Assembly (NCBI GenBank): GCA_019057865.1
Contig: JAHLWP010000011.1
Coordinates: 1-64,000, forward strand
Direction: 5' to 3'
Length of the DNA stretch: 64,000 nucleotides
DNA from: Promethearchaeota archaeon
GTDB taxonomy: Archaea; Asgardarchaeota; Lokiarchaeia; Sigyniarchaeales; SOKP01
Of the stretch, positions 1 to 64,000 are shown in pieces. Both the position numbers and the translations under genes were made by a program. Each line of letters opens with the position of its first letter. Within the stretch, counting starts at the first letter, position 1. The notes under the pieces were generated by a model, which was given only the letters and a program-made list of their open reading frames with translations, searched no databases and was not told where the DNA came from.

Positions 1-258
1 CAGTGGCCTCAGGGAGATTGGGCGGATCCTGAAGATCTAGCTGGTGAGGAAATATCGGAGATTCCAATTCCAGATGATTGGGTTGAGGTTGTAGAGGAAC
101 CAGATCAAGAACCTGAAAATATTCCTGAACTAGACCCTGATCAGTGGCCTCAGGGAGATTGGGCGGATCCTGAAGATCTAGCTGGTGAGGAAATATATCC
201 AATACCAATTCCAGATGATTGGGTTGAAATAGTAGAAGAAACTGATCAAGAGCCCATA
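1..258 (+). repeat. 141-bp (47-aa) acidic tandem repeat, ~1.8 copies visible
   Basis: cagtggcctcagggagattgggcggatcctgaagatctagctggtgaggaaata occurs identically at 1 and 142. Unit: QWPQGDWADPEDLAGEEISEIPIPDDWVEVVEEPDQEPENIPELDPD. Confidence 0.95.
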
Positions 259-2883
259 GAAAGTCCAATACAAGAAGAGAATCAAGAAAAAGAAGAGATT
301 ATAGTTTATGCTACTAGTGAAAACTCTTCTTCTGATTTTTTAGAACTAAAAAATTTTATTGCTGAAATAGCTACCCAAGAGAAATCGCAGGATATTCAAA
401 AATCATTAGAAATAACAACAGAAAATCAGGAATCGAAGCGGGAATTAAATAGTAAAAAAGACGAGAAAGAAGCAAATAAGGAATTAAAAGAAACTAAGGA
501 AAAAGATTTTATCACAAATAAAGAGACAAATGAAATTAAAGCAGAGATTAAAAAAAAAGAAGATAAAAGCTCAGAAATTCAAAACGAAAAGACACAGGAA
601 ATCTCTAAAGAACTTAAAGAAAAATATAAAGAACAAACAGGAAGACGACCTATATATGCAGGAAAGATTACTAAAGGTTTTGAAGAATGGTTAAAGGAAC
701 AACAGGAATCCGAAAAAGAAAATCAAGAAAAGGATGAGCAAGAGGAAATCAAAGAAGATTGGGAAATTCTGTTAGAAAAATGGATAAATGATGCTGATGA
801 AAATGAAATTTCGAAAGAAGTTAAAGATGAATTGATTGAAATAATCAAGAACTATCGAGAAGTTAGAAAAATCGAAAAATTATTAATGGCATTATTAGCA
901 AAATCCAATCCTACTGAAGAAATGCTTATTGAAATTGAGAAGTTGATAGAAAAAGTATATGAATTAACAAATAATCAAGAAGAATTATTCATTACTTTTG
1001 AGAGATTTAAAGCTTTCTATAATAAGACTGCTAAAGATCGCATTACTGAACAAAAAGTAAGATTTATAAAGCATCTCGCTCAAAAATTAAGAAGACTTAA
1101 AGATGTAGCTAATGATGAAAACGCTCTTCTTAACTATAATTGGAAGGCATTTATAAAAGCAAATATAGACTTAATAAAGGAATTGAACGAAAATGATAAA
1201 GAATTAGTTTCTAAAATCATTAATAAGGCAGATATCTCTAAAGAAGAAAGAAGAAAACTTATATCTATTTTAACTAAACTCGATACTGAACAATTAATTA
1301 AAATTTTTGGTGAAACTTTTAAACATCATACTAAAAATTATATAAAATGGGGTTGGGATTTTGATAGGGGAGTCAAGAGATTGATGTTAAATGCCTTTTT
1401 AAAACCTGATTTAGAGAATATAACTTATAATAAAGAAGTTATACAAGTTGAAAAATCAAATAATTTAAGTTTTAACCGAAGAATTTTTGAATATCTCTCA
1501 AATAGAAACAAAGAAATTGAAGATGGAACATACATACCAAGGTTTAATGATTTCAAATCCTTACCTGATTTTAAAAATCTAACAAGAAAGAACTTTAATA
1601 CAATAAGGAATAAATGGTTCAATGAGAATCTAAATATAAATTTTAAAGATTATATTTCTAAATTACAACCTTCTTTAAAAAGCAAATTATTTGATTATTT
1701 AAACAGAAAGCTAAAAGAAATCCAAGAGGGAATATATATTCCTCTTTATAAAGATTTAAAAAAGGACCGACAGTTTAGAGATATTAATGAAAAGTCTTTT
1801 AATCGTATAAGGAGAGATTGGTATATTGAAAATATCGGTAAGAATTTTTCATCATATCATCCTTCCTTAATAAAGAAAATTTTTAATTATTTGTCCCAAA
1901 AAATAGATGAAATTAGGGAAGGGACCTATATTCCAATGTATCAGGATTTTATCAATATACCTAAATTTAAAAATCTTAATGAAAAAACTTTTAGACACGC
2001 AAGATATCAATGGTATAAAAAGCATTTTAATAAGTCTTTTAATAAATATTCTTTACAATTTGAGTACACAATTAAAGCAAAATTGTATAATTATTTATTT
2101 TCAAGAAAAAAGCAAATTGAACAAAGAAAGTTCATTCCAAAATTAAATATTATTAAAAAAAATCAGTTATTTAGAGCATTATCTAACACAACAATCCTTG
2201 AAATAAGAGATGATTGGTATAAAGAGAATTTTGGAATTCCTTATTTAAAATATCATCCTTATTTTAAAGAATTATTATTCAATTTTCTTTCAAATCCAAA
2301 TATAATAAGTAAGATAAAACGTTGCAAATTTATTCCAAGATATAAATTTTTTAAAGAAATACCAGAATTTAGTGGTATGAGCTCATACACATTTATACAA
2401 ATTAGGCGTCAATGGTTCGAAGAACAATTTAATACTAAATTTATAAAATATTACACGAAAAAAACACGCCATAAAATTGAATTTTATAAATTTAGAGACA
2501 AATCATCATTTATACGCCCAAATTATAAGTCCAAACGTCATCGAACTCTTAAATTAATTATTCAACTAGGAAGGTGTTTACTAACTGGCAAACCCCTTAA
2601 AGCTAATTACGTAGATTTCCATCATATTGACTATGATCCAACAAATGATGATAAAAATAATATCGGTTTTATAGATCGATCAATTCATCAAAGTAAGGTT
2701 CATCCTCTGAATTTAAATATTACAAAAAAAATTTTAAAAAAAAATTTAATAGATCTTCTTAACGGAAAAATTCCTAAGATGTGGAGAAAAGAAGGTATTA
2801 ATTTAAGTAAATATGAAAAAAACAAACTTAGTAGAAGAAAAAAGTCAAATAATATTATAATTAAAAAATATAATGAATTATAA
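1..2883 (+). CDS. Large repeat-containing protein with C-terminal HNH endonuclease domain (5' end lies outside window)
   Basis: Frame 1 is open from base 1 (QWPQGDWADPEDL...) and in frame with the track ORF at 832, so it is at least 960 aa. It has acidic repeats, then five ~64-68-aa repeats, then the HNH-like motif GRCLLTG...DFHHIDYDPTNDDKNN...H. Confidence 0.75.
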   Translation, partial: QWPQGDWADPEDLAGEEISEIPIPDDWVEVVEEPDQEPENIPELDPDQWPQGDWADPEDLAGEEIYPIPIPDDWVEIVEETDQEPIESPIQEENQEKEEIIVYATSENSSSDFLELKNFIAEIATQEKSQDIQKSLEITTENQESKRELNSKKDEKEANKELKETKEKDFITNKETNEIKAEIKKKEDKSSEIQNEKTQEISKELKEKYKEQTGRRPIYAGKITKGFEEWLKEQQESEKENQEKDEQEEIKEDWEILLEKWINDADENEISKEVKDELIEIIKNYREVRKIEKLLMALLAKSNPTEEMLIEIEKLIEKVYELTNNQEELFITFERFKAFYNKTAKDRITEQKVRFIKHLAQKLRRLKDVANDENALLNYNWKAFIKANIDLIKELNENDKELVSKIINKADISKEERRKLISILTKLDTEQLIKIFGETFKHHTKNYIKWGWDFDRGVKRLMLNAFLKPDLENITYNKEVIQVEKSNNLSFNRRIFEYLSNRNKEIEDGTYIPRFNDFKSLPDFKNLTRKNFNTIRNKWFNENLNINFKDYISKLQPSLKSKLFDYLNRKLKEIQEGIYIPLYKDLKKDRQFRDINEKSFNRIRRDWYIENIGKNFSSYHPSLIKKIFNYLSQKIDEIREGTYIPMYQDFINIPKFKNLNEKTFRHARYQWYKKHFNKSFNKYSLQFEYTIKAKLYNYLFSRKKQIEQRKFIPKLNIIKKNQLFRALSNTTILEIRDDWYKENFGIPYLKYHPYFKELLFNFLSNPNIISKIKRCKFIPRYKFFKEIPEFSGMSSYTFIQIRRQWFEEQFNTKFIKYYTKKTRHKIEFYKFRDKSSFIRPNYKSKRHRTLKLIIQLGRCLLTGKPLKANYVDFHHIDYDPTNDDKNNIGFIDRSIHQSKVHPLNLNITKKILKKNLIDLLNGKIPKMWRKEGINLSKYEKNKLSRRKKSNNIIIKKYNEL
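1468..2455 (+). repeat. Five diverged tandem protein repeats (68/64/68/64/~66 aa)
   Basis: Units start at about 1468, 1672, 1864, 2068 and 2260. Consensus: S/T-x-K-x-K-[IL]F-x-YL-x5-EI-x-EG-x-[YF]IP...F-x2-[LI]...F-x2-IR-x2-W[FY]-x-EN-x3-F-x2-Y. Confidence 0.85.
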
Positions 2884-2902
2884 AAAAGTTGAAATATAAA
2901 TC

Positions 2903-3277
2903 ATGGAATTCCATAAGTATGCTAATAAATTCAAAAAAAACCAGAAGTTAAAAGAAAAAATTGAATACAATTCAAGAATTAGAGAATTAGTTAAAGCCGA
3001 TTTAAAATGGCAAAAATATTTCAATCATATCGAAAAAATATTTGAAAAAATCAAAACCATAACGCCCATTTTTTTTAATTTTGGGGAGGCTGGCTTTTAT
3101 TATAAAATATCAGTGGATTTAGAACTTATTTTTCATTTACGATTTGATGATAAAATATTTGAGTATGTTTTATTTTATCAAGGAGAACCAGAAGAATTTG
3201 GTGAGTCTTCCTATAATCAAACTGTTCAAGCAGATATCGAATATATTAAAGGAATTATAAATCTTTTTAGTCAATAA
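2903..3277 (+). CDS. Hypothetical protein; candidate immunity/partner of the upstream HNH protein
   Basis: 124-aa ORF 19 bp after the HNH gene. The role is inferred from position only. Confidence 0.6.
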   Translation: MEFHKYANKFKKNQKLKEKIEYNSRIRELVKADLKWQKYFNHIEKIFEKIKTITPIFFNFGEAGFYYKISVDLELIFHLRFDDKIFEYVLFYQGEPEEFGESSYNQTVQADIEYIKGIINLFSQ

Positions 3278-3437
3278 TTTTTAAAAGATATTTTTAATCA
3301 GTAATAAATTTAAAGAAATCTTAAATTTAATAAAATCGATAAAGCAAACTCATTCATCAAAAAATATTAAAGGAAATAATAAATATTCTTATTTAACATA
3401 ATTTTAAAAAAAAAAAATTTTTCTTGGCGTTTTTTAT

Positions 3438-4667
3438 ATGATGTTTGATGAAGAAACCTTACGACGCATCAGATATCTTCACTTCTCAATTAAGAAAATA
3501 GAGTTGGCATTAGAAAAAGAAGATGAACACTTTAACTTAGATGATATAAATTTCATTCTAGAATATACTAAAATATTGAATATTAACTACGGAAGCGAAA
3601 GTCATATAAGAATTTTAAAGGAACTAGATATAACCCCTATTTTTTATGATCCGATTGAGAATCAGGAAATTCAAATTCAAGATATAATGTTTGAGTGTGG
3701 AAGGGTATTATGGGTTATGGCAAGAGCTTATTCCCAACTTTCCGAAAATTTTGAAGAAGATGAAGAATGGGAAAATTCTCTTGTTGCTATGACCGAATGT
3801 AGCAAAATTTATAAAACAGCGGCATATTTTACTGCAGCAGCTATTTATCAAAATGAAAAAGGCATAACCTTATCTTCTGATAATCTTGAATTAAATTCTG
3901 AGGAAGCTAGAATTTTAGCTCAAAGCATCTCAGCCTTACAGGAAGAAAATAATAATAATATATACTTTGCTTCGAAATTATATTCAGGACTTTCTGCTTT
4001 ATCAAAACGTTTATTCTATTTAAAGAAGCATGAAGAGCAAAAAAAACAACAAATAAGAGCACAATTTCATTATGATATGGGGAAATCTTGCTCTCTTAAA
4101 GCAAAGGCATCATTAGAATCCTCACTCACAGATATAAATCAAGAAAAAGTCAGAAAACTACAACAAAAAGCACTATGGTATTTTATAAAAGCAAGAGATA
4201 TTTGGGAAAATATGCTTCAAAATCTTCCAACTTCAAGTGAAGAAAAAGAAAACATAGATTTAAATTTATCAATAGTAAAGGAGAATATTAAAGAGACTGA
4301 TGTGGAACAATTAGAGTATGAAGATATTAAAAAAATCCAAGATCCAGAACCTATAATTATAATTCCAGAGAATTTAGCCCCGTTTGTGCCAAAATCAACA
4401 ATTTATTTAACAAAATTCGTGCCAAAAGATTTGAATATAAAGAGGTTCAAATCTTTTCAAAGAAAAAAATTAGAACAAAAAATTCCATACAGTAAACGTG
4501 AAAAATTAGCAGATAAGAGAGCAGCAATAGTTAGAACAATAAACGAGTTAAAATTATTAAAAGAAAATAAAGAAATTGATGTTGAGAAGTTCGCTGAACT
4601 TATGGAAAAATACTCAATTAAATTAAACATGATTGAATCTGCTATAGAAAAATTAGCAAAAAAGTAG
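3438..4667 (+). CDS. Hypothetical alpha-helical (TPR-like) protein
   Basis: 409-aa ORF, Ala/Leu/Glu-rich helical pattern, no catalytic motif recognised. Confidence 0.7.
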   Translation: MMFDEETLRRIRYLHFSIKKIELALEKEDEHFNLDDINFILEYTKILNINYGSESHIRILKELDITPIFYDPIENQEIQIQDIMFECGRVLWVMARAYSQLSENFEEDEEWENSLVAMTECSKIYKTAAYFTAAAIYQNEKGITLSSDNLELNSEEARILAQSISALQEENNNNIYFASKLYSGLSALSKRLFYLKKHEEQKKQQIRAQFHYDMGKSCSLKAKASLESSLTDINQEKVRKLQQKALWYFIKARDIWENMLQNLPTSSEEKENIDLNLSIVKENIKETDVEQLEYEDIKKIQDPEPIIIIPENLAPFVPKSTIYLTKFVPKDLNIKRFKSFQRKKLEQKIPYSKREKLADKRAAIVRTINELKLLKENKEIDVEKFAELMEKYSIKLNMIESAIEKLAKK

Positions 4668-4687
4668 AACAATCTTATTATAAGTAA

Positions 4688-5032
4688 TTAAAAATCATCA
4701 ATCTCCCCGGGTATTGGTTTTTTTTCTTTTTCTATATATTTTTTCCGATTTTCTTCTATTTTAAAATCTCTCTGTGATTCTTCTAAGAATATAAGATCGT
4801 AAACTTCCTTTAACGCTACACAGATTAGCAATGCTTCTATAAGAGAAATCAGAACAGTCATCATTATTTCTAAATTAATTAAGTTTTTAAAGAAAAGTGA
4901 GATTAAGAAAAAGAAATGAGGAGTATAAAGAAGGATGACTATCCCTAATCTTTTACCAAATCTAATAATATTCTTATTCTCTAATTTAAAGACTTTTTCT
5001 AATCGAATAACTAGAATGTAATCTTTCTCCAA
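4688..5032 (-). CDS. Small membrane protein (2 TM)
   Basis: Two hydrophobic segments. Confidence 0.6.
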   Translation of the reverse strand: MEKDYILVIRLEKVFKLENKNIIRFGKRLGIVILLYTPHFFFLISLFFKNLINLEIMMTVLISLIEALLICVALKEVYDLIFLEESQRDFKIEENRKKYIEKEKKPIPGEIDDF

Positions 5033-5167
5033 ATTGTTTAATACAATTAAAACTTTAATTTTGATTTATATTTAAATCAAACCTTAAATCAAATAAAACT
5101 GCTTCTAATTAATATCATTTAATGATTAATTATGGTAATTTTTATTTTAAGGAACCTTTATCTAATT

Positions 5168-5455
5168 ATGTCTATCACAAAAGAGCAAATTGCACTATTA
5201 CTATATATTAAAAATATGCTTGCAGATTTAATCTATATTAATGGTGTAATCGCAACAGAATTAATTAAAGTAACAGAAAATACATCAGTAATTCGTCGTG
5301 GAGAAGAGTTTTTGAGTACAACTAATTGTCTAACAGAACATAAAGAATTAAACGAAAAAATAATTGAGATAGTTAAGAAATATAAAACTGATCCAAAAGA
5401 TTCTGAATGTTTAGAAAAACATACATTAACGCATTTGAAGAATTCAGAAAAATAA
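5168..5455 (+). CDS. Hypothetical protein
   Basis: Track ORF is 5132-5455; the ATG at 5168 (MSITKEQ) is the more likely start. Confidence 0.6.
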   Translation: MSITKEQIALLLYIKNMLADLIYINGVIATELIKVTENTSVIRRGEEFLSTTNCLTEHKELNEKIIEIVKKYKTDPKDSECLEKHTLTHLKNSEK

Positions 5456-5503
5456 ATTTTTATCTAAAAATTCAAATATTAACGATAGAGGGATAATAAG
5501 TTT

Positions 5504-5944
5504 ATGTCAAAGGATGATTTTGATGAATTTGTTAATAAACTTCAAAAAGATATTATTGACAAAGAGCTTAAGGATTATAATGAAAGAATTGTTGAACTAT
5601 ACCATAATCCGATAAATTGGGGTCAACCACCTGAAGAGGAAATAACTGAAACTCATGCTTATGAAGGTCCTTGTGGAGATACTATGCAATTTTTTTTAAA
5701 AATCAAAAATAATAAAATTGAAAAAGCTAATTTTATTACTGATGGATGTGGCGCTACTGTTGCATGTGGAAGTCAAACAACTATGCTAATCGAAGGGAGA
5801 TCGTTGGAATTTGCTGAGAATCTAAAATCAAAAGATATAGAGAAGGCTTTAAATGGTCTTCCAGAAGATCATAAACATTGTGCTGAACTAGCTAAAAGAA
5901 CTTTAAGAAGGTTGATTGAAAAATATAAATATAAAAAGAATTAA
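5504..5944 (+). CDS. iscU: IscU/NifU-family Fe-S cluster scaffold protein
   Basis: GPCGD, TDGCGA and HCA motifs: the three conserved Cys of the NifU N-terminal domain. Confidence 0.9.
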   Translation: MSKDDFDEFVNKLQKDIIDKELKDYNERIVELYHNPINWGQPPEEEITETHAYEGPCGDTMQFFLKIKNNKIEKANFITDGCGATVACGSQTTMLIEGRSLEFAENLKSKDIEKALNGLPEDHKHCAELAKRTLRRLIEKYKYKKN

Positions 5945-5953
5945 TCTTTTTTC

Positions 5954-6673
5954 ATGATGGAAGATATTATAATTGAAAATATTGATATTCCTGTAAATTC
6001 AGGTAATATCAATCTTAAAGGTTCAATATATTATACCTTAGATACTCCATCAAAAGCTCCTTTTATTGTGATTTTAGGGGGTCTAAGGGATCATAGAGAA
6101 ACTCCTTTTGTAAAATCTTATATTGAAAAATTTGCTAAAGCAGGATGTTATGTTCTATCCTATGATTATCGGGCTCATGGAGAAACTAAAAAACAGACAG
6201 GTTCAATATGGTATAAAATGGTATTACAAATATTTTCAGATATTCACTTAGTAATTGACTGGATTATAAAGAAACAATACAATAGGCTTTTGGAAGAAAA
6301 AATATTTTTATTTGGCAGAAGCATGGGAGGCGCAATAATATTAACCCATGGTTATACTGATCATAGAGTGAAGAGGAGCATAGCTCTCTGTACTAGATAT
6401 GATTATCATACAACTACAGTAAAGTTTCAAGAAGATATTATTAAAAAAATAAGTCCTAAATATTTTTTAAAAAAAGATCCTTTAAATAAAAGAATATTGA
6501 TCGCGCATTGCAAGGATGATCAAAGAATCCCATTTGAGAATTTTTTTCAAATAAAAAAACAACTTGGATTAAATGATGAAAATGCACTTGAGTTTGATAC
6601 TGGAGGACATTCTTTTAAAGGTCATCGAGAAGAGATTTTTAAATATTCTCTTGAATTTTTAAAGAAGTTATAA
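5954..6673 (+). CDS. Alpha/beta hydrolase
   Basis: YDYRAHGET, nucleophile elbow GRSMG, D..IP acid, GGH catalytic His. Confidence 0.85.
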   Translation: MMEDIIIENIDIPVNSGNINLKGSIYYTLDTPSKAPFIVILGGLRDHRETPFVKSYIEKFAKAGCYVLSYDYRAHGETKKQTGSIWYKMVLQIFSDIHLVIDWIIKKQYNRLLEEKIFLFGRSMGGAIILTHGYTDHRVKRSIALCTRYDYHTTTVKFQEDIIKKISPKYFLKKDPLNKRILIAHCKDDQRIPFENFFQIKKQLGLNDENALEFDTGGHSFKGHREEIFKYSLEFLKKL

Positions 6674-6727
6674 TAAAGAAAATTATAAATTAAATAATGA
6701 TGATATAAAATTAAAAGGTGAAATTAG

Positions 6728-7630
6728 ATGGAAAAGATCTTAATCGTAGGACCCGCATCTCAAATACTTGGAGTAAAAATCGCAAAAGAGTTAGGAATTG
6801 AGGCCATAAATACTGAAGTTAAGAAATTTCCAGATGGGGAAAACTACCTAAGAATTAATATTGAGGATGAAACAATAATAGCTGGAAAAGAAGTTATTAT
6901 TATTCAATCAACAGGACCTAGTTCGAATAATAATCAAAATGCCAGATTAATGGAACTTTTTATGATGATTAATTCTGTTAAGCGTATGGGCGCATCAAAA
7001 ATCATTGTTGTTGTACCCTATCTTGCATACACTCGCCAAGATAAAATATTTAGGCCAGGAGAAACTCAATTTGGTAATGTTATTATACATATTATTAATT
7101 CCTTAGGCATAGATGAATTTTATACTGTAGATGTTCACGCTCCAGTGATTTTAGAGAAATGTTCATGTAAAGCAATTAATATTGACTCAATGAAACTTCT
7201 GGCAGATAATATAAAAACTCTTGGAGCAGAAGATATCGTTGTAGTATCACCTGATAAGGGAGGAATTGAGAGATCAAGAGCTTTTGCAAAATATTTTGGA
7301 GAAAGTGTTCCTGTTGACGTGTTCGAGAAAAGTAGAGATGTAAAAACGGGTGAAATTAAGATGTCAGGAAAGTTGAGTCTTAAAGGTAAAGATGTTGTTA
7401 TTGCAGATGATATTATTGCAACAGGTGGTACTATGGCGACAGCAATTAAATTAGCTAGAGAAAGCGGAGCAAATAGAATTTATGCTGTAGCTACGCATGC
7501 ATTATTGTTAGAACAAGCTAAATATCGAATATTGAAAGCAGGCGCAGATAAAATAATTGGTACTGACTCGATTGATAATGAAGTAAGTACAGTTTCTTTA
7601 GCAAAAATAATTGTTGATTATTTAAAATAG
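6728..7630 (+). CDS. prs: Ribose-phosphate pyrophosphokinase
   Basis: FPDGE, PYLAYTRQD, SPDKGG and DDIIATGGT (PRPP-binding) motifs. Confidence 0.95.
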   Translation: MEKILIVGPASQILGVKIAKELGIEAINTEVKKFPDGENYLRINIEDETIIAGKEVIIIQSTGPSSNNNQNARLMELFMMINSVKRMGASKIIVVVPYLAYTRQDKIFRPGETQFGNVIIHIINSLGIDEFYTVDVHAPVILEKCSCKAINIDSMKLLADNIKTLGAEDIVVVSPDKGGIERSRAFAKYFGESVPVDVFEKSRDVKTGEIKMSGKLSLKGKDVVIADDIIATGGTMATAIKLARESGANRIYAVATHALLLEQAKYRILKAGADKIIGTDSIDNEVSTVSLAKIIVDYLK

Positions 7631-7642
7631 AGTATTTTTTCC

Positions 7643-8185
7643 TTAATAGTTATGAATTAAATCTAAAACTAATTTTCTAATTCTTTCTTTAAGATCTTCC
7701 TTAGTCGAATCATTTTTAATTGTGTAATCTGCATTATTTAAAACCTCTTCAAGACCAAATTCGATTTCTCTCTTATTTCTATCTTTTAAATCATCAATAC
7801 TTTTTGGATCATCACTTCGAGCTCTTTCAAAAAGTCTTTTAAACCTTCTTCTCTCTTCTAGAACTATAGCAATTATAGGAAATTTCCAGTGTTTTCGAAA
7901 AACATTTACTTCAGCCATAGATCTCAATCCGTCAATAAAAATAATGTTATTATTTTGCTTATTTATTAAGTCTACACATTTTTCAGCAATTATATTAGAA
8001 CCGTATTTTAACCTCAATTCCTTAGCAATTTTGCCTAAATTTTCACTAGTAGGTTCAAGCTTTCTTTTCTTTGCCTCATTTCTAATAATATCACCCATTA
8101 TAATGACAGATCCTAAATTTCTTATAGCATCTATCGCTGTACTTTTACCAGAACCGGGAAGACCGCAAATAGCTAGTACTTTCAT
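7643..8185 (-). CDS. P-loop nucleotide kinase (archaeal dephospho-CoA-kinase-like family)
   Basis: GLPGSGKST, MGDIIR, IDGLRS, RxRSDD, ADYTIKN. Confidence 0.85.
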   Translation of the reverse strand: MKVLAICGLPGSGKSTAIDAIRNLGSVIIMGDIIRNEAKKRKLEPTSENLGKIAKELRLKYGSNIIAEKCVDLINKQNNNIIFIDGLRSMAEVNVFRKHWKFPIIAIVLEERRRFKRLFERARSDDPKSIDDLKDRNKREIEFGLEEVLNNADYTIKNDSTKEDLKERIRKLVLDLIHNY

Positions 8186-8282
8186 TTTTAAAGAAATTAG
8201 ACATTAAAACAATTTATATATTAAATCTTTATTTAAATTCTATATAGAATAAGAAATAAAGTTTTAAAAAAAAAAGGAAATA

Positions 8283-9404
8283 ATGAAAAAGAAAAAGATA
8301 GATCCTTATTATTCACCTGCTCATTTGACATATAAAGCATACAGAAAAATTTGTGGTTATGCTATAAGATATGCAAATGAATATTTAGATGAGAGTAAAT
8401 GGCGTGAAGTATATGGTATCTTAATAGGATCAATAAAAAATGAAGCTGAAGTTATAATAAAAGATGCAATTCCAATGGTAGTTGGAGATAGAGCAGGTGT
8501 AAAATATGAAAATAAACAATACGTTGATATGGCACAAATTGATGCCTCAGTCTTTGAAAGATCTATCCAAGATAAAAGAAATGATTTTATAATTGGTTGG
8601 TGGCATACACATCCAGGTTTTGGGTTTTTTTATTCTCCAATTGATTGTATGACTCAATTAGGTTACCAAATCCCGAATCCTTACGCTCTTGGATTAGTCT
8701 TTGATCATTGTGAAAGAAAATCAGATTCACATTTTTTAGGAATAGCTGGGTTAAGATTAAAAGATCCAAATAGAGGTATTTCTTCTACTTATGATCTTAT
8801 CGAATTGAAATACGAGTTAAAGAAGGAAATAATGCTTAAAAATTCTGAAAAAGAAATAGATAAAATCAATAAAAACATGAATAAAGTAATAGATGAAGTT
8901 AATTATATTGATCAGATACTCCGTAAGAAAGCATTGGCTCAATTACAAAGAAATTTTGGATTAATTTTAGTACCTAAGGAAGATATTGTAGTGACTGATA
9001 ATGAACAAGAAGCTGGAGAGGATGAACGTTATCTATATGAGTGGGATCCTGCATTTTTCAAAAAATCATATCGAATTCCTAAATTTAGGGAAAAGTTAGA
9101 GAAGGTAATATCTGATATTTATGACGAGTTAGATGAATTAATCGAAAAGAATGAGCTTGAAAAATATAAGTTAAGAAAAGAAAAACTGCAAAAAAAAGTC
9201 CAAAATATGTTAAAAAAACCTAATGAATGGTACGAACGATTATTGAAAGATTTTTCTAAACGGATAGAAGTGATATTTCCCTATTATGACTACTTAGATA
9301 CTAATGAGAGAAAAATATTCGAATATTTTGAAGAAAGAAGTTCTGAGTATAATAAAATATTGGAAGAGTTAAATTCTCGAGTAGAACTAAATTTTCTCGC
9401 TTAA
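8283..9404 (+). CDS. JAB/MPN+ (JAMM) metalloprotease, Rpn11/CSN5-like, with C-terminal coiled coil
   Basis: EVYGIL...GWWHTHPGFGFFYSPID is a complete E..HxH-x7-S-x2-D JAMM motif. Confidence 0.85.
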   Translation: MKKKKIDPYYSPAHLTYKAYRKICGYAIRYANEYLDESKWREVYGILIGSIKNEAEVIIKDAIPMVVGDRAGVKYENKQYVDMAQIDASVFERSIQDKRNDFIIGWWHTHPGFGFFYSPIDCMTQLGYQIPNPYALGLVFDHCERKSDSHFLGIAGLRLKDPNRGISSTYDLIELKYELKKEIMLKNSEKEIDKINKNMNKVIDEVNYIDQILRKKALAQLQRNFGLILVPKEDIVVTDNEQEAGEDERYLYEWDPAFFKKSYRIPKFREKLEKVISDIYDELDELIEKNELEKYKLRKEKLQKKVQNMLKKPNEWYERLLKDFSKRIEVIFPYYDYLDTNERKIFEYFEERSSEYNKILEELNSRVELNFLA

Positions 9405-9620
9405 TTTATTTAAATTAATTTCTTGAAATATCTTAATTAGATATTAAGAACATTCGACATATTTAGTAATTTTTCAAATCTTATTTTGAAACTTAAATAT
9501 TTCGAGATCATATATCCAGTTTAAGAATTTAACAAAATTTTATATTAATTGGAGTATTAATTGATATATTATACTTCTTTTCAATTAATTAGAAAATATT
9601 TTTACCAATGATATTCTATC

Positions 9621-9941
9621 ATGGCAAATGAAACAACACTCATCATAAAGAATAGAGCTGAAAAAGAAAAAACAATAAAGGATGCGATTTTTGCATTATC
9701 GGGTGGGAAAAAAACCCTTTTGATAAAAGGAGAAGGAGAAGAAATTAGTACAGCCGTAGAAGTTGCAGAAATTCTTAAGCATCGAATGTATCCTAGTGTA
9801 GAAATCGCTAATGTGTCTTTAGGAAGCCGCCCATTTTTTAACAAAGGACAAAGAGGAAACTACAATAGAAAAAATAGAAATAATAAAAAAGATCTTATTT
9901 CTAAAATTGAAATTACGCTTAAAATGAAATCATATATTTAA
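9621..9941 (+). CDS. Alba-family DNA/RNA-binding protein
   Basis: IKGEGEEISTAVEVAEIL and ISKIEITL match the Alba pattern. Confidence 0.8.
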   Translation: MANETTLIIKNRAEKEKTIKDAIFALSGGKKTLLIKGEGEEISTAVEVAEILKHRMYPSVEIANVSLGSRPFFNKGQRGNYNRKNRNNKKDLISKIEITLKMKSYI

Positions 9942-9945
9942 TTCC

Positions 9946-10116
9946 ATGACTTCTAATTTTAAACACTTAGGTCCATTATTAGAAGAAACACGTACTCAAG
10001 CAGTTTGTGAGATATGTAAGAATTTTATCTATAAACGTGTTTATTTCGATGAAAATTCTAAGGAAAAAAGAAAAACTGTCTTTGTTTGCAAAAATTGCTT
10101 AAATAATAATAAGTAA
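9946..10116 (+). CDS. Small CxxC...CxxC zinc-finger protein (not in ORF track)
   Basis: 56 aa, MTSNFKHLGPLLEETRTQAVCEICKN...VFVCKNCLNNNK; starts 4 bp after the Alba stop. Confidence 0.7.
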   Translation: MTSNFKHLGPLLEETRTQAVCEICKNFIYKRVYFDENSKEKRKTVFVCKNCLNNNK

Positions 10117-10135
10117 TAACTTAAAATCTTCTGTT

Positions 10136-10921
10136 TTAACGTTCTTTAGCTTTTATTTTACTTCTTTTATCAATAAACTTATTCCAATCAAATGCCAGAA
10201 TGAAAAACATGATGGTAAGTGTAGCTATAAGCATTAAAGCTTCAGTTACCACGCTTGAAACATCATTAAGTTCGACTTCAGAAGCAGAAATTCCTAAATT
10301 AATCAAAATAGGAAGAAAAACATAAAATAAGGTTGTAAAATTTTTACCAATCCATCCAAAAAGAAGACACTTAAAAAAATTTATTTTTTCCTTTGACATT
10401 CCTAAAGCTATCCATAGCGGATCATCTGGAATTGGAAGAGCTGCTGCTATGAATATATATAGATACATACTTTTTGGATGTTCTAAAACTAATCTTCCAA
10501 ACCCTTGAACATTTTCAAAAGTTTTTGATTCTGATATTGAAGCAATTTTCTGAGCTCCTCTTCCCAATAAAAAACTTGTAAGTTCACCTAAAGCAGCACC
10601 TAGCCCACCAGCGATCCCAAGACCAAAGATTAGTATTAAACCACTATGCCCAAATTCTGTGATGATTGAATTTGAAAAGAAAAAGAGTATAAAGGGAAAT
10701 GGCACAGGAAATCCGATACTAGCACTTCCAAGAAGACAAATAATAAGGGAGATAAATAGTGCCCAAAAATAATTTGTACCTTCTGTTATATATGCTAATT
10801 TTTGTCTTGAATTATTAATAGCATCTTGAAAATCAGGGACAAATAAATATAATAATAAGTAAATTATAACGCAAACATAAAATAGTAGAAATACAATTGA
10901 AAGTCTTCTCGAAACAGCCAT
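10136..10921 (-). CDS. DedA/VTT (SNARE-associated) family membrane protein
   Basis: GFPVPF, GGLGAALGELTSFLLGR, LPIPDD..IALG; several TM segments. Confidence 0.8.
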   Translation of the reverse strand: MAVSRRLSIVFLLFYVCVIIYLLLYLFVPDFQDAINNSRQKLAYITEGTNYFWALFISLIICLLGSASIGFPVPFPFILFFFSNSIITEFGHSGLILIFGLGIAGGLGAALGELTSFLLGRGAQKIASISESKTFENVQGFGRLVLEHPKSMYLYIFIAAALPIPDDPLWIALGMSKEKINFFKCLLFGWIGKNFTTLFYVFLPILINLGISASEVELNDVSSVVTEALMLIATLTIMFFILAFDWNKFIDKRSKIKAKER

Positions 10922-10947
10922 GTTTAAAACTAAGTTTTTTGTTTAAT

Positions 10948-11334
10948 CTATACTCTAAGAATTTTAGTATTTAATCCATTCCTTGCTTTTAATAATAATT
11001 CGAGATTACTCATAACTTTTCCTACTATATTCACCTTATTTGACATTTCAAGAGCTTCTATAGTTATTATTAATTCATCGTTTTTAGGATTATATACAAT
11101 ATCCCCCTCTTTCACTTCTGAAACTGATTTAGGATTTAGTCCTTTATAAATTTCTATACCTGGTAGTGTCCAGTATTTTTTAGAGCCAAAGCTAAATCGT
11201 CCACGAAGAATAATAGGCAGTTTATTAATTATAGCGTCTGCAGAAAAAGGTGCTATATGCCGAATAAGATGACCCTCTAATGCCCCAATACCGAATAATT
11301 CGATTTTTATAGGTATTTGTCCTTGATCTGTCAT
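10948..11334 (-). CDS. Cyclophilin-like fold protein
   Basis: AP.SA.AI..KLP, EVKEGDIVYNP and VNIVGKV pattern. Confidence 0.65.
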   Translation of the reverse strand: MTDQGQIPIKIELFGIGALEGHLIRHIAPFSADAIINKLPIILRGRFSFGSKKYWTLPGIEIYKGLNPKSVSEVKEGDIVYNPKNDELIITIEALEMSNKVNIVGKVMSNLELLLKARNGLNTKILRV

Positions 11335-11440
11335 ATTTTATAAATAAAGTAAATACAAATTTATATATTATAGCAAAATGAAAATCATTTTAAACTTCAA
11401 AAATTGAGCTTTAAAGTATGAATATTCTTTAAATTTTAAT

Positions 11441-11455
11441 AAAAACATTTAAATA
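11441..11455 (+). promoter_or_regulatory. Archaeal BRE/TATA promoter for the putative ncRNA
   Basis: A-rich BRE-like run followed by TTTAAATA (11448-11455), ending about 24 nt before G11479, where the 5' closing helix begins. Confidence 0.55.
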
Positions 11456-11478
11456 GTCAAATTGTTATATATTTAATT

Positions 11479-11955
11479 GGATGGATAATAGGTCTAATAA
11501 TGCATTGGAGTAGTTACATAAAATCAAATCAAATAACGACAAATTTGTAACAATATTTCTAATGTAATCGTTATTTCCGACAATATTTTTTTATTTGATA
11601 TCTCAAGGAGTAAATAAATACTCTGTATCTTTTCTAAAGTTATTTCATGATGTTCCTATAGTGTCTAATACAGTAGAGCTTAATATAATCATCTAGGCGA
11701 GCACTTTAGAGTAGTTTTAATGGATTTACGCTCATATCACTAATGAAAATAGAGACTCACAGACTTTGTTACTCAAATTCTTGTCGAGCGTGTATTTTTT
11801 TTTTTGAAACACGAGACATTAAAACAGAGTCTAACATTAAAAAATGAGTGCTAAAGAATAGGAGCTTTGATTACAGATTTGGTTCATAGGGTATAATATC
11901 GTTAATTCCTTACTTACTACAAATCTGAGTAATATCTGAGTTCCTATTGTCCATC
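11479..11955 (+). ncRNA. Putative large structured non-coding RNA (~480 nt), family unknown
   Basis: No ORF in the track. 5' GATGGATAATAGG pairs with 3' CCTATTGTCCATC. At least 8 nested internal helices, with G-T wobbles on the + strand. Kink-turn near the 3' end; TATA upstream; T12 tract immediately downstream. Confidence 0.65.
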
Positions 11956-12807
11956 TTTTTTTTTTTTAATATTATAATTAGACAAATCCAATTTAGAATC
12001 AATATCAGAAAATTCAAATCTATTATCAATTTCAACGGCAATTATTTTTTCTCCATTACTAATCATATAATTAATAATTTCCCATATTGTGTTTACTGAG
12101 ACTTTTCCTTTTAATTTTAAAAACTCACTCACTATTTTGAAATTAAATAAGAATACTGGTATTGCTTGCCTTATAAACTCTATATCTTGAAGAACTCTCA
12201 AATCTTCTTGTTTAATTGCTCTTAAAAAGGTTTTCGAATTTTTTCTTTCAATTTGGATAATTGATATGAACTTGGGGGATTTTTGAATAATCTTGTTATG
12301 TTTTTCTTTTAAAATATTAACTTTTATTTTTCTGTAAAAAATTATTGGATATTCTTGAATGAGATTAGAATTATTCATTAGTGTAATAATAAGTTCATTT
12401 AGAAGGTTAAACTCAAATATTGTGTCTCCAGGAATTACGAGAAATAGATTACTTTTCTTAAAAATCATGTTATTTTTAGTTATAGATAAGAATGAATATA
12501 AAGGACCTAACTTATAATCAATACCTGAATCAATAATTAATAATTTATCTGTTAGAGATTTTTTTGTTTTTTTAAGTAAAGAAATAAATTCATCAATTTG
12601 ATATCCTAAATGTCCTTTAATTACTACTATTTGGTTTATTCCTAGCTTTATAAAATTATTTATGGTATGATGTAAAATCGTATTATTATTTAATGATTTA
12701 ATTTTTAATAATGGTTTTGGTAAATTTTGAGTGATTTCCTTGAAGCGTGATGCTTCCCCAGCACACAATACAACCACCTTGACCTTTTCAATTAATGTCT
12801 TCATCAT
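11944..12807 (-). CDS. Sugar-phosphate nucleotidyltransferase (NTP transferase) family protein
   Basis: VVLCAGEASRF..ITQNLPKPLL, PGDTIF, DIDS. Start moved to MMKTL, just after the map stop. Confidence 0.8.
   Translation of the reverse strand: MMKTLIEKVKVVVLCAGEASRFKEITQNLPKPLLKIKSLNNNTILHHTINNFIKLGINQIVVIKGHLGYQIDEFISLLKKTKKSLTDKLLIIDSGIDYKLGPLYSFLSITKNNMIFKKSNLFLVIPGDTIFEFNLLNELIITLMNNSNLIQEYPIIFYRKIKVNILKEKHNKIIQKSPKFISIIQIERKNSKTFLRAIKQEDLRVLQDIEFIRQAIPVFLFNFKIVSEFLKLKGKVSVNTIWEIINYMISNGEKIIAVEIDNRFEFSDIDSKLDLSNYNIKKKKDGQ
11956..11967 (+). terminator. Oligo-T terminator of the putative ncRNA
   Basis: T12 run directly after the 3' strand of the closing helix. It also encodes KKKK of the convergent CDS on the - strand. 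Confidence 0.5.
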
Positions 12808-12814
12808 CGAAAAA

Positions 12815-13732
12815 TCATTCTTTAGTGGTAACAATTGTATTCCCTTCCTTATCAATTACTATTGTGTGCTCTTGTTGAGCTACGGGTTCACGAGTTCTTT
12901 CTATTAAAATAGTATATTTATCAAGGATTTGTTTTCTTAGAAAATCGTTAACAATTCTCATTATTCTATTCTTAGGTATTAAATTGTTATTTTCAATCCA
13001 TCTTGGTGAAAATGGAAGTCGCCTAAAGTTTTTTTCAATTTTATTCATATAGTTTTGTAGCTCATAGGGCATATTTTTCTTTACTTTTTTAACAAATCGA
13101 TATATATAGGCATGATCTCCATTTTCAACTAATCCTTCTCCTGAAGTTGCAAATGGTTCACATGCAAATGCATCTCCAGATTTTAATATATTGTTATGCC
13201 TTTTTTCCAAATAATTTGGTATAAATGGGCCTGCATGGAGATTATATTGTTTCAATTCATGACCGCCAAGATTTCTAATTGGTTTTAAGCCATAGCTTTT
13301 AATTTTATCTTCAATTGCACCTCCTAACTCATATAATTTTGTACCCGGCTTAAATAGAGCAATTGCAGCTTCAAGACCTTCTTCTGCCGCATCTATATAA
13401 TTTTGTAGCTTTGGATCTCCATCAATATTTATTGTAAAAGCAGAATCTGCTATATAACCGTTAAAGTGAGACCCCAAATCAATTTTTAATAAACCTCTTT
13501 CTGGAACAATAGTATCATCATCAATTGGCGGACTATAGTGGGCAGTTATCTCATTTAAAGACATATTAATAGGAAAAGACAAATTTGCACCGTTTTTTAT
13601 AATTTCAGCTTCACATTTATTAGCAATTTCTAAAAACAATGCACCAGGATGAATAATTTTCCTTGCTAACTTCTTGGCAGCTATTACTGCTTTTCCAGCC
13701 TTAATATAATCTTGAATATAATCTTCACTCAT
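12815..13732 (-). CDS. map: Type II methionine aminopeptidase
   Basis: AHYSP, KIDLGSHFNGYIADSAFT, NLGGH, EPFAT, QEHT. Confidence 0.95.
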   Translation of the reverse strand: MSEDYIQDYIKAGKAVIAAKKLARKIIHPGALFLEIANKCEAEIIKNGANLSFPINMSLNEITAHYSPPIDDDTIVPERGLLKIDLGSHFNGYIADSAFTINIDGDPKLQNYIDAAEEGLEAAIALFKPGTKLYELGGAIEDKIKSYGLKPIRNLGGHELKQYNLHAGPFIPNYLEKRHNNILKSGDAFACEPFATSGEGLVENGDHAYIYRFVKKVKKNMPYELQNYMNKIEKNFRRLPFSPRWIENNNLIPKNRIMRIVNDFLRKQILDKYTILIERTREPVAQQEHTIVIDKEGNTIVTTKE

Positions 13733-13775
13733 AATTTAATTATTTTTAAGGTTATTAATTTTAGATTTTAAAAAA

Positions 13776-15095
13776 TTAAGGAGTTAAGCGATCTGGAGTC
13801 CGCGGATAAAATATTGATTCCCGAATATCATCTAATCCACATAAAAAAGTGATCCAACGGTCTATCCCTAAGCCAAATCCAGCATGAGGTGGCATTCCAA
13901 AATCAAATGCTTTAAGGTGGGACTTAAAAGATATAGGATTTAAGCCTTTAGATTCAAGCGCAGCAATTAAGTGATCTTTATTATGGACTCGCGTTCCACC
14001 TGAAGTTAATTCAAGCCATCCCATTTGTAAGTCGAAAGATTCACTATATGTTGGATTTTTAGAAGGCATAATATAAAATGGCTTTATTATCATTGGCCAG
14101 TGAGTAATGTAATAATATTCTGTTAATTCATCCCCTAATTTACGATAAGCTTCTGTAGATATATCTTCACCCCATTCTATATTTAGACTAAATTTTTTTT
14201 CTATTAGTTCAAGGATCTCATCATATTTATATCTGGGAAAAGGAATTTCAGGAATAATAGTCTTATTCTCCATATTTAGAAATTTTAAAGCAGTAATTTG
14301 ATTTTCTCTGATATCCTTAATAACGGTATGAACTAGTTCTTCTAATACCGTAAGAACATCATACATATTTGAAAACGCTATCTCAACATCTAAAGTAAAA
14401 ATTTCACATACATGTCGCCTGGTACGACTTTTCTCTGCCCTGAAAGCTGGGCTAATTTCATAAACCCGTTCGTAAACACCACTAAGTTGTTCTTTGTAAA
14501 GTTGAGCAGATTGTGTTAAAAAAGCTTCTTTATCAAAATACATTATCGGAAATAATTCTGTACCTCCTTCTGTGGCAGAACCAATTATTTTTGGAGTTGT
14601 TATTTCAGTGAAATCTCTCTCAATTAGAAATTTTCTAATAGAATTTAACACCTGACCTCTAATATCAAAAATTGCTTGATTTCTCTGTGATCTTAAATCT
14701 AAAGGTCGATTATTCAATCGCAAATCTAATTCAGATATAGTTTCCCCTGTCATATCAATAGGAAGTTTTTCAGGGGTTTTATTTAGAATTTTAATATCTG
14801 AGGGGATTATCTCGATTCCTCCTGGAGCTTTTTTGAATGTTTTGACTTTACCTTTAACCATAATGCAATATTGATATCCAAGCTTAGCTTTTTCAAACAG
14901 CTCATCGGAAATATCACCTTTTTTTAAAGTAATTTGACGTTCTCCGTATTTATCCTGAAGATTTATAAACTTTAAACCACCCAAATCTCGATAATTTCTA
15001 ACCCATCCACCTAATATAACTTCTTGACCATCTAATTCAGGAGAGACGTCTTTAGTATAATGTGTTTTTCTCCAATCACCCAACTCATCCAGCAT
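13776..15095 (-). CDS. aspS: Aspartyl-tRNA synthetase (archaeal type, possibly non-discriminating)
   Basis: [45 protein letters not shown]. The KAPGG Pro loop is typical of ND-AspRS. Confidence 0.95.
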
Positions 15096-15183
15096 TATTC
15101 TGTATCCATTTGTATTTTTTTATAATTAATTTTGCAAAAAGTTGAATAAAAATTAAATTTTTGCCATCTTATTAAGTGGTAAT

Positions 15184-15417
15184 ATGGTAAAATTTAATTG
15201 GGAAGGCAAAAGAAAAGCTATTAAATTTCTGAATTCACTGGAACATGAAAAAAAATACGAGTTTAAAGTAATCGAATCAATAATGTCTCCAATAAATGAA
15301 AATATTGAGCTGGACTCTAATTTAATTTATCAAAATGTTAAAAAAGAATTAAGAAATCTTAAAAAAGAATACAGTTGGGAAAACCAGCTTTATTGGGGAG
15401 ATAATTATACGAAGTGA
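15184..15417 (+). CDS. Hypothetical protein
   Basis: 77-aa ORF, no motif recognised. Confidence 0.45.
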   Translation: MVKFNWEGKRKAIKFLNSLEHEKKYEFKVIESIMSPINENIELDSNLIYQNVKKELRNLKKEYSWENQLYWGDNYTK

Positions 15418-15523
15418 TGATTGGGTTCAGGGTTTTGGTAATAATTCCACCCTACGCTTGAATAAAATTATCGAATTAAGCGATTTGTTTCGCATAAGTA
15501 ATAGAAATTTTTAAAAATTCTTT

Positions 15524-16000
15524 TTACTCATCTGAGTTGAGGTTTTCTAGACCTTTGGTATTAGGAATCGGGTCATAAACCTTAAAGATAGTATTTATTG
15601 CTTTATTTAATTCGTTAATGACCTGTTCCGGAGTTCCATCTGTTATAAAATATTTATTTTTTATTATTGTGTTTCCTTTTTTAATTTCAGATCCAATGCA
15701 TTTATACTTTAATATATTAGCTAAAATATGAAATAACCTATACGGTAATTTAGGTGTAAATTCATATAATTTTAACCCGTCTTTCAAATTGTGACTTAAG
15801 TAAAATTTTTTTATACCGTTTTTCAATATATTGGGGTTATATCCATATCCAAATGCTAGCTTTGGTTTGGATTTTTGATCTAATTGAATAAGATTTTCTT
15901 CTTTCATATTTTCTTTAATGTTGTTATTTTCCTTCTCTTTAGATGTCCAATTAGACAAATTTCCTTGTTTTGTCGTATTTGACTCCTTTTCTGACTTCAT
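15524..16000 (-). CDS. Hypothetical protein
   Basis: 158-aa ORF divergent from the RM gene. Confidence 0.55.
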   Translation of the reverse strand: MKSEKESNTTKQGNLSNWTSKEKENNNIKENMKEENLIQLDQKSKPKLAFGYGYNPNILKNGIKKFYLSHNLKDGLKLYEFTPKLPYRLFHILANILKYKCIGSEIKKGNTIIKNKYFITDGTPEQVINELNKAINTIFKVYDPIPNTKGLENLNSDE

Positions 16001-16176
16001 ATAAGTATATTTTATGTTACAGAAATAAAATATATTTATTTATTAATCCCTTATTTTACTGATAGATTAATAATTATTTAAAATGCCTGTTTGTTTTTTT
16101 AAAAATATATATAAAATAGTAAATTAATAATAATTTTGAGAAAAAATTCCAGTAATATAAAAGTTATAGCTTAATA

Positions 16177-19100
16177 GTGGGTTTTTTGATAAAGAATACA
16201 GGTATAGAGAGAGTTCTGGCTGATTTAGATTCATTATTTAAAGAGAAAGAAATTAATGCTCAGGATTTTCAAGATTTTTTGGATAAAGTAAAAAGCGGAG
16301 AAGTGAAAAATTATTTAGTAGCTTTAAGCAAGGGGTCAAAACCAGAACAAGCATTAAGAGAAATATTTTTTACATTTAATTCTAAGTTTGCTAAATTTTT
16401 ATTTAAAGATGTCTTTCCTGAAGTAAGCCAAGAAGGAGGTTTTATAGACTATTTAATCAAGGAAAATAGAGAAGAAATTGGTCTTGAGATAAAGCCTCTC
16501 TATAAAGGGGTTTTTAAAAAGGAAAGATCAGGAAAAATTTTTTCTAAAATTAAGAAACTACAATTAAATCCTGAAGATCATAAAAAACAGATTCAAAAAT
16601 ATCTTAAAGGAAAAAGGGATTATGTTGTATTAACTAACTTGGAGGTTTGGTATTTTTATAGTAAGACATCATTATTAGATCAAAAATATACTCCTTTTAC
16701 TCAAGTTAATTTGTTTGAATTGTTGAAAGATTTTTCACAAGTTGAGGATTTTTGGCATTATTTGGATGTTCAAGAAGATTTATCTATTAAAGAACCATTA
16801 GATAATAGATTTTTTGTAAGTTTGAAAGACTGGGTTTCTGAGCTTAGTAGTGTTAAATTTACTGTTGATAATAAGAAGAAAACTGAATTAATTATAAATT
16901 TAATTAATAAGTTTATCTTTATTCAATCTTTGGATAGCTTTTGGGTAATTAGTAAGCACTACATCGAAGAAGAATGGAAAAGTATTGAACGTAAATGGAC
17001 AGCAAAGAATAAACAGCGTATTTTAAGAAAATATTTAGAAGATATTAATGAGTATTTTTATGAATTATACGATACAGAGTTATTTAAAATTGCTGAAGAA
17101 AATAAGACAATTTTAGATTTTATTGATCAAAATCAGGATAACATATTACTTCTTTATCAGAAATTTAAATTAATATTAGGTATTGAATATGGGGTATCAA
17201 CTAGTTCTTGGATGCCTGGAATTATTCAATATAATTTCCGAAGAATTGATGAGGATATTTTAGGTAAATCTTACGAGACTTTTTTAGCAGAAATTAGAAA
17301 GGAACAGGGTATATTTTATACCCCTAAATATATTACACAGTTTATTATAGATAATACAATAAAAAAATTCTTTGATGGGAATTTATCACTATTTTCTGAT
17401 TCATTAAAAAAGAAAGAATATGATAAATGTCATGAGTTATTAAAGAAGATTTTTCACTTTAAGATTTTAGACCCTGCATGTGGCTCAGGGTCATTCTTAA
17501 TTAAAGCGCTAAAAACTATCTGGTCTGGATACAAATCTTTAATTCAAACTATTGAAGAGATGTATGAAAAATATAGCAATTTTCAAGGGACAATTATTAG
17601 ATCTCCTGATATCGAAAGCGAATTCCAAGAGATTCTAAAAATAAAAAGCCTTCTTAATTTTCAAGATAAACGGAGATTCATTTCAAGTATAATTATTCGC
17701 CATATTCATGGTGTTGATTTAGATTCTAATGCAATTGAGGTTGCAAAGTTAAATTTATGGTTAGAGGCTATTAAGTTGGCCCCTAAAGAATTCCATTTTG
17801 ATCAAGTCCCTGCCAACACAAACCATATATTACCAGATTTAGAAATGAATCTCTGTAATGGTGATTCTTTAGTAGGATTACCTGATCAGCAAGCTCTTGA
17901 TATTATTTATTCTGATTATAAAAATGAATTAAAAAAATTATTTGAACTACGAGATAAATACATAAATGACCCCGCAAACATCGAATTGGTAAAAAAAATT
18001 GTTGATATTAAATCAGAAATAAAAGAGAAGTTAAATACCTTTTTTATTGATTTTTTAAAACAAAATAATATTAATTTAGATATTCAAAATCATACAATAC
18101 CGTTTTATTGGGCATTAGATTTCTGGTATGTCTATTTTGAAAAAACAATTGAACGAAAGGAGCCAGAAGAGCAAGGGTTTAATGCTATAATTGGCAATCC
18201 CCCGTATTTTTCAATTAGGGGAAAAGGAACCGGTACTTTAGTACAGGCTTATAATTACGACTTTCTTCAGAATGCTTCACATTGGAAAGCTTTTTTTAGA
18301 AGCCAGTCAGATATATATTATTATTTTATAATTTTATCAATAAATTTATTACAACAATCAGGGATTTTTGGCTTTATCATTGAATCCTATTGGATTGAAA
18401 ATGATTATGCTGATAGGTTAAAAGATTGTTTATTAGCAAATACAAATATTATATTATTACTTAATTTTGGTAAAGTTAAAAAAATATTTGAGGATGCTGA
18501 TAATGATACCTGTATTTTGATTTTTGAGAAGGAGCAAGAAGCTGAACAAAAAATTATTTACGTCTATTGTAAGAAGAATTTTTCTATAGGTTCATTACAT
18601 CAAAATAACCAGAAGTTAATTTCTCATATAGTTAAAAAGATATCTAAAGAAGATTTCTCGGATGACTATATCGATATTTATAAAATTAATCAAGAGAGTT
18701 TAGGAACTTCAAAATGGATTTTATCAAAATCAAGCAAAATAGATATTATTAGTAAAATAGAGTCCAATAATGAAACACTTGGAAACCTGTGCGAGATTGG
18801 ACAAGGTGTGGTCCCCGGTAGAAAGAAAGAGTTCACTATTTCGCGAGAAGAGACTAAAAATACTGGAGGTTATTGGAGAAAAATTGAAGAAGAATATATT
18901 GAAGTTATTGATAATAAAGAAAGAAAATCTCATAAGATAGAAATTCTATTTATAAAACCATTAATCACTAATAGTGGTATTAAGAAATATTATTTAATTG
19001 AAAGTGATGAATATCTTGTATATACTGTCCCATTACAGGATGGACGATTCAATATTGACGACTATCCTGGAGTATTGAGTTATTTAGAAGTATATGAAGA

Positions 19101-20169
19101 TAAATTAAAGGAGAGATATGATTATGACGATAAAGAAGAGAAATATCCTTGGTATGGATATCAAAGAATTCAAAATATAGAGTTGTTTGAAAATTCCAAT
19201 ATAAAAATTTTATGTCCATATCGAGCTCCCGAGAATAGTTTTGCGCTAGATGAAATTGGTTATTTTGGAACTTCAGATATGTATGCAATTACTCCCAAGA
19301 ATAACTCTCAAATTGATTTAAATTATCTTTTGGGAATTTTAAATTCTAAACTATTAACATTCTGGTATAAAATAGCAGGAAAATCAAAGGGTCTTATTTG
19401 GGAGTTTTTTGCGACGCCTTTAGGTAGAATGCCGATATATATAGCTTCAGATAAAGAACAGGCTAAATTAGGCAGAATTGTCTCACATATATCGAGGAGG
19501 AAAAAATTATTCGTTGCTTTTTATCAGATTTGGATTGAACTTTCTGAGAAGTATAGAAATGGGACCAAAACATTTAAGAAACTTGTTCTTGATGACAAAA
19601 TAAAAATTCAGAATGGTGAATTTGATGAAGTATGGATATCAGATATTAATATTTTTCCTGATGGTGAAGAAGAAGTATTATTTACGGAATTCAATCAATT
19701 TAAATTAATTATAGATTGTAATTCTACTTTGGAACTTTACGGAATTAAAGGTGTTGATGAGATACCTTTACTGATTTTTGAGACCAAATTACCAGAATTT
19801 AGAGATATTATATATCTTGAAATATTACAATTACTAAATTCAAGAAAAAGGGTTAAAAGCTTAAATGATATTTTCTCAAAGACTATTATTTCTGTAATTA
19901 AACCAAATATTTGGGAAAAATCTTTTAATTTAATTAAATATGCAAGAGCTAAATTTATTGCTAGATACCAATTAAGAATTAAAGATCCAATTCATTTGGA
20001 TACTATGATTCAAAATTCTAAAAATTTAGTAGACGCTTACGTATTTAACTATTACAATTTATCTCTATCTGAAATAGAAAGCATATTAAACTCATTAAAT
20101 ACCACTAAGAGTATAAAAGATGATATTATAAAGAAATTCAATAGAGTAGAAGAAATACAGGCTCTTTAG
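16177..20169 (+). CDS. Type IIG (Eco57I-like) fused restriction endonuclease / N6-adenine methyltransferase / TRD
   Basis: N-terminal D...ExK nuclease (FIDY..GLEIK, VLTN), GIFYTP, LDPACGSGSF (motif I), GNPPY (motif IV), TaqI-C-like YLLGILNS region. Confidence 0.9.
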   Translation: MGFLIKNTGIERVLADLDSLFKEKEINAQDFQDFLDKVKSGEVKNYLVALSKGSKPEQALREIFFTFNSKFAKFLFKDVFPEVSQEGGFIDYLIKENREEIGLEIKPLYKGVFKKERSGKIFSKIKKLQLNPEDHKKQIQKYLKGKRDYVVLTNLEVWYFYSKTSLLDQKYTPFTQVNLFELLKDFSQVEDFWHYLDVQEDLSIKEPLDNRFFVSLKDWVSELSSVKFTVDNKKKTELIINLINKFIFIQSLDSFWVISKHYIEEEWKSIERKWTAKNKQRILRKYLEDINEYFYELYDTELFKIAEENKTILDFIDQNQDNILLLYQKFKLILGIEYGVSTSSWMPGIIQYNFRRIDEDILGKSYETFLAEIRKEQGIFYTPKYITQFIIDNTIKKFFDGNLSLFSDSLKKKEYDKCHELLKKIFHFKILDPACGSGSFLIKALKTIWSGYKSLIQTIEEMYEKYSNFQGTIIRSPDIESEFQEILKIKSLLNFQDKRRFISSIIIRHIHGVDLDSNAIEVAKLNLWLEAIKLAPKEFHFDQVPANTNHILPDLEMNLCNGDSLVGLPDQQALDIIYSDYKNELKKLFELRDKYINDPANIELVKKIVDIKSEIKEKLNTFFIDFLKQNNINLDIQNHTIPFYWALDFWYVYFEKTIERKEPEEQGFNAIIGNPPYFSIRGKGTGTLVQAYNYDFLQNASHWKAFFRSQSDIYYYFIILSINLLQQSGIFGFIIESYWIENDYADRLKDCLLANTNIILLLNFGKVKKIFEDADNDTCILIFEKEQEAEQKIIYVYCKKNFSIGSLHQNNQKLISHIVKKISKEDFSDDYIDIYKINQESLGTSKWILSKSSKIDIISKIESNNETLGNLCEIGQGVVPGRKKEFTISREETKNTGGYWRKIEEEYIEVIDNKERKSHKIEILFIKPLITNSGIKKYYLIESDEYLVYTVPLQDGRFNIDDYPGVLSYLEVYEDKLKERYDYDDKEEKYPWYGYQRIQNIELFENSNIKILCPYRAPENSFALDEIGYFGTSDMYAITPKNNSQIDLNYLLGILNSKLLTFWYKIAGKSKGLIWEFFATPLGRMPIYIASDKEQAKLGRIVSHISRRKKLFVAFYQIWIELSEKYRNGTKTFKKLVLDDKIKIQNGEFDEVWISDINIFPDGEEEVLFTEFNQFKLIIDCNSTLELYGIKGVDEIPLLIFETKLPEFRDIIYLEILQLLNSRKRVKSLNDIFSKTIISVIKPNIWEKSFNLIKYARAKFIARYQLRIKDPIHLDTMIQNSKNLVDAYVFNYYNLSLSEIESILNSLNTTKSIKDDIIKKFNRVEEIQAL

Positions 20170-20327
20170 TTTATTACTTTTCACATACTCTATTTAGTCT
20201 ATTCGCTAATCCTGTTAAAGCCCCCATCAAGTAGGAGAGTTGCATTTCTGTATTTTTCTCATTCAGGACTTCATCTCCTAGATTTTCTTCCATTGCAAAA
20301 CACGCTATTCATATATCAAAGAAAAGA

Positions 20328-20840
20328 TTGCTCGATATTTATAATAGTAATGATATGTTCAATTGGAAAAACATTTATGGAAAAGATATCGGCCCATTTA
20401 AGATATTACAAATTACTAAACCCGATAAAGAACAATCAATCCCTACAGAATTCTTTGCGAAAAGTGTTGACAAAGACATTAATTTAAATGCTTTCGAAAA
20501 GCCTAGTTTTAATGTAAAAATTGAAAAAAAAGATAATAAAGTATTTTGTGAATTGATTGATTATTCTTTACCATATGAAAATTTAATTTCTGATAATCTT
20601 AAAAAAAATATCAAAAAATGGACGGATTGGATCGATTATTGGGCTATAGATTTTGATAATATGAGTGATATTTTCATTGTCATGTGGGTTTCTTATAGAA
20701 CTCCTAAAAATCGAGGTTTAAAATTAATCTCAACACCTTATAATTTTTCTAAAAAAAAATCCTATAAGGTTTTAATAAAAGTTATTGATATTCTTGGTAT
20801 AGAAACTGTTAAAAAAAATACAACATCGCACTTTAATTGA
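20328..20840 (+). pseudogene. Orphan C-terminal part of a Mod-type DNA methyltransferase
   Basis: WTDWIDYWAIDFD...W.SYRT.K.R.L.L...KVIDILG.ET resembles the C-terminal tail of Type III-like Mod proteins; no DPPY or FxGxG motifs are present. Confidence 0.55.
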
Positions 20841-20872
20841 TTTTTTTTAATATTTTCTCTTAATCGATGGAA

Positions 20873-22258
20873 TTATTTAATAATTTCCCTAAGAAGCATA
20901 GTAGCATAAGATCCTTTTTGAATAGAAAATTCAATTTTTACTTTTTTCTTGTTCTGATAGAAATTATCCTCTGTAAATTCTATTAACTTTAAATTAATTG
21001 GTTTTATCATCATCGCTCTAGTAGATCCTTTAAATTCGAATGTTTCTAAGAGTTTTTGTTTAAAAATGTTTTGATTTATGTTTTCTTGTTCTATAATTAC
21101 ATCATAAAAGGTTTTCATTAGTGGGAATTTGTTCATATCAGTATCATAACCAATAATTGGAGCTATTATAGACGCTCGATTGAGATTCAGTGCCTGTTTT
21201 AGATAATCATCATAATCTCCACCATATATATAATTAACTTGAGTTACAATACCATTATCATCATCAAGTATGCTAATAACATCACCTTTTAAAGGTTCAA
21301 ATAAAGAGAAACCTTTCTGATATCTTAAAGAGCTCATCTTATTAAATAGATAAGATTGGAAAGAACTTATTAACAATCTCTTTAAACCAAAAGATAAAGT
21401 TGATATACATCCTTCATAATCTCCAGGGTTCTCTATTAAATACTTTATCATTTTTCTTTCATAGAATAGACTATGTGGAAAATTCATATATGCATTTTCA
21501 AAATTCTTGTCTTTCTCCAGGTCTTTTCTTACTTTTATTGATTTCTGAGATTCTGTAGAATAAGTTGATGTTACAAATTCATTAAAAGCGTTTTTATAAT
21601 CATTTTCTAATAGATATCGACCAATTAAGTGAGAATTTGGTCTAAAGGTACCAAATCTCTGGAGACCAAAATAATTAGGAAATCCATATTTAATTAAGAA
21701 ATTTAATATTTCTTTAAACTTGTTTTCTAAATTTTCCTTGCTTTCTATATTTCTAATTATTATAGTAAAATAATTACCCCAATGACTTCCCAATTTAACA
21801 GATTTTTTAGAAGAAGTTATGTCTCTAAAATATAAATCATTTAATTTTAAATTTCTTAGTTTTTCTATATAATCTCCTTTTATGGAAACTTTTTGAACAC
21901 TAATAGAACATTTGTCTTTTAATCCAGAATATTGGATTAATTCTGAAGGAATTTTTAAGGTATTACTAATTTCTCTTATGGCTTCAAATGTATCCTTATT
22001 AAATTTAATTAAATTGAATGTAGTATATTTATTATTCGATTCTTCTGAAAAAGAGAAAATCTTCTTACCCTTATTTATTTTAAGAATTTTTCCCTTATTG
22101 GTTATTTCTTGTACAATAAAATCCTTATATGTTTTTTTATATTCTCCACCAATACCATCTATACTAGAAGTAGCATAAGCTTCAATTCCTACAAATTTTT
22201 CTAGTTCTTTATTATCATTTTTAGCAAATAGGTAAGTTACATCCTCTTTTTCTAACAA
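20873..22258 (-). CDS. truD: tRNA pseudouridine(13) synthase TruD
   Basis: DFIVQE, SGLKDK, GNYFTI, PNYFGLQRFG, QSYLFN, GSYATMLLRE. Confidence 0.95.
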   Translation of the reverse strand: MLEKEDVTYLFAKNDNKELEKFVGIEAYATSSIDGIGGEYKKTYKDFIVQEITNKGKILKINKGKKIFSFSEESNNKYTTFNLIKFNKDTFEAIREISNTLKIPSELIQYSGLKDKCSISVQKVSIKGDYIEKLRNLKLNDLYFRDITSSKKSVKLGSHWGNYFTIIIRNIESKENLENKFKEILNFLIKYGFPNYFGLQRFGTFRPNSHLIGRYLLENDYKNAFNEFVTSTYSTESQKSIKVRKDLEKDKNFENAYMNFPHSLFYERKMIKYLIENPGDYEGCISTLSFGLKRLLISSFQSYLFNKMSSLRYQKGFSLFEPLKGDVISILDDDNGIVTQVNYIYGGDYDDYLKQALNLNRASIIAPIIGYDTDMNKFPLMKTFYDVIIEQENINQNIFKQKLLETFEFKGSTRAMMIKPINLKLIEFTEDNFYQNKKKVKIEFSIQKGSYATMLLREIIK

Positions 22259-22279
22259 TTTTATAGCCTATTAATCTGA

Positions 22280-22636
22280 TTATAATAATTTTAAATCTCC
22301 TGTAATCTTATCGATTTCTGTAGATAATGCAGGTCCAATACCTACTGCTGTTGTTGTTCCTGGAGGTAATTGAGTAAGACCAGCATCTTTTACGATAAAA
22401 TATGGTAATTTATGTTTCTCAAGTTTAATAATCATATTATTCAATTCTTCTTTACTCTTTATTTTGAGAACTATCTTTTTCTGTCCAAAATTTTTCCAAT
22501 TTTTCCAAACACTTTTATTTTGAAATCGAACTAAATCTGAAGCTGAAACACTAGCATGGCACGACTGGGCACACTTTTTACCAGTTCCCATTTCAAGATC
22601 TGTTCTTATTAAAATAACTTGCTTATATTCTTCCAC
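22280..22636 (-). CDS. pth2: Peptidyl-tRNA hydrolase Pth2
   Basis: [37 protein letters not shown]. Confidence 0.95.
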
Positions 22637-22685
22637 GATATCTTAAACCTATTATATTTTAAGAAATTAGTAAATTAAATCTTAA

Positions 22686-23195
22686 CTATTGAAACTCAAT
22701 CCTAGTAATATTTCCTGTTAGTTCTAAAATCAATTCTTCTAGTTCTTCTTTAGTAAATAGAATTTTATCTTTATCTTCCTCTCGAAGAACTGCCCTAAAT
22801 TGAGCATCACCAGTAGCTAAGAAGATTTCATTTAACGAGACCAATTTGCTAGGTGCAATTAATGCTTCTACTACTGGTCTAGGCTTACTTGTTTTTTCCA
22901 TTAATATAATTTCATCTATTTGATATGTTTCTTTTACCCAAGCTATTAATTCTGATGATATTTTAAGTTTATCTTTATTTCCAATCACCAATATTACAAC
23001 ATCTTCGTAATCAATCGCTTTATGAAAAGAAACATTTTTTAGAAATTCAAATTTCTCAGAATCTTCCAATTTAATTAAATCTTTGGCTAAATCTAGCTCA
23101 AATTCCGTAATTTCTCCAGCATCTAATTTTACCTGACAACTAGTGCATAAAAATCCCGAGTTTACACATGTCTTACAAGCTGGAAGAACTTTCAT
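22686..23195 (-). CDS. Archaeal NusA-like KH protein with N-terminal Cys4 cluster
   Basis: CxxC..SG.LCxxC N-terminus; located next to pth2 and truD. Confidence 0.7.
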   Translation of the reverse strand: MKVLPACKTCVNSGFLCTSCQVKLDAGEITEFELDLAKDLIKLEDSEKFEFLKNVSFHKAIDYEDVVILVIGNKDKLKISSELIAWVKETYQIDEIILMEKTSKPRPVVEALIAPSKLVSLNEIFLATGDAQFRAVLREEDKDKILFTKEELEELILELTGNITRIEFQ

Positions 23196-23212
23196 TCAAT
23201 TTTGACCTAAAA

Positions 23213-23407
23213 TTAAATTTCTATAATCTCACAACCAATATTCCTTAATATACGTTCTGCTGATGTTGGATCTGTTTTATATGTATAAAGATATTTCTTG
23301 GTCCTAAGTTTGAGCTTAACTATATCTTTAATCCTCTTTACCCTACAATGAAATGCATACTCAGATAATTCTAAAAACTTATCCTCATCAAATATTTCTT
23401 TTGGCAA
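23213..23407 (-). CDS. rpl38e: 50S ribosomal protein eL38
   Basis: MPKEI.D...FL...VKLKLRTKKYLYT. Confidence 0.9.
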   Translation of the reverse strand: MPKEIFDEDKFLELSEYAFHCRVKRIKDIVKLKLRTKKYLYTYKTDPTSAERILRNIGCEIIEI

Positions 23408-23597
23408 ATTTCCTCAGCTAAGTTTCAGTATTGTAATGATGTTTAGATCTATAATCTATAGAATTTTAATTTTATCATATTATTCAATAATTTTAAACAA
23501 AAATTTTATTTTGAATCATATTTTTTAAAAATTATTCCTATAATTGTATTTTCTAAGTTAAATTTAAAATCAAAATAAAAAAGAAGAACTGAGTAAA

Positions 23598-23759
23598 TTG
23601 CCGATTGATGACCCAGTTAAGAGAAGAATAGCAAGATATCATTTATTGGAGAAATCAGTATGTAGACGTTGCGGTGCTTTGAATCCATTCAAAGCCAAAA
23701 AATGTCGAAGATGTCACGGTAAAGACTTACGATTAAAAAAAAGAGACCTTACAAAGTAG
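23598..23759 (+). CDS. rpl40e: 50S ribosomal protein eL40 (not in ORF track)
   Basis: TTG start; MPIDDP...VCRRCGALNPFKAKKCRRCHGKDLRLKKR. Confidence 0.9.
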   Translation: MPIDDPVKRRIARYHLLEKSVCRRCGALNPFKAKKCRRCHGKDLRLKKRDLTK

Positions 23760-23897
23760 TTTTATGGGTTTTTTTAACCTAATTTAAAAAAATTAACTTA
23801 GAGTAAAATTATTGAATTATTTTTCAAAATTTTTTCAATTTTTAATGAAAACCTTAATACTCTTTTTCTTTAAATATATGGAAAATAAAAAGGTAAT

Positions 23898-24179
23898 ATG
23901 ACAGAGAATCGTAAATTCTTATGTGAGGTTGTTTTTTCTGATCATAATTTGGGGCTATTAACAAGTCTTATAGGACATATAGATCAAAATCAGTTAAATC
24001 AATTTTCAAACGGAGGAGGCAAGTTTATTACATTAAAAGAAAAGCATCACCCACCCATTTATAAACCTGACATAAAAGAAATAATTATCTACCGGGTAGA
24101 TAAACATTCCACTATTGATAAGGAAAAGATTGATGTAAACAATTATATTAAAGGCAACTTTAAGGTAAAAATTAGCTAA
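23898..24179 (+). CDS. Hypothetical protein
   Basis: 93-aa ORF. Confidence 0.6.
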   Translation: MTENRKFLCEVVFSDHNLGLLTSLIGHIDQNQLNQFSNGGGKFITLKEKHHPPIYKPDIKEIIIYRVDKHSTIDKEKIDVNNYIKGNFKVKIS

Positions 24180-24381
24180 AAAAAAATTTTAACTATTTGT
24201 ACTCTTCATAGATTGTACCCTCTAATAATGATCTAATTTCATTAATCTAATTCTCAGCTCTATATGCAAAAAATACAAAAAATCGTAAACTTTTTTAATT
24301 TTATGACTTAGAGATCATTATATATATAATCATTAAAAATCAAAATTAAATCAAAATAAAATTTACAGAACGTGAAAAATA

Positions 24382-26064
24382 ATGGCACAATTAGGTGGAA
24401 CTCCTATATTAATAATGAGGGAAGGCACAGAGAGAACACGTGGAAGAGATGCAATGGAAAACAATATTGCTGCTGCTATAGTAATTGCTGAAGCTGTAAG
24501 AACATCACTAGGACCACGGGGTATGGACAAAATGCTTGTAGATCAATTCGGAGATGTAGTTATTACTAATGATGGTGCAACAATTCTTAAAGAAATTGAT
24601 GTTCAACATCCAGCCGCTAAAATGATGGTCGAGGTCGCAAAAACTCAGGATTCTGAGGTAGGTGACGGTACAACTACTAGTGTAGTTCTTGCTGGTGAGC
24701 TTTTAAAGCGTGCTAAAAAGCTTTTGGAGCAAAAAATCCATCCAACAGTTATTACTGAAGGTTTTAGAAAAGCAGCAGAAAAAGCCATCGAAATCTTAGA
24801 TAATATGTCGATTAAAAGTGGCATTGACGATAAAGAAGGCTTAAAAAACGCTGCTATGACATGCATGTCGTCAAAACTTGTATCAGAAAGTAAAGAACAA
24901 CTAGCCAAGATCTGTATGAATGCTATTGAAGCTATTGCTGAACAAGATGAAGATGGTAATTGGGTTGCTGATATTGAAAAGGTTCAAATTCAAAAGAAAG
25001 AAGGAGAAGGCATAGATGATACTAGCTTAATTAAGGGCATCATTCTTGATAAAGAAGTCGTAAGTCCCGGCATGCCAAAAATCGTTAAAGATGCAAAAAT
25101 TTTACTCTTACAAAGTGCAATAGAAATTGAAAAGACAGAATTTGACGCTAAACTCCAAATTACCAGCCCTGAACAAATTCAACAATTCCTTGATGAAGAA
25201 GAAAAAATGTTAAGGACTATGGTTGATAAGATCGTTAATTCCGGAGCTAATGTAGTTATCTGTCAGAAAGGAATAGATGATATGGCTCAACATTTCGTAT
25301 CTAAAGCTGGAATTATGGCTGTGAGAAGAGTGAAAAAATCTGATCTTGAAAAGTTATCAAAAGCTACTGGTGGTATGATCTATACGAATCTTGATGATAT
25401 AACTGAAGATAAACTAGGTTGGGCAGGATTAGTAGAAGAACGCAAAATCATGAACGATAGCTGGATTTTTATTGAAGAATGTAAAGATCCTAAATCAGTT
25501 GTAATTCTAATAAGAGGTGGAAGTGAACTTATCGTCGATGAGGTTGAAAGAGCCATTCATGATGCTCTCTGCGTAATAAGAGATGTTGTAGAAGATCAAA
25601 AACTCGTTGGTGGTGGAGGCGCTCCAGAAATAGAAACTGCAATTCAATTGAGAACATATGCCTCTACTCTAGGTGGTCGTGAGCAATTAGCAGTAGAAAT
25701 TTTTGCTGATAGTCTTGATATTATCCCAAAAACCTTGGCTGAAAATGCTGGCTTAGATCAAATTGATACCTTAATGAAATTAAGAGCTTCACATCAAAAA
25801 GGCAATAAATTTGCGGGTCATGATCTAGATACTGGTAATGTAATTGATGACATGGCAAAAGTGGGCGTCGTTGAACCAACTATAGTTAAAGTTCAAGCTA
25901 TTAAAAGCTCAACTGAAGCAACTTCCATGATCCTCAGGATAGACGATGTAATTGCAGCTGCGAAAAGCGCGATGCCTCCTGGTGGAATGCCTCCTGGAGG
26001 GATGCCGCCTGGGATGGGCGGTCCTGGAATGGGTGGAATGGGGATGCCTCCGGGGATGTATTAA
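24382..26064 (+). CDS. ths: Thermosome (group II chaperonin) subunit
   Basis: [33 protein letters not shown]; GGM-rich tail. Confidence 0.97.
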
Positions 26065-26099
26065 GAGTTTAATCATTTTTTTTAATTTATTTTTTCTTT

Positions 26100-26291
26100 C
26101 TATTTTTCTTGTAGTTTTTTAGCAATATTTTGGGCAAGTTCACATCCAACGATGTCTATTCCGTTAATTGCCCATTTAAGTTGTTCTTTAATTTCTTTTG
26201 AGTTTACGGATTTCTTTAATACGGTTAGATCAACCCTCACTTCTGCTAATAATTTAGCAAAAGATATATAAAATCTATACAAAAAAGTCAT
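26100..26291 (-). CDS. Small hypothetical protein
   Basis: 63-aa ORF. Confidence 0.35.
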   Translation of the reverse strand: MTFLYRFYISFAKLLAEVRVDLTVLKKSVNSKEIKEQLKWAINGIDIVGCELAQNIAKKLQEK

Positions 26292-26322
26292 GTTTATATT
26301 TTTAAGTTAATAATGATCTCAT

Positions 26323-26631
26323 GTGAAATATTGTAATAATTGTAAGCAAATGGTTAATCCAGAAAAAGAGTGGAATGGGTGTCTCTTTGTTTTCTTGATC
26401 TTTACGATGATTGGTTGGATCATATACTTAATATGGTATGGTGCTCATGAGGGCTTTTGTCCCATTTGCAAGAGCAGAAATTGGGGAGAACCCCAACCTA
26501 CTCAACCACAAGTCATACAACAAGTCATTCAACCGCCTAGACCTCAAGCAACAATTTATTGTTCTCTCTGTGGTTATCTTAATGATAAAAAAAATAAGTA
26601 TTGTGGTAATTGCGGCAGTCTTATCAAATAA
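26323..26631 (+). CDS. LITAF-like Zn/membrane domain + zinc-ribbon protein
   Basis: CxxC-hydrophobic segment-CPxC, then CxxCG..YCxxCG. Confidence 0.7.
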   Translation: MKYCNNCKQMVNPEKEWNGCLFVFLIFTMIGWIIYLIWYGAHEGFCPICKSRNWGEPQPTQPQVIQQVIQPPRPQATIYCSLCGYLNDKKNKYCGNCGSLIK

Positions 26632-26653
26632 TAATTTAAAAAATAAACTCATT

Positions 26654-26872
26654 CTAAGAATCTTTATTTAAAGTAAAAGTATAGCCCTCGTCTCTTGATA
26701 TAATTAAAATTCCCTCTTTTCTAAATTTATGCATTAGTGGTTTAACTTCTTTAAGAGGAATGCCATAATTTTCCGCCATGATTTCTATCATAAATTTAGG
26801 GAACTTTTAGCTCTTTTTCATTTTCGCAACAATGTTAAATATAAATAGATAATTATGTCTTTTTGAATCCAA
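26654..26872 (-). pseudogene. Small winged-helix protein pseudogene
   Basis: 73 codons with an in-frame TAA at 26807-26809: ...KMKKS*KFPKFMIEIMAENYGIPLKEVKPLMHKFRKEGILII. Confidence 0.45.
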
Positions 26873-26965
26873 TTTATCTATTTAAAGAAAATTTGTATGA
26901 AATTCTTAGAAAAAGAATAAAAAAAGAAGGTTAGGATTTTAAATAATTTATTTCAGAAAAAATAA

Positions 26966-27280
26966 TTATATCTGCAGAGCTTGAATTTTTTGAAGGTCTC
27001 TCATACTCACTAATGGTTCTACTTTCCAAGTATATCCTTCAACCTCTGAAAATAAACTCATTATTTTTGCTATGTATATTCCTGCCTCATCCACCTTTTC
27101 GGGATCTGTATATACAATACCATAACCTTTAAGACCTTTTCTTCCGTCAGCTGTTCCGAACAATTGCCATTTTTTAATGTAAGGCGGAAATTGTTGAGGC
27201 ATTTTTTGTTGTATTTTGGCTACCTCATCTGCTTTATGAAATGGGTACCAATTCGTTACCATAAAAATCATAAAATGCAC
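26966..27280 (-). CDS. Hypothetical protein (small alpha/beta)
   Basis: 104-aa ORF with a GAGGTG Shine-Dalgarno-like site at its 5' end. Confidence 0.7.
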   Translation of the reverse strand: MHFMIFMVTNWYPFHKADEVAKIQQKMPQQFPPYIKKWQLFGTADGRKGLKGYGIVYTDPEKVDEAGIYIAKIMSLFSEVEGYTWKVEPLVSMRDLQKIQALQI

Positions 27281-27726
27281 CTCTTTTAATTTAATTTTTA
27301 ATATTTGGATTTAAAGGTAAGTTTAGTTACAATTATAATCAATATAAGTTTTTACAAAGATTATGATTTTATAAATGAGAGTTATGGAAAAACTTGAATG
27401 GTATTGCTATGTCATAGCTAGTTTTAAATAAAAATTTCTTAGAGAAAAAATCAAGTGAACTTCTAGACCTGGATTATCCATCTCTTATAATAACAATAAA
27501 TTAGAAATGGAAATTGAAAAGTATTGCCTTATCTTTAAAGGAAAATGGAAATAAGTAACTGTAAAATAAAAATTATAAATGTAATGTTATTTAGGAGGGT
27601 TTAAAAAGCTTTTATTATTTAATAGGTATATCTATTATATGAAAAAGAAAAGAATGGTTTTTTTTCGAGTTTTATAGGGTTTCTAGAGAAAAAAGAATAA
27701 TACTAAGATTTCTAGAGAAGGTTGAG

Positions 27727-28446
27727 ATGAAGAATTCGCTTGAATTAAAAAAAATTTATCATTATTATGGGAGCGCAAAGGTGCTTGAAGAATTCAATTT
27801 AAAAATTGAAAAGAAATCTCTAAATGCTATTATTGGCCCAAACGGTGTTGGAAAATCAACACTCCTTAAATTAATAATTGGTTTAGAAAAACCTAACAGA
27901 GGAAAAATAGAATTCCTAGGTAAAAGAATAGATGGCTTAAAAGCTCATGAAATCACTAAAAAAGGAATCTCACTTTGTCCAGAGCGTCGCAGATTATTCT
28001 ATGATATGACTGTTTTTGAAAATCTTAAAGTAGGAGGGAAACTAGTAAAAAAAAAAAGCAGGGAAATCTTTAAAGATCAATTAAACTTTGTTTATGAGAT
28101 ATTCCCTCGTCTTAAAGAAGGAAAAAAACAGCGAGCAGGAACGTTAAGCGGGGGTGAACAACAAATGCTTGCGATAAGCCGTACATTAATGTCAAATCCA
28201 AAACTACTCTTGTTGGACGAACCTTCAGTAGGGTTAGCTCCAATTGTAAAAAAAAAGATATTTGGTGCAATTAAAAAAATAAAGCAAGAAGGAACAACCA
28301 CTTTATTGGTTACACAGGATATAATTTTTGCAATGTATGTTGCAGATATGATTCATGTACTTGAAGACGGAAAAATTGAAATAAGAGGAACAAAAGAAGA
28401 ATTAGAAAAAGAACCTCGAATAAGAAAAGTATATTTGGGAATTTAA
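27727..28446 (+). CDS. livF: Branched-chain amino-acid ABC transporter ATPase (LivF-like), orphan
   Basis: GPNGVGKST, PERRRLF..MTV.ENL, LSGGEQQMLA, LLLDEPSVGLAP. Confidence 0.85.
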   Translation: MKNSLELKKIYHYYGSAKVLEEFNLKIEKKSLNAIIGPNGVGKSTLLKLIIGLEKPNRGKIEFLGKRIDGLKAHEITKKGISLCPERRRLFYDMTVFENLKVGGKLVKKKSREIFKDQLNFVYEIFPRLKEGKKQRAGTLSGGEQQMLAISRTLMSNPKLLLLDEPSVGLAPIVKKKIFGAIKKIKQEGTTTLLVTQDIIFAMYVADMIHVLEDGKIEIRGTKEELEKEPRIRKVYLGI

Positions 28447-28647
28447 GTGATTTAATGAAAATTTAATGAAAAAAACTGAGAAAAAATTTAATACTTAATA
28501 CTATATATATTAAGGTAAACTATAAATAAATCTAGGTTGTGAAGATATGGCTACTGGTAATGCTACAATTATGGGAGGAGAATCCCAGATGGATATATAA
28601 ATTAGAAGCTAATACTTTTTAAATAATTAGAAATCTATTTAATCATT

Positions 28648-29250
28648 ATGTCATTAATTAGTGATTTATATAAAATACAAAAAAAAGATCTTAAGAACGC
28701 AGTAAATGTACTCACTAATGCATTTTCTGAAGATTCAATGTGGAAAGAAGTATTTAATGATGAAGATAAGAACCATGTACTAACTGAAGTTATGGTTAGA
28801 TTTTGTTTGAAATATGGTAATGTCTTATCGACATCTGATAATTTAGAAGGAGTAATGGCAATTGCACCTCATGATAAAGATATGACAACATTGAGAGTCA
28901 TTCGAAGTGGTGCTTTTTTTCTTTCTATGAAAATAGCAAGCGAATCAAAGATAATGAAAGTTCTCAGTAATGCAATTGAAGAAGCGAAGAAAAGTCTTAA
29001 TTTAGGCCCATATATACATCTATTAATAATGGGTGTTTCACAAGAATTTCAAGGAAAAGGTTTTGGAGGAAAATTATTAAGAGCAATTATAGAAAAAGCT
29101 GAAACAGAAAGAAAACCTATATATTTGGAGACTCAAAAAGAAGAGAATGTTAATCTCTATGAAAAGTTTGGATTTTATGTTACTAAAAAAATAAATCTTC
29201 CAGATCCAGTGAATTTACCAATGTGGTTAATGGTTCGAGAGGCGAAATAA
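28648..29250 (+). CDS. GNAT-family N-acetyltransferase
   Basis: GVSQEFQGKGFGGKLL, YLET...NVNLYEKFGF. Confidence 0.9.
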   Translation: MSLISDLYKIQKKDLKNAVNVLTNAFSEDSMWKEVFNDEDKNHVLTEVMVRFCLKYGNVLSTSDNLEGVMAIAPHDKDMTTLRVIRSGAFFLSMKIASESKIMKVLSNAIEEAKKSLNLGPYIHLLIMGVSQEFQGKGFGGKLLRAIIEKAETERKPIYLETQKEENVNLYEKFGFYVTKKINLPDPVNLPMWLMVREAK

Positions 29251-29285
29251 ATTTATAATAAAAACTAAAAAGAGGGAGTAAAAAA

Positions 29286-29366
29286 ATGGAAATAGATAAG
29301 AAAAAAGATGAATTTATGAAAGTGATTGTATACACAAAATACGGTAAATTGGAGGATTCCCTTTGA
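29286..29366 (+). pseudogene. N-terminal remnant of a zinc/NAD(P)-dependent alcohol dehydrogenase-like (MDR) gene
   Basis: MEIDKKKDEFMKVIVYTKYG then a stop; MK.IVYTKYG is the typical MDR/quinone-oxidoreductase N-terminus. Confidence 0.45.
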
Positions 29367-30037
29367 TTATCTTAATGAGGTTATCTGGTTTTCTCTTTCT
29401 GTTTATTTTGGTTTTGCAAGTTGCAATGGCATCATTTGGTTATATATTAGAACCAATGCCGAAGCATTATGAATCAGACGCTAAGCTGCCAAAGATTAAC
29501 AATAATCCAAAAAAATTTCAAATAAGCATCGTGTTAGCGCTTATAGAACATGTTAGCGTCATTACACTTGCTATAATGTTGTTTATTGTTTTTAGTCCTT
29601 ATAACATAATTCTTGGAATTGTTTGGACCATCTTTCGAATAGCAGAAGGCTCGATCCAAGTCTATAATGAAAAAAACTACTGGGGACTTCTCAATATAGC
29701 AAGACAATACTCAGTTACTAGTGGTACGGAAAAAAATTCGTTGAGTGATTCATATCGTATCATTCTCCAAACAAAAAGCTCTAGATTCGCATTTGTAATG
29801 ATCTGTTGGTCCATTGGTACACTCGCATTTTCAATCCTGTTGGTTACCTATGAAGTGGTACCCCCAATTATTGGATGGCTAGGAATTGTTGCTAGCATTC
29901 CCGTTGGCTTCGGTAATGGGATAAAACTTGTAAAACCTAACTTTAAAGTCTTTGAAGTTCTGACATCTATCGGTGGTCTGTTGGCGATTCTATTTGAATT
30001 AATCCTCGGAGGATGGCTATTGTTTTATCCACACTAA
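29363..30037 (+). CDS. DUF4386-like membrane protein
   Basis: RLSGFLFL, FRIAEG, VPPIIGWLG, FELILGGWLL; multiple TM segments. Confidence 0.7.
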   Translation: MIILMRLSGFLFLFILVLQVAMASFGYILEPMPKHYESDAKLPKINNNPKKFQISIVLALIEHVSVITLAIMLFIVFSPYNIILGIVWTIFRIAEGSIQVYNEKNYWGLLNIARQYSVTSGTEKNSLSDSYRIILQTKSSRFAFVMICWSIGTLAFSILLVTYEVVPPIIGWLGIVASIPVGFGNGIKLVKPNFKVFEVLTSIGGLLAILFELILGGWLLFYPH

Positions 30038-30045
30038 AATGGTGA

Positions 30046-30261
30046 AAAAAATGGAAAGCAACAGTAAAAGCTAAAAATCCTGATCCTTCTATAATTTGGG
30101 AGGGCCATTTTGCTGGGATTGAATTAGGATATTTCCAAATGGAAAAATTGACCAACTTAGATAAGGTTCCACCAGTTGGGGCAACTATTTATTGCTTTCC
30201 CATTAAAATTGCGAGAGCTAGTGCTGGCTGGGTTAGAGCTGTTGTTACAATTCCCGAATAA
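30046..30261 (+). pseudogene. C-terminal fragment of a cyclase (kynurenine formamidase-like) family gene
   Basis: Frame lacking an N-terminal start: DPSIIWEGHFAGIELGYFQMEKLTNLDKVPP...CFPIKIARASAGWVRAV*. Confidence 0.7.
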
Positions 30262-30292
30262 TGATTGAATTAAATTAAGAAAAAAAAATATT

Positions 30293-32512
30293 TTATTCTT
30301 CTTCTTTAAATATATCTTCTACTAATTTGGCATCATCTTTAAAGTAAATGAGGGCACCACTCCAATCTTTGAGTACTTCTGAGTATTTTTCTTCAAAGGT
30401 TTTAACAAATTCTTTTAAACGTCCTCTTACTTCTGGGCTTTCAATACCTTTTATAAAGAGAGCGCCAAAAATGCGTTGACCATATTCTAAAAGAATAGTA
30501 ATATCACCATGGTCAATTTTTTTCAATACTTCGGTAGATTTAGTCATTTCTTTAATGAATGAAGTAATTGCTGAAAACATTCCTGACACTAGCCCTGGAT
30601 CTTGGACAGTTTCTCTAATAAAAGGATAATTAAAAATACCCCGACCATCATCATAAATTATATATAAACCTTGTTTTTCTACTCTTTCATATGTGAAAGA
30701 AAATTCAGGTTTCCAGATACTTATTAGATTATTAAAAAAGAGATATTTAAGAGTAAAGAAAAGTCTCTTTTTTTCATTTTCATCTTCTGGTTTAAGTTGC
30801 TCTAATAATGTGTCCTTTTCCAAAATATTCAATAAATCCTTAATTTCTTCTCGTTCTTGTTCAATATCCTTTAAATCTATATCTGATTTTATAGTAATTA
30901 GGTATTGAATTTCTCCTTCAGAATAATCTTTGTATGTAATATAATCGCCAACTGAGGCAAATATTGTACTTTCTATTCGACTTTCATCAATTGGGAATTT
31001 AATACTTCTAAATTCCTTTTTGAGATAAAAGGCTATTAACCCCCAAATGATTATATTGAACACATACCTTGTAAATAGATAAGGAACCGCCAAAAAACCT
31101 AATAAACCAGTTAGATTAGCATCTAAAGCAGCTGTTCTAAAGGTATAAAAGTTGAATCCAAATATACTAAAAAAACTTGTTTGACCTGTTATCCAGTATT
31201 CTTCTGGAGCAAAGTTAATCAAAGCTGGTGCTTGTAGAAACCCAAATAATATGGAAACTAGGATTATTACCGGTAAAAACGATGTAAAGCTTAAGAATAG
31301 ACTTTTTAAATATTTCAAGGTATAAACCAAAAGTATAATTATTATAATTAAAGGAACAAGTTGTAAAGCAAAAAAATTGAAAATTACCATCGAATCAAAT
31401 AGAATTGAATAATTAAGAGTTGGATCTACAGGAGGAAGAAATTTCCCTGAATCAATAATAGAGTCAGGATCTTCGAATGCAATAAGGTATATGGGATTAA
31501 ATGCGATCATATTTAAAATTAGAAATACGAGTACAGCCAAAAAACTAAATACTATTCCATAATAAAAGTTTGTGTAATTAGTTTTTCTGATTTTTTCTTT
31601 TTTATGTTTCCACCAATCCAGTATTTTAATAAAGATGAGAAGAGCTATTGGTTCAAAGATATTAAGGAACAAAACGAAAATGATTGAAGCCATTATAAAA
31701 TATGCGAAGAAATAAAGCATTATTGGAATTGAATCTGTATATTGGACAATAAATAATAAAATTGATAAAATCGATATAGGTGCTCCTACTGTATAAAGAC
31801 TTTTGTATGTATCTCTTCTCATATCCTCTCCAATATATCTACCCTTTAATGTAATTTGGGAACTATATAATAATTCTATGCTTAAGATGAATATTGCAAG
31901 ATATACAAACAGAATTTCAATGAACCACCCTAATGCTGTTTCACCAGTAAGCAATGGATCACTTTCTTTTCCTGTCACAGTTAAAATCACTTGTAAGAGG
32001 TAAAGTGATATAGGTAAAAGTACAATCATTAATTTTAATATTTCTTTTTCCCTAGTCCAATTATTTTTTATTAATTCTTCTCGAATTCGTTTATAAGGAC
32101 TGTCGCTTAACTGGTAAGTCAATAATGTTAAATTGAATTTAACAGGTCCTTCTGCTTTTCTTAACCGATTCCAAACATAAAAAATTGATAAGAAAGGGGC
32201 AACACAAAAAATAAACGGTAAAGTGACTAATGGGTAATAGGCAAATAAAGATACTAACGACCCTAAATGAGAAAACAAATATCCTAATCCTACTGCATCA
32301 TTTTGGCTTTCTAATTCTTCAGGATCTATTTTTACTTGGTAAATTATTGGAAGAACCCAGTATATTAAATAAAAAACTAAAATTCCAACATAAATTCTAA
32401 GATATAGGTTTCTTATAGCTTTTTTTCGAATAAAGAAGTAGGGTATTAATAAAATTAAAATTGGAATTGCATTTACATATATAGTAAACAAAATTTCAGG
32501 AGCATTCATCAT
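30293..32512 (-). CDS. Polytopic membrane protein with C-terminal longin-like domain
   Basis: About 12 hydrophobic segments; C-terminal GLYIIYDDGRGIF...DPGLVSGMFSAITSFIKE...IDHGDITILLEYG...FVKTFEEKY. Confidence 0.75.
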   Translation of the reverse strand: MMNAPEILFTIYVNAIPILILLIPYFFIRKKAIRNLYLRIYVGILVFYLIYWVLPIIYQVKIDPEELESQNDAVGLGYLFSHLGSLVSLFAYYPLVTLPFIFCVAPFLSIFYVWNRLRKAEGPVKFNLTLLTYQLSDSPYKRIREELIKNNWTREKEILKLMIVLLPISLYLLQVILTVTGKESDPLLTGETALGWFIEILFVYLAIFILSIELLYSSQITLKGRYIGEDMRRDTYKSLYTVGAPISILSILLFIVQYTDSIPIMLYFFAYFIMASIIFVLFLNIFEPIALLIFIKILDWWKHKKEKIRKTNYTNFYYGIVFSFLAVLVFLILNMIAFNPIYLIAFEDPDSIIDSGKFLPPVDPTLNYSILFDSMVIFNFFALQLVPLIIIIILLVYTLKYLKSLFLSFTSFLPVIILVSILFGFLQAPALINFAPEEYWITGQTSFFSIFGFNFYTFRTAALDANLTGLLGFLAVPYLFTRYVFNIIIWGLIAFYLKKEFRSIKFPIDESRIESTIFASVGDYITYKDYSEGEIQYLITIKSDIDLKDIEQEREEIKDLLNILEKDTLLEQLKPEDENEKKRLFFTLKYLFFNNLISIWKPEFSFTYERVEKQGLYIIYDDGRGIFNYPFIRETVQDPGLVSGMFSAITSFIKEMTKSTEVLKKIDHGDITILLEYGQRIFGALFIKGIESPEVRGRLKEFVKTFEEKYSEVLKDWSGALIYFKDDAKLVEDIFKEEE

Positions 32513-32612
32513 TATTCACATGCATTTTTTTATTAAATAAAATGTATTTAAAATAAAGTATGCAAATTTTAATATAATAATTTAGTTATTTTTGAATATT
32601 TTTAAAGTTAAT

Positions 32613-33710
32613 ATGCCAAAGAATAATAAAATTGGAATTGTTGTTGATGATGACTTTGCTTCGAAGAATATTCCCCCATATCCACATCCAATCTTTCTTT
32701 CTTACGAAACTCCCCTTAGGATCAAATCTATTTTGACTCACTTTGAAAATAGAAAAATTTTCGAAAATGAAAATGTAATTAAATTAAAACCTAAACTAAT
32801 AGATGAATCGATAATTAACTTAGCTCATACAAAATATCATATTGATTCTATTAAAAATCTCTCAAATTTAGGTAGTGGCTTTCTTGGCGAAGAAATCTAC
32901 ATCACAGAAGACACCTTTTTACTAGCAAAAAAAGCAATTGGAGGTACTATACAAGCAATTGAGAGTGTAATAAATCAAGATGTAAATCAATCGTTTGCTC
33001 TTATAAGACCACCAGGACACCATGCTTTGAGAGAAAAGGCTTCTGGATTTTGTATATTTAATAATATAGCAAATTCAGTCATATTTTTACGGGAAAAACT
33101 CAATTATAATAAAAAAGTAGCAATTATTGATATTGATAGTCATTTTGGTGATGGATTAGTACAATATTTTTATGATGATCCAAATGTTCTTTATTTTTCT
33201 ATTCATGAATTTGATTTTGTAGAGGGAGAAATTGGTTTTATAAATGAATTAGGTGAGGGTGATGGTCTAGGCAAAAGTATTAACTTTCCAATACCAATGC
33301 ACTGTACAGATGATACATTTTTAGAATTTATGGACATACTTGAACCTATATTAAATGAATTTTGCCCTGATCTAATAATTATTGCTGCTGGATTTGATAT
33401 GCATTTCTCAGATCCAATAGGAAACTGTAGTTTAACATCTAATTCTTATTTCAAATTCACTAAGAGAATTTTAAAAATATCAAATGATATATGCATGGGC
33501 AAATTAGTATTTGTTTTAGAAGGTGGCTATAATTTAATAGCATTACCATTCTGTGTCCATGCTGTCATAAATGCACTTTTAAATGAAGAATATGAACCAC
33601 CCACTTTTGAGAATATTGAATTCTTAGAAAAGAGTAAAATTGAAGATATAACTAAAATAAAAAATTCTTTAAAAAACTTATTAGCTAATTACTGGACTTC
33701 GATAAAGTAA
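32613..33710 (+). CDS. Histone deacetylase family protein
   Basis: RPPGHH, GFCIFNN, DIDSHFGDG, AAGFD.H..DP, LEGGY. ATG start at 32613 preferred. Confidence 0.92.
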   Translation: MPKNNKIGIVVDDDFASKNIPPYPHPIFLSYETPLRIKSILTHFENRKIFENENVIKLKPKLIDESIINLAHTKYHIDSIKNLSNLGSGFLGEEIYITEDTFLLAKKAIGGTIQAIESVINQDVNQSFALIRPPGHHALREKASGFCIFNNIANSVIFLREKLNYNKKVAIIDIDSHFGDGLVQYFYDDPNVLYFSIHEFDFVEGEIGFINELGEGDGLGKSINFPIPMHCTDDTFLEFMDILEPILNEFCPDLIIIAAGFDMHFSDPIGNCSLTSNSYFKFTKRILKISNDICMGKLVFVLEGGYNLIALPFCVHAVINALLNEEYEPPTFENIEFLEKSKIEDITKIKNSLKNLLANYWTSIK

Positions 33711-33728
33711 GAAAAAATTAAGAAATTA
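33653..33728 (+). repeat. 76-bp direct repeat, copy 1 (HDAC 3' end)
   Basis: 72/76 identical to 38052-38127. Confidence 0.9.
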
Positions 33729-33827
33729 TCGTCCTCAATATTTCGTATTAACTTATAGGAATAATTAATAATCAGTTAATTCATTTTTTGTTTTTTACAT
33801 TTCTGTAAGTTAAGATATCGAAATCTC

Positions 33828-36800
33828 CTATCTTGTACTTTGAATAAACAATCTTTCTCTATTTTGCTCTTTTTCCCATTTTTTGCGCTCTGAACGTAAT
33901 TTGAAGAGGTCAATATCTTTATATATCAAGCCTTCTTCTTTTGCTGGAATGTTTCTTTCAGTACGATCTTTCTCGGGGGTATAGATTAGCGAATCACCAA
34001 ATTCAGCGACATTGGCGAAGAAGCAGTAAGCATATATAGATCTACGTGCATCAAAATGAGCTGCTTTAAAGTCAGCGGTAACAGGAGTAAATGCTGGATT
34101 TAAAATAATGTCTACAGCAGGTTCGAAATTCTTTAATTCTACTCTTAAATCCATATCTAAAAAGTCTCGACATATAGCGATAGCAATTCTTCCGTATTCA
34201 GTATTACAGACTAGTATTTTTCGAGGTCTTGAGGTGGTTTCTATAGCTTCTTTAAATTTTTTATCTTTAAAGTGAATTATAGCTGGAATATGTTTTTCTT
34301 GTTTCCATAGAATTCTTTCAGGAGAGATAACCATACTTATATTTTGTTTTGTTTCTTGGTCGTGATAGGAACCTGGAATGATATACATATTATATTTCTT
34401 GGCGAGATTTGATATCTCTTCCAAAAATTCTATATAGTTTAAATCTATAGTCATTTCTGGAAAAATTAGAACATTAATTTTATGTTTACCAGCATTATCA
34501 ACCATTTTTTTAACATTACTTATCACAGTTTTTATTTTATCTTTTTTAAATCCCAACAGACCAGAAGATTTCTCTTCAAAAAATTCTGTTATAATTTCAC
34601 CAGTTTTTGATAAACCAATTTGAGCAATACCTATTCTAAATTGACTTTTTTGGATTTTAAAGTCCTGATTAAGAAAATCTGTATATATTATTTCATATTT
34701 TTTCCTTTCAGTTTTCTCTTCTACAAATCTTCTTAATATATTATCTGTGATTTGACGTACTTCACTTAATCTAGGAGGTTGACTGATTTCTATAGGACAA
34801 GCCGGAGCAATTATACCAGTTGTGCTTCCAGAAATCTCAGGTTTTTTAATTGAATTTAAAGCAGAAAACAAAATCTTTTCTTCCTTTTCAATCAATCCAA
34901 TACGATTCAATACTTCATTTTGTTTATCTTCGTAACCTGCTTTACCGAAAAGATCTGCTGTTGATTTTAGAATTTGCTCTCCTAATTTAAGAAGTCTTTC
35001 TTTCTCTTTTAATTCCATCTCTTCATCTGCTTTAATTATATGCCATACACCATCAAAATAAGTAGAAGTAGCTATAGCCCAATTTGCACCATTTTTAAAA
35101 CCTCCCTTCTCATAAGAAGTTGCAGCTCCTCTTAACATTGCTTTAATGTTTGGATACAATTTTACTTTAGTTTCTGAGTCATAAGACTCATCAAATTTAC
35201 ATCCTAGTTTTAAAGCATTACAGAAAGCAGAATTCCCAGACGCTAGCAATTTCATTTTATTATCAGGAAAAGTTTGGCTTGCTTTTGAGAATAGATCTGC
35301 TGCTTCTGCATATCTTTCTGGTTCTAAATAATTTTCAGCGAATTCCATATTCTCCCAGGCTTTACAGAGATAATAAACTGCTTTAAGTTCCTCTCGTTCT
35401 CGTTTAATTATAAATAGAGTGCAAATATCTCTAATTTGAGAAGCTGCTGAGGAAAATTTTTCTGCAGCATCAATATGTTCTCCTTTTTTTCCTAAGATCT
35501 TTGCTTTTTCAAGGTTTATTCTGGCTGAGCAATAATTCATCCTTATTTTGGCTATATTCTCGAGTTTCTTGATTCTTTCTTTTTCAATTTTATCTTTAGA
35601 TTGTATAAAGGATTTTTCTAGCGTCTTTATAGCGTTATAAAAGATTTTTTTGGTTTTTTCGAAACTCTCAATGGCTTCATTATATTTTTCTTGTTTACTG
35701 AGGTGCTCTGCTTCCTCTTGTGATATCCATGCAGAAAAGTAGAGTGCTTCGTAATTGTACCTTGGTATTCTTTTTAGAATTTCACACGCTTTTTCGTAAC
35801 ATTCTTTAGCTTTTAAGTGACTTTCTCTTTTATTGTATGATTTTGCCTTTTCGATTAGATTCCAAGCATGGGCATATTCAATTTTTTCATTGACCCTTTT
35901 TTTCAAGAGTTTGTATTCAATGGTTTCAAGTGACTTTCCGTAAGCTTTTTGAGCTCTTTTATAGTGTTCCGCAGAAGCCGTGTGATTGCCCAGTCGATCT
36001 TCTATGCGTGCTATATATTCATGAGCAGCAGCAGCACAAAAATCATATCCCCTTTCTATACTTTGATTTATAACTTCCTGTAAGGTTGTTTTTGCTTCTG
36101 AAAGAAAAGAAATATCTTTGGTTAAAATGCTAAATTCTTCGTAAAATAAACCTAACCTTAATTGCGTTGTAAGAATTCCAGTCCTAGATTCAACATTACT
36201 TTGCATATATTTTTTAATAGAATCTATCGCAGAAGAAAGCATATTTACTTTTTTATCAATGGGTTCTACAATCTCTGCGAGTGTTTTATATGCTTTATAT
36301 AAAGATGCAGAACCAGCATTCTTGACCCAACCTCCTTCATATTTTTCTGCAATAGTTTCTGCTTTCTTTGCATATTCAAGTGCAGTCTGGGCATGTTTTT
36401 CTTTTTCTGTTTTATTTTTACTCAAAAGTGCTAGTCCGCAGTACGACAAAGTTAGCATTTGGCACAACCAAGCTGAAAATGGTTCAAAAACAATTGTTTT
36501 TATAGCATTAGAAGCAATATTAATCCCTCTTTCAGCATATGACTTCCTATCTGATAATTTAAAAAATTTACTTTGTGCAAAATTACCATAAATCATAGCT
36601 GGTAAGAAACTAGTATAAAATTGCCAATTTGTGAAAGAATTTGAAAACTTTTTACCATGTTCTAAAAATTCTTCTAAGTCATTAAAAATTCTCTTTTGAA
36701 TATAATCAATTTTACCTCCAAGAAAGGTATGCCAATCCAAACAAAAAATACTTTCAATTATTTCAGAGAAAAAAAAAGATTGCCGTCCAAGTTCTATACT

Positions 36801-37661
36801 TTTTTCAACCAAATCTATTTCTTTTTCTATAAATTCATTTTGATCAGTTTCATCTTCCAAGAAAAAAAGACCATACATACCATAACAAAAGCCAACAATG
36901 AAATAAAGTTGACTAAGAATTCTTTTGTCTTCGCATTCTTTACAGTATTCAAGACTCTTTTCACACCTTTTAGTTTCTTCTTTCACATATTTTTCCCAAA
37001 ATGGATCCATACGATAATTTTTAATACAGGATATCATGAATACGATTCTTCCTTCAGCAATTAAAGATTCTGTAATTATCTTACAATTCTTTAAATCAAA
37101 AGAAATTTCCCATGCTTTCTTAGCAAAATTTAATCCTTTTTGACTTATTTCATCAATTTCTTTAGGATCTCTGTGAAGATATAATATAAAGGAAATTGTC
37201 ATAGCAGCACGACTTAATGCTAAAGCAATTTTTTCTCTATTATTTTCTTTTGAATAATCCTTATACGCATCAAGAAACAAATCACATGCTTTGCTTAATA
37301 TTTTTTTTCCGGAGCGTTCTGAGTCCGCCAATAAGCCTTTAATAAATAAAGATTCCGCGTTACATTCTATTGATTCAACAGTATTTTTAAGTTTTAAAAA
37401 CATTTTATTGGCTTTTTGAAATGCATCAATTGCATTGTTTTGCATTTCGATGTATTTTTCACGGCTGTCAGTCTTTTCTGAAGCCTTATCAAATAGATAC
37501 CCAAGTTTCTTATATAAATTAGCAACTCCTTCAAAATTATTTTTTTCTAAATAATTTGTAATTAGTTGTTGGTAAAGTTTTATTGCCCTCAACCAATTAT
37601 AGTTTTTTTCCTCAACCTTTACTCTTTCTAAGAGAGATACTTCTGTTTCCTCTATCATCAT
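33828..37661 (-). CDS. Large TPR-repeat protein with C-terminal carbon-nitrogen hydrolase (nitrilase) domain
   Basis: About 950 aa of TPR-like helices, then RIGIAQ, LIFPE, QEKHIP, IAICRDF (Glu-Lys-Cys triad). Confidence 0.85.
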   Translation of the reverse strand: MMIEETEVSLLERVKVEEKNYNWLRAIKLYQQLITNYLEKNNFEGVANLYKKLGYLFDKASEKTDSREKYIEMQNNAIDAFQKANKMFLKLKNTVESIECNAESLFIKGLLADSERSGKKILSKACDLFLDAYKDYSKENNREKIALALSRAAMTISFILYLHRDPKEIDEISQKGLNFAKKAWEISFDLKNCKIITESLIAEGRIVFMISCIKNYRMDPFWEKYVKEETKRCEKSLEYCKECEDKRILSQLYFIVGFCYGMYGLFFLEDETDQNEFIEKEIDLVEKSIELGRQSFFFSEIIESIFCLDWHTFLGGKIDYIQKRIFNDLEEFLEHGKKFSNSFTNWQFYTSFLPAMIYGNFAQSKFFKLSDRKSYAERGINIASNAIKTIVFEPFSAWLCQMLTLSYCGLALLSKNKTEKEKHAQTALEYAKKAETIAEKYEGGWVKNAGSASLYKAYKTLAEIVEPIDKKVNMLSSAIDSIKKYMQSNVESRTGILTTQLRLGLFYEEFSILTKDISFLSEAKTTLQEVINQSIERGYDFCAAAAHEYIARIEDRLGNHTASAEHYKRAQKAYGKSLETIEYKLLKKRVNEKIEYAHAWNLIEKAKSYNKRESHLKAKECYEKACEILKRIPRYNYEALYFSAWISQEEAEHLSKQEKYNEAIESFEKTKKIFYNAIKTLEKSFIQSKDKIEKERIKKLENIAKIRMNYCSARINLEKAKILGKKGEHIDAAEKFSSAASQIRDICTLFIIKREREELKAVYYLCKAWENMEFAENYLEPERYAEAADLFSKASQTFPDNKMKLLASGNSAFCNALKLGCKFDESYDSETKVKLYPNIKAMLRGAATSYEKGGFKNGANWAIATSTYFDGVWHIIKADEEMELKEKERLLKLGEQILKSTADLFGKAGYEDKQNEVLNRIGLIEKEEKILFSALNSIKKPEISGSTTGIIAPACPIEISQPPRLSEVRQITDNILRRFVEEKTERKKYEIIYTDFLNQDFKIQKSQFRIGIAQIGLSKTGEIITEFFEEKSSGLLGFKKDKIKTVISNVKKMVDNAGKHKINVLIFPEMTIDLNYIEFLEEISNLAKKYNMYIIPGSYHDQETKQNISMVISPERILWKQEKHIPAIIHFKDKKFKEAIETTSRPRKILVCNTEYGRIAIAICRDFLDMDLRVELKNFEPAVDIILNPAFTPVTADFKAAHFDARRSIYAYCFFANVAEFGDSLIYTPEKDRTERNIPAKEEGLIYKDIDLFKLRSERKKWEKEQNRERLFIQSTR

Positions 37662-38001
37662 TCGAATATATTGAGTATGTTATATTTCTACCCTTAGGTT
37701 TTCTAAATATATTTTAGATAATGATTAATAAACAGTTATTTCTGTTTTTATTTTTTTTGGTAGAAGATCTAGTGAAAATCAATTTACTAAAAAAAAAGAT
37801 AGAATTACCTTTTAATAATAAAATTATCAAAAAGATTATAAATCATTTAAGAGAAAAATATTGTTTTTGGAACTTTTTTAAATTAATCATTTAACAACAA
37901 AATCTTAAGAATGATTTTTGCGAAAAAAATTAAGAAAGTCATAGAATTTCTAAATTTAACCTTCGAGTTTTAATGCAGTCTGTTGGACTGCAAAATAACT
38001 A

Positions 38002-38127
38002 TCCTTTGAATATTTAGATTTTTCAAATAATTCTAAGGAATTAGAAATAAATAAAATAAAAAATTCTTTAAAAAACTTATTAGCTAATTACTGGATTTCA
38101 ATACAATAAGAAAAAATTAAGAAATTA
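38002..38127 (+). repeat. Direct repeat copy 2 / displaced HDAC 3'-end remnant
   Basis: 38052-38127 matches copy 1. Frame 38002-38109 reads SFEYLDFSNNSKELEINKIKNSLKNLLANYWISIQ*, versus HDAC TFENIEFLEKSKIEDITKIKNSLKNLLANYWTSIK*. Confidence 0.85.
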
Positions 38128-38526
38128 AACAAGACTAGTTAATTTTTGGGCGTACTCTTGAACAACAAATAACGTATCCCTAGGTCCCACTTTTGGATTT
38201 ATATAGCAAATTAATGCTCCTGTTCCCCCGATAGGAATGGGACAAATAATAATATGCCCTTTTCCTGTTATATTCGTTCCTATTTTTCTTTCTTCTGTGT
38301 TTTCTACGATCATATATTTTATAGCCTGAATAGTAATATTTGTCATTCCTTTTTGACCAAGCTCTAGTTTAGTATTAAGCAACTCGTTAATCTGATCTAG
38401 ATCGTTAGAAACATCCCAGTTTTCAGTTTGAGTGAGTAGAATACCATCTTTATTTAAAATCGCAATCCCAAAAATATTTTGCTCTTCATTTAATAACTCA
38501 TCAATAATTACTTCTATTTCAGACAT
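38125..38526 (-). CDS. Asgard (Loki-type) profilin
   Basis: GIAIL.KDG..LTQTENW, IKYMIVENTEERKIGTNITGKGH, matching the recognisable Loki profilin sequence. Confidence 0.9.
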   Translation of the reverse strand: MSEIEVIIDELLNEEQNIFGIAILNKDGILLTQTENWDVSNDLDQINELLNTKLELGQKGMTNITIQAIKYMIVENTEERKIGTNITGKGHIIICPIPIGGTGALICYINPKVGPRDTLFVVQEYAQKLTSLV

Positions 38527-38630
38527 TATAATTACCAAAATATTATATTAGCAAATTATTATTTAATAAATAAATTATAAATTTAAATATACGTTTAAAA
38601 ATAATTTTAAATTAATGACGGTGAAATTGA

Positions 38631-39173
38631 TTGGCATTCAGAATGTGGAAAAAGGCAATACTTCTTTCATTGCGTGAAAAAAGGATATTCACAGTTTTTG
38701 TATTGATATATACTATTTTAATATTTTTATCAAGTTTATTCATAGAATTGGGAATTGGGGGTCAATTAGGAGAATCTGCTATATACTATATCTTGATTTT
38801 TTTTAGTACTAGTTTAATTCTTTCTCTACTCTATGCTTGGATTTTGGTGTCTAGAAGAAGACGAGTTTGGGCTACATTCAAATGTATTGGTTATACAAAT
38901 AAAAATATAATTATATTGGTATCAGGAATTATATTATTTACTACATCAATGGGATTTTTTATTGTAATTGAAGTTCTATTTCATTATGCTGCTATTGTCG
39001 CTTATTTAAATTCAGCAGAAATCAATTTAGATATTACAATTTTAATAGGATTAGTCCCAGTTATTGTAACTAGTGTATTATTCATATTTGTTCAACTAAT
39101 TGCCCTTATTGTTGTTTATAGAAAAGTGTTAAAAGTAAGACCAATAATTGCATTAAAAAGAGTAGGAGTGTAA
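38631..39173 (+). CDS. Short FtsX/MacB-like ABC permease
   Basis: RRR.WATFKCIGYT, four TM segments, PIIALK ending. Confidence 0.8.
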   Translation: MAFRMWKKAILLSLREKRIFTVFVLIYTILIFLSSLFIELGIGGQLGESAIYYILIFFSTSLILSLLYAWILVSRRRRVWATFKCIGYTNKNIIILVSGIILFTTSMGFFIVIEVLFHYAAIVAYLNSAEINLDITILIGLVPVIVTSVLFIFVQLIALIVVYRKVLKVRPIIALKRVGV

Positions 39174-39186
39174 GGAGGAAAAAGAA

Positions 39187-39879
39187 ATGGCATTTGCAAA
39201 AGATATTATGATTGAGGCAATTGATATAAATAAGGAATATAGACGGGCAGGAGCCATTATTAGAGCATTAGTAGATATAAATTTAAAAGTAAAATCTGGG
39301 GAGTTTGTAATAGTGCAAGGACCAACCGGATGTGGAAAAAGTACTCTCCTTAATGTATTATCAGGTTTAGATTTACCAGATTCGGGTAGAGTTATTTTTG
39401 ATGGTGAAAATATAGCACGAGCAACAGAAGATAGATTAAGTAGAATTCGGCGTCAAAAAATTGGTTTTGTATTCCAAGATTATAACCTTGTTAATTCATT
39501 AACAGCAATCGAAAATATAGAAGCATTATTATGGCCGACAGTCTTAAGTAATAAAGAAATAGAAAATAGATCAATTGCAGCATTAAGAGATGTTAATCTT
39601 CTTGAACGTAAAGACCACCATCCTGTTCAACTAAGTGGTGGTGAAAAACAAAGGGTTGGATTAGCGAGGGCAATTATTCATAGACCTAGGGTTATCTTAG
39701 CAGATGAACCAACTGGAAATTTAGATCCTGAATCAGAAACACATGTAATGGAGTTATTAAAGAAAATTAATAAGGACAGAGAAACAACAGTTATAGTAGT
39801 TACTCATCGTACGCACTTGAATAAATTTGCTGATAAAGTTATTAAAATGGATAAGGGAAGAATTATTAAAATTGAATAA
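39187..39879 (+). CDS. ABC ATPase (LolD/MacB-like)
   Basis: GPTGCGKST, IGFVFQ, LSGGEKQR, LADEPTGNLD. Confidence 0.92.
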   Translation: MAFAKDIMIEAIDINKEYRRAGAIIRALVDINLKVKSGEFVIVQGPTGCGKSTLLNVLSGLDLPDSGRVIFDGENIARATEDRLSRIRRQKIGFVFQDYNLVNSLTAIENIEALLWPTVLSNKEIENRSIAALRDVNLLERKDHHPVQLSGGEKQRVGLARAIIHRPRVILADEPTGNLDPESETHVMELLKKINKDRETTVIVVTHRTHLNKFADKVIKMDKGRIIKIE

Positions 39880-40124
39880 TATCTAATTCTATTTTATTAT
39901 CATTTTTTTTGCTTGATTTTCTCATTCTATACATTTATCTATCAAATTTTTATACTCCTCTGAATATAGATAAAGATTTTTTTCTTAAATTATTGCAAGT
40001 ATGGTATAAATTATATACTTAATAAGATAGATGGATTTTCAAAACAAAAATATAAATATATTAAGAGTTTTTGAAATACTATTAACTAAACTAAAATCAA
40101 AGTCTAAATTAAAAATTAGGTAGG

Positions 40125-40889
40125 GTGTTAAAAATCGGAAAAAAGCGTGTGATTCTGTCAGGTTGTGCTGGAATGTGTTGTCTCTTACCAATGGCATATA
40201 TAAGTTTTCGGTTTCTAAATTTAACAGGAGGAGTTACTGGCGGATTATTAGAGAATTTTGAGGATGCTTTGAGTTCAATAACAGATCTCATAGGTTTTGG
40301 TGGACCCTTTTTAGAAATTGTAGCGGGGGGTTTTATTGGAATGGCTATGATTTTTTTATTTCCTATTCATTGGTGTATATATTACCGCCCTGAAGATGTA
40401 GGGTTAATTATTGCGGTTACTGTTCCTTGGATTTTATGTTGTGCCATCACGAGTGGCTTATTTGCTCATTCTCCTCGAGGTGGTATTAACACTAGTCTTG
40501 CTATTGGTTTTGGATATATGATTCCACTATCGATTATTTATCTAGTATTAGCTGTTGCATTTCCATTAGGTTCAGCAGTTTTAGATGGGTTATTATTGGG
40601 ATTGGCAGACTTACCATTTTTACTTGCTATACTTACGTCAATCTTTGAGGGCTGCTTGGTGGGGGCAGTTTTTGGAGCGTTTATTGGTAGCTTGAAATAT
40701 AAACCCGGGAAAGCAAAACCAAAGATTAAAAAAGTTAAAGACAAAGAAGCCGAAATTTCTGAACCTACTTTTGAAAAATTAGGAAAAGCAGAAGAGGCAG
40801 AAAGTATTTCACCTTTTTGTACGAACTGCGGAGCTAAACTTACTCCATCTGATGATTTTTGCACTAATTGCGGGCAAAAAAGAAAGTAA
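40125..40889 (+). CDS. Membrane protein with C-terminal zinc ribbon
   Basis: About 5 TM segments; FCTNCGA...FCTNCG. Confidence 0.75.
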   Translation: MLKIGKKRVILSGCAGMCCLLPMAYISFRFLNLTGGVTGGLLENFEDALSSITDLIGFGGPFLEIVAGGFIGMAMIFLFPIHWCIYYRPEDVGLIIAVTVPWILCCAITSGLFAHSPRGGINTSLAIGFGYMIPLSIIYLVLAVAFPLGSAVLDGLLLGLADLPFLLAILTSIFEGCLVGAVFGAFIGSLKYKPGKAKPKIKKVKDKEAEISEPTFEKLGKAEEAESISPFCTNCGAKLTPSDDFCTNCGQKRK

Positions 40890-41244
40890 TTAATATCGGA
40901 CATTTTTTTAATACTTTTTATTTAAATAAATGACCGTTTGAATAAAGATTTTGACTTGAATCAAACAAAGATAAAGTAAATATATAAAAAAAAAATCCAA
41001 TGTATATGTCAGCACCTAAAGGGTTAAGGTTTAGCATGATTTTGTTTTTTCAATTTTACTCATTTATCTTAATTCTTTAAAAAATAAAAAAAAATATTTA
41101 TTTAATTTTGGATTCTTATAAATTTTATTCTTCCTCTTCTACTTCTTCTTCCTTTTCTTCTTTAGCCATTATTTTCAAACTCCTTTTTTAGCAGTTTTAT
41201 TATTTATCGGTTCTCTCGAAGTGGGGCATACTTACAATAAAAAA

Positions 41245-41448
41245 TTAAAAAATTTTATTTTCTTTTTTTCTATTCTTGATAGTAAATGTCACCATCCAAC
41301 CAATAGAAAATACTAATCCAAATAATATTGAGAATTTAAGACCCTCTAGTAGGTCTCTTTCTAATATTAAATCGTAAATCAACCCCAGAATGATCGCAAT
41401 TGGAAAAGCTCCTAATCCAACCAAAGAAACTTTTTTATTATGTTTCAT
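41245..41448 (-). CDS. Small 2-TM membrane protein
   Basis: Two hydrophobic helices and a basic tail. Confidence 0.6.
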   Translation of the reverse strand: MKHNKKVSLVGLGAFPIAIILGLIYDLILERDLLEGLKFSILFGLVFSIGWMVTFTIKNRKKENKIF

Positions 41449-41602
41449 TTCCTAACCTTCTTTATTTTATGTTTTATGGTAGAAATTTTTGATTTTACTT
41501 TAATTTTTTTGAGTTAGAACAATTCTTTATGGAAATTAACAGAGATTAATAGTAAATTCTATTTTTATTCATATAATCAATTCTTTAGTATGTATTATTA
41601 GC

Positions 41603-42091
41603 CTACATGAAAGGTCTGAAGTCTCTCTTCTTGCCCAATCTGTACATTATATACGCTGCGAGGCTATATGAGGGCATAATAGTTAAGATAAATATTATGT
41701 CCTTCAATGTTCCTTGACTCTCATAAAAAGGAGCCCATGGGGCCACAATAAAAAAATAACTAATGAACATCCAAATTGGCCATCCTAAAGACAGCCCTCC
41801 ACCTACAATCCATATTCCCTTATAGATATTTCTCTGATATTTTGATTTTCTGATATAGTAGAGAATGAATAATATTATTGGTGTTATAAAAGTAACCCCC
41901 ATTGCAACCCATAAATTCATGCTTCCAAGAAAATATTCTAACCAGCTTATCATCGTTGCCCCGATATATGATCCAATGCTAACCCATAACCAATGTTTTT
42001 TAAACGCACTCCAAAAATTTTTGATTTTATCCTTTATTTTCAGAATAACCCTCTCTTTAACAAATTTAAGGACACCATTTAAAATATTCAC
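41603..42091 (-). CDS. 4-TM membrane protein; candidate immunity factor
   Basis: Four hydrophobic segments; overlaps the 3' end of the upstream Cys-rich gene. Confidence 0.65.
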   Translation of the reverse strand: MNILNGVLKFVKERVILKIKDKIKNFWSAFKKHWLWVSIGSYIGATMISWLEYFLGSMNLWVAMGVTFITPIILFILYYIRKSKYQRNIYKGIWIVGGGLSLGWPIWMFISYFFIVAPWAPFYESQGTLKDIIFILTIMPSYSLAAYIMYRLGKKRDFRPFM

Positions 42092-43460
42092 AGGCTATAG
42101 AACAACTAACATGAAGAACATCAATGTAATTCATTATCCATATGCATAGAGGACAAAATACAGGATAGAACAAGCATGCAATAATACATCCAAGTAAGAG
42201 AGCTACTCCACATCCTACTTCACAGAAAAAACATCTTAATGGGTCTGATGGTGGTGGTGGTGGCGATGGTGGCGGTGTGTAACCCCCGCCATTGTCGGTA
42301 TATATATCCGCTAAAACTGCAAAACTCTCAAGAATTTGCCAATCGTATTTTAAGAGTTGTTCTTTTACTAATTCGGAAAGAGATGCAATTCCTTCTTTTA
42401 TATCAATGTAAGCATAATAAAGTTCCATTATGTCTAAACCCTCTGATTTTTTATAAATTTTTGCCATTTCTTCCGCAATATCTGCTAAAATGTCGTATTG
42501 TTGGGATAATATAACAGACATATTGAATTGTACAAACTCCATTGAAGTTATAGCTTTTTCGTTAACAGGAGTATATTTTAGATTTGTAAATGAACTATTA
42601 TAAGTCTCTGAATTTAAAGGATCAAGGCGAGTATAAATCGTTAATTTATAGTTATTATGGTAAATTAAATACTCTAATTGATAATATTGCAAATAGTAAT
42701 TTTCTGAAGTGATTTCTGTCGAAATAAAATAAGCAGATTTATTGATTGTACTTGTAAATTTATTATAACTCCATAATATAGTGTGAGTATGAATAAATTC
42801 GTAGACTGTACCATTAAGTTCAAATCTATTGAGAATTGTTATATGGTCTTCTTGTTGTTCTAATACCTTAGATGTTATGTTTATTGATTCACTCTGACTT
42901 GGGCATTCTTGATTTTCATTACAAGATAGACAACCTGAATAATATAAAAGTAGTGGTTCTATTAGTAATTCAAATTTTGTATCAGCTATTTCATTTACCG
43001 TAATATAGTGATAACTTGTCCAGATTGGGTAATTTGCATCAATCCATGCCAGTATGCCACCAAGTATATTATATACTTTTGTAAAGCCATACTCAACAAG
43101 TATCTCACTTGCTAATTGACTCCTATAGCCAGACTTACAGTAAACAATAATCTCAGTATTCTTATATTCTTCAAGTTCATTTATTCTAATTTCAAGTTCA
43201 TCATGAGGTATTAAAATAGCGTTGTATAGGTGACCCTTTTCATATTCGCAGGAGGTTCTAACATCTAAAATAACAAGGTTCGGATATTTATTTTCATGTT
43301 TTATCATATAATTGGCAGTATCTATAGTAATATTTTGATATATTTGTTCTTCAGCAGTAACCATTATTATTAAACTGAAAGACGGTAGTAAAAATGCAGT
43401 TATAATGAAAAGAGCGATTGTCTTATGACTTATATGTTTTAAACTATTTTTTAAATTCAA
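42066..43460 (-). CDS. Secreted rhodanese-domain protein with C-terminal halocin-C8-like 10-Cys peptide
   Basis: N-terminal signal-like hydrophobic segment; ILDVRT..EY.KGH, VYCKSGYRS, GGILAW (rhodanese); Pro-rich linker; 10 Cys in the last ~58 aa, ending CP. Confidence 0.75.
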   Translation of the reverse strand: MNLKNSLKHISHKTIALFIITAFLLPSFSLIIMVTAEEQIYQNITIDTANYMIKHENKYPNLVILDVRTSCEYEKGHLYNAILIPHDELEIRINELEEYKNTEIIVYCKSGYRSQLASEILVEYGFTKVYNILGGILAWIDANYPIWTSYHYITVNEIADTKFELLIEPLLLYYSGCLSCNENQECPSQSESINITSKVLEQQEDHITILNRFELNGTVYEFIHTHTILWSYNKFTSTINKSAYFISTEITSENYYLQYYQLEYLIYHNNYKLTIYTRLDPLNSETYNSSFTNLKYTPVNEKAITSMEFVQFNMSVILSQQYDILADIAEEMAKIYKKSEGLDIMELYYAYIDIKEGIASLSELVKEQLLKYDWQILESFAVLADIYTDNGGGYTPPPSPPPPPSDPLRCFFCEVGCGVALLLGCIIACLFYPVFCPLCIWIMNYIDVLHVSCSIACEYFKWCP

Positions 43461-43742
43461 AATTTTACCTTTTTATATTTTATTTTTTTTTAAATTGATT
43501 GATTTATACAAGTTAAATATAGCAATATGAAAATTTAACTGTTATATTTCTGCAATCATATTTATGAGATATTAAAATGATTAATTAATTATCTATTTTT
43601 ATACACTTATTTTATTTATTATTAGAATTGATTTCCATAAATTTGTATTAGATACTTATATTTTAATTCCAAAAAAAAATAGATTAATTATTAAGTTATA
43701 TTATTATAATAATAATGAAAATTCAAACTATAAGATGATATT

Positions 43743-44774
43743 ATGCCGAAAGAGGTAAAAGGGGTATTATTTAGCCGTTTGGTTGTTTTGATTTCTATTG
43801 TTCTTATCCCTATAATCACATTTTTAATCTATAATTTTGCTGGTTTTGAATTATGGTTTTCAAATGATCCAGATTTGGAGTTTTTGATTATTAACCTTTT
43901 ATGTCCCTTAGTTTTTAGTATTTCATGGTTATTTTTCATAATTTTATTTGCTAACCGTTTTGCTGAAACTATCGATTCTACAGATAGAGTGGTGGGGGTA
44001 ATTCCCTTAAGATTGAAATTGTTTTATGGTATAAATGCCGTTTATATACTTCTTATTTTTGTATTTCCGTTAATCACACCTGTTGTTTCAGTTTTAACTT
44101 TTGCTTCCTTTGGGTGGCAATTAACAACCATTAGAAAAGAACGATGGGAGGAGGACACAAAAGTTTCTTTATTAACTAAAATTGTTATGATTCTAGCTTC
44201 AATAATCCCTGTCTTCTGTGGAATAGTTATTATACCAGAATATATAAAGTTATCAATATTTTTATTATGGGATATTTGGATTCCATTGCTTGATCCGATT
44301 TACAAAATCTCGTATTGTTTATGTACCGCTCTAGCAATTGGGTCTTTATTTATTTTATTTGCTAATTCAGGCATAAGTGAATATGAGCAAATATTTGTAG
44401 ATACTACAAAAACTAAAAAGATGATGCAAATTAAAATTTTGGAAGTAGTTTTATTCGTTTTCTTCTTATTTTTAGCATTTTATGAATTTACTGTAATAGA
44501 TCTATTCTATAATGCGGGATTTATAATTGTTCTTATAGTGTCAATTGTCAACTACTTTAGTGGGAAACAAAAAACAAGTAAATTTCGAGGTCATGTGATG
44601 GGATATATTCTAGCTGCCATTTTTATGGGCTCCAATTTAATATTCATTTCAGATACAGAATTCTCAGATTTTATGAAAGTCTCGAGTCTTATCATCTCTG
44701 GAATATTGTTTATTTTAGTATTTTTGTATACATTCATTCACCTAGAGGAACCTGAACTAAAATATAATCACTAA
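43743..44774 (+). CDS. Polytopic membrane protein
   Basis: About 9-10 TM segments. Confidence 0.75.
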   Translation: MPKEVKGVLFSRLVVLISIVLIPIITFLIYNFAGFELWFSNDPDLEFLIINLLCPLVFSISWLFFIILFANRFAETIDSTDRVVGVIPLRLKLFYGINAVYILLIFVFPLITPVVSVLTFASFGWQLTTIRKERWEEDTKVSLLTKIVMILASIIPVFCGIVIIPEYIKLSIFLLWDIWIPLLDPIYKISYCLCTALAIGSLFILFANSGISEYEQIFVDTTKTKKMMQIKILEVVLFVFFLFLAFYEFTVIDLFYNAGFIIVLIVSIVNYFSGKQKTSKFRGHVMGYILAAIFMGSNLIFISDTEFSDFMKVSSLIISGILFILVFLYTFIHLEEPELKYNH

Positions 44775-45089
44775 TTTTTTTTTTTGATTTTTAATTTTAA
44801 GTTAACCCTGATATATTCATGTTAAAAATTAAACTGATTTCCTGAATATATTAAACTAGATTAAAAAATTATTATTTTAGAATAAGCGAGATTAATAAAG
44901 ATATTGATTTTATTAAAATTCGCATCAAACAGTAAGAATTCGTTGATTAAATATTTTAATTCGATATGAGTTAAATTATCCTAAAATTTTCTACTATATT
45001 AGAATATAAATTATTAAAAAGCTAAATTTTATTTATAATTTTAAGGTTAAAATTAAAATTTATTAAAAAAAAATAAGGGTTAGAAAAAA

Positions 45090-47147
45090 ATGAAAATTAT
45101 AAATGCTAAATCCTTAATGGTTCTTTCTTTGTTTCTTACCTCAATGATTGCAATGCCAGTTATGGTATCTGCTGACGACGATAATAAATTTGACTTTGAT
45201 CAGTGGGGAGGTAGCGAGGGTTTTGTTACTGGTTTTCAGGGAGGCTTTGGAAGTATTTTTGGAGGATTAGGTTATGCAGGAAATCTGTTAGGACATGTTT
45301 TTCAAATGTTATTTGTTCAAGCATATGAGAGTTTTGATAGTAAAGAGATGCTACCAGGCGTCTATGTTTTAAGTGCATTTAATGAAACGAAAACTCCAGT
45401 TAAAGTTAATGATTATGGACCTGTTGGTGTTAGTGAATACCATCTACTACCGGAGGATTATGCTGCAGGACTTCCACCAGATACGACAGCTTACTGTGAA
45501 GTAGTAAAGAGTGGTTCATATGAGTATAATATGACTGTTGGGGCAGGAGTCACACTTATAATTTGGGATAGCGATAATTCATTCATTAAAGCAGTTAAAA
45601 AGTTAATTAGCTTTTTCAAAGAAATAGAAGCGATCGAAGGAGAAGAGATTCCTGAGGATCTTATTAGAGAAGGAGTAGAACTAATTGTTTGGTTTTTAAT
45701 CCATATAAATGATATTATCACTGGCGATGAACTTTTTATATTGAATCCCATTACCTGGCAGAAATTAGAAATTACTCCAACTACTTTTCAAATAACAAAA
45801 ACATGGTATCTTTCTGCTACTGAGAATATAATTGATCCTAGTGGTGATGATGTTCTTAACGCAATAACATATCCAATAATATACAATCAATTGAATACAA
45901 ATGCCAGTAACAGAAAAGATATTTATATGCAATGGTTATTGAGAGATACAGAAATTATACCCAATGAAAAATTATACTGGACAGCATTTACCTTCGATTT
46001 AATTGAATTATGGATGAAAAATTTTGAAATTCATATTGACATAGCAGAACTTATTGACATTGGAAGTGGAGAGGGAGGCGATCCTGCGAAAGCTTTTCAG
46101 GGATGTGATATTGAATTTTACCTATTTACCCATCATTTAGCTGGTGCTTTCCTCTATAATGATTTAAATCTTGATCGTGAACTTTCTGTGAACTATACAG
46201 ATACAACAGTAACAATTGATGGTGAGGATAAAGATATATCATATCCAGTGAGTTCTGAACTTACTCACAGATTAATTTTAAGATATGTGGACAATTACAA
46301 TTTTATACCTCCAACTAAGAATGATGATAATACTATTTCATGGGGATTACAATTACAAGATGTTAATATCTCTGCAGTTCCTGTTGGCATTGATTTAGAT
46401 TCCTATCTAGCAGCTCCTCAAGAAAATCTAGATTATGTTCATTTTGGATTTACTTTTGATCCAGAAAAGAACGTACGAGGAGCAGATGCCGTAGGGAAAA
46501 TAAAACTAGACCAATACTTTGCTCCATGGAATAATGATACTGATCCCTACGCAAATGCTGATATTACAGATTTGGATATGGCAATAATTTATGTGTCAAC
46601 TATATTACATTTTCACTTAAATGTAGCAACTTCTGGTGTTGTTGAACCTCCTGATGCAAACATAGATGATTTTTATGATGATGATCCAAATGATGACGAT
46701 TATGTTAAAGAGACTCATGAATTAAAGGTTGGAAATTACCTTGGCGGCTCAGAACCACTGGATTTCGTTGATATTGCCGGACCATATTATGATTATGGTA
46801 ATGAAACCCTCCCTAGAGGACGTGATAATGCGAGTACTGCTATCATCCCTCTTGCTGTATGGACTGGTGAAATGGAAAGACATGATACATTTGTACCACC
46901 AAGTGAAACAGATGTACAACCTTTTGCTACTGATATTAGGGTTAATATAAGTTTTACTGTAGTAGCTTACGCGGTATGTTATCCTGAATTTGAGGATGGC
47001 ACCGGAATTTGGCACGACCCTACTTTCTCAGTTTTCATGACTTTTCAAACTCCAGAATTCTGGGCTTTAATTGTATTGATTGCTGGTATTGGATTAGTCG
47101 GTGTTGCAACGATATTGATAAAAAGAAGAAAGGACATGAGAATCTAA
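45090..47147 (+). CDS. Secreted, C-terminally membrane-anchored acidic cell-surface protein
   Basis: Signal peptide (..VSA|DDD), many N-x-S/T sites, WHDPTF, then a TM helix and a KRRK tail. Confidence 0.8.
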   Translation: MKIINAKSLMVLSLFLTSMIAMPVMVSADDDNKFDFDQWGGSEGFVTGFQGGFGSIFGGLGYAGNLLGHVFQMLFVQAYESFDSKEMLPGVYVLSAFNETKTPVKVNDYGPVGVSEYHLLPEDYAAGLPPDTTAYCEVVKSGSYEYNMTVGAGVTLIIWDSDNSFIKAVKKLISFFKEIEAIEGEEIPEDLIREGVELIVWFLIHINDIITGDELFILNPITWQKLEITPTTFQITKTWYLSATENIIDPSGDDVLNAITYPIIYNQLNTNASNRKDIYMQWLLRDTEIIPNEKLYWTAFTFDLIELWMKNFEIHIDIAELIDIGSGEGGDPAKAFQGCDIEFYLFTHHLAGAFLYNDLNLDRELSVNYTDTTVTIDGEDKDISYPVSSELTHRLILRYVDNYNFIPPTKNDDNTISWGLQLQDVNISAVPVGIDLDSYLAAPQENLDYVHFGFTFDPEKNVRGADAVGKIKLDQYFAPWNNDTDPYANADITDLDMAIIYVSTILHFHLNVATSGVVEPPDANIDDFYDDDPNDDDYVKETHELKVGNYLGGSEPLDFVDIAGPYYDYGNETLPRGRDNASTAIIPLAVWTGEMERHDTFVPPSETDVQPFATDIRVNISFTVVAYAVCYPEFEDGTGIWHDPTFSVFMTFQTPEFWALIVLIAGIGLVGVATILIKRRKDMRI

Positions 47148-47282
47148 AAAATATATTTTTTTAAAATTTTATTTTTTTTTATTTTTATTTTCTTGAAACT
47201 TTATCCTACAAAGTTTTAAATTTTGATATATCTAAATGATATAAAGAGAAAAAAATTTTACAAGTATCAGTGAGAAGAAGAA

Positions 47283-49073
47283 ATGCCAATTAAGTTAGAT
47301 GATACCTATCAAGTAGATGAAAATGAACGATGGTTTAAGAAATGGTGGCCTGAGGGAATCCCTTTTAATACTACATTTGAAGAAAAAACTACAAATGAAT
47401 TTTTAGACGAGCAAGTGGCGAAGCATTCTAATGAAAATTTAATTTGGTTTTTAGATACTTGGATTTCTTATAAACAATTTCAAGAGTATGTAAAATCATT
47501 TGCTACGGCATTAGCTGATTTAGGCATTAAAGCCGGGGATGTTGTAGCAATCCACATGCCTAACTGTCCTCAATATATAGTAGGATATTATGCTATTACT
47601 AGAATAGGAGCTATTGCTAGTGGAATTAATCCCACTTACCAACCTATGGAAATATTACATCAACTTGACATTATAAAGCCTAAAATGTTAATTGTATTAG
47701 ATGCTTTATATAAGACTTATATTAAACCTATTATTGAGGAATCAAGTGTAAAAATAATTGTTTATACTAATCTAGCAGATCTAACTGATATGATTAGTGT
47801 AAAAAAGATTGTTGGCAAATTTGTAAAGAAGATTCCTACAGGGAAAGTTGATTATCCTAATGCATATAGATTTAAAGATCTTCTTAAAACTAAGCCAAAT
47901 ATTCCAGAAATTAAAATTAATGTTAAGACCCATCCTGCAACTTATATAATGACCGGTGGAACAACAGGTTTGCCAAAAGCATCAGTTTTAACGCACTTTA
48001 ATGTAGTATCCAATGCTAAACAATGCAAATTATGGTTGGGTGGAGAAAGACCATGTATAGGAAATATTGGGATACTTCCATTATTTCACAGTTTTGCTCA
48101 TACAGTAGTTATGAATACTACTATAGCAGTTGGAGGTTGGATCATGCTCTTTCCAAGTCCTCCTTCACAAACAGAATTATGTGAAGAAATCGAAAAATTA
48201 CCATGTACAGAAGGATTAATTTATGCGGGTACTGAAATGCTATTCAAAAGGCTAGCTGAACTCAAAAGAATAAAAAAAAGATACCCAGGAGTAATGGGAA
48301 AATTAATATTATGTGTTTCAAGTGCCGGTCCATTGCATAAAGCGGTACATGATGCCTTTATTGAAAATACTGGTGGTAGAATTGTGGAAGCTTATGGATT
48401 ATCAGAAGCCAGCCCTGCTGTAAGTGCTGGTAATTTATTTGGTGAAAGTCCAGTTGGCAGCATAGGTGTGCCATTCCCAGGAACAGAATGGGGCATCTGG
48501 CCAACAGACAATTTCAATTTAGGTCCTATATGTTTAGGAAATCCAGATGATAAAAATTTTGGTATTGAACATTCTGGAGAAATTTGTGTTGCTGGTCCCC
48601 AGATCATGTTAGAATATTTAAACGAACCAGATGAAACTGCTGATACAATTTTAGAATACAAAGATAAATTATGGTTATTAACAGGAGATATTGGTTTTAT
48701 GAATGAAGATGGCACAATCGTAATTAGGGATCGAAAGAAACAACTTATTAAACATAAGGGTTATTCTGTATTTCCTAAAGAAGTAGAAGAACTCCTAATG
48801 AAACATCCAGATATTGCCGAAGCGGCAGTAGCAGGGTTACCACATGAGGAATATGGAGAAGTTATAAAAGCATGGGTTTCAATAAAAGAAGATTGTAATT
48901 TATCACCCCAGACGATAAAAGAATGGGCTACTGAAAATATGGCACTTTATAAAGTACCTTATTCTATTGCTATTGTTGGAGAATTGCCAAAAAATATCAT
49001 AGGAAAGGTTCAGCGTAGAGCACTTCAAATTAAAGACCCGTTATATATTGAAAAATACGGAGATTCTCAATGA
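47283..49073 (+). CDS. Long-chain acyl-CoA synthetase (AMP-binding)
   Basis: MTGGTTGLPK, AYGLSE, TGDIG, DRKK, GKVQRR. Confidence 0.92.
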   Translation: MPIKLDDTYQVDENERWFKKWWPEGIPFNTTFEEKTTNEFLDEQVAKHSNENLIWFLDTWISYKQFQEYVKSFATALADLGIKAGDVVAIHMPNCPQYIVGYYAITRIGAIASGINPTYQPMEILHQLDIIKPKMLIVLDALYKTYIKPIIEESSVKIIVYTNLADLTDMISVKKIVGKFVKKIPTGKVDYPNAYRFKDLLKTKPNIPEIKINVKTHPATYIMTGGTTGLPKASVLTHFNVVSNAKQCKLWLGGERPCIGNIGILPLFHSFAHTVVMNTTIAVGGWIMLFPSPPSQTELCEEIEKLPCTEGLIYAGTEMLFKRLAELKRIKKRYPGVMGKLILCVSSAGPLHKAVHDAFIENTGGRIVEAYGLSEASPAVSAGNLFGESPVGSIGVPFPGTEWGIWPTDNFNLGPICLGNPDDKNFGIEHSGEICVAGPQIMLEYLNEPDETADTILEYKDKLWLLTGDIGFMNEDGTIVIRDRKKQLIKHKGYSVFPKEVEELLMKHPDIAEAAVAGLPHEEYGEVIKAWVSIKEDCNLSPQTIKEWATENMALYKVPYSIAIVGELPKNIIGKVQRRALQIKDPLYIEKYGDSQ

Positions 49074-49215
49074 GGTTTTATTAAAAACAAGTATTAAAAA
49101 TCTTAATGATTAAATTAATCCAAATACGTAATTTTTTTTATTTTTCAAGATATTTTGAAATATCAAAAAATAATAAATAATTTTAAAAATTATATTAAGA
49201 TAAAGGATTGCATAG

Positions 49216-49247
49216 ATTCTAGTGTATAATTTCTAGTACACTAGAAT
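49216..49247. promoter_or_regulatory. Perfect 11-bp inverted repeat (operator-like)
   Basis: ATTCTAGTGTA-N10-TACACTAGAAT, 70 bp upstream of the wHTH gene. Confidence 0.6.
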
Positions 49248-49316
49248 AGTAATTAATAAAAATATAAGTTTTTTTTAATAAGATAATAAATAAATAAAAC
49301 TTAGAGAGACAATATT

Positions 49317-50243
49317 TTGTCAGAAAAACCAGAAATAGAAAAACTTGAAATAGAGGCTGCGAAACTAGAAGGAGTAAAAGTAAAAGATAACGAGCTTTTA
49401 TTAATTGATGAATTAGTTCAAGATTATGCTCCAGAAATTGCTCACATTTATGATTTTAGAGAGGATGAATCAGAAGAACAACAAATTAAAACAGGACGCC
49501 TTCATGAAAACCGTATCTTAGGTATTATCCTAAAATTTTACCTAAAAGGTAAAAAGAAAATTACTACAACTCAAGTTGAGCAAGAGTATAAAAGATATTA
49601 TAAAGAAATTGCTCGTTCTACAATTTCGACTTACTTAAATATGCTAAAAAAAGAATCCACATTATATAAAGAAAGAGATGGTAGAGTAGTTTATTACATT
49701 TTTTATGAAGATCCTCCAAAAGATATTAAGCCATTTTGGTTTACTAGAATTTTTTGTATTGTTCCAGCTTACTTTGATAGAGCAATGTATTTTTCGAAAT
49801 TGTATCTAAAGTCTGAATTATATACTCAAGAATACATTAAACGAACCAACAATGGAAATAAACAAATATTAAACAAGAATTTCAAATTTCTGACTGGTTT
49901 AATTGTTTTAAATATTTTAAAAAATAGAAGTTCAAAATGTGTATTTTGTCAATTTAGTAAACGAGAAATTTATAATACTTTACAGGAGGCAATATCGGTT
50001 GCAATTAAAGACCGATCTGATGTTTTACCTGAAGAATTGTTAGATTTTCTAATCAATGAGTATTCAGAAATCCCTATATTTAATGGGATCAATATTGAAT
50101 GTCAAGAAACAGAAAAACTAATACTTGAAAATATCTTTAAATTTGCTGACAATTATAAAAAAGATTTAGAATTTCAGATAATGGTTTCAAGTAGAAGACA
50201 AGATATAAGATTAAAACAAAAAGAAATTATGGAACAAGAATAA
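49317..50243 (+). CDS. Winged-helix DNA-binding protein
   Basis: ITTTQVEQEY...IARSTISTYLNML.KE..L.KERDGRVVYY. Confidence 0.7.
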   Translation: MSEKPEIEKLEIEAAKLEGVKVKDNELLLIDELVQDYAPEIAHIYDFREDESEEQQIKTGRLHENRILGIILKFYLKGKKKITTTQVEQEYKRYYKEIARSTISTYLNMLKKESTLYKERDGRVVYYIFYEDPPKDIKPFWFTRIFCIVPAYFDRAMYFSKLYLKSELYTQEYIKRTNNGNKQILNKNFKFLTGLIVLNILKNRSSKCVFCQFSKREIYNTLQEAISVAIKDRSDVLPEELLDFLINEYSEIPIFNGINIECQETEKLILENIFKFADNYKKDLEFQIMVSSRRQDIRLKQKEIMEQE

Positions 50244-50317
50244 ATACAATCCATAAGATAAACAATAATTTATTTCTTTACTTATAAAATAAGATTTTAA
50301 GTGTTCTTTGATAAACA

Positions 50318-50848
50318 CTAAAGCAGATTAGATTTTTGCATCATTAAGCTTGTTAGTGCTTCAAATGTTTCTTCTACATTTTCTCCTGTTTTAGAACTAC
50401 ACTCAATAAAACCGTCTACTCCTCTTGATTTTGATATATTAATTCCTTCCTCTCCAGAGATTTCACGATCATCAATTAAATCTGCCTTCCCGCCAACTAC
50501 AATAACAGGAAATTGATCTTCTGATCTAATTTCTTTTTTAACAATTAATAACCAATCATCTATGTGAGCCAAACTCGAGTAATTTGTGACATCGTACATG
50601 AAGAGCGCCCCATTTGCACCCCTAACATATGTTGGCAACAGGAATCTAAACCTTTCTTCACCTCCAAAATCCCAGATCTGAAGTTTTACTTTCTTTTCAT
50701 TAATTTCCAAACTTTTTACTTCAAAATCCACACCTATTGTCATCTTAGAATCTGATTTAAACAAATTAGTAAGGAACCTTTGGGTTAAGGTAGTTTTCCC
50801 TGTTCCCGCATCACCGAATATTACTACTTTGTATGTTGCGTCGTACAT
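50318..50848 (-). CDS. Rab-like small GTPase
   Basis: GDAGTGKT, TIGVDF, LQIWDFGGEERF, GKAD, CSSK. Confidence 0.92.
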   Translation of the reverse strand: MYDATYKVVIFGDAGTGKTTLTQRFLTNLFKSDSKMTIGVDFEVKSLEINEKKVKLQIWDFGGEERFRFLLPTYVRGANGALFMYDVTNYSSLAHIDDWLLIVKKEIRSEDQFPVIVVGGKADLIDDREISGEEGINISKSRGVDGFIECSSKTGENVEETFEALTSLMMQKSNLL

Positions 50849-51307
50849 TAACTTCCTCTTCCGAAACTTTATTTTAGTTTAATTTTTATACTTAAGGGAG
50901 GTATTTTTTATCTTTTTTAATTATATAGATATTTTACATTTAAATTTTATTTTTAAGGATTTATGTTTTAATAGATGGTTATTCTTTTAAGATTTCTATG
51001 TTTATTATGTAATTCATATATATAAATGTTTTAAAGCATTATAAATAAAATATCGAATTATAATTTATAATTTTAATGTAATAATTTTGAAACTTATGTT
51101 GTAAGAACCATTTACTATTTTCAATTTGTTATATAAGTTAATAATTCTGTTTTTTCTATAATTAGTCATGAAAATATGACAAGTAAAGTTTCTTTAAATA
51201 ATCTTGTAATGAAAGAGATTGACAATAAAAGTTAAATGTATATTAAACTTTTACAAACTTAGAAGTTTTTTAACTACAAATGGGGAGTAAATTCTCTAAA
51301 AAATCGA

Positions 51308-51689
51308 ATGAGAGTGAGGATAATAACTGAGGTAAAAGATAAATGTGGGAAGTGCGGAGCAAAAATATCTCCTGATTATGATTTTTGCCATTCATGTGGT
51401 ACCAAATTCAGTAAAATAGCAGCAACAACAAGAAAAAGAGAAAAAAAAAAATCATTATACTAAAAAAATAGTAGGTTCTAACCTTGATCGAGTTGAACGT
51501 TTAGAGCAATATATGAAAAGGAAACATAAAGTTCAATTAGCAATTGCTATTATAGGAGCAATCATAGGCGGGATAATAGGTGGGATCTGATGGGTAAACC
51601 TAGGAAAGATTGAAAATTGGTGGATTATCCCTCTTGGAATACTCATAGGTGCTGTCGGTCCCTTTTTCATATATGATATGTATATGTAA
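51308..51689 (+). pseudogene. Zinc-ribbon + 2-TM protein pseudogene
   Basis: CGKCG..DFCHSCG, then a frameshift at the A11 tract (51441-51451) and an in-frame TGA at 51588 between Gly-rich TM helices. Confidence 0.6.
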
Positions 51690-51780
51690 ATCTCAAAAAA
51701 TAAATTCTTTTACTTATTTTTTACTTTAATCTATACTTAATGTATTAGTCTATTTTTAATAACTATATGGTAATAAGATA

Positions 51781-52896
51781 ATGAGTAAAGAAAAGAAAAG
51801 CCCTTATGAAATTGATGAGACAATTTACCAGCGATTTGAAGAGAAAAACAATATGATTTATCGCCGTTTATGGGATAAATCTTTACCAACTTATGGTCAA
51901 ATGTTTTTTACTAATATTCAAAAGCATATTGATTCTAAAAAAGAAGGATATTCCCGTATTGATTTTAATCTTGTTAAATCAGGTTGGACAGTCTATGAAA
52001 AATTTCCATTTGCATTTGCGTGGGAAAGAAAGGATCATTATACAGGAGATTATGGGAAGAAATGGACAAAATCAAAATTTAAAGTTGAAAATCTTGAGGA
52101 TTTTACTGAAATAATAAAAAAGACTGCAAAATTTTATGGTGCATCATTGGTAGGAATTGTTGATATTGATGAGAGATGGATTTACAAAACAGGATTTATC
52201 AGACCAGAAAATAAAAGTGAAGAAGATTCTAAAGGGAAAGTAAGGGAGGGTGTACAAAGTGTTTCTATTCTTCAGCAGCCAATTAATTTGCCAGAGGGTA
52301 TAAATAAAGTTATTGTAATGGCAATTGAAATGGATAAAGATGCTATCTCTACGGCACCTGCTCAACCTGCAGCCGCAACTGCAGCTGTAGTTTACTCCAA
52401 AATGGCTTTTACAATAGCATGTGTAGGTGAATTTATAAGGAACTTAGGATATAGAGCAATACAATGTGGAAATGATACCGCGTTGAGTATACCCCTAGCT
52501 ATTGATGCAGGATTAGGTGCATTAGGGAGATTAGGTTTGTTAATAACCCCCGAGTTTGGTCCAAGAGTAAGAATTTGCAAAGTATTTACAGATTTACCAT
52601 TAAGAACGGATAAACCTAATCTTGAATTTATAAAAAAAGTTGAAAACTTTTGTAAGAATTGTTTTAAATGTGCTGAAGCATGCGAAACAGAAGCAATTAC
52701 TAAAGATAAAGAACCTAAATTTAAAAGTGAATCAATAAGTAACAATTCTGGCGTAAAAAAATATCATGTTAATGTGGAAAAATGCTTTGAATTTTGGATT
52801 GAAAATAGTAGTGACTGTGGGGCATGTATTGCAGTTTGCCCATTTTCAAAGATTATTAATTATCTAACTCCTAATGAGTTCTGGAAATTAGATTAA
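51781..52896 (+). CDS. rdhA: Reductive dehalogenase-family cobalamin/2x[4Fe-4S] protein (no Tat signal)
   Basis: A.FYGASLVGI, LGYRA, SIPLAIDAGLG.LGR.GLLITPEFGPRVR, FCKNCFKCAEAC, C..FW....DCGACIAVCP. Confidence 0.8.
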   Translation: MSKEKKSPYEIDETIYQRFEEKNNMIYRRLWDKSLPTYGQMFFTNIQKHIDSKKEGYSRIDFNLVKSGWTVYEKFPFAFAWERKDHYTGDYGKKWTKSKFKVENLEDFTEIIKKTAKFYGASLVGIVDIDERWIYKTGFIRPENKSEEDSKGKVREGVQSVSILQQPINLPEGINKVIVMAIEMDKDAISTAPAQPAAATAAVVYSKMAFTIACVGEFIRNLGYRAIQCGNDTALSIPLAIDAGLGALGRLGLLITPEFGPRVRICKVFTDLPLRTDKPNLEFIKKVENFCKNCFKCAEACETEAITKDKEPKFKSESISNNSGVKKYHVNVEKCFEFWIENSSDCGACIAVCPFSKIINYLTPNEFWKLD

Positions 52897-53002
52897 ATAG
52901 AATAATCAAAAATTTTATGAGCTATTTTTGATATATTTAACAAAACAGATAAAAGTTTCAATCCTTTATTATTAGATAATTTGATTATTTTATTTCTGAA
53001 AA

Positions 53003-54718
53003 ATGAATATTGTTGATAAAAAAACAATCGCAGAATTTTTAGGTGAATATGTAACCTATATCTCAGTAGAAGAACTTGAGAGTATAATTGAAATTCCTCC
53101 TCCTGAAATTAGTTATACATATGCATTTCCATGCTTCCAATTAGCTAAGTGGGAAAAAAAAGCTCCAAATATTATTGCAGAAAACTTACAGAAGAATTTA
53201 TCTTTAACAGATTACTTAGAAAGTATTGAAGCAATAGGTCCTTATCTCAACTTCAAAATTAAATCTTCAATAATTTTGCAGAATATTTATGAACTTGGGG
53301 GAGATTATGGTAGAATTTATGAAGAAGCAAAGAAAAAGAAATCTAAACCGTCAAAAATAGTAATAGAATACCCTGCTCCTAATACAAATAAACCTCTTCA
53401 TTTTGGTCATATTCGAAATATACTTTTAGGTCGTTCTATTTCAAATCTTTTGAGATATAAAGGGGATAACGTGTTTGAAGTTAATTTATATAATAATAGA
53501 GGGATTCATATCTGCAAATCTATGCTTGCATATAAGAAATGGGGTAAAAAAGAAGAACCAAATGTAAAAAGTGACCACTTTGTAGGAGACTATTACGTTA
53601 AATATGTTCAAACGGAAAAGAAAGATAAACAGTTAATAGATGACGTTTATGATTTGCTAAAATTATGGGAGAGTGGAGATAATGAGACCAGAGAGTTATG
53701 GACAAAAATGAATAAATGGGCGATTGATGGCTTTAAAGAAACCTTCAAAAAATTCAATATAAATTTCGATAAAGAGTATTTTGAATCGGAAATATATGAA
53801 AAAGGTAAAGAAATTGTTCTTTCGAACCTTGAGAAAGGTATCTTTGAAAAAACCGAAGACGGAGCTGTTTTTGCTAGTTTAAAGGAAAAATATAATTTAC
53901 CTAATAAAATTTTACTTAGAAGAGATGGAACTTCAGTCTATATTACGCAAGATATTTATCTAGCATTCCTTAAAAAACAAGATTTTGATTATGATAAGTC
54001 AATTTATGTTGTTGGAAATGAGCAGGATCTATATTTTAAACAACTTTTTGCTGTTTTAGATTTGATTGGATTTAAAGAAGATAAATATCATCTTTCTTAT
54101 GGAATGGTTTCTTTACCAGAAGGAAAAATGAAAAGTAGAGAAGGTATTGTTGTAGATGCAGACGAGATAGTAGAAAAAATGGAAATGCTTGCTTATGAAG
54201 AAGTCAATGAAAGATATCCTGAACTTTTAGAAGAAGAAAAAATAAAAAGAGCTAATGTTATAGGTATGGCAGCTTTAGTATTTTTCATTTTGAAATTTAA
54301 TCCAAAATCAGATTTCATATTTAATCCAAAAGAAAGTATATCATTTGAAGGGGAAACAGGACCATATATTCAATATTGTTATGCAAGAATAGAATCCATA
54401 ATCTCTAAATCAAAAGAGAGGATTAGCTCTAAGATTAATTGGGCTTTATTAAGCCATCATTTAGAGCAAAATTTAATTAAACAGTTAAGTTACTTCCCCG
54501 AGATTGTGGACACTACAGCTAAAAATTATAGTATACATTTAATACCTCAATATCTTCTAAACTTATGCCAAATTTTTAATTCTTTTTACAGTGTTTGTCC
54601 TGTTATCTCAGATAATAAAGAATTAGAGAAAGCGAGATTATTATTAATAAAATGTGTACAGATTGTAATAAAGATTGGATTAGATATTATGGGAATAGAA
54701 ATACTCAATAAAATGTAA
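53003..54718 (+). CDS. argS: Arginyl-tRNA synthetase
   Basis: PNTNKPLHFGH, KMKSREG, GETGPYIQY..AR. Confidence 0.95.
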   Translation: MNIVDKKTIAEFLGEYVTYISVEELESIIEIPPPEISYTYAFPCFQLAKWEKKAPNIIAENLQKNLSLTDYLESIEAIGPYLNFKIKSSIILQNIYELGGDYGRIYEEAKKKKSKPSKIVIEYPAPNTNKPLHFGHIRNILLGRSISNLLRYKGDNVFEVNLYNNRGIHICKSMLAYKKWGKKEEPNVKSDHFVGDYYVKYVQTEKKDKQLIDDVYDLLKLWESGDNETRELWTKMNKWAIDGFKETFKKFNINFDKEYFESEIYEKGKEIVLSNLEKGIFEKTEDGAVFASLKEKYNLPNKILLRRDGTSVYITQDIYLAFLKKQDFDYDKSIYVVGNEQDLYFKQLFAVLDLIGFKEDKYHLSYGMVSLPEGKMKSREGIVVDADEIVEKMEMLAYEEVNERYPELLEEEKIKRANVIGMAALVFFILKFNPKSDFIFNPKESISFEGETGPYIQYCYARIESIISKSKERISSKINWALLSHHLEQNLIKQLSYFPEIVDTTAKNYSIHLIPQYLLNLCQIFNSFYSVCPVISDNKELEKARLLLIKCVQIVIKIGLDIMGIEILNKM

Positions 54719-54745
54719 GATTTAAATTAATAAAAAAGATTTATT

Positions 54746-55657
54746 ATGAATTTTTTTGATTTCGGAGAATTGATAGATAAAGACACTGAATTTGTCATTT
54801 TTGGAATACCTTGGGATTACTTAACTTCAATAGAGGGCCCAAACTCTGCCATTGCTCCTCAAAAAATACGTGATGTTACTGAGAATTTAGCTCTTACATC
54901 TGAAATGGGCTTTAAGATTCCTAATTTAAAAGTTATTGATATTGGAGATGTTAATATCGAACCCAAAAACGTAGAGAGGAATCTCAAAGAAATTGAAAAT
55001 TTTGTCAAAAAGATATTTGAAGAGAAAAAAGAGATAGTCTCTGTAATGATTGGAGGAGATCATTTCTGTACTTACCCTGTAGTTAAAGTAATCGGGAATA
55101 ATTTTGATAATAAAGATAAATTTGGATTTTTAGTTTTTGATTCTCACTTAGATCTTTACGAAGAATGGGATAAAGGTGTTTACTCACATGCAACAATCTC
55201 CCATCGAATTTATGATATGGAATTTATTAATAATAAAAATTTATTAGTTGTGGGGACAAGAGATATTGATATTCCTGAGTTAGATATAGCAAATAAAGAA
55301 AAAATTGCATATTTAGATGCCTACAAATTAGCTGAAATTGGATTAAGTGAATATATTAATATAATAATTGATTTTTTTAATGGTTCTGATATCAATAACC
55401 TCTATGTATCCATTGATATTGATGCTTTAGACCCTTCTATTGCCCCTGGTACGGGTTTTGCTATCCCTGGAGGATTTTCTTACCGTGAGATATGGATTAT
55501 TTTAAGAGAATTAACTAAAAATTTTAATATTAGGGCATTTGACGTGGTTGAGGTTGCTCCAAATTTGGATAATGCTAATAATATGACTTGTAATTTAGCA
55601 GCTAAGTTAATTATAGAATTTATATCATTTATAGCTGAAAAAAATGGTAAGATTTAA
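54746..55657 (+). CDS. speB: Agmatinase (ureohydrolase)
   Basis: GGDH, DSHLD, SHAT, SIDIDALDPSIAPGTG, DVVEVAP. Confidence 0.88.
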   Translation: MNFFDFGELIDKDTEFVIFGIPWDYLTSIEGPNSAIAPQKIRDVTENLALTSEMGFKIPNLKVIDIGDVNIEPKNVERNLKEIENFVKKIFEEKKEIVSVMIGGDHFCTYPVVKVIGNNFDNKDKFGFLVFDSHLDLYEEWDKGVYSHATISHRIYDMEFINNKNLLVVGTRDIDIPELDIANKEKIAYLDAYKLAEIGLSEYINIIIDFFNGSDINNLYVSIDIDALDPSIAPGTGFAIPGGFSYREIWIILRELTKNFNIRAFDVVEVAPNLDNANNMTCNLAAKLIIEFISFIAEKNGKI

Positions 55658-55660
55658 ATA

Positions 55661-56608
55661 ATGGATAACAATTTTAAAGAAAAGTTGAAGAAAGTAAACC
55701 AATTTAAAGTAACAGACGAAATAGACATAATCAGCCTTATTCATTCTTTAAAAGAGACTGGTTTTAATGCTAAAAGATTAGCTTTAGCTTGTCACATCTA
55801 TAAAGATATGATTAACGATAAAGAATGTACGAAATTTTTTGGCTTGGCTGGTGCTATGGTTCCTGCTGGAATGCAAGGAATTATTCATGATTTTGTTAAA
55901 GAGGGATTTATTGATGTGTTAGTTTCTACTGGAGCAAATTTAACGCATGATCTTGCTGAGTGCTTAGGTTTTCATCATTTACAAGGTGAAATTAATCCTA
56001 ATAATATTGACGATGCTAACTTACTTAGCGAAGAGATGAATAGAATTTATGATGTTTTTTTGCCAAATAAAGTCTATGAGGGAATAGAGGATTTTATATC
56101 TCAGCTGAAAATCCCAGACAATACCATGTCAGTAAGCTCATTTTTAAAATTTTTAGGAGAGCATTTACCTAAAAGTTCAAATTCAATTTTAAGAATCTGC
56201 GCAGATAAGAATGTCAAGGTCTTTTGCCCTGCTTTTACTGACTCTGGATTAGCGATGCAGTTAGGTTTTCATCATAAAAATTTAAATTTAAACCACTTCA
56301 AAGATATGCTCGAAATGGTTGATATTGCATGGGATGCTAAAAAAGCCGGAGTTTGCATAGTTGGAGGGGGAGTTCCTAAAAATTTTATAATGCAATCATT
56401 ACAATTTTGCCCAAATTCGGCTAGCTATGCAATTCAAATAACTATGGATAGACCAGAACCAGGTGGATTAAGTGGTGCTACATTAAGAGAAGCAATATCT
56501 TGGGGGAAAGTTAATAAAAAGGCAAAATATACAACACTTATATCAGATGCCACAATTGCTTTACCACTAATATTTTGGTTTTTGAAAAAATCAAAAAATA
56601 ACAAGTAA
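55661..56608 (+). CDS. dys: Deoxyhypusine synthase
   Basis: TGANLTHD, GGGVPKNF, GGLSGATLREAISWGK, DATI. Confidence 0.92.
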   Translation: MDNNFKEKLKKVNQFKVTDEIDIISLIHSLKETGFNAKRLALACHIYKDMINDKECTKFFGLAGAMVPAGMQGIIHDFVKEGFIDVLVSTGANLTHDLAECLGFHHLQGEINPNNIDDANLLSEEMNRIYDVFLPNKVYEGIEDFISQLKIPDNTMSVSSFLKFLGEHLPKSSNSILRICADKNVKVFCPAFTDSGLAMQLGFHHKNLNLNHFKDMLEMVDIAWDAKKAGVCIVGGGVPKNFIMQSLQFCPNSASYAIQITMDRPEPGGLSGATLREAISWGKVNKKAKYTTLISDATIALPLIFWFLKKSKNNK

Positions 56609-56641
56609 TTATTTAAATTGTCTTAATTATAGAAATCTTTA

Positions 56642-57103
56642 TTATAATATCCCTTTTAATTTTTGATCAATAGTTTTTGTATCAGTTCCAAAAATTTTAT
56701 CAAGATTTTGCTTAAAATTCCTAAATTGAGAAACTTCTGATAAATTCTTACCAGTATTAAGCGATTTAAATTCTTTTAAGATTTTATGTAATGATGGTTG
56801 AACTATTTTATGAATATACTTGTCAATCTTCTTCTCTTTATCTAATATGGCGTAAGAAATCAGAAGTTCAGGTTCATTACTATTATCAGATAAGATTTTA
56901 TCCCCAATAAAAGCGATAATAAATTTTTTTCCTTCAAAATATTCAACTAAACCCTGTGAAAAGGCACTTTCTGCAAAATTTAGGAAAGCAGTTAATAATC
57001 CACTTCTTAAATCTACATCGATTTTTCCAAGACTAGTTTTATGATAACTTTTCTTTACTACAGTAAATCCTCTAAACAATAATCCCGCTTCCCGGATAAC
57101 CAT
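56642..57103 (-). CDS. Longin-like domain protein
   Basis: IREAGLLFRG...DLRSGLLTAFLNFAE...F, an Asgard longin-like pattern. Confidence 0.55.
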   Translation of the reverse strand: MVIREAGLLFRGFTVVKKSYHKTSLGKIDVDLRSGLLTAFLNFAESAFSQGLVEYFEGKKFIIAFIGDKILSDNSNEPELLISYAILDKEKKIDKYIHKIVQPSLHKILKEFKSLNTGKNLSEVSQFRNFKQNLDKIFGTDTKTIDQKLKGIL

Positions 57104-57347
57104 ATTGAGATTTAAATCTATTGATTTTTTTAACTAATTGAAGAATTTCCAAAAAGTAATTTATTTAATAATTTAAATATAACAATCCAATTTAATAAAA
57201 TCTTTCCTCATTAAAAAGAATTAAAGATTCATTATGTTTACCTACTAAAAAATATATAATCTTATAAATTAATCTATTTCCAGTCAATTCCAATTTTTAA
57301 GAGGTTAAACAACAAGAATTTTTATATTTAGTATATTTCTTAAAACT

Positions 57348-58535
57348 ATGATTACCAAAGATAAAGTTAAATTATGCGCTGAAAATATTGCCCGAAGTAT
57401 AAGTATAAAAAAAGAAGGCGAATTCGTTTTTATAAGAGGAGGTGCTTATTCTCAAGAATTAATAGAAGAGATAGGATTAAGCATTTTAAGAAAAGGAGGA
57501 ATTCCTCATATCTCATATACATCGGATTACTATACAGAAACTATTTTTCAAGATGATCAAATTAAGGTTAAGACATTAGAAAAAACTCCTCAACATTATT
57601 TAAAAATGATTGAGAATATAGATGCATATATTGTAATTGAACCCCTCGAAGATCCTTCAATTACCACCAAAGCACCAAGAGAAAAAGTAGATGCTGTTGC
57701 TAAAGCTAGAGCTCCTATTAGAGAAATTCTTTATGGTTTTAAGGAAGAATATGCACCTGGCAAAAAATGGTGTTATGCTGCCTGGCCCTCAAAAAAAGCA
57801 GCAGAATTCTATAATATAGATTATGACTTTTATGAAAGGTTTATTGTTGGAGGAATGAGTGTTCCTTATAATGAGATGAATAAAATTACAAAAAATCTAG
57901 GAAGATTCTTCGATAAAGCTAAAAAAGTGTATGTTAATGATGAATTTGGGACTGATTTTTGGGTTTCAATAGAAAATAGAAAAAAAATTCTTGATGATGG
58001 AATCATTTCAGATGAACAAATTGAATCAGGAGATTTAGGGGGTAATTTACCGGCTGGAGAAGTTTTTTTCCCACCTAACGAAAAACAAGGTGAGGGCAAA
58101 CTCTTTTGTCCTTTAACTAAAGATAGATTCACAGATAAAATCATAAGAAATGTTGATTTAGGTTTTAAAGAAGGAAAATTATTAATAGATAAAACAACTG
58201 CCGATACCAACTTAGAAGATTTAATTGCTTCTTTTAAAAAATGTGAAGAAATGGATAAAGAGAATAAAGTACCTGAACTTAGAACTTATAATGTTGCTGA
58301 ACTTGGAATTGGGTGTAATCCGGAAATTACGAGAGCAATTGGATATATCCTTACTGATGAAAAGATTATTGGGAGTGTACATTTAGCATTTGGATTTAAT
58401 AAAAGTTTTGGGGGAACTTCCGCATCCCAGATGCACTGGGACTTTGTAACTGCTCCTAAAGCTAATATTACTGTTGAATATCTAGACGGGTCCAAAAAAT
58501 TAATAATGGACAATGGTAAATTAATTGATAATTAA
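57348..58535 (+). CDS. M29 (thermophilic) aminopeptidase
   Basis: NLPAGEVF, AELGIG.N, DEKI.G.VHLAFG, HWDFV. Confidence 0.9.
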   Translation: MITKDKVKLCAENIARSISIKKEGEFVFIRGGAYSQELIEEIGLSILRKGGIPHISYTSDYYTETIFQDDQIKVKTLEKTPQHYLKMIENIDAYIVIEPLEDPSITTKAPREKVDAVAKARAPIREILYGFKEEYAPGKKWCYAAWPSKKAAEFYNIDYDFYERFIVGGMSVPYNEMNKITKNLGRFFDKAKKVYVNDEFGTDFWVSIENRKKILDDGIISDEQIESGDLGGNLPAGEVFFPPNEKQGEGKLFCPLTKDRFTDKIIRNVDLGFKEGKLLIDKTTADTNLEDLIASFKKCEEMDKENKVPELRTYNVAELGIGCNPEITRAIGYILTDEKIIGSVHLAFGFNKSFGGTSASQMHWDFVTAPKANITVEYLDGSKKLIMDNGKLIDN

Positions 58536-58551
58536 GTGTATTAGTGAAAAG

Positions 58552-59025
58552 CTAAATTAATTTTTCAATATATTGGAGTACTTTTTCTAATACCTTCTTT
58601 TTAAATGTAATTCGATCTGTCTTGAAATTGTATTTCTCCACAATAGTTTCTTTTTCATTTGAAAACCCAATAAAAACCAGCCCTACTGGCTTTTCTGGTG
58701 TCCCACCAGTCGGACCTGCTATACCACTAATACCAATACCTATGTCTACATTTGATTGTATTCTAATATTATTGGCTAACTGTCTTACAATTTCTTCAGA
58801 GACAGCACCATTTTCTTCAATTGCTTTAGGATCTACATTTAATAAATCTATTTTTGCCTGATTGTTATAGCATACAATACCTCTTTCAAATACATTCGAA
58901 GCTCCCGAAACATTGGTAAACATATTCGAAATATAACCTCCCGTGCATGATTCTGCGACAGCTATTCTAATATTTTCTTTAGTAAAATTTTTAATTATCT
59001 TCTCGATTCTGTTTAAAAGAGCCAA
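58552..59025 (-). CDS. CinA C-terminal domain protein / NMN deamidase (PncC-like)
   Basis: AESCTGG, SGAS, GAVS, SGIAGPTGG.PEKPVGLV. Confidence 0.9.
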   Translation of the reverse strand: MALLNRIEKIIKNFTKENIRIAVAESCTGGYISNMFTNVSGASNVFERGIVCYNNQAKIDLLNVDPKAIEENGAVSEEIVRQLANNIRIQSNVDIGIGISGIAGPTGGTPEKPVGLVFIGFSNEKETIVEKYNFKTDRITFKKKVLEKVLQYIEKLI

Positions 59026-59034
59026 ATTACATCA

Positions 59035-59499
59035 TCACCTTTGTATCTCAAATTTTTTGCCACATGACTTGCAATATTGTCCTTTTTTACTCATAGGAGT
59101 ACCACAATAAAGACAAAACACTTTTGTAGCAGGTTTTTTAACAGGGGCTAGGGATTTAAATATTTCTGGTTCTTTTTCCCCAAAAGGTTGATATTGCAAA
59201 TTTTTTTCAACAACTTTCTGAAAACATCTAGGACAATTCTGCTTTTTCTTAATACCATAATAGAACACATAGGGATTGAGTGCCATAAAAAACCACATAT
59301 AATATAAAAAGAGAATAATCCCTGAAAAAATAAAAGAAGTTATAACGGTAATAGTTATTAAAGTCATTAATATAATAACTGCAAAAATACCAAATAATTT
59401 AATATTAAATTTTGGTCTTGATGGAAAAACATTCATTTTGCAGCTTTCACAGAACTTCATTTCGTTTATATCTTGACTCATATCTCTCCATGTAAACAT
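59035..59499 (-). CDS. LITAF-like Zn/membrane domain + zinc-ribbon protein
   Basis: FCESC-hydrophobic hairpin-CPRC, then FCLYCG..YCKSCG. Confidence 0.7.
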   Translation of the reverse strand: MFTWRDMSQDINEMKFCESCKMNVFPSRPKFNIKLFGIFAVIILMTLITITVITSFIFSGIILFLYYMWFFMALNPYVFYYGIKKKQNCPRCFQKVVEKNLQYQPFGEKEPEIFKSLAPVKKPATKVFCLYCGTPMSKKGQYCKSCGKKFEIQR

Positions 59500-59647
59500 T
59501 TAAAACAATTTGCTATTATTATTAAAAATACCATAAATATAAATTAATAACAAATAAAAATAAATAATTAAATAATATCTTATACTTTTGAAATTTTAAA
59601 GCAATAGTATTATTATTCGGAAAAAAAAATTTTACAGAGTGATTTAA

Positions 59648-60187
59648 ATGAGAAATAATGAAGACAAGAAAGGATTTGTGTTTAAGATTACAGTTATTGG
59701 AGATGGAGCAGTAGGAAAAACCTCATTAATCAAAAAATACACTCAAGGGAGTTTTCAAAAAGACTACATTAAAACCTTAGGAGCACAATTTTCAAAATAC
59801 GATGAGGAAATTGAAGGAGATAATTGTAAATTATTTTTCTGGGATATTGCTGGCCAGGATGAATTCAATTTCATGCGTCCTACCTTCTATAAAGGAAGTA
59901 AAGCAGCAATTATAGTATTTTCACACACTGATGATGATAGTTTTGAACATATCTCCCAATGGCATGATGATATTATAAAATATTGCGGTGATCTCCCAAT
60001 AGTTTTATTCGGAAACAAAATTGATTTAATCAATAAAGAGGATTTAGATGATGGGAAGGCTAAAGAAATTGTAAAAGAAAGAAATTTTCTTAAATATTAT
60101 AGAACAAGCGCTAAAACAGGAAGTGGTGTATACAAAGCATTTCAGGCAATAATTAAAGAATTATATTATAGATATAAAGAAGACTAA
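59648..60187 (+). CDS. Rab-like small GTPase
   Basis: GDGAVGKTS, WDIAGQ, NKID, TSAK. Confidence 0.93.
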   Translation: MRNNEDKKGFVFKITVIGDGAVGKTSLIKKYTQGSFQKDYIKTLGAQFSKYDEEIEGDNCKLFFWDIAGQDEFNFMRPTFYKGSKAAIIVFSHTDDDSFEHISQWHDDIIKYCGDLPIVLFGNKIDLINKEDLDDGKAKEIVKERNFLKYYRTSAKTGSGVYKAFQAIIKELYYRYKED

Positions 60188-60191
60188 TAAA

Positions 60192-60491
60192 ATGCATGAA
60201 GATTTCGAGCAAGATTATCCTAAGATAATATTTTTTTCTTCGAATCATTGCGCTCCTTGTAAGCCAGTTGAAGAAATGCTGAAAAAAATAAATATTTCAT
60301 TGTTTGGAAAAAAATTAAAAATAGAAAAAATTTTGATTGATCTTGAAGAAAACCGAGGATTTACTCGAGAATATCGAATCACCTCTGTGCCAACATTAGT
60401 TATAGCTGAAAAAAAATTAGCAGTAAACATTCAAGAAGAAGATATAATTGACGCAATTTTATATGCGTTTATAGCATCTGTAAAAATATAA
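60192..60491 (+). CDS. Thioredoxin-fold protein
   Basis: FSSNHCAPC, ITSVPTL. Confidence 0.85.
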   Translation: MHEDFEQDYPKIIFFSSNHCAPCKPVEEMLKKINISLFGKKLKIEKILIDLEENRGFTREYRITSVPTLVIAEKKLAVNIQEEDIIDAILYAFIASVKI

Positions 60492-60554
60492 TTTTAAATA
60501 AAAAATACTAAAAAGATATGAATAAAAAAAAGAATAAATTTTAAGTGAATTTGT

Positions 60555-61034
60555 ATGGATCGACCATTACTATCTAAAATTTTGGCTCAAATGAAAAAGA
60601 ATTTAAAAGAAGGAAAATCAATAGGAGATATGAAGGTTGGTGCTTTATTAGCTTTAGGACACCAACTAGAAGCGATTTTTTATTATTTAGGACACGAGTT
60701 AGGGACAATTCTAAAAGTCAAACAAATTGCTGATGTAAATAAAATACCTGATGAATTAAAAAAGACGATCTCTGAATATAATCTAGGAGATATTGAAATT
60801 ACGGATAGTTCAGATGAAGTAGTACAATTAAAGTTGAAAGGGCATTCATCCATCAAGGATTTAATTAATAAAGGAATCAAAACAACTGGTAGTTTTTGTT
60901 CATTCGAAGCGGGATTGCTAGCTGGAGTTGTAGAAAAAATAAGCGATCATCATTGCTTTGCCCAGGAATTAGAATGTAGTTTGCAATCAGATAAGGGATA
61001 CTGTGAATTTATGATAGTTTTTCAAAAAGAATAA
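60555..61034 (+). CDS. V4R (4-vinyl reductase / Bet3-like) domain protein
   Basis: YYLG.ELG, YNLG, FCSFEAGLLAG, ELEC...YCEF. Confidence 0.85.
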   Translation: MDRPLLSKILAQMKKNLKEGKSIGDMKVGALLALGHQLEAIFYYLGHELGTILKVKQIADVNKIPDELKKTISEYNLGDIEITDSSDEVVQLKLKGHSSIKDLINKGIKTTGSFCSFEAGLLAGVVEKISDHHCFAQELECSLQSDKGYCEFMIVFQKE

Positions 61035-61137
61035 GTTCAATTTATTCGAATATTTAACAAGAAACTTGAGTCGAAAATTATTAATAAGTATAAACTATAT
61101 TGTGAATATAAAATAAAACTGTAAGTTTTGATCAACA

Positions 61138-61665
61138 ATGAGCGACCCAAAATATATAATAAAAATAGTTCTTCTTGGAGACGCTAATGTAGGTAAAACT
61201 TCGTTACTTTACATGTGGATCGAAAATAAATTTAGAGAAAATTACAAATCAACCTTAGGAGTTAATCTTCTAAAAAAAGATTTGAATATAACTGGATATG
61301 GTGAGGTTTCTGCTCAAATTTGGGATTTAGGAGGTCAAGAATCTTTTAAATCTCTCAGAAGATTATACCTAGAGGGAGCTAATGGAGCTTTATTATTATA
61401 TGATATGACAAATAAAGAATCATATGAAAAACTTGATGAATGGATACAAAGCTTTAAAGAAGATCGAGAAAATGAACCTATCATTTTAATTGGGAATAAA
61501 TCAGATTTAAAAGATAAAATTAAAATTACTGATAAAGACATTAATGAATTCGCAAAAAGAAATAAAGTGGATATAATTATTACATCAGCTAAAACAGGGA
61601 AAAATGTGGAAAAATCATTTATTGAATTGACTACAAAAATCTTAAAGAAAATTTCAAAAGAATAA
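61138..61665 (+). CDS. Rab-like small GTPase
   Basis: GDANVGKTS, TLGV, QIWDLGGQ, NKSD, TSAK. Confidence 0.93.
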   Translation: MSDPKYIIKIVLLGDANVGKTSLLYMWIENKFRENYKSTLGVNLLKKDLNITGYGEVSAQIWDLGGQESFKSLRRLYLEGANGALLLYDMTNKESYEKLDEWIQSFKEDRENEPIILIGNKSDLKDKIKITDKDINEFAKRNKVDIIITSAKTGKNVEKSFIELTTKILKKISKE

Positions 61666-61907
61666 AAGTCTAAGAATATAACCAAACTAAATTATTTACA
61701 TCTTTAATTTTTACAAGGATATTTCAAAGTGAAAATGTAAATATCAAAATTTGGTGATTTTAGCACATATCTTTTTTAAATCAACTATGTCTTTTTAAAT
61801 AAATTTAAATAAAAACCTTTATTTAAATAAAATTATAAAAAATACCATGAAAGAAAGAATATATTTTTTTATTAAATTTCAAATCACAATTATCTTTCCT
61901 AATTATT

Positions 61908-62600
61908 ATGTCAGAAGAAAATAAAGAATTTGATAAGGATTCTGAAGAAGAATCCAAAGAGGAAATTGAAGAGGAAGAGGAGGAATTCGAAGGGGATTAT
62001 GATTATGAATCTAATTTAGATTATAAAATAGAGAATGTTGTAGCAACAGTAGTTGTTGAAATTACAGAAAAAATTGATCTAAATCAGATTGCACGGCGCC
62101 ATGCAGAGGTTGAATATAATCCAGAACGGTTTCCTGGTCTTGTAATGCGGATTGAAAAACCACGTGCGACTATTTTAATATTTTCTACTGGAAAAATGGT
62201 TGTAACGGGACTTAGAAAAGCATCTGAAGCTGAACGAGTCGTTGATAAAGTTGTAAAAAACATAAGAAAAGCAGGAATTAGAGTAGCTAATCCAGAAATA
62301 ACGATTCAAAACATTGTGGCTTCAGGTGATCTACATACAAATATAGATCTCAATATGGCCGCTATTGTAATGGAATACGCAATGTATGAACCAGAGGTAT
62401 TTCCTGGGTTAATTTATCGTATGCAGGAGCCAAAAACTGTTTTCCTAATCTTTTCAACTGGTAGAATTGTTTGTACAGGAGCAAAAAGAAAAGAGATTGT
62501 TAGAGAAGCAGTTTTAAAATTAAATCAACAAGTTCGAGATTTAGGTGTTGCTAAAAAAGATATAGGAGACTCAGAATATCAAGATATAACTTTCATCTAA
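61908..62600 (+). CDS. tbp: TATA-box binding protein with acidic N-terminal extension
   Basis: IENVVAT, EYNPERFPGL, IFSTGK, and the second repeat YEPEVFPGL. Confidence 0.97.
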   Translation: MSEENKEFDKDSEEESKEEIEEEEEEFEGDYDYESNLDYKIENVVATVVVEITEKIDLNQIARRHAEVEYNPERFPGLVMRIEKPRATILIFSTGKMVVTGLRKASEAERVVDKVVKNIRKAGIRVANPEITIQNIVASGDLHTNIDLNMAAIVMEYAMYEPEVFPGLIYRMQEPKTVFLIFSTGRIVCTGAKRKEIVREAVLKLNQQVRDLGVAKKDIGDSEYQDITFI

Positions 62601-62700
62601 ATCTCTTATCTTTTTTAATTTTTTAATCCATTTATTGTAATATTCAAATTGTATTATTTAGATTCTTATAATCTTTCAGACAATATATTTAAACTTATAT

Positions 62701-63039
62701 TTAGATGACTTTCTTTTCATTAATAGCATTAATAGAAACAATATATTCATCATATAAAGCTTGTAATAACTTGGATTCTTTAGCTTTATTAAATGCTAAA
62801 AGAAAAAGTCGGTTTAATGATTTTTCATTATTGATTTCATAAATATCATCATCAATTCCTAAGTGATCACTATTTTGATCAAGAAAATTACACAAAATGT
62901 ATCTATTTTCTCTTCTCAAATTCACTTTATTCAAGGCTCCAAACATTTTTAAAATTAAAGGTCCTTGATATTTAATTTTCTTATGATTGATTGATTGAAA
63001 GAATTTAAGGTATTCATTTCTTTTTATAGGAACCGACAT
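62701..63039 (-). CDS. Hypothetical protein
   Basis: 112-aa ORF. Confidence 0.6.
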   Translation of the reverse strand: MSVPIKRNEYLKFFQSINHKKIKYQGPLILKMFGALNKVNLRRENRYILCNFLDQNSDHLGIDDDIYEINNEKSLNRLFLLAFNKAKESKLLQALYDEYIVSINAINEKKVI

Positions 63040-63171
63040 AAATAATGAATTTTTAAAATAGTTATTGAAAAGAAGTAATATTAGGATAATATAATATAGA
63101 AATAGTTACAAGATTACTTATTTAGCTTTAAGCTATTGAATTAAAAACAAGTATTAAATTAAAAAAATACT

Positions 63172-63444
63172 TTAAAATGCATATTCAAATCCTTTAAATT
63201 CATTTTTAGACCCTTGCAATTCATAATCAACTTTTTCTACGTGAGCATATTTGGGTCCTTTTTTTGAAAATTCTAATAATTCAAATAACTCATTTTCAGG
63301 ACCTTCTGCTTCAATAAGTACACTCCCATCAGGCATATTTTTAACATATCCAGTTAAACCTAATTTCCGAGCAACTTTTCGAGTGGTATATCGAAAAAAA
63401 ACGCCTTGAACAAGCCCATATACTTTAATTTTAATTCTTTTCAT
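63172..63444 (-). CDS. acyP: Acylphosphatase
   Basis: GLVQGVFFR, GYVKN..DGSV. Confidence 0.93.
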   Translation of the reverse strand: MKRIKIKVYGLVQGVFFRYTTRKVARKLGLTGYVKNMPDGSVLIEAEGPENELFELLEFSKKGPKYAHVEKVDYELQGSKNEFKGFEYAF

Positions 63445-63490
63445 ATAAAAAGCAAATAGATATTTAATTTTTTTAATTTTGTTAACTCAA

Positions 63491-63931
63491 TTATAATTCT
63501 AAGTAGTAGGTATCCTTATTTGGGTTGTATCCTATAACTTTATTTTTAAGCAGAGTTTCAATAACACTCATTAACCACTTGTTACTCGTATGAATGTTTT
63601 TTTTTAATTCACTTAAACTTAAATCTTCATTTATAGCTAAAAGAAACAAGATTTTGCTCTTAACATTTAATTGATTAGAATTTGTGATTTTATTAAATTT
63701 TACTTCAAAATCATATTCTCTTGTTTTTAGATATACAACTTCATTGCTTAGTTTAATGATAACTTCCTCAGTAGTTCGAAAGGCATTTAGACTATAATGA
63801 AACTTACTTTCTAATTGTTCTTTTAGATTCTCTTCCATTACTTCTTTATCAAGTTCTTTGTTAAATTCTTCGAGGAGTTCTAAATAGTCTTTGCCAATAT
63901 CATATTCGGTCAAAACTAAAACAATTATCAT
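63491..63931 (-). CDS. Hypothetical protein with C-terminal winged helix
   Basis: KILFLL...LSLSELKK...L..L.K.KVI......YY. Confidence 0.55.
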   Translation of the reverse strand: MIIVLVLTEYDIGKDYLELLEEFNKELDKEVMEENLKEQLESKFHYSLNAFRTTEEVIIKLSNEVVYLKTREYDFEVKFNKITNSNQLNVKSKILFLLAINEDLSLSELKKNIHTSNKWLMSVIETLLKNKVIGYNPNKDTYYLEL

Positions 63932-64000
63932 TTCTTTGTTTTCATTATAACATGAAACAGAATTCCACTCTCTTTCTTCAGTGATAATATGAGATTCTGT

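Follow-up and report, generated by a model that had tools for sequence, protein, structure and literature searches.

A single-copy gene for a large structured non-coding RNA in one family of Lokiarchaeia

Positions 11479-11955 of the plus strand were found to be a stand-alone, single-copy gene for a structured non-coding RNA of about 477 nt. The analysis was carried out on the window, a 64,000-nt stretch of a Promethearchaeota archaeon genome (contig JAHLWP010000011.1, positions 1 to 64,000), and on relatives of this element in other genomes. A dedicated TATA promoter drives its transcription, which stops at an oligo-T run, and the 5' and 3' termini are joined by a helix that covaries across genera. 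The RNA belongs to no described class and constitutes a well-defined new family.

Gene boundaries, genomic setting and expression

The RNA gene lies in an ORF-free interval (11335-11943) between two protein-coding genes, both on the minus strand. Upstream is a divergent cyclophilin-like gene (10948-11334), and downstream is a convergent nucleotidyltransferase gene (11944-12855), the stop codon of which (11944-46) falls within the 3' strand of the closing helix of the RNA. As the neighbours are divergent and convergent, respectively, the RNA is therefore not a leader. The ends of the predicted mature RNA (11479-11955) were taken from promoter spacing, the closing helix and the T-run that follows it. 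The archaeal promoter (11441-11455) consists of an A-rich BRE-like stretch and then a TATA box, TTTAAATA (11448-11455), which ends 24 nt upstream of G11479 and is the single promoter box at the locus. The box is invariant among same-genus copies; in other genera it reads either TTTAAATA or TTTATATA, with spacing unchanged. At the 3' end, an oligo-T terminator (T12, 11956-11967) stands directly after the last paired base, and a T-run directly 3' of the closing helix was seen in nearly every copy. Both elements had been proposed in an earlier note made from the window sequence, and both are kept in relatives, with promoter and terminator retained at the two ends across the 67 copies compared.

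A protein-coding gene or small-protein mRNA was considered and rejected. The longest plus-strand ORFs in the interval are 33-34 aa, none exceeding 34 aa, and the alignments contain frequent non-triplet indels as well as deletions of whole domains.

Transcription was followed in sediment metatranscriptomes, where 34-47% of the element's sampled words were present in six runs from four studies. Four of the runs were mapped onto a 2.6-kb stretch (10400-13000), and the resulting contigs covered 11492-11952 only, with zero on either flanking gene. Contig spans were 11500-11891 for run X15, 11539-11952 for X17, 11529-11924 for X18, and 11492-11704 and 11700-11849 for X20; such contigs are silent on strand, exact ends and abundance, and RNA libraries can carry DNA. 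The RNA gene is real and expressed, and its product is abundant enough for metatranscriptome assembly while the neighbouring genes are not. Two of the contigs (11500-11891 and 11539-11952) bridge both internal T-runs of the element, which therefore do not end the transcript. Strain variants were also seen, with A to G changes at 11526, 11532 and 11720 that turn A-U into G.U in plus-strand helices, and a metatranscriptome variant, T11712C, that turns G.U into G-C in the interior E-F helix described below.

A covarying closing helix around a variable interior

The two ends of the RNA are united by a 13-bp closing helix, P1, in which the 5' strand (GAUGGAUAAUAGG, 11480-11492) pairs with the 3' strand (CCUAUUGUCCAUC, 11943-11955). 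The sequence of its core, GGACAAUAG/CUAUUGUCC, is nearly invariant, and 81% of cells were paired in 17 same-genus copies. For analysis of covariation, 67 non-identical copies from 11 genera were tabulated. Positions 1 and 2 of the helix each occur as G-C and A-U, position 4 as C-G, U.G, U-A and G-C, and position 10 as G-C, U-A and A-U; outer extensions of P1 that are specific to lineages also remain complementary (GAUGGA/UCCAUC, GGAGGA/UCCUC and GAAAAGG/CCUUUUC). By comparative sequence analysis, compensatory changes at these four positions in 11 genera prove the closing helix. Its U.G pairs place the RNA on the plus strand, as they would be A.C mismatches on the other strand, in agreement with the earlier argument that the imperfect G-T pairs suit a folded plus-strand RNA. 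With promoter and terminator conserved, the end helix covarying and the RNA contigs confined to the element, the original proposal of an independently transcribed large structured RNA is upheld.

An internal copy of the inner 5' strand of P1 (AAUAG) sits just before the 3' hairpin and could pair with the P1 3' strand, which was the basis of an earlier suggestion that an alternative helix competes with the closing helix. In genus g14, however, the tenth P1 pair is U-A with the true 5' end, whereas pairing to the internal copy would put a G.A mismatch there, and P1 is therefore the selected helix. As a matter of speculation, the internal copy could still invade P1 and free the 5' end, acting as a conformational switch.

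A 5' motif, GCAUUGG (11502-11508 in the window; family consensus GCAUUGGUUU), follows P1 after 8-20 nt in nearly every copy. When partners for GCAUUGG were sought within the RNA, the best ones varied by genus. In g1 they included the E block, while in g12, g13 and one g15 copy they lay toward the 3' side; no single conserved helix emerged.

All helices of the interior listed in the earlier note could be located in the window at the coordinates given there, and their fate among relatives was mixed. In the 17 same-genus copies, pairing was retained for the closing helix and for three interior helices, but most of the other domain 1 and domain 2 helices did not hold up, with the remaining helices of the list paired in 32-56% of cells; these look lineage-specific from the alignments. 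The first of the retained elements is hairpin H1a (11513-11551), formed by GUUACA (11513-18) and UGUAAC (11546-51), with 71% of cells paired and both-side changes at three pairs; in the majority of the other same-genus copies it encloses an additional ACGGU/ACCG hairpin. The second, helix f, pairs UUUUAAUG (11715-22) with CAUUAAAA (11835-42) and closes the central domain (11715-11842), with 63% of cells paired and both-side changes in 8/8 pairs. The third belongs to the central hairpin (11782-11818), which is built from UGUC/GACA and CGUGU/ACACG around a U-rich loop containing the second T-run (~11 Ts); here UGUY/GACA was paired in 85% of cells, and conservation of the flanking sequences UCUUGUYGA and GAUACNCGAGACAU extends to four genera as well as g19. 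These comparisons give moderate support to helix f, the GUUACA/UGUAAC hairpin and UGUY/GACA as predicted pairings; support for the interior helices as a group is weak, and windowed duplex tests of them, helix f included, scored only marginally above shuffled partners.

A further predicted pairing, the E-F helix (11652-11712), joins GUUCC-UAU-AGUGU (11652-64) to GCACU-UU-AGAGU (11701-12). Prediction on 51 copies gave standard pairs in 63-93% of cells, and in a divergent same-genus clade (L012 and L020) both strands are replaced with 10 of the 11 pairs kept. The helix is supported across the 51 copies and is degenerate in the window's own lineage. Between H1a and this helix, CCGACAA is followed by the first internal U-run (U7, 11586-11592), the two together occupying 11577-11592; the combination is found again in most genera, roughly 0.3 of the way along the RNA. 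One of the pseudoknots put forward previously, TACGCTC/GAGCGTG, is not kept among relatives. An all-against-all covariation scan was too noisy in the AT-rich alignment.

Whole sections of the interior can be missing. One same-genus copy, L011, is without all of domain 1, and copy L078 of genus g23 measures only 358 nt; both keep their ends. The interior of the RNA is variable and in parts dispensable. The elements common to all genera are the promoter, P1, GCAUUGG(UUU), a U-run located some 0.3 of the way along and often preceded by CCGACAA, a hairpin next to P1, and the terminator.

In the window, the P1-abutting 3' domain (11857-11942) is a long irregular hairpin made up of helices 3a (GCUUUGAU/AUCUGAGU), 3b (CAGAUUUG/CAAAUCUG) and 3c, and is preceded by an internal AAUAGG copy. 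In 52 model-aligned copies, 94% of cells were paired and the sequence hardly varies; in the middle helix, 3b, the sequence differs between genera and the pairing is retained. A kink-turn had been proposed at this place, where domain 3 of the window reads stem, UGAUUA, CUGA, stem. The D-like CUGA is found only in the window's lineage, with CGGA in 50 of 52 relatives and CGAAGC in the other 2, and the strands form a regular helix, GCUUUGAU/AUCGGAGC, rather than sheared G.A pairs. The CGAAGC variant converts a U.G pair to U-A, a change that suits a plain helix but not sheared pairs. Assignment as a box C/D sRNA or kink-turn RNA was therefore rejected and the kink-turn abandoned. Likeness to box C/D sRNAs and L7Ae kink-turn RNAs is confined to domain 3 of the window copy (SNORD127, E = 0.35), and unlike box C/D sRNAs the RNA here is without guide elements and C'/D' boxes.

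Folding energies were compared with those of dinucleotide shuffles. The plus strand folds at -100.2 kcal/mol (z = -2.34), and the minus strand gave z = -0.48, so that the z-score check envisaged in the earlier note separates the strands for the window copy; it fails to do so in two relatives, where both strands behave alike (z = -1.05/-1.21 in one and -4.77/-5.0 in the other). Folding energy alone is therefore not decisive.

Distribution and comparison with known RNAs

Copies of 358-632 nt, one per genome, were found in all sampled genera of the window's family (partial in g21) and in nearly every sampled genome of the family, most of them between the same two genes. By BLASTN, both element ends were recovered 500-555 nt apart, once per genome, in most same-genus genomes, and no second copy was found in the genome to which the window belongs. 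A covariance model built on the 3' domain matched 90 of 131 family genomes in one place each, with 47/52, 37/42, 5/8 and 1/1 genomes matched in the four genera concerned. From three other families of the same order 19 genomes were scanned, and the model matched none.

Almost every genus of the family has the upstream cyclophilin-like gene, and the DNA upstream of it was inspected. The same RNA, carrying other 3' domains, was revealed by this synteny in g12, g13, g15, g18, g19, g20 and g22, as was a copy in one g16 genome without a match to the 3'-domain model; for g21 only the promoter and the 5' part were seen. A pattern search with P1 and CAUUGG located the g17 copy at another locus, away from the cyclophilin-like gene. 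Within the family, 3' ends of three kinds occur, and one copy is relocated. The same type of pattern also gave ten matches in nine genomes of six other families, which had no TATA box or 3' partner and were read as chance. Searches of 27 genomes from six other families in the class recovered no copy of the RNA; it is therefore a marker of one Lokiarchaeia family, and not, as had been supposed, conserved across Lokiarchaeia.

For comparison with known families, the window was searched against Rfam at gathering thresholds, with no matches over its whole length. In E-value mode, the region (E up to 10) matched only SNORD127 (E = 0.35) and the MIR529 microRNA model (E = 4), and 11 divergent relatives (E up to 1) gave no matches, so that the Rfam comparison called for in the earlier note assigns neither the window copy nor the 11 divergent copies to a known family. 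Archaeal RNase P RNA and SRP RNA share with the RNA abundance, a housekeeping size, paired 5' and 3' ends and occurrence once per genome, but both are encoded elsewhere in the same genome and the region matches neither model. For RNase P RNA (RF00373) there was no region match at E up to 10, and the genome's own RNA was located on contig C40 (140.7 bits); likewise, there was no region match for archaeal SRP RNA (RF01857), which is present at full length on contig C52 (85.7 bits). ARAGORN found no tRNA or tmRNA in the window. These results agree with the first reading of the sequence, in which no signatures of RNase P, SRP or tRNA had been seen. An snRNA of the U6 or Sm class was rejected on the lack of a match to any snRNA model, either for the region (E up to 10) or for 11 relatives (E up to 1), and OLE, ROOL, GOLLD, raiA and the other large RNAs and ribozymes of Rfam were rejected for want of a covariance-model match. 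A literature search found no description of such an RNA.

Candidate functions

With about an even chance of being right, the explanation we favor is a role in trans, in which the RNA forms the core of an abundant ribonucleoprotein and is recognized by way of the invariant end helix and the 5' motif GCAUUGG(UUU). The main reason is that sequence, and not pairing alone, is conserved in P1 and GCAUUGG while the interior varies; such conservation is what recognition sites would be expected to show. Proteins or a partner RNA would then bind at the end helix and 5' motif, the U7-U12 runs would be candidate sites for Sm-like proteins, and the variable interior may act as a scaffold.

Searches for a partner were made with the conserved elements. 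Six conserved motifs, including the 5' motif, formed duplexes with 16S and partial 23S rRNA and their flanks that were no better than those of shuffled motifs. No exact complement of the 5' motif or of the P1 strands was found in RNase P RNA, SRP RNA or the 13 ARAGORN-detected tRNAs, and complements of the 5' motif genome-wide were few and patternless. The CCGACAA plus U-run element is neither shared with nor enriched at other loci of the genome, which leaves the idea of a common site of the Sm type unproven.

A decoy or sponge RNA with a regulatory role, whose repeated motifs would titrate a protein as those of 6S, CsrB or Y RNA do, is an unlikely alternative that draws on two observations. 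CAAUAG, CAUUGG, GGAGC and GAUAC each occur twice in the genera with the window's type of 3' domain, and the RNA assembles from metatranscriptomes when its neighbours do not. However, what is universal across genera is one GCAUUGG copy and one end helix only, the duplicated motifs are absent from g12, g13, g15 and g22, and no decoy family of Rfam is matched.

Somewhat more doubtful is a ribozyme or self-assembling large RNA comparable with OLE, ROOL, GOLLD and raiA. The RNA fits that group in its size, its multi-domain fold, the small number of its strongly conserved elements and the lack of a known partner. Members of the group likewise span several hundred nucleotides, form their own transcription unit, are present consistently in restricted lineages and had no known function at discovery. 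They have no sequence or structure match to the Asgard RNA, though, and differ from it in several respects. The Asgard RNA is archaeal, has a TATA promoter and an oligo-T terminator, and is far more variable in its interior than these bacterial orphans; it is also single-copy, at a fixed chromosomal place, and without phage or mobile-element linkage. Interiors swapped wholesale between genera and deletable domains would be unusual for a catalytic core, and no ribozyme or large orphan RNA of Rfam is matched.

The neighborhood of the gene brings up a cis-acting or antisense regulator of the cyclophilin-like gene or of the convergent nucleotidyltransferase, which we regard as improbable. The three-gene order is kept in most genera, the RNA extends at its 3' end across the convergent gene's stop codon, and full-length relatives of the transferase were found only in the window's family. 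The overlap, however, amounts to about 12 nt inside the terminator region, genus g12 has the RNA with no transferase relative found, and the g17 RNA lies away from the cyclophilin-like gene, a gene that is carried as well by families in which no copy of the RNA was detected. The transferase, moreover, resembles metabolic sugar- and choline-phosphate nucleotidyltransferases, and this together with the g12 case also led us to reject it as a protein partner of the RNA. With no transferase relative found in g12 and the g17 RNA relocated, conserved gene order is the best reading of the linkage.

That the locus encodes several short RNAs, as a cluster or a precursor, with an internal T-run terminating each, is highly improbable: the internal runs of 7 and ~11 Ts do resemble archaeal terminators, and domain 3 alone gives the weak C/D box score noted above, but the 5' and 3' ends covary across more than 450 nt, single contigs span both T-runs, only one promoter box is present, and the C/D-like boxes are unconserved.

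A narrower form of the ribonucleoprotein explanation was also considered, in which the RNA would be an Asgard-specific core bound by Sm or LSm proteins, with a 5' motif that pairs with transcripts, as an analogue or distant relative of eukaryotic snRNAs; we hold very little confidence in it. Shared with the Sm/LSm snRNAs (U1, U2, U4, U5 and U6) and with archaeal RNAs bound by Sm-like proteins are conserved, probably single-stranded U-runs of at least ~7 in or near hairpins, a 3' oligo-U tail, and a short invariant motif near the 5' end that is probably single-stranded. The likeness of the U-runs to an Sm site is no more than suggestive. AUUGGAA and GAUACA, close together in same-genus copies, resemble AUUGGAAC-GAUACAGAGA of U6. 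This resemblance is a short string picked by eye, and the ACAGAGA box, AGC triad and internal stem-loop of U6 are absent as such.

To our knowledge, few large archaeal non-coding RNAs have been described besides rRNA, RNase P RNA and SRP RNA. The RNA reported here is close to RNase P RNA in length, and almost all sampled genomes of a large Asgard family have retained it; its present value lies in being a clearly delimited family rather than in a mechanism. Asgard archaea are the closest known relatives of eukaryotes, the cells of which depend on many RNA-protein machines. An undescribed, abundant Asgard RNA points to a possible unknown cellular machine, and the end helix, GCAUUGG and the U-runs offer a concrete handle for finding it.

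Length variation within the RNA

Locus L011 (positions 1210–1597) of genome G019, which belongs to the same genus as the genome of the window, carries a naturally shortened version of the RNA that measures 372 nt. In this form, the E block (the 5′ strand of the E–F helix) follows directly after P1, the helix joining the RNA ends, and both the 5′ motif GCAUUGG and the whole of domain 1, the 5′ interior domain, are missing. Because genome G019 is just 79% complete, it is possible that the short form is an assembly artifact.

Two T-runs lie inside the RNA gene of the window, the first of 7 Ts (11586–11592) and the second of about 11 Ts (near 11795–11806). RNA contigs indicate that transcription of this archaeal RNA continues through both runs, and the length of the second varies by 1–2 nt among strains.

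Genomic setting

In genus g17 (loci L144–L147), the RNA gene does not adjoin the cyclophilin-like gene and is instead found at a separate locus, where it has its own TATA box; in one genome of this genus, G094, the two genes share a contig and are 9 kb apart. The syntenic site in g17 looks to be occupied by a different gene.

For the convergent LicC-like nucleotidyltransferase (11944–12855, − strand), full-length relatives were seen only in the family of the window. The nucleotidyltransferase matches in five genomes (G044, G049, G078, G079, and G081) contain in-frame TAG or TAA stops, which could reflect pseudogenes, errors, or mini-introns of the tRNA type. On the upstream side, as viewed in the window alone, the gene for an Alba-family nucleic-acid-binding protein (9621–9941, + strand) lies 1.5 kb from the RNA gene.

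Other RNA genes of the same genome

ARAGORN returned only 13 tRNA genes for the genome of the window, the completeness of which is rated 99.7%; the majority of its tRNA genes are probably intron-bearing or otherwise atypical. The SRP RNA of this genome (contig C52, 25269–25589) matched the archaeal Rfam model along its full length with a score of 85.7 bits, under the curated cut-off of 96.5 bits. Standard annotation may miss AT-rich RNAs of Lokiarchaeia.
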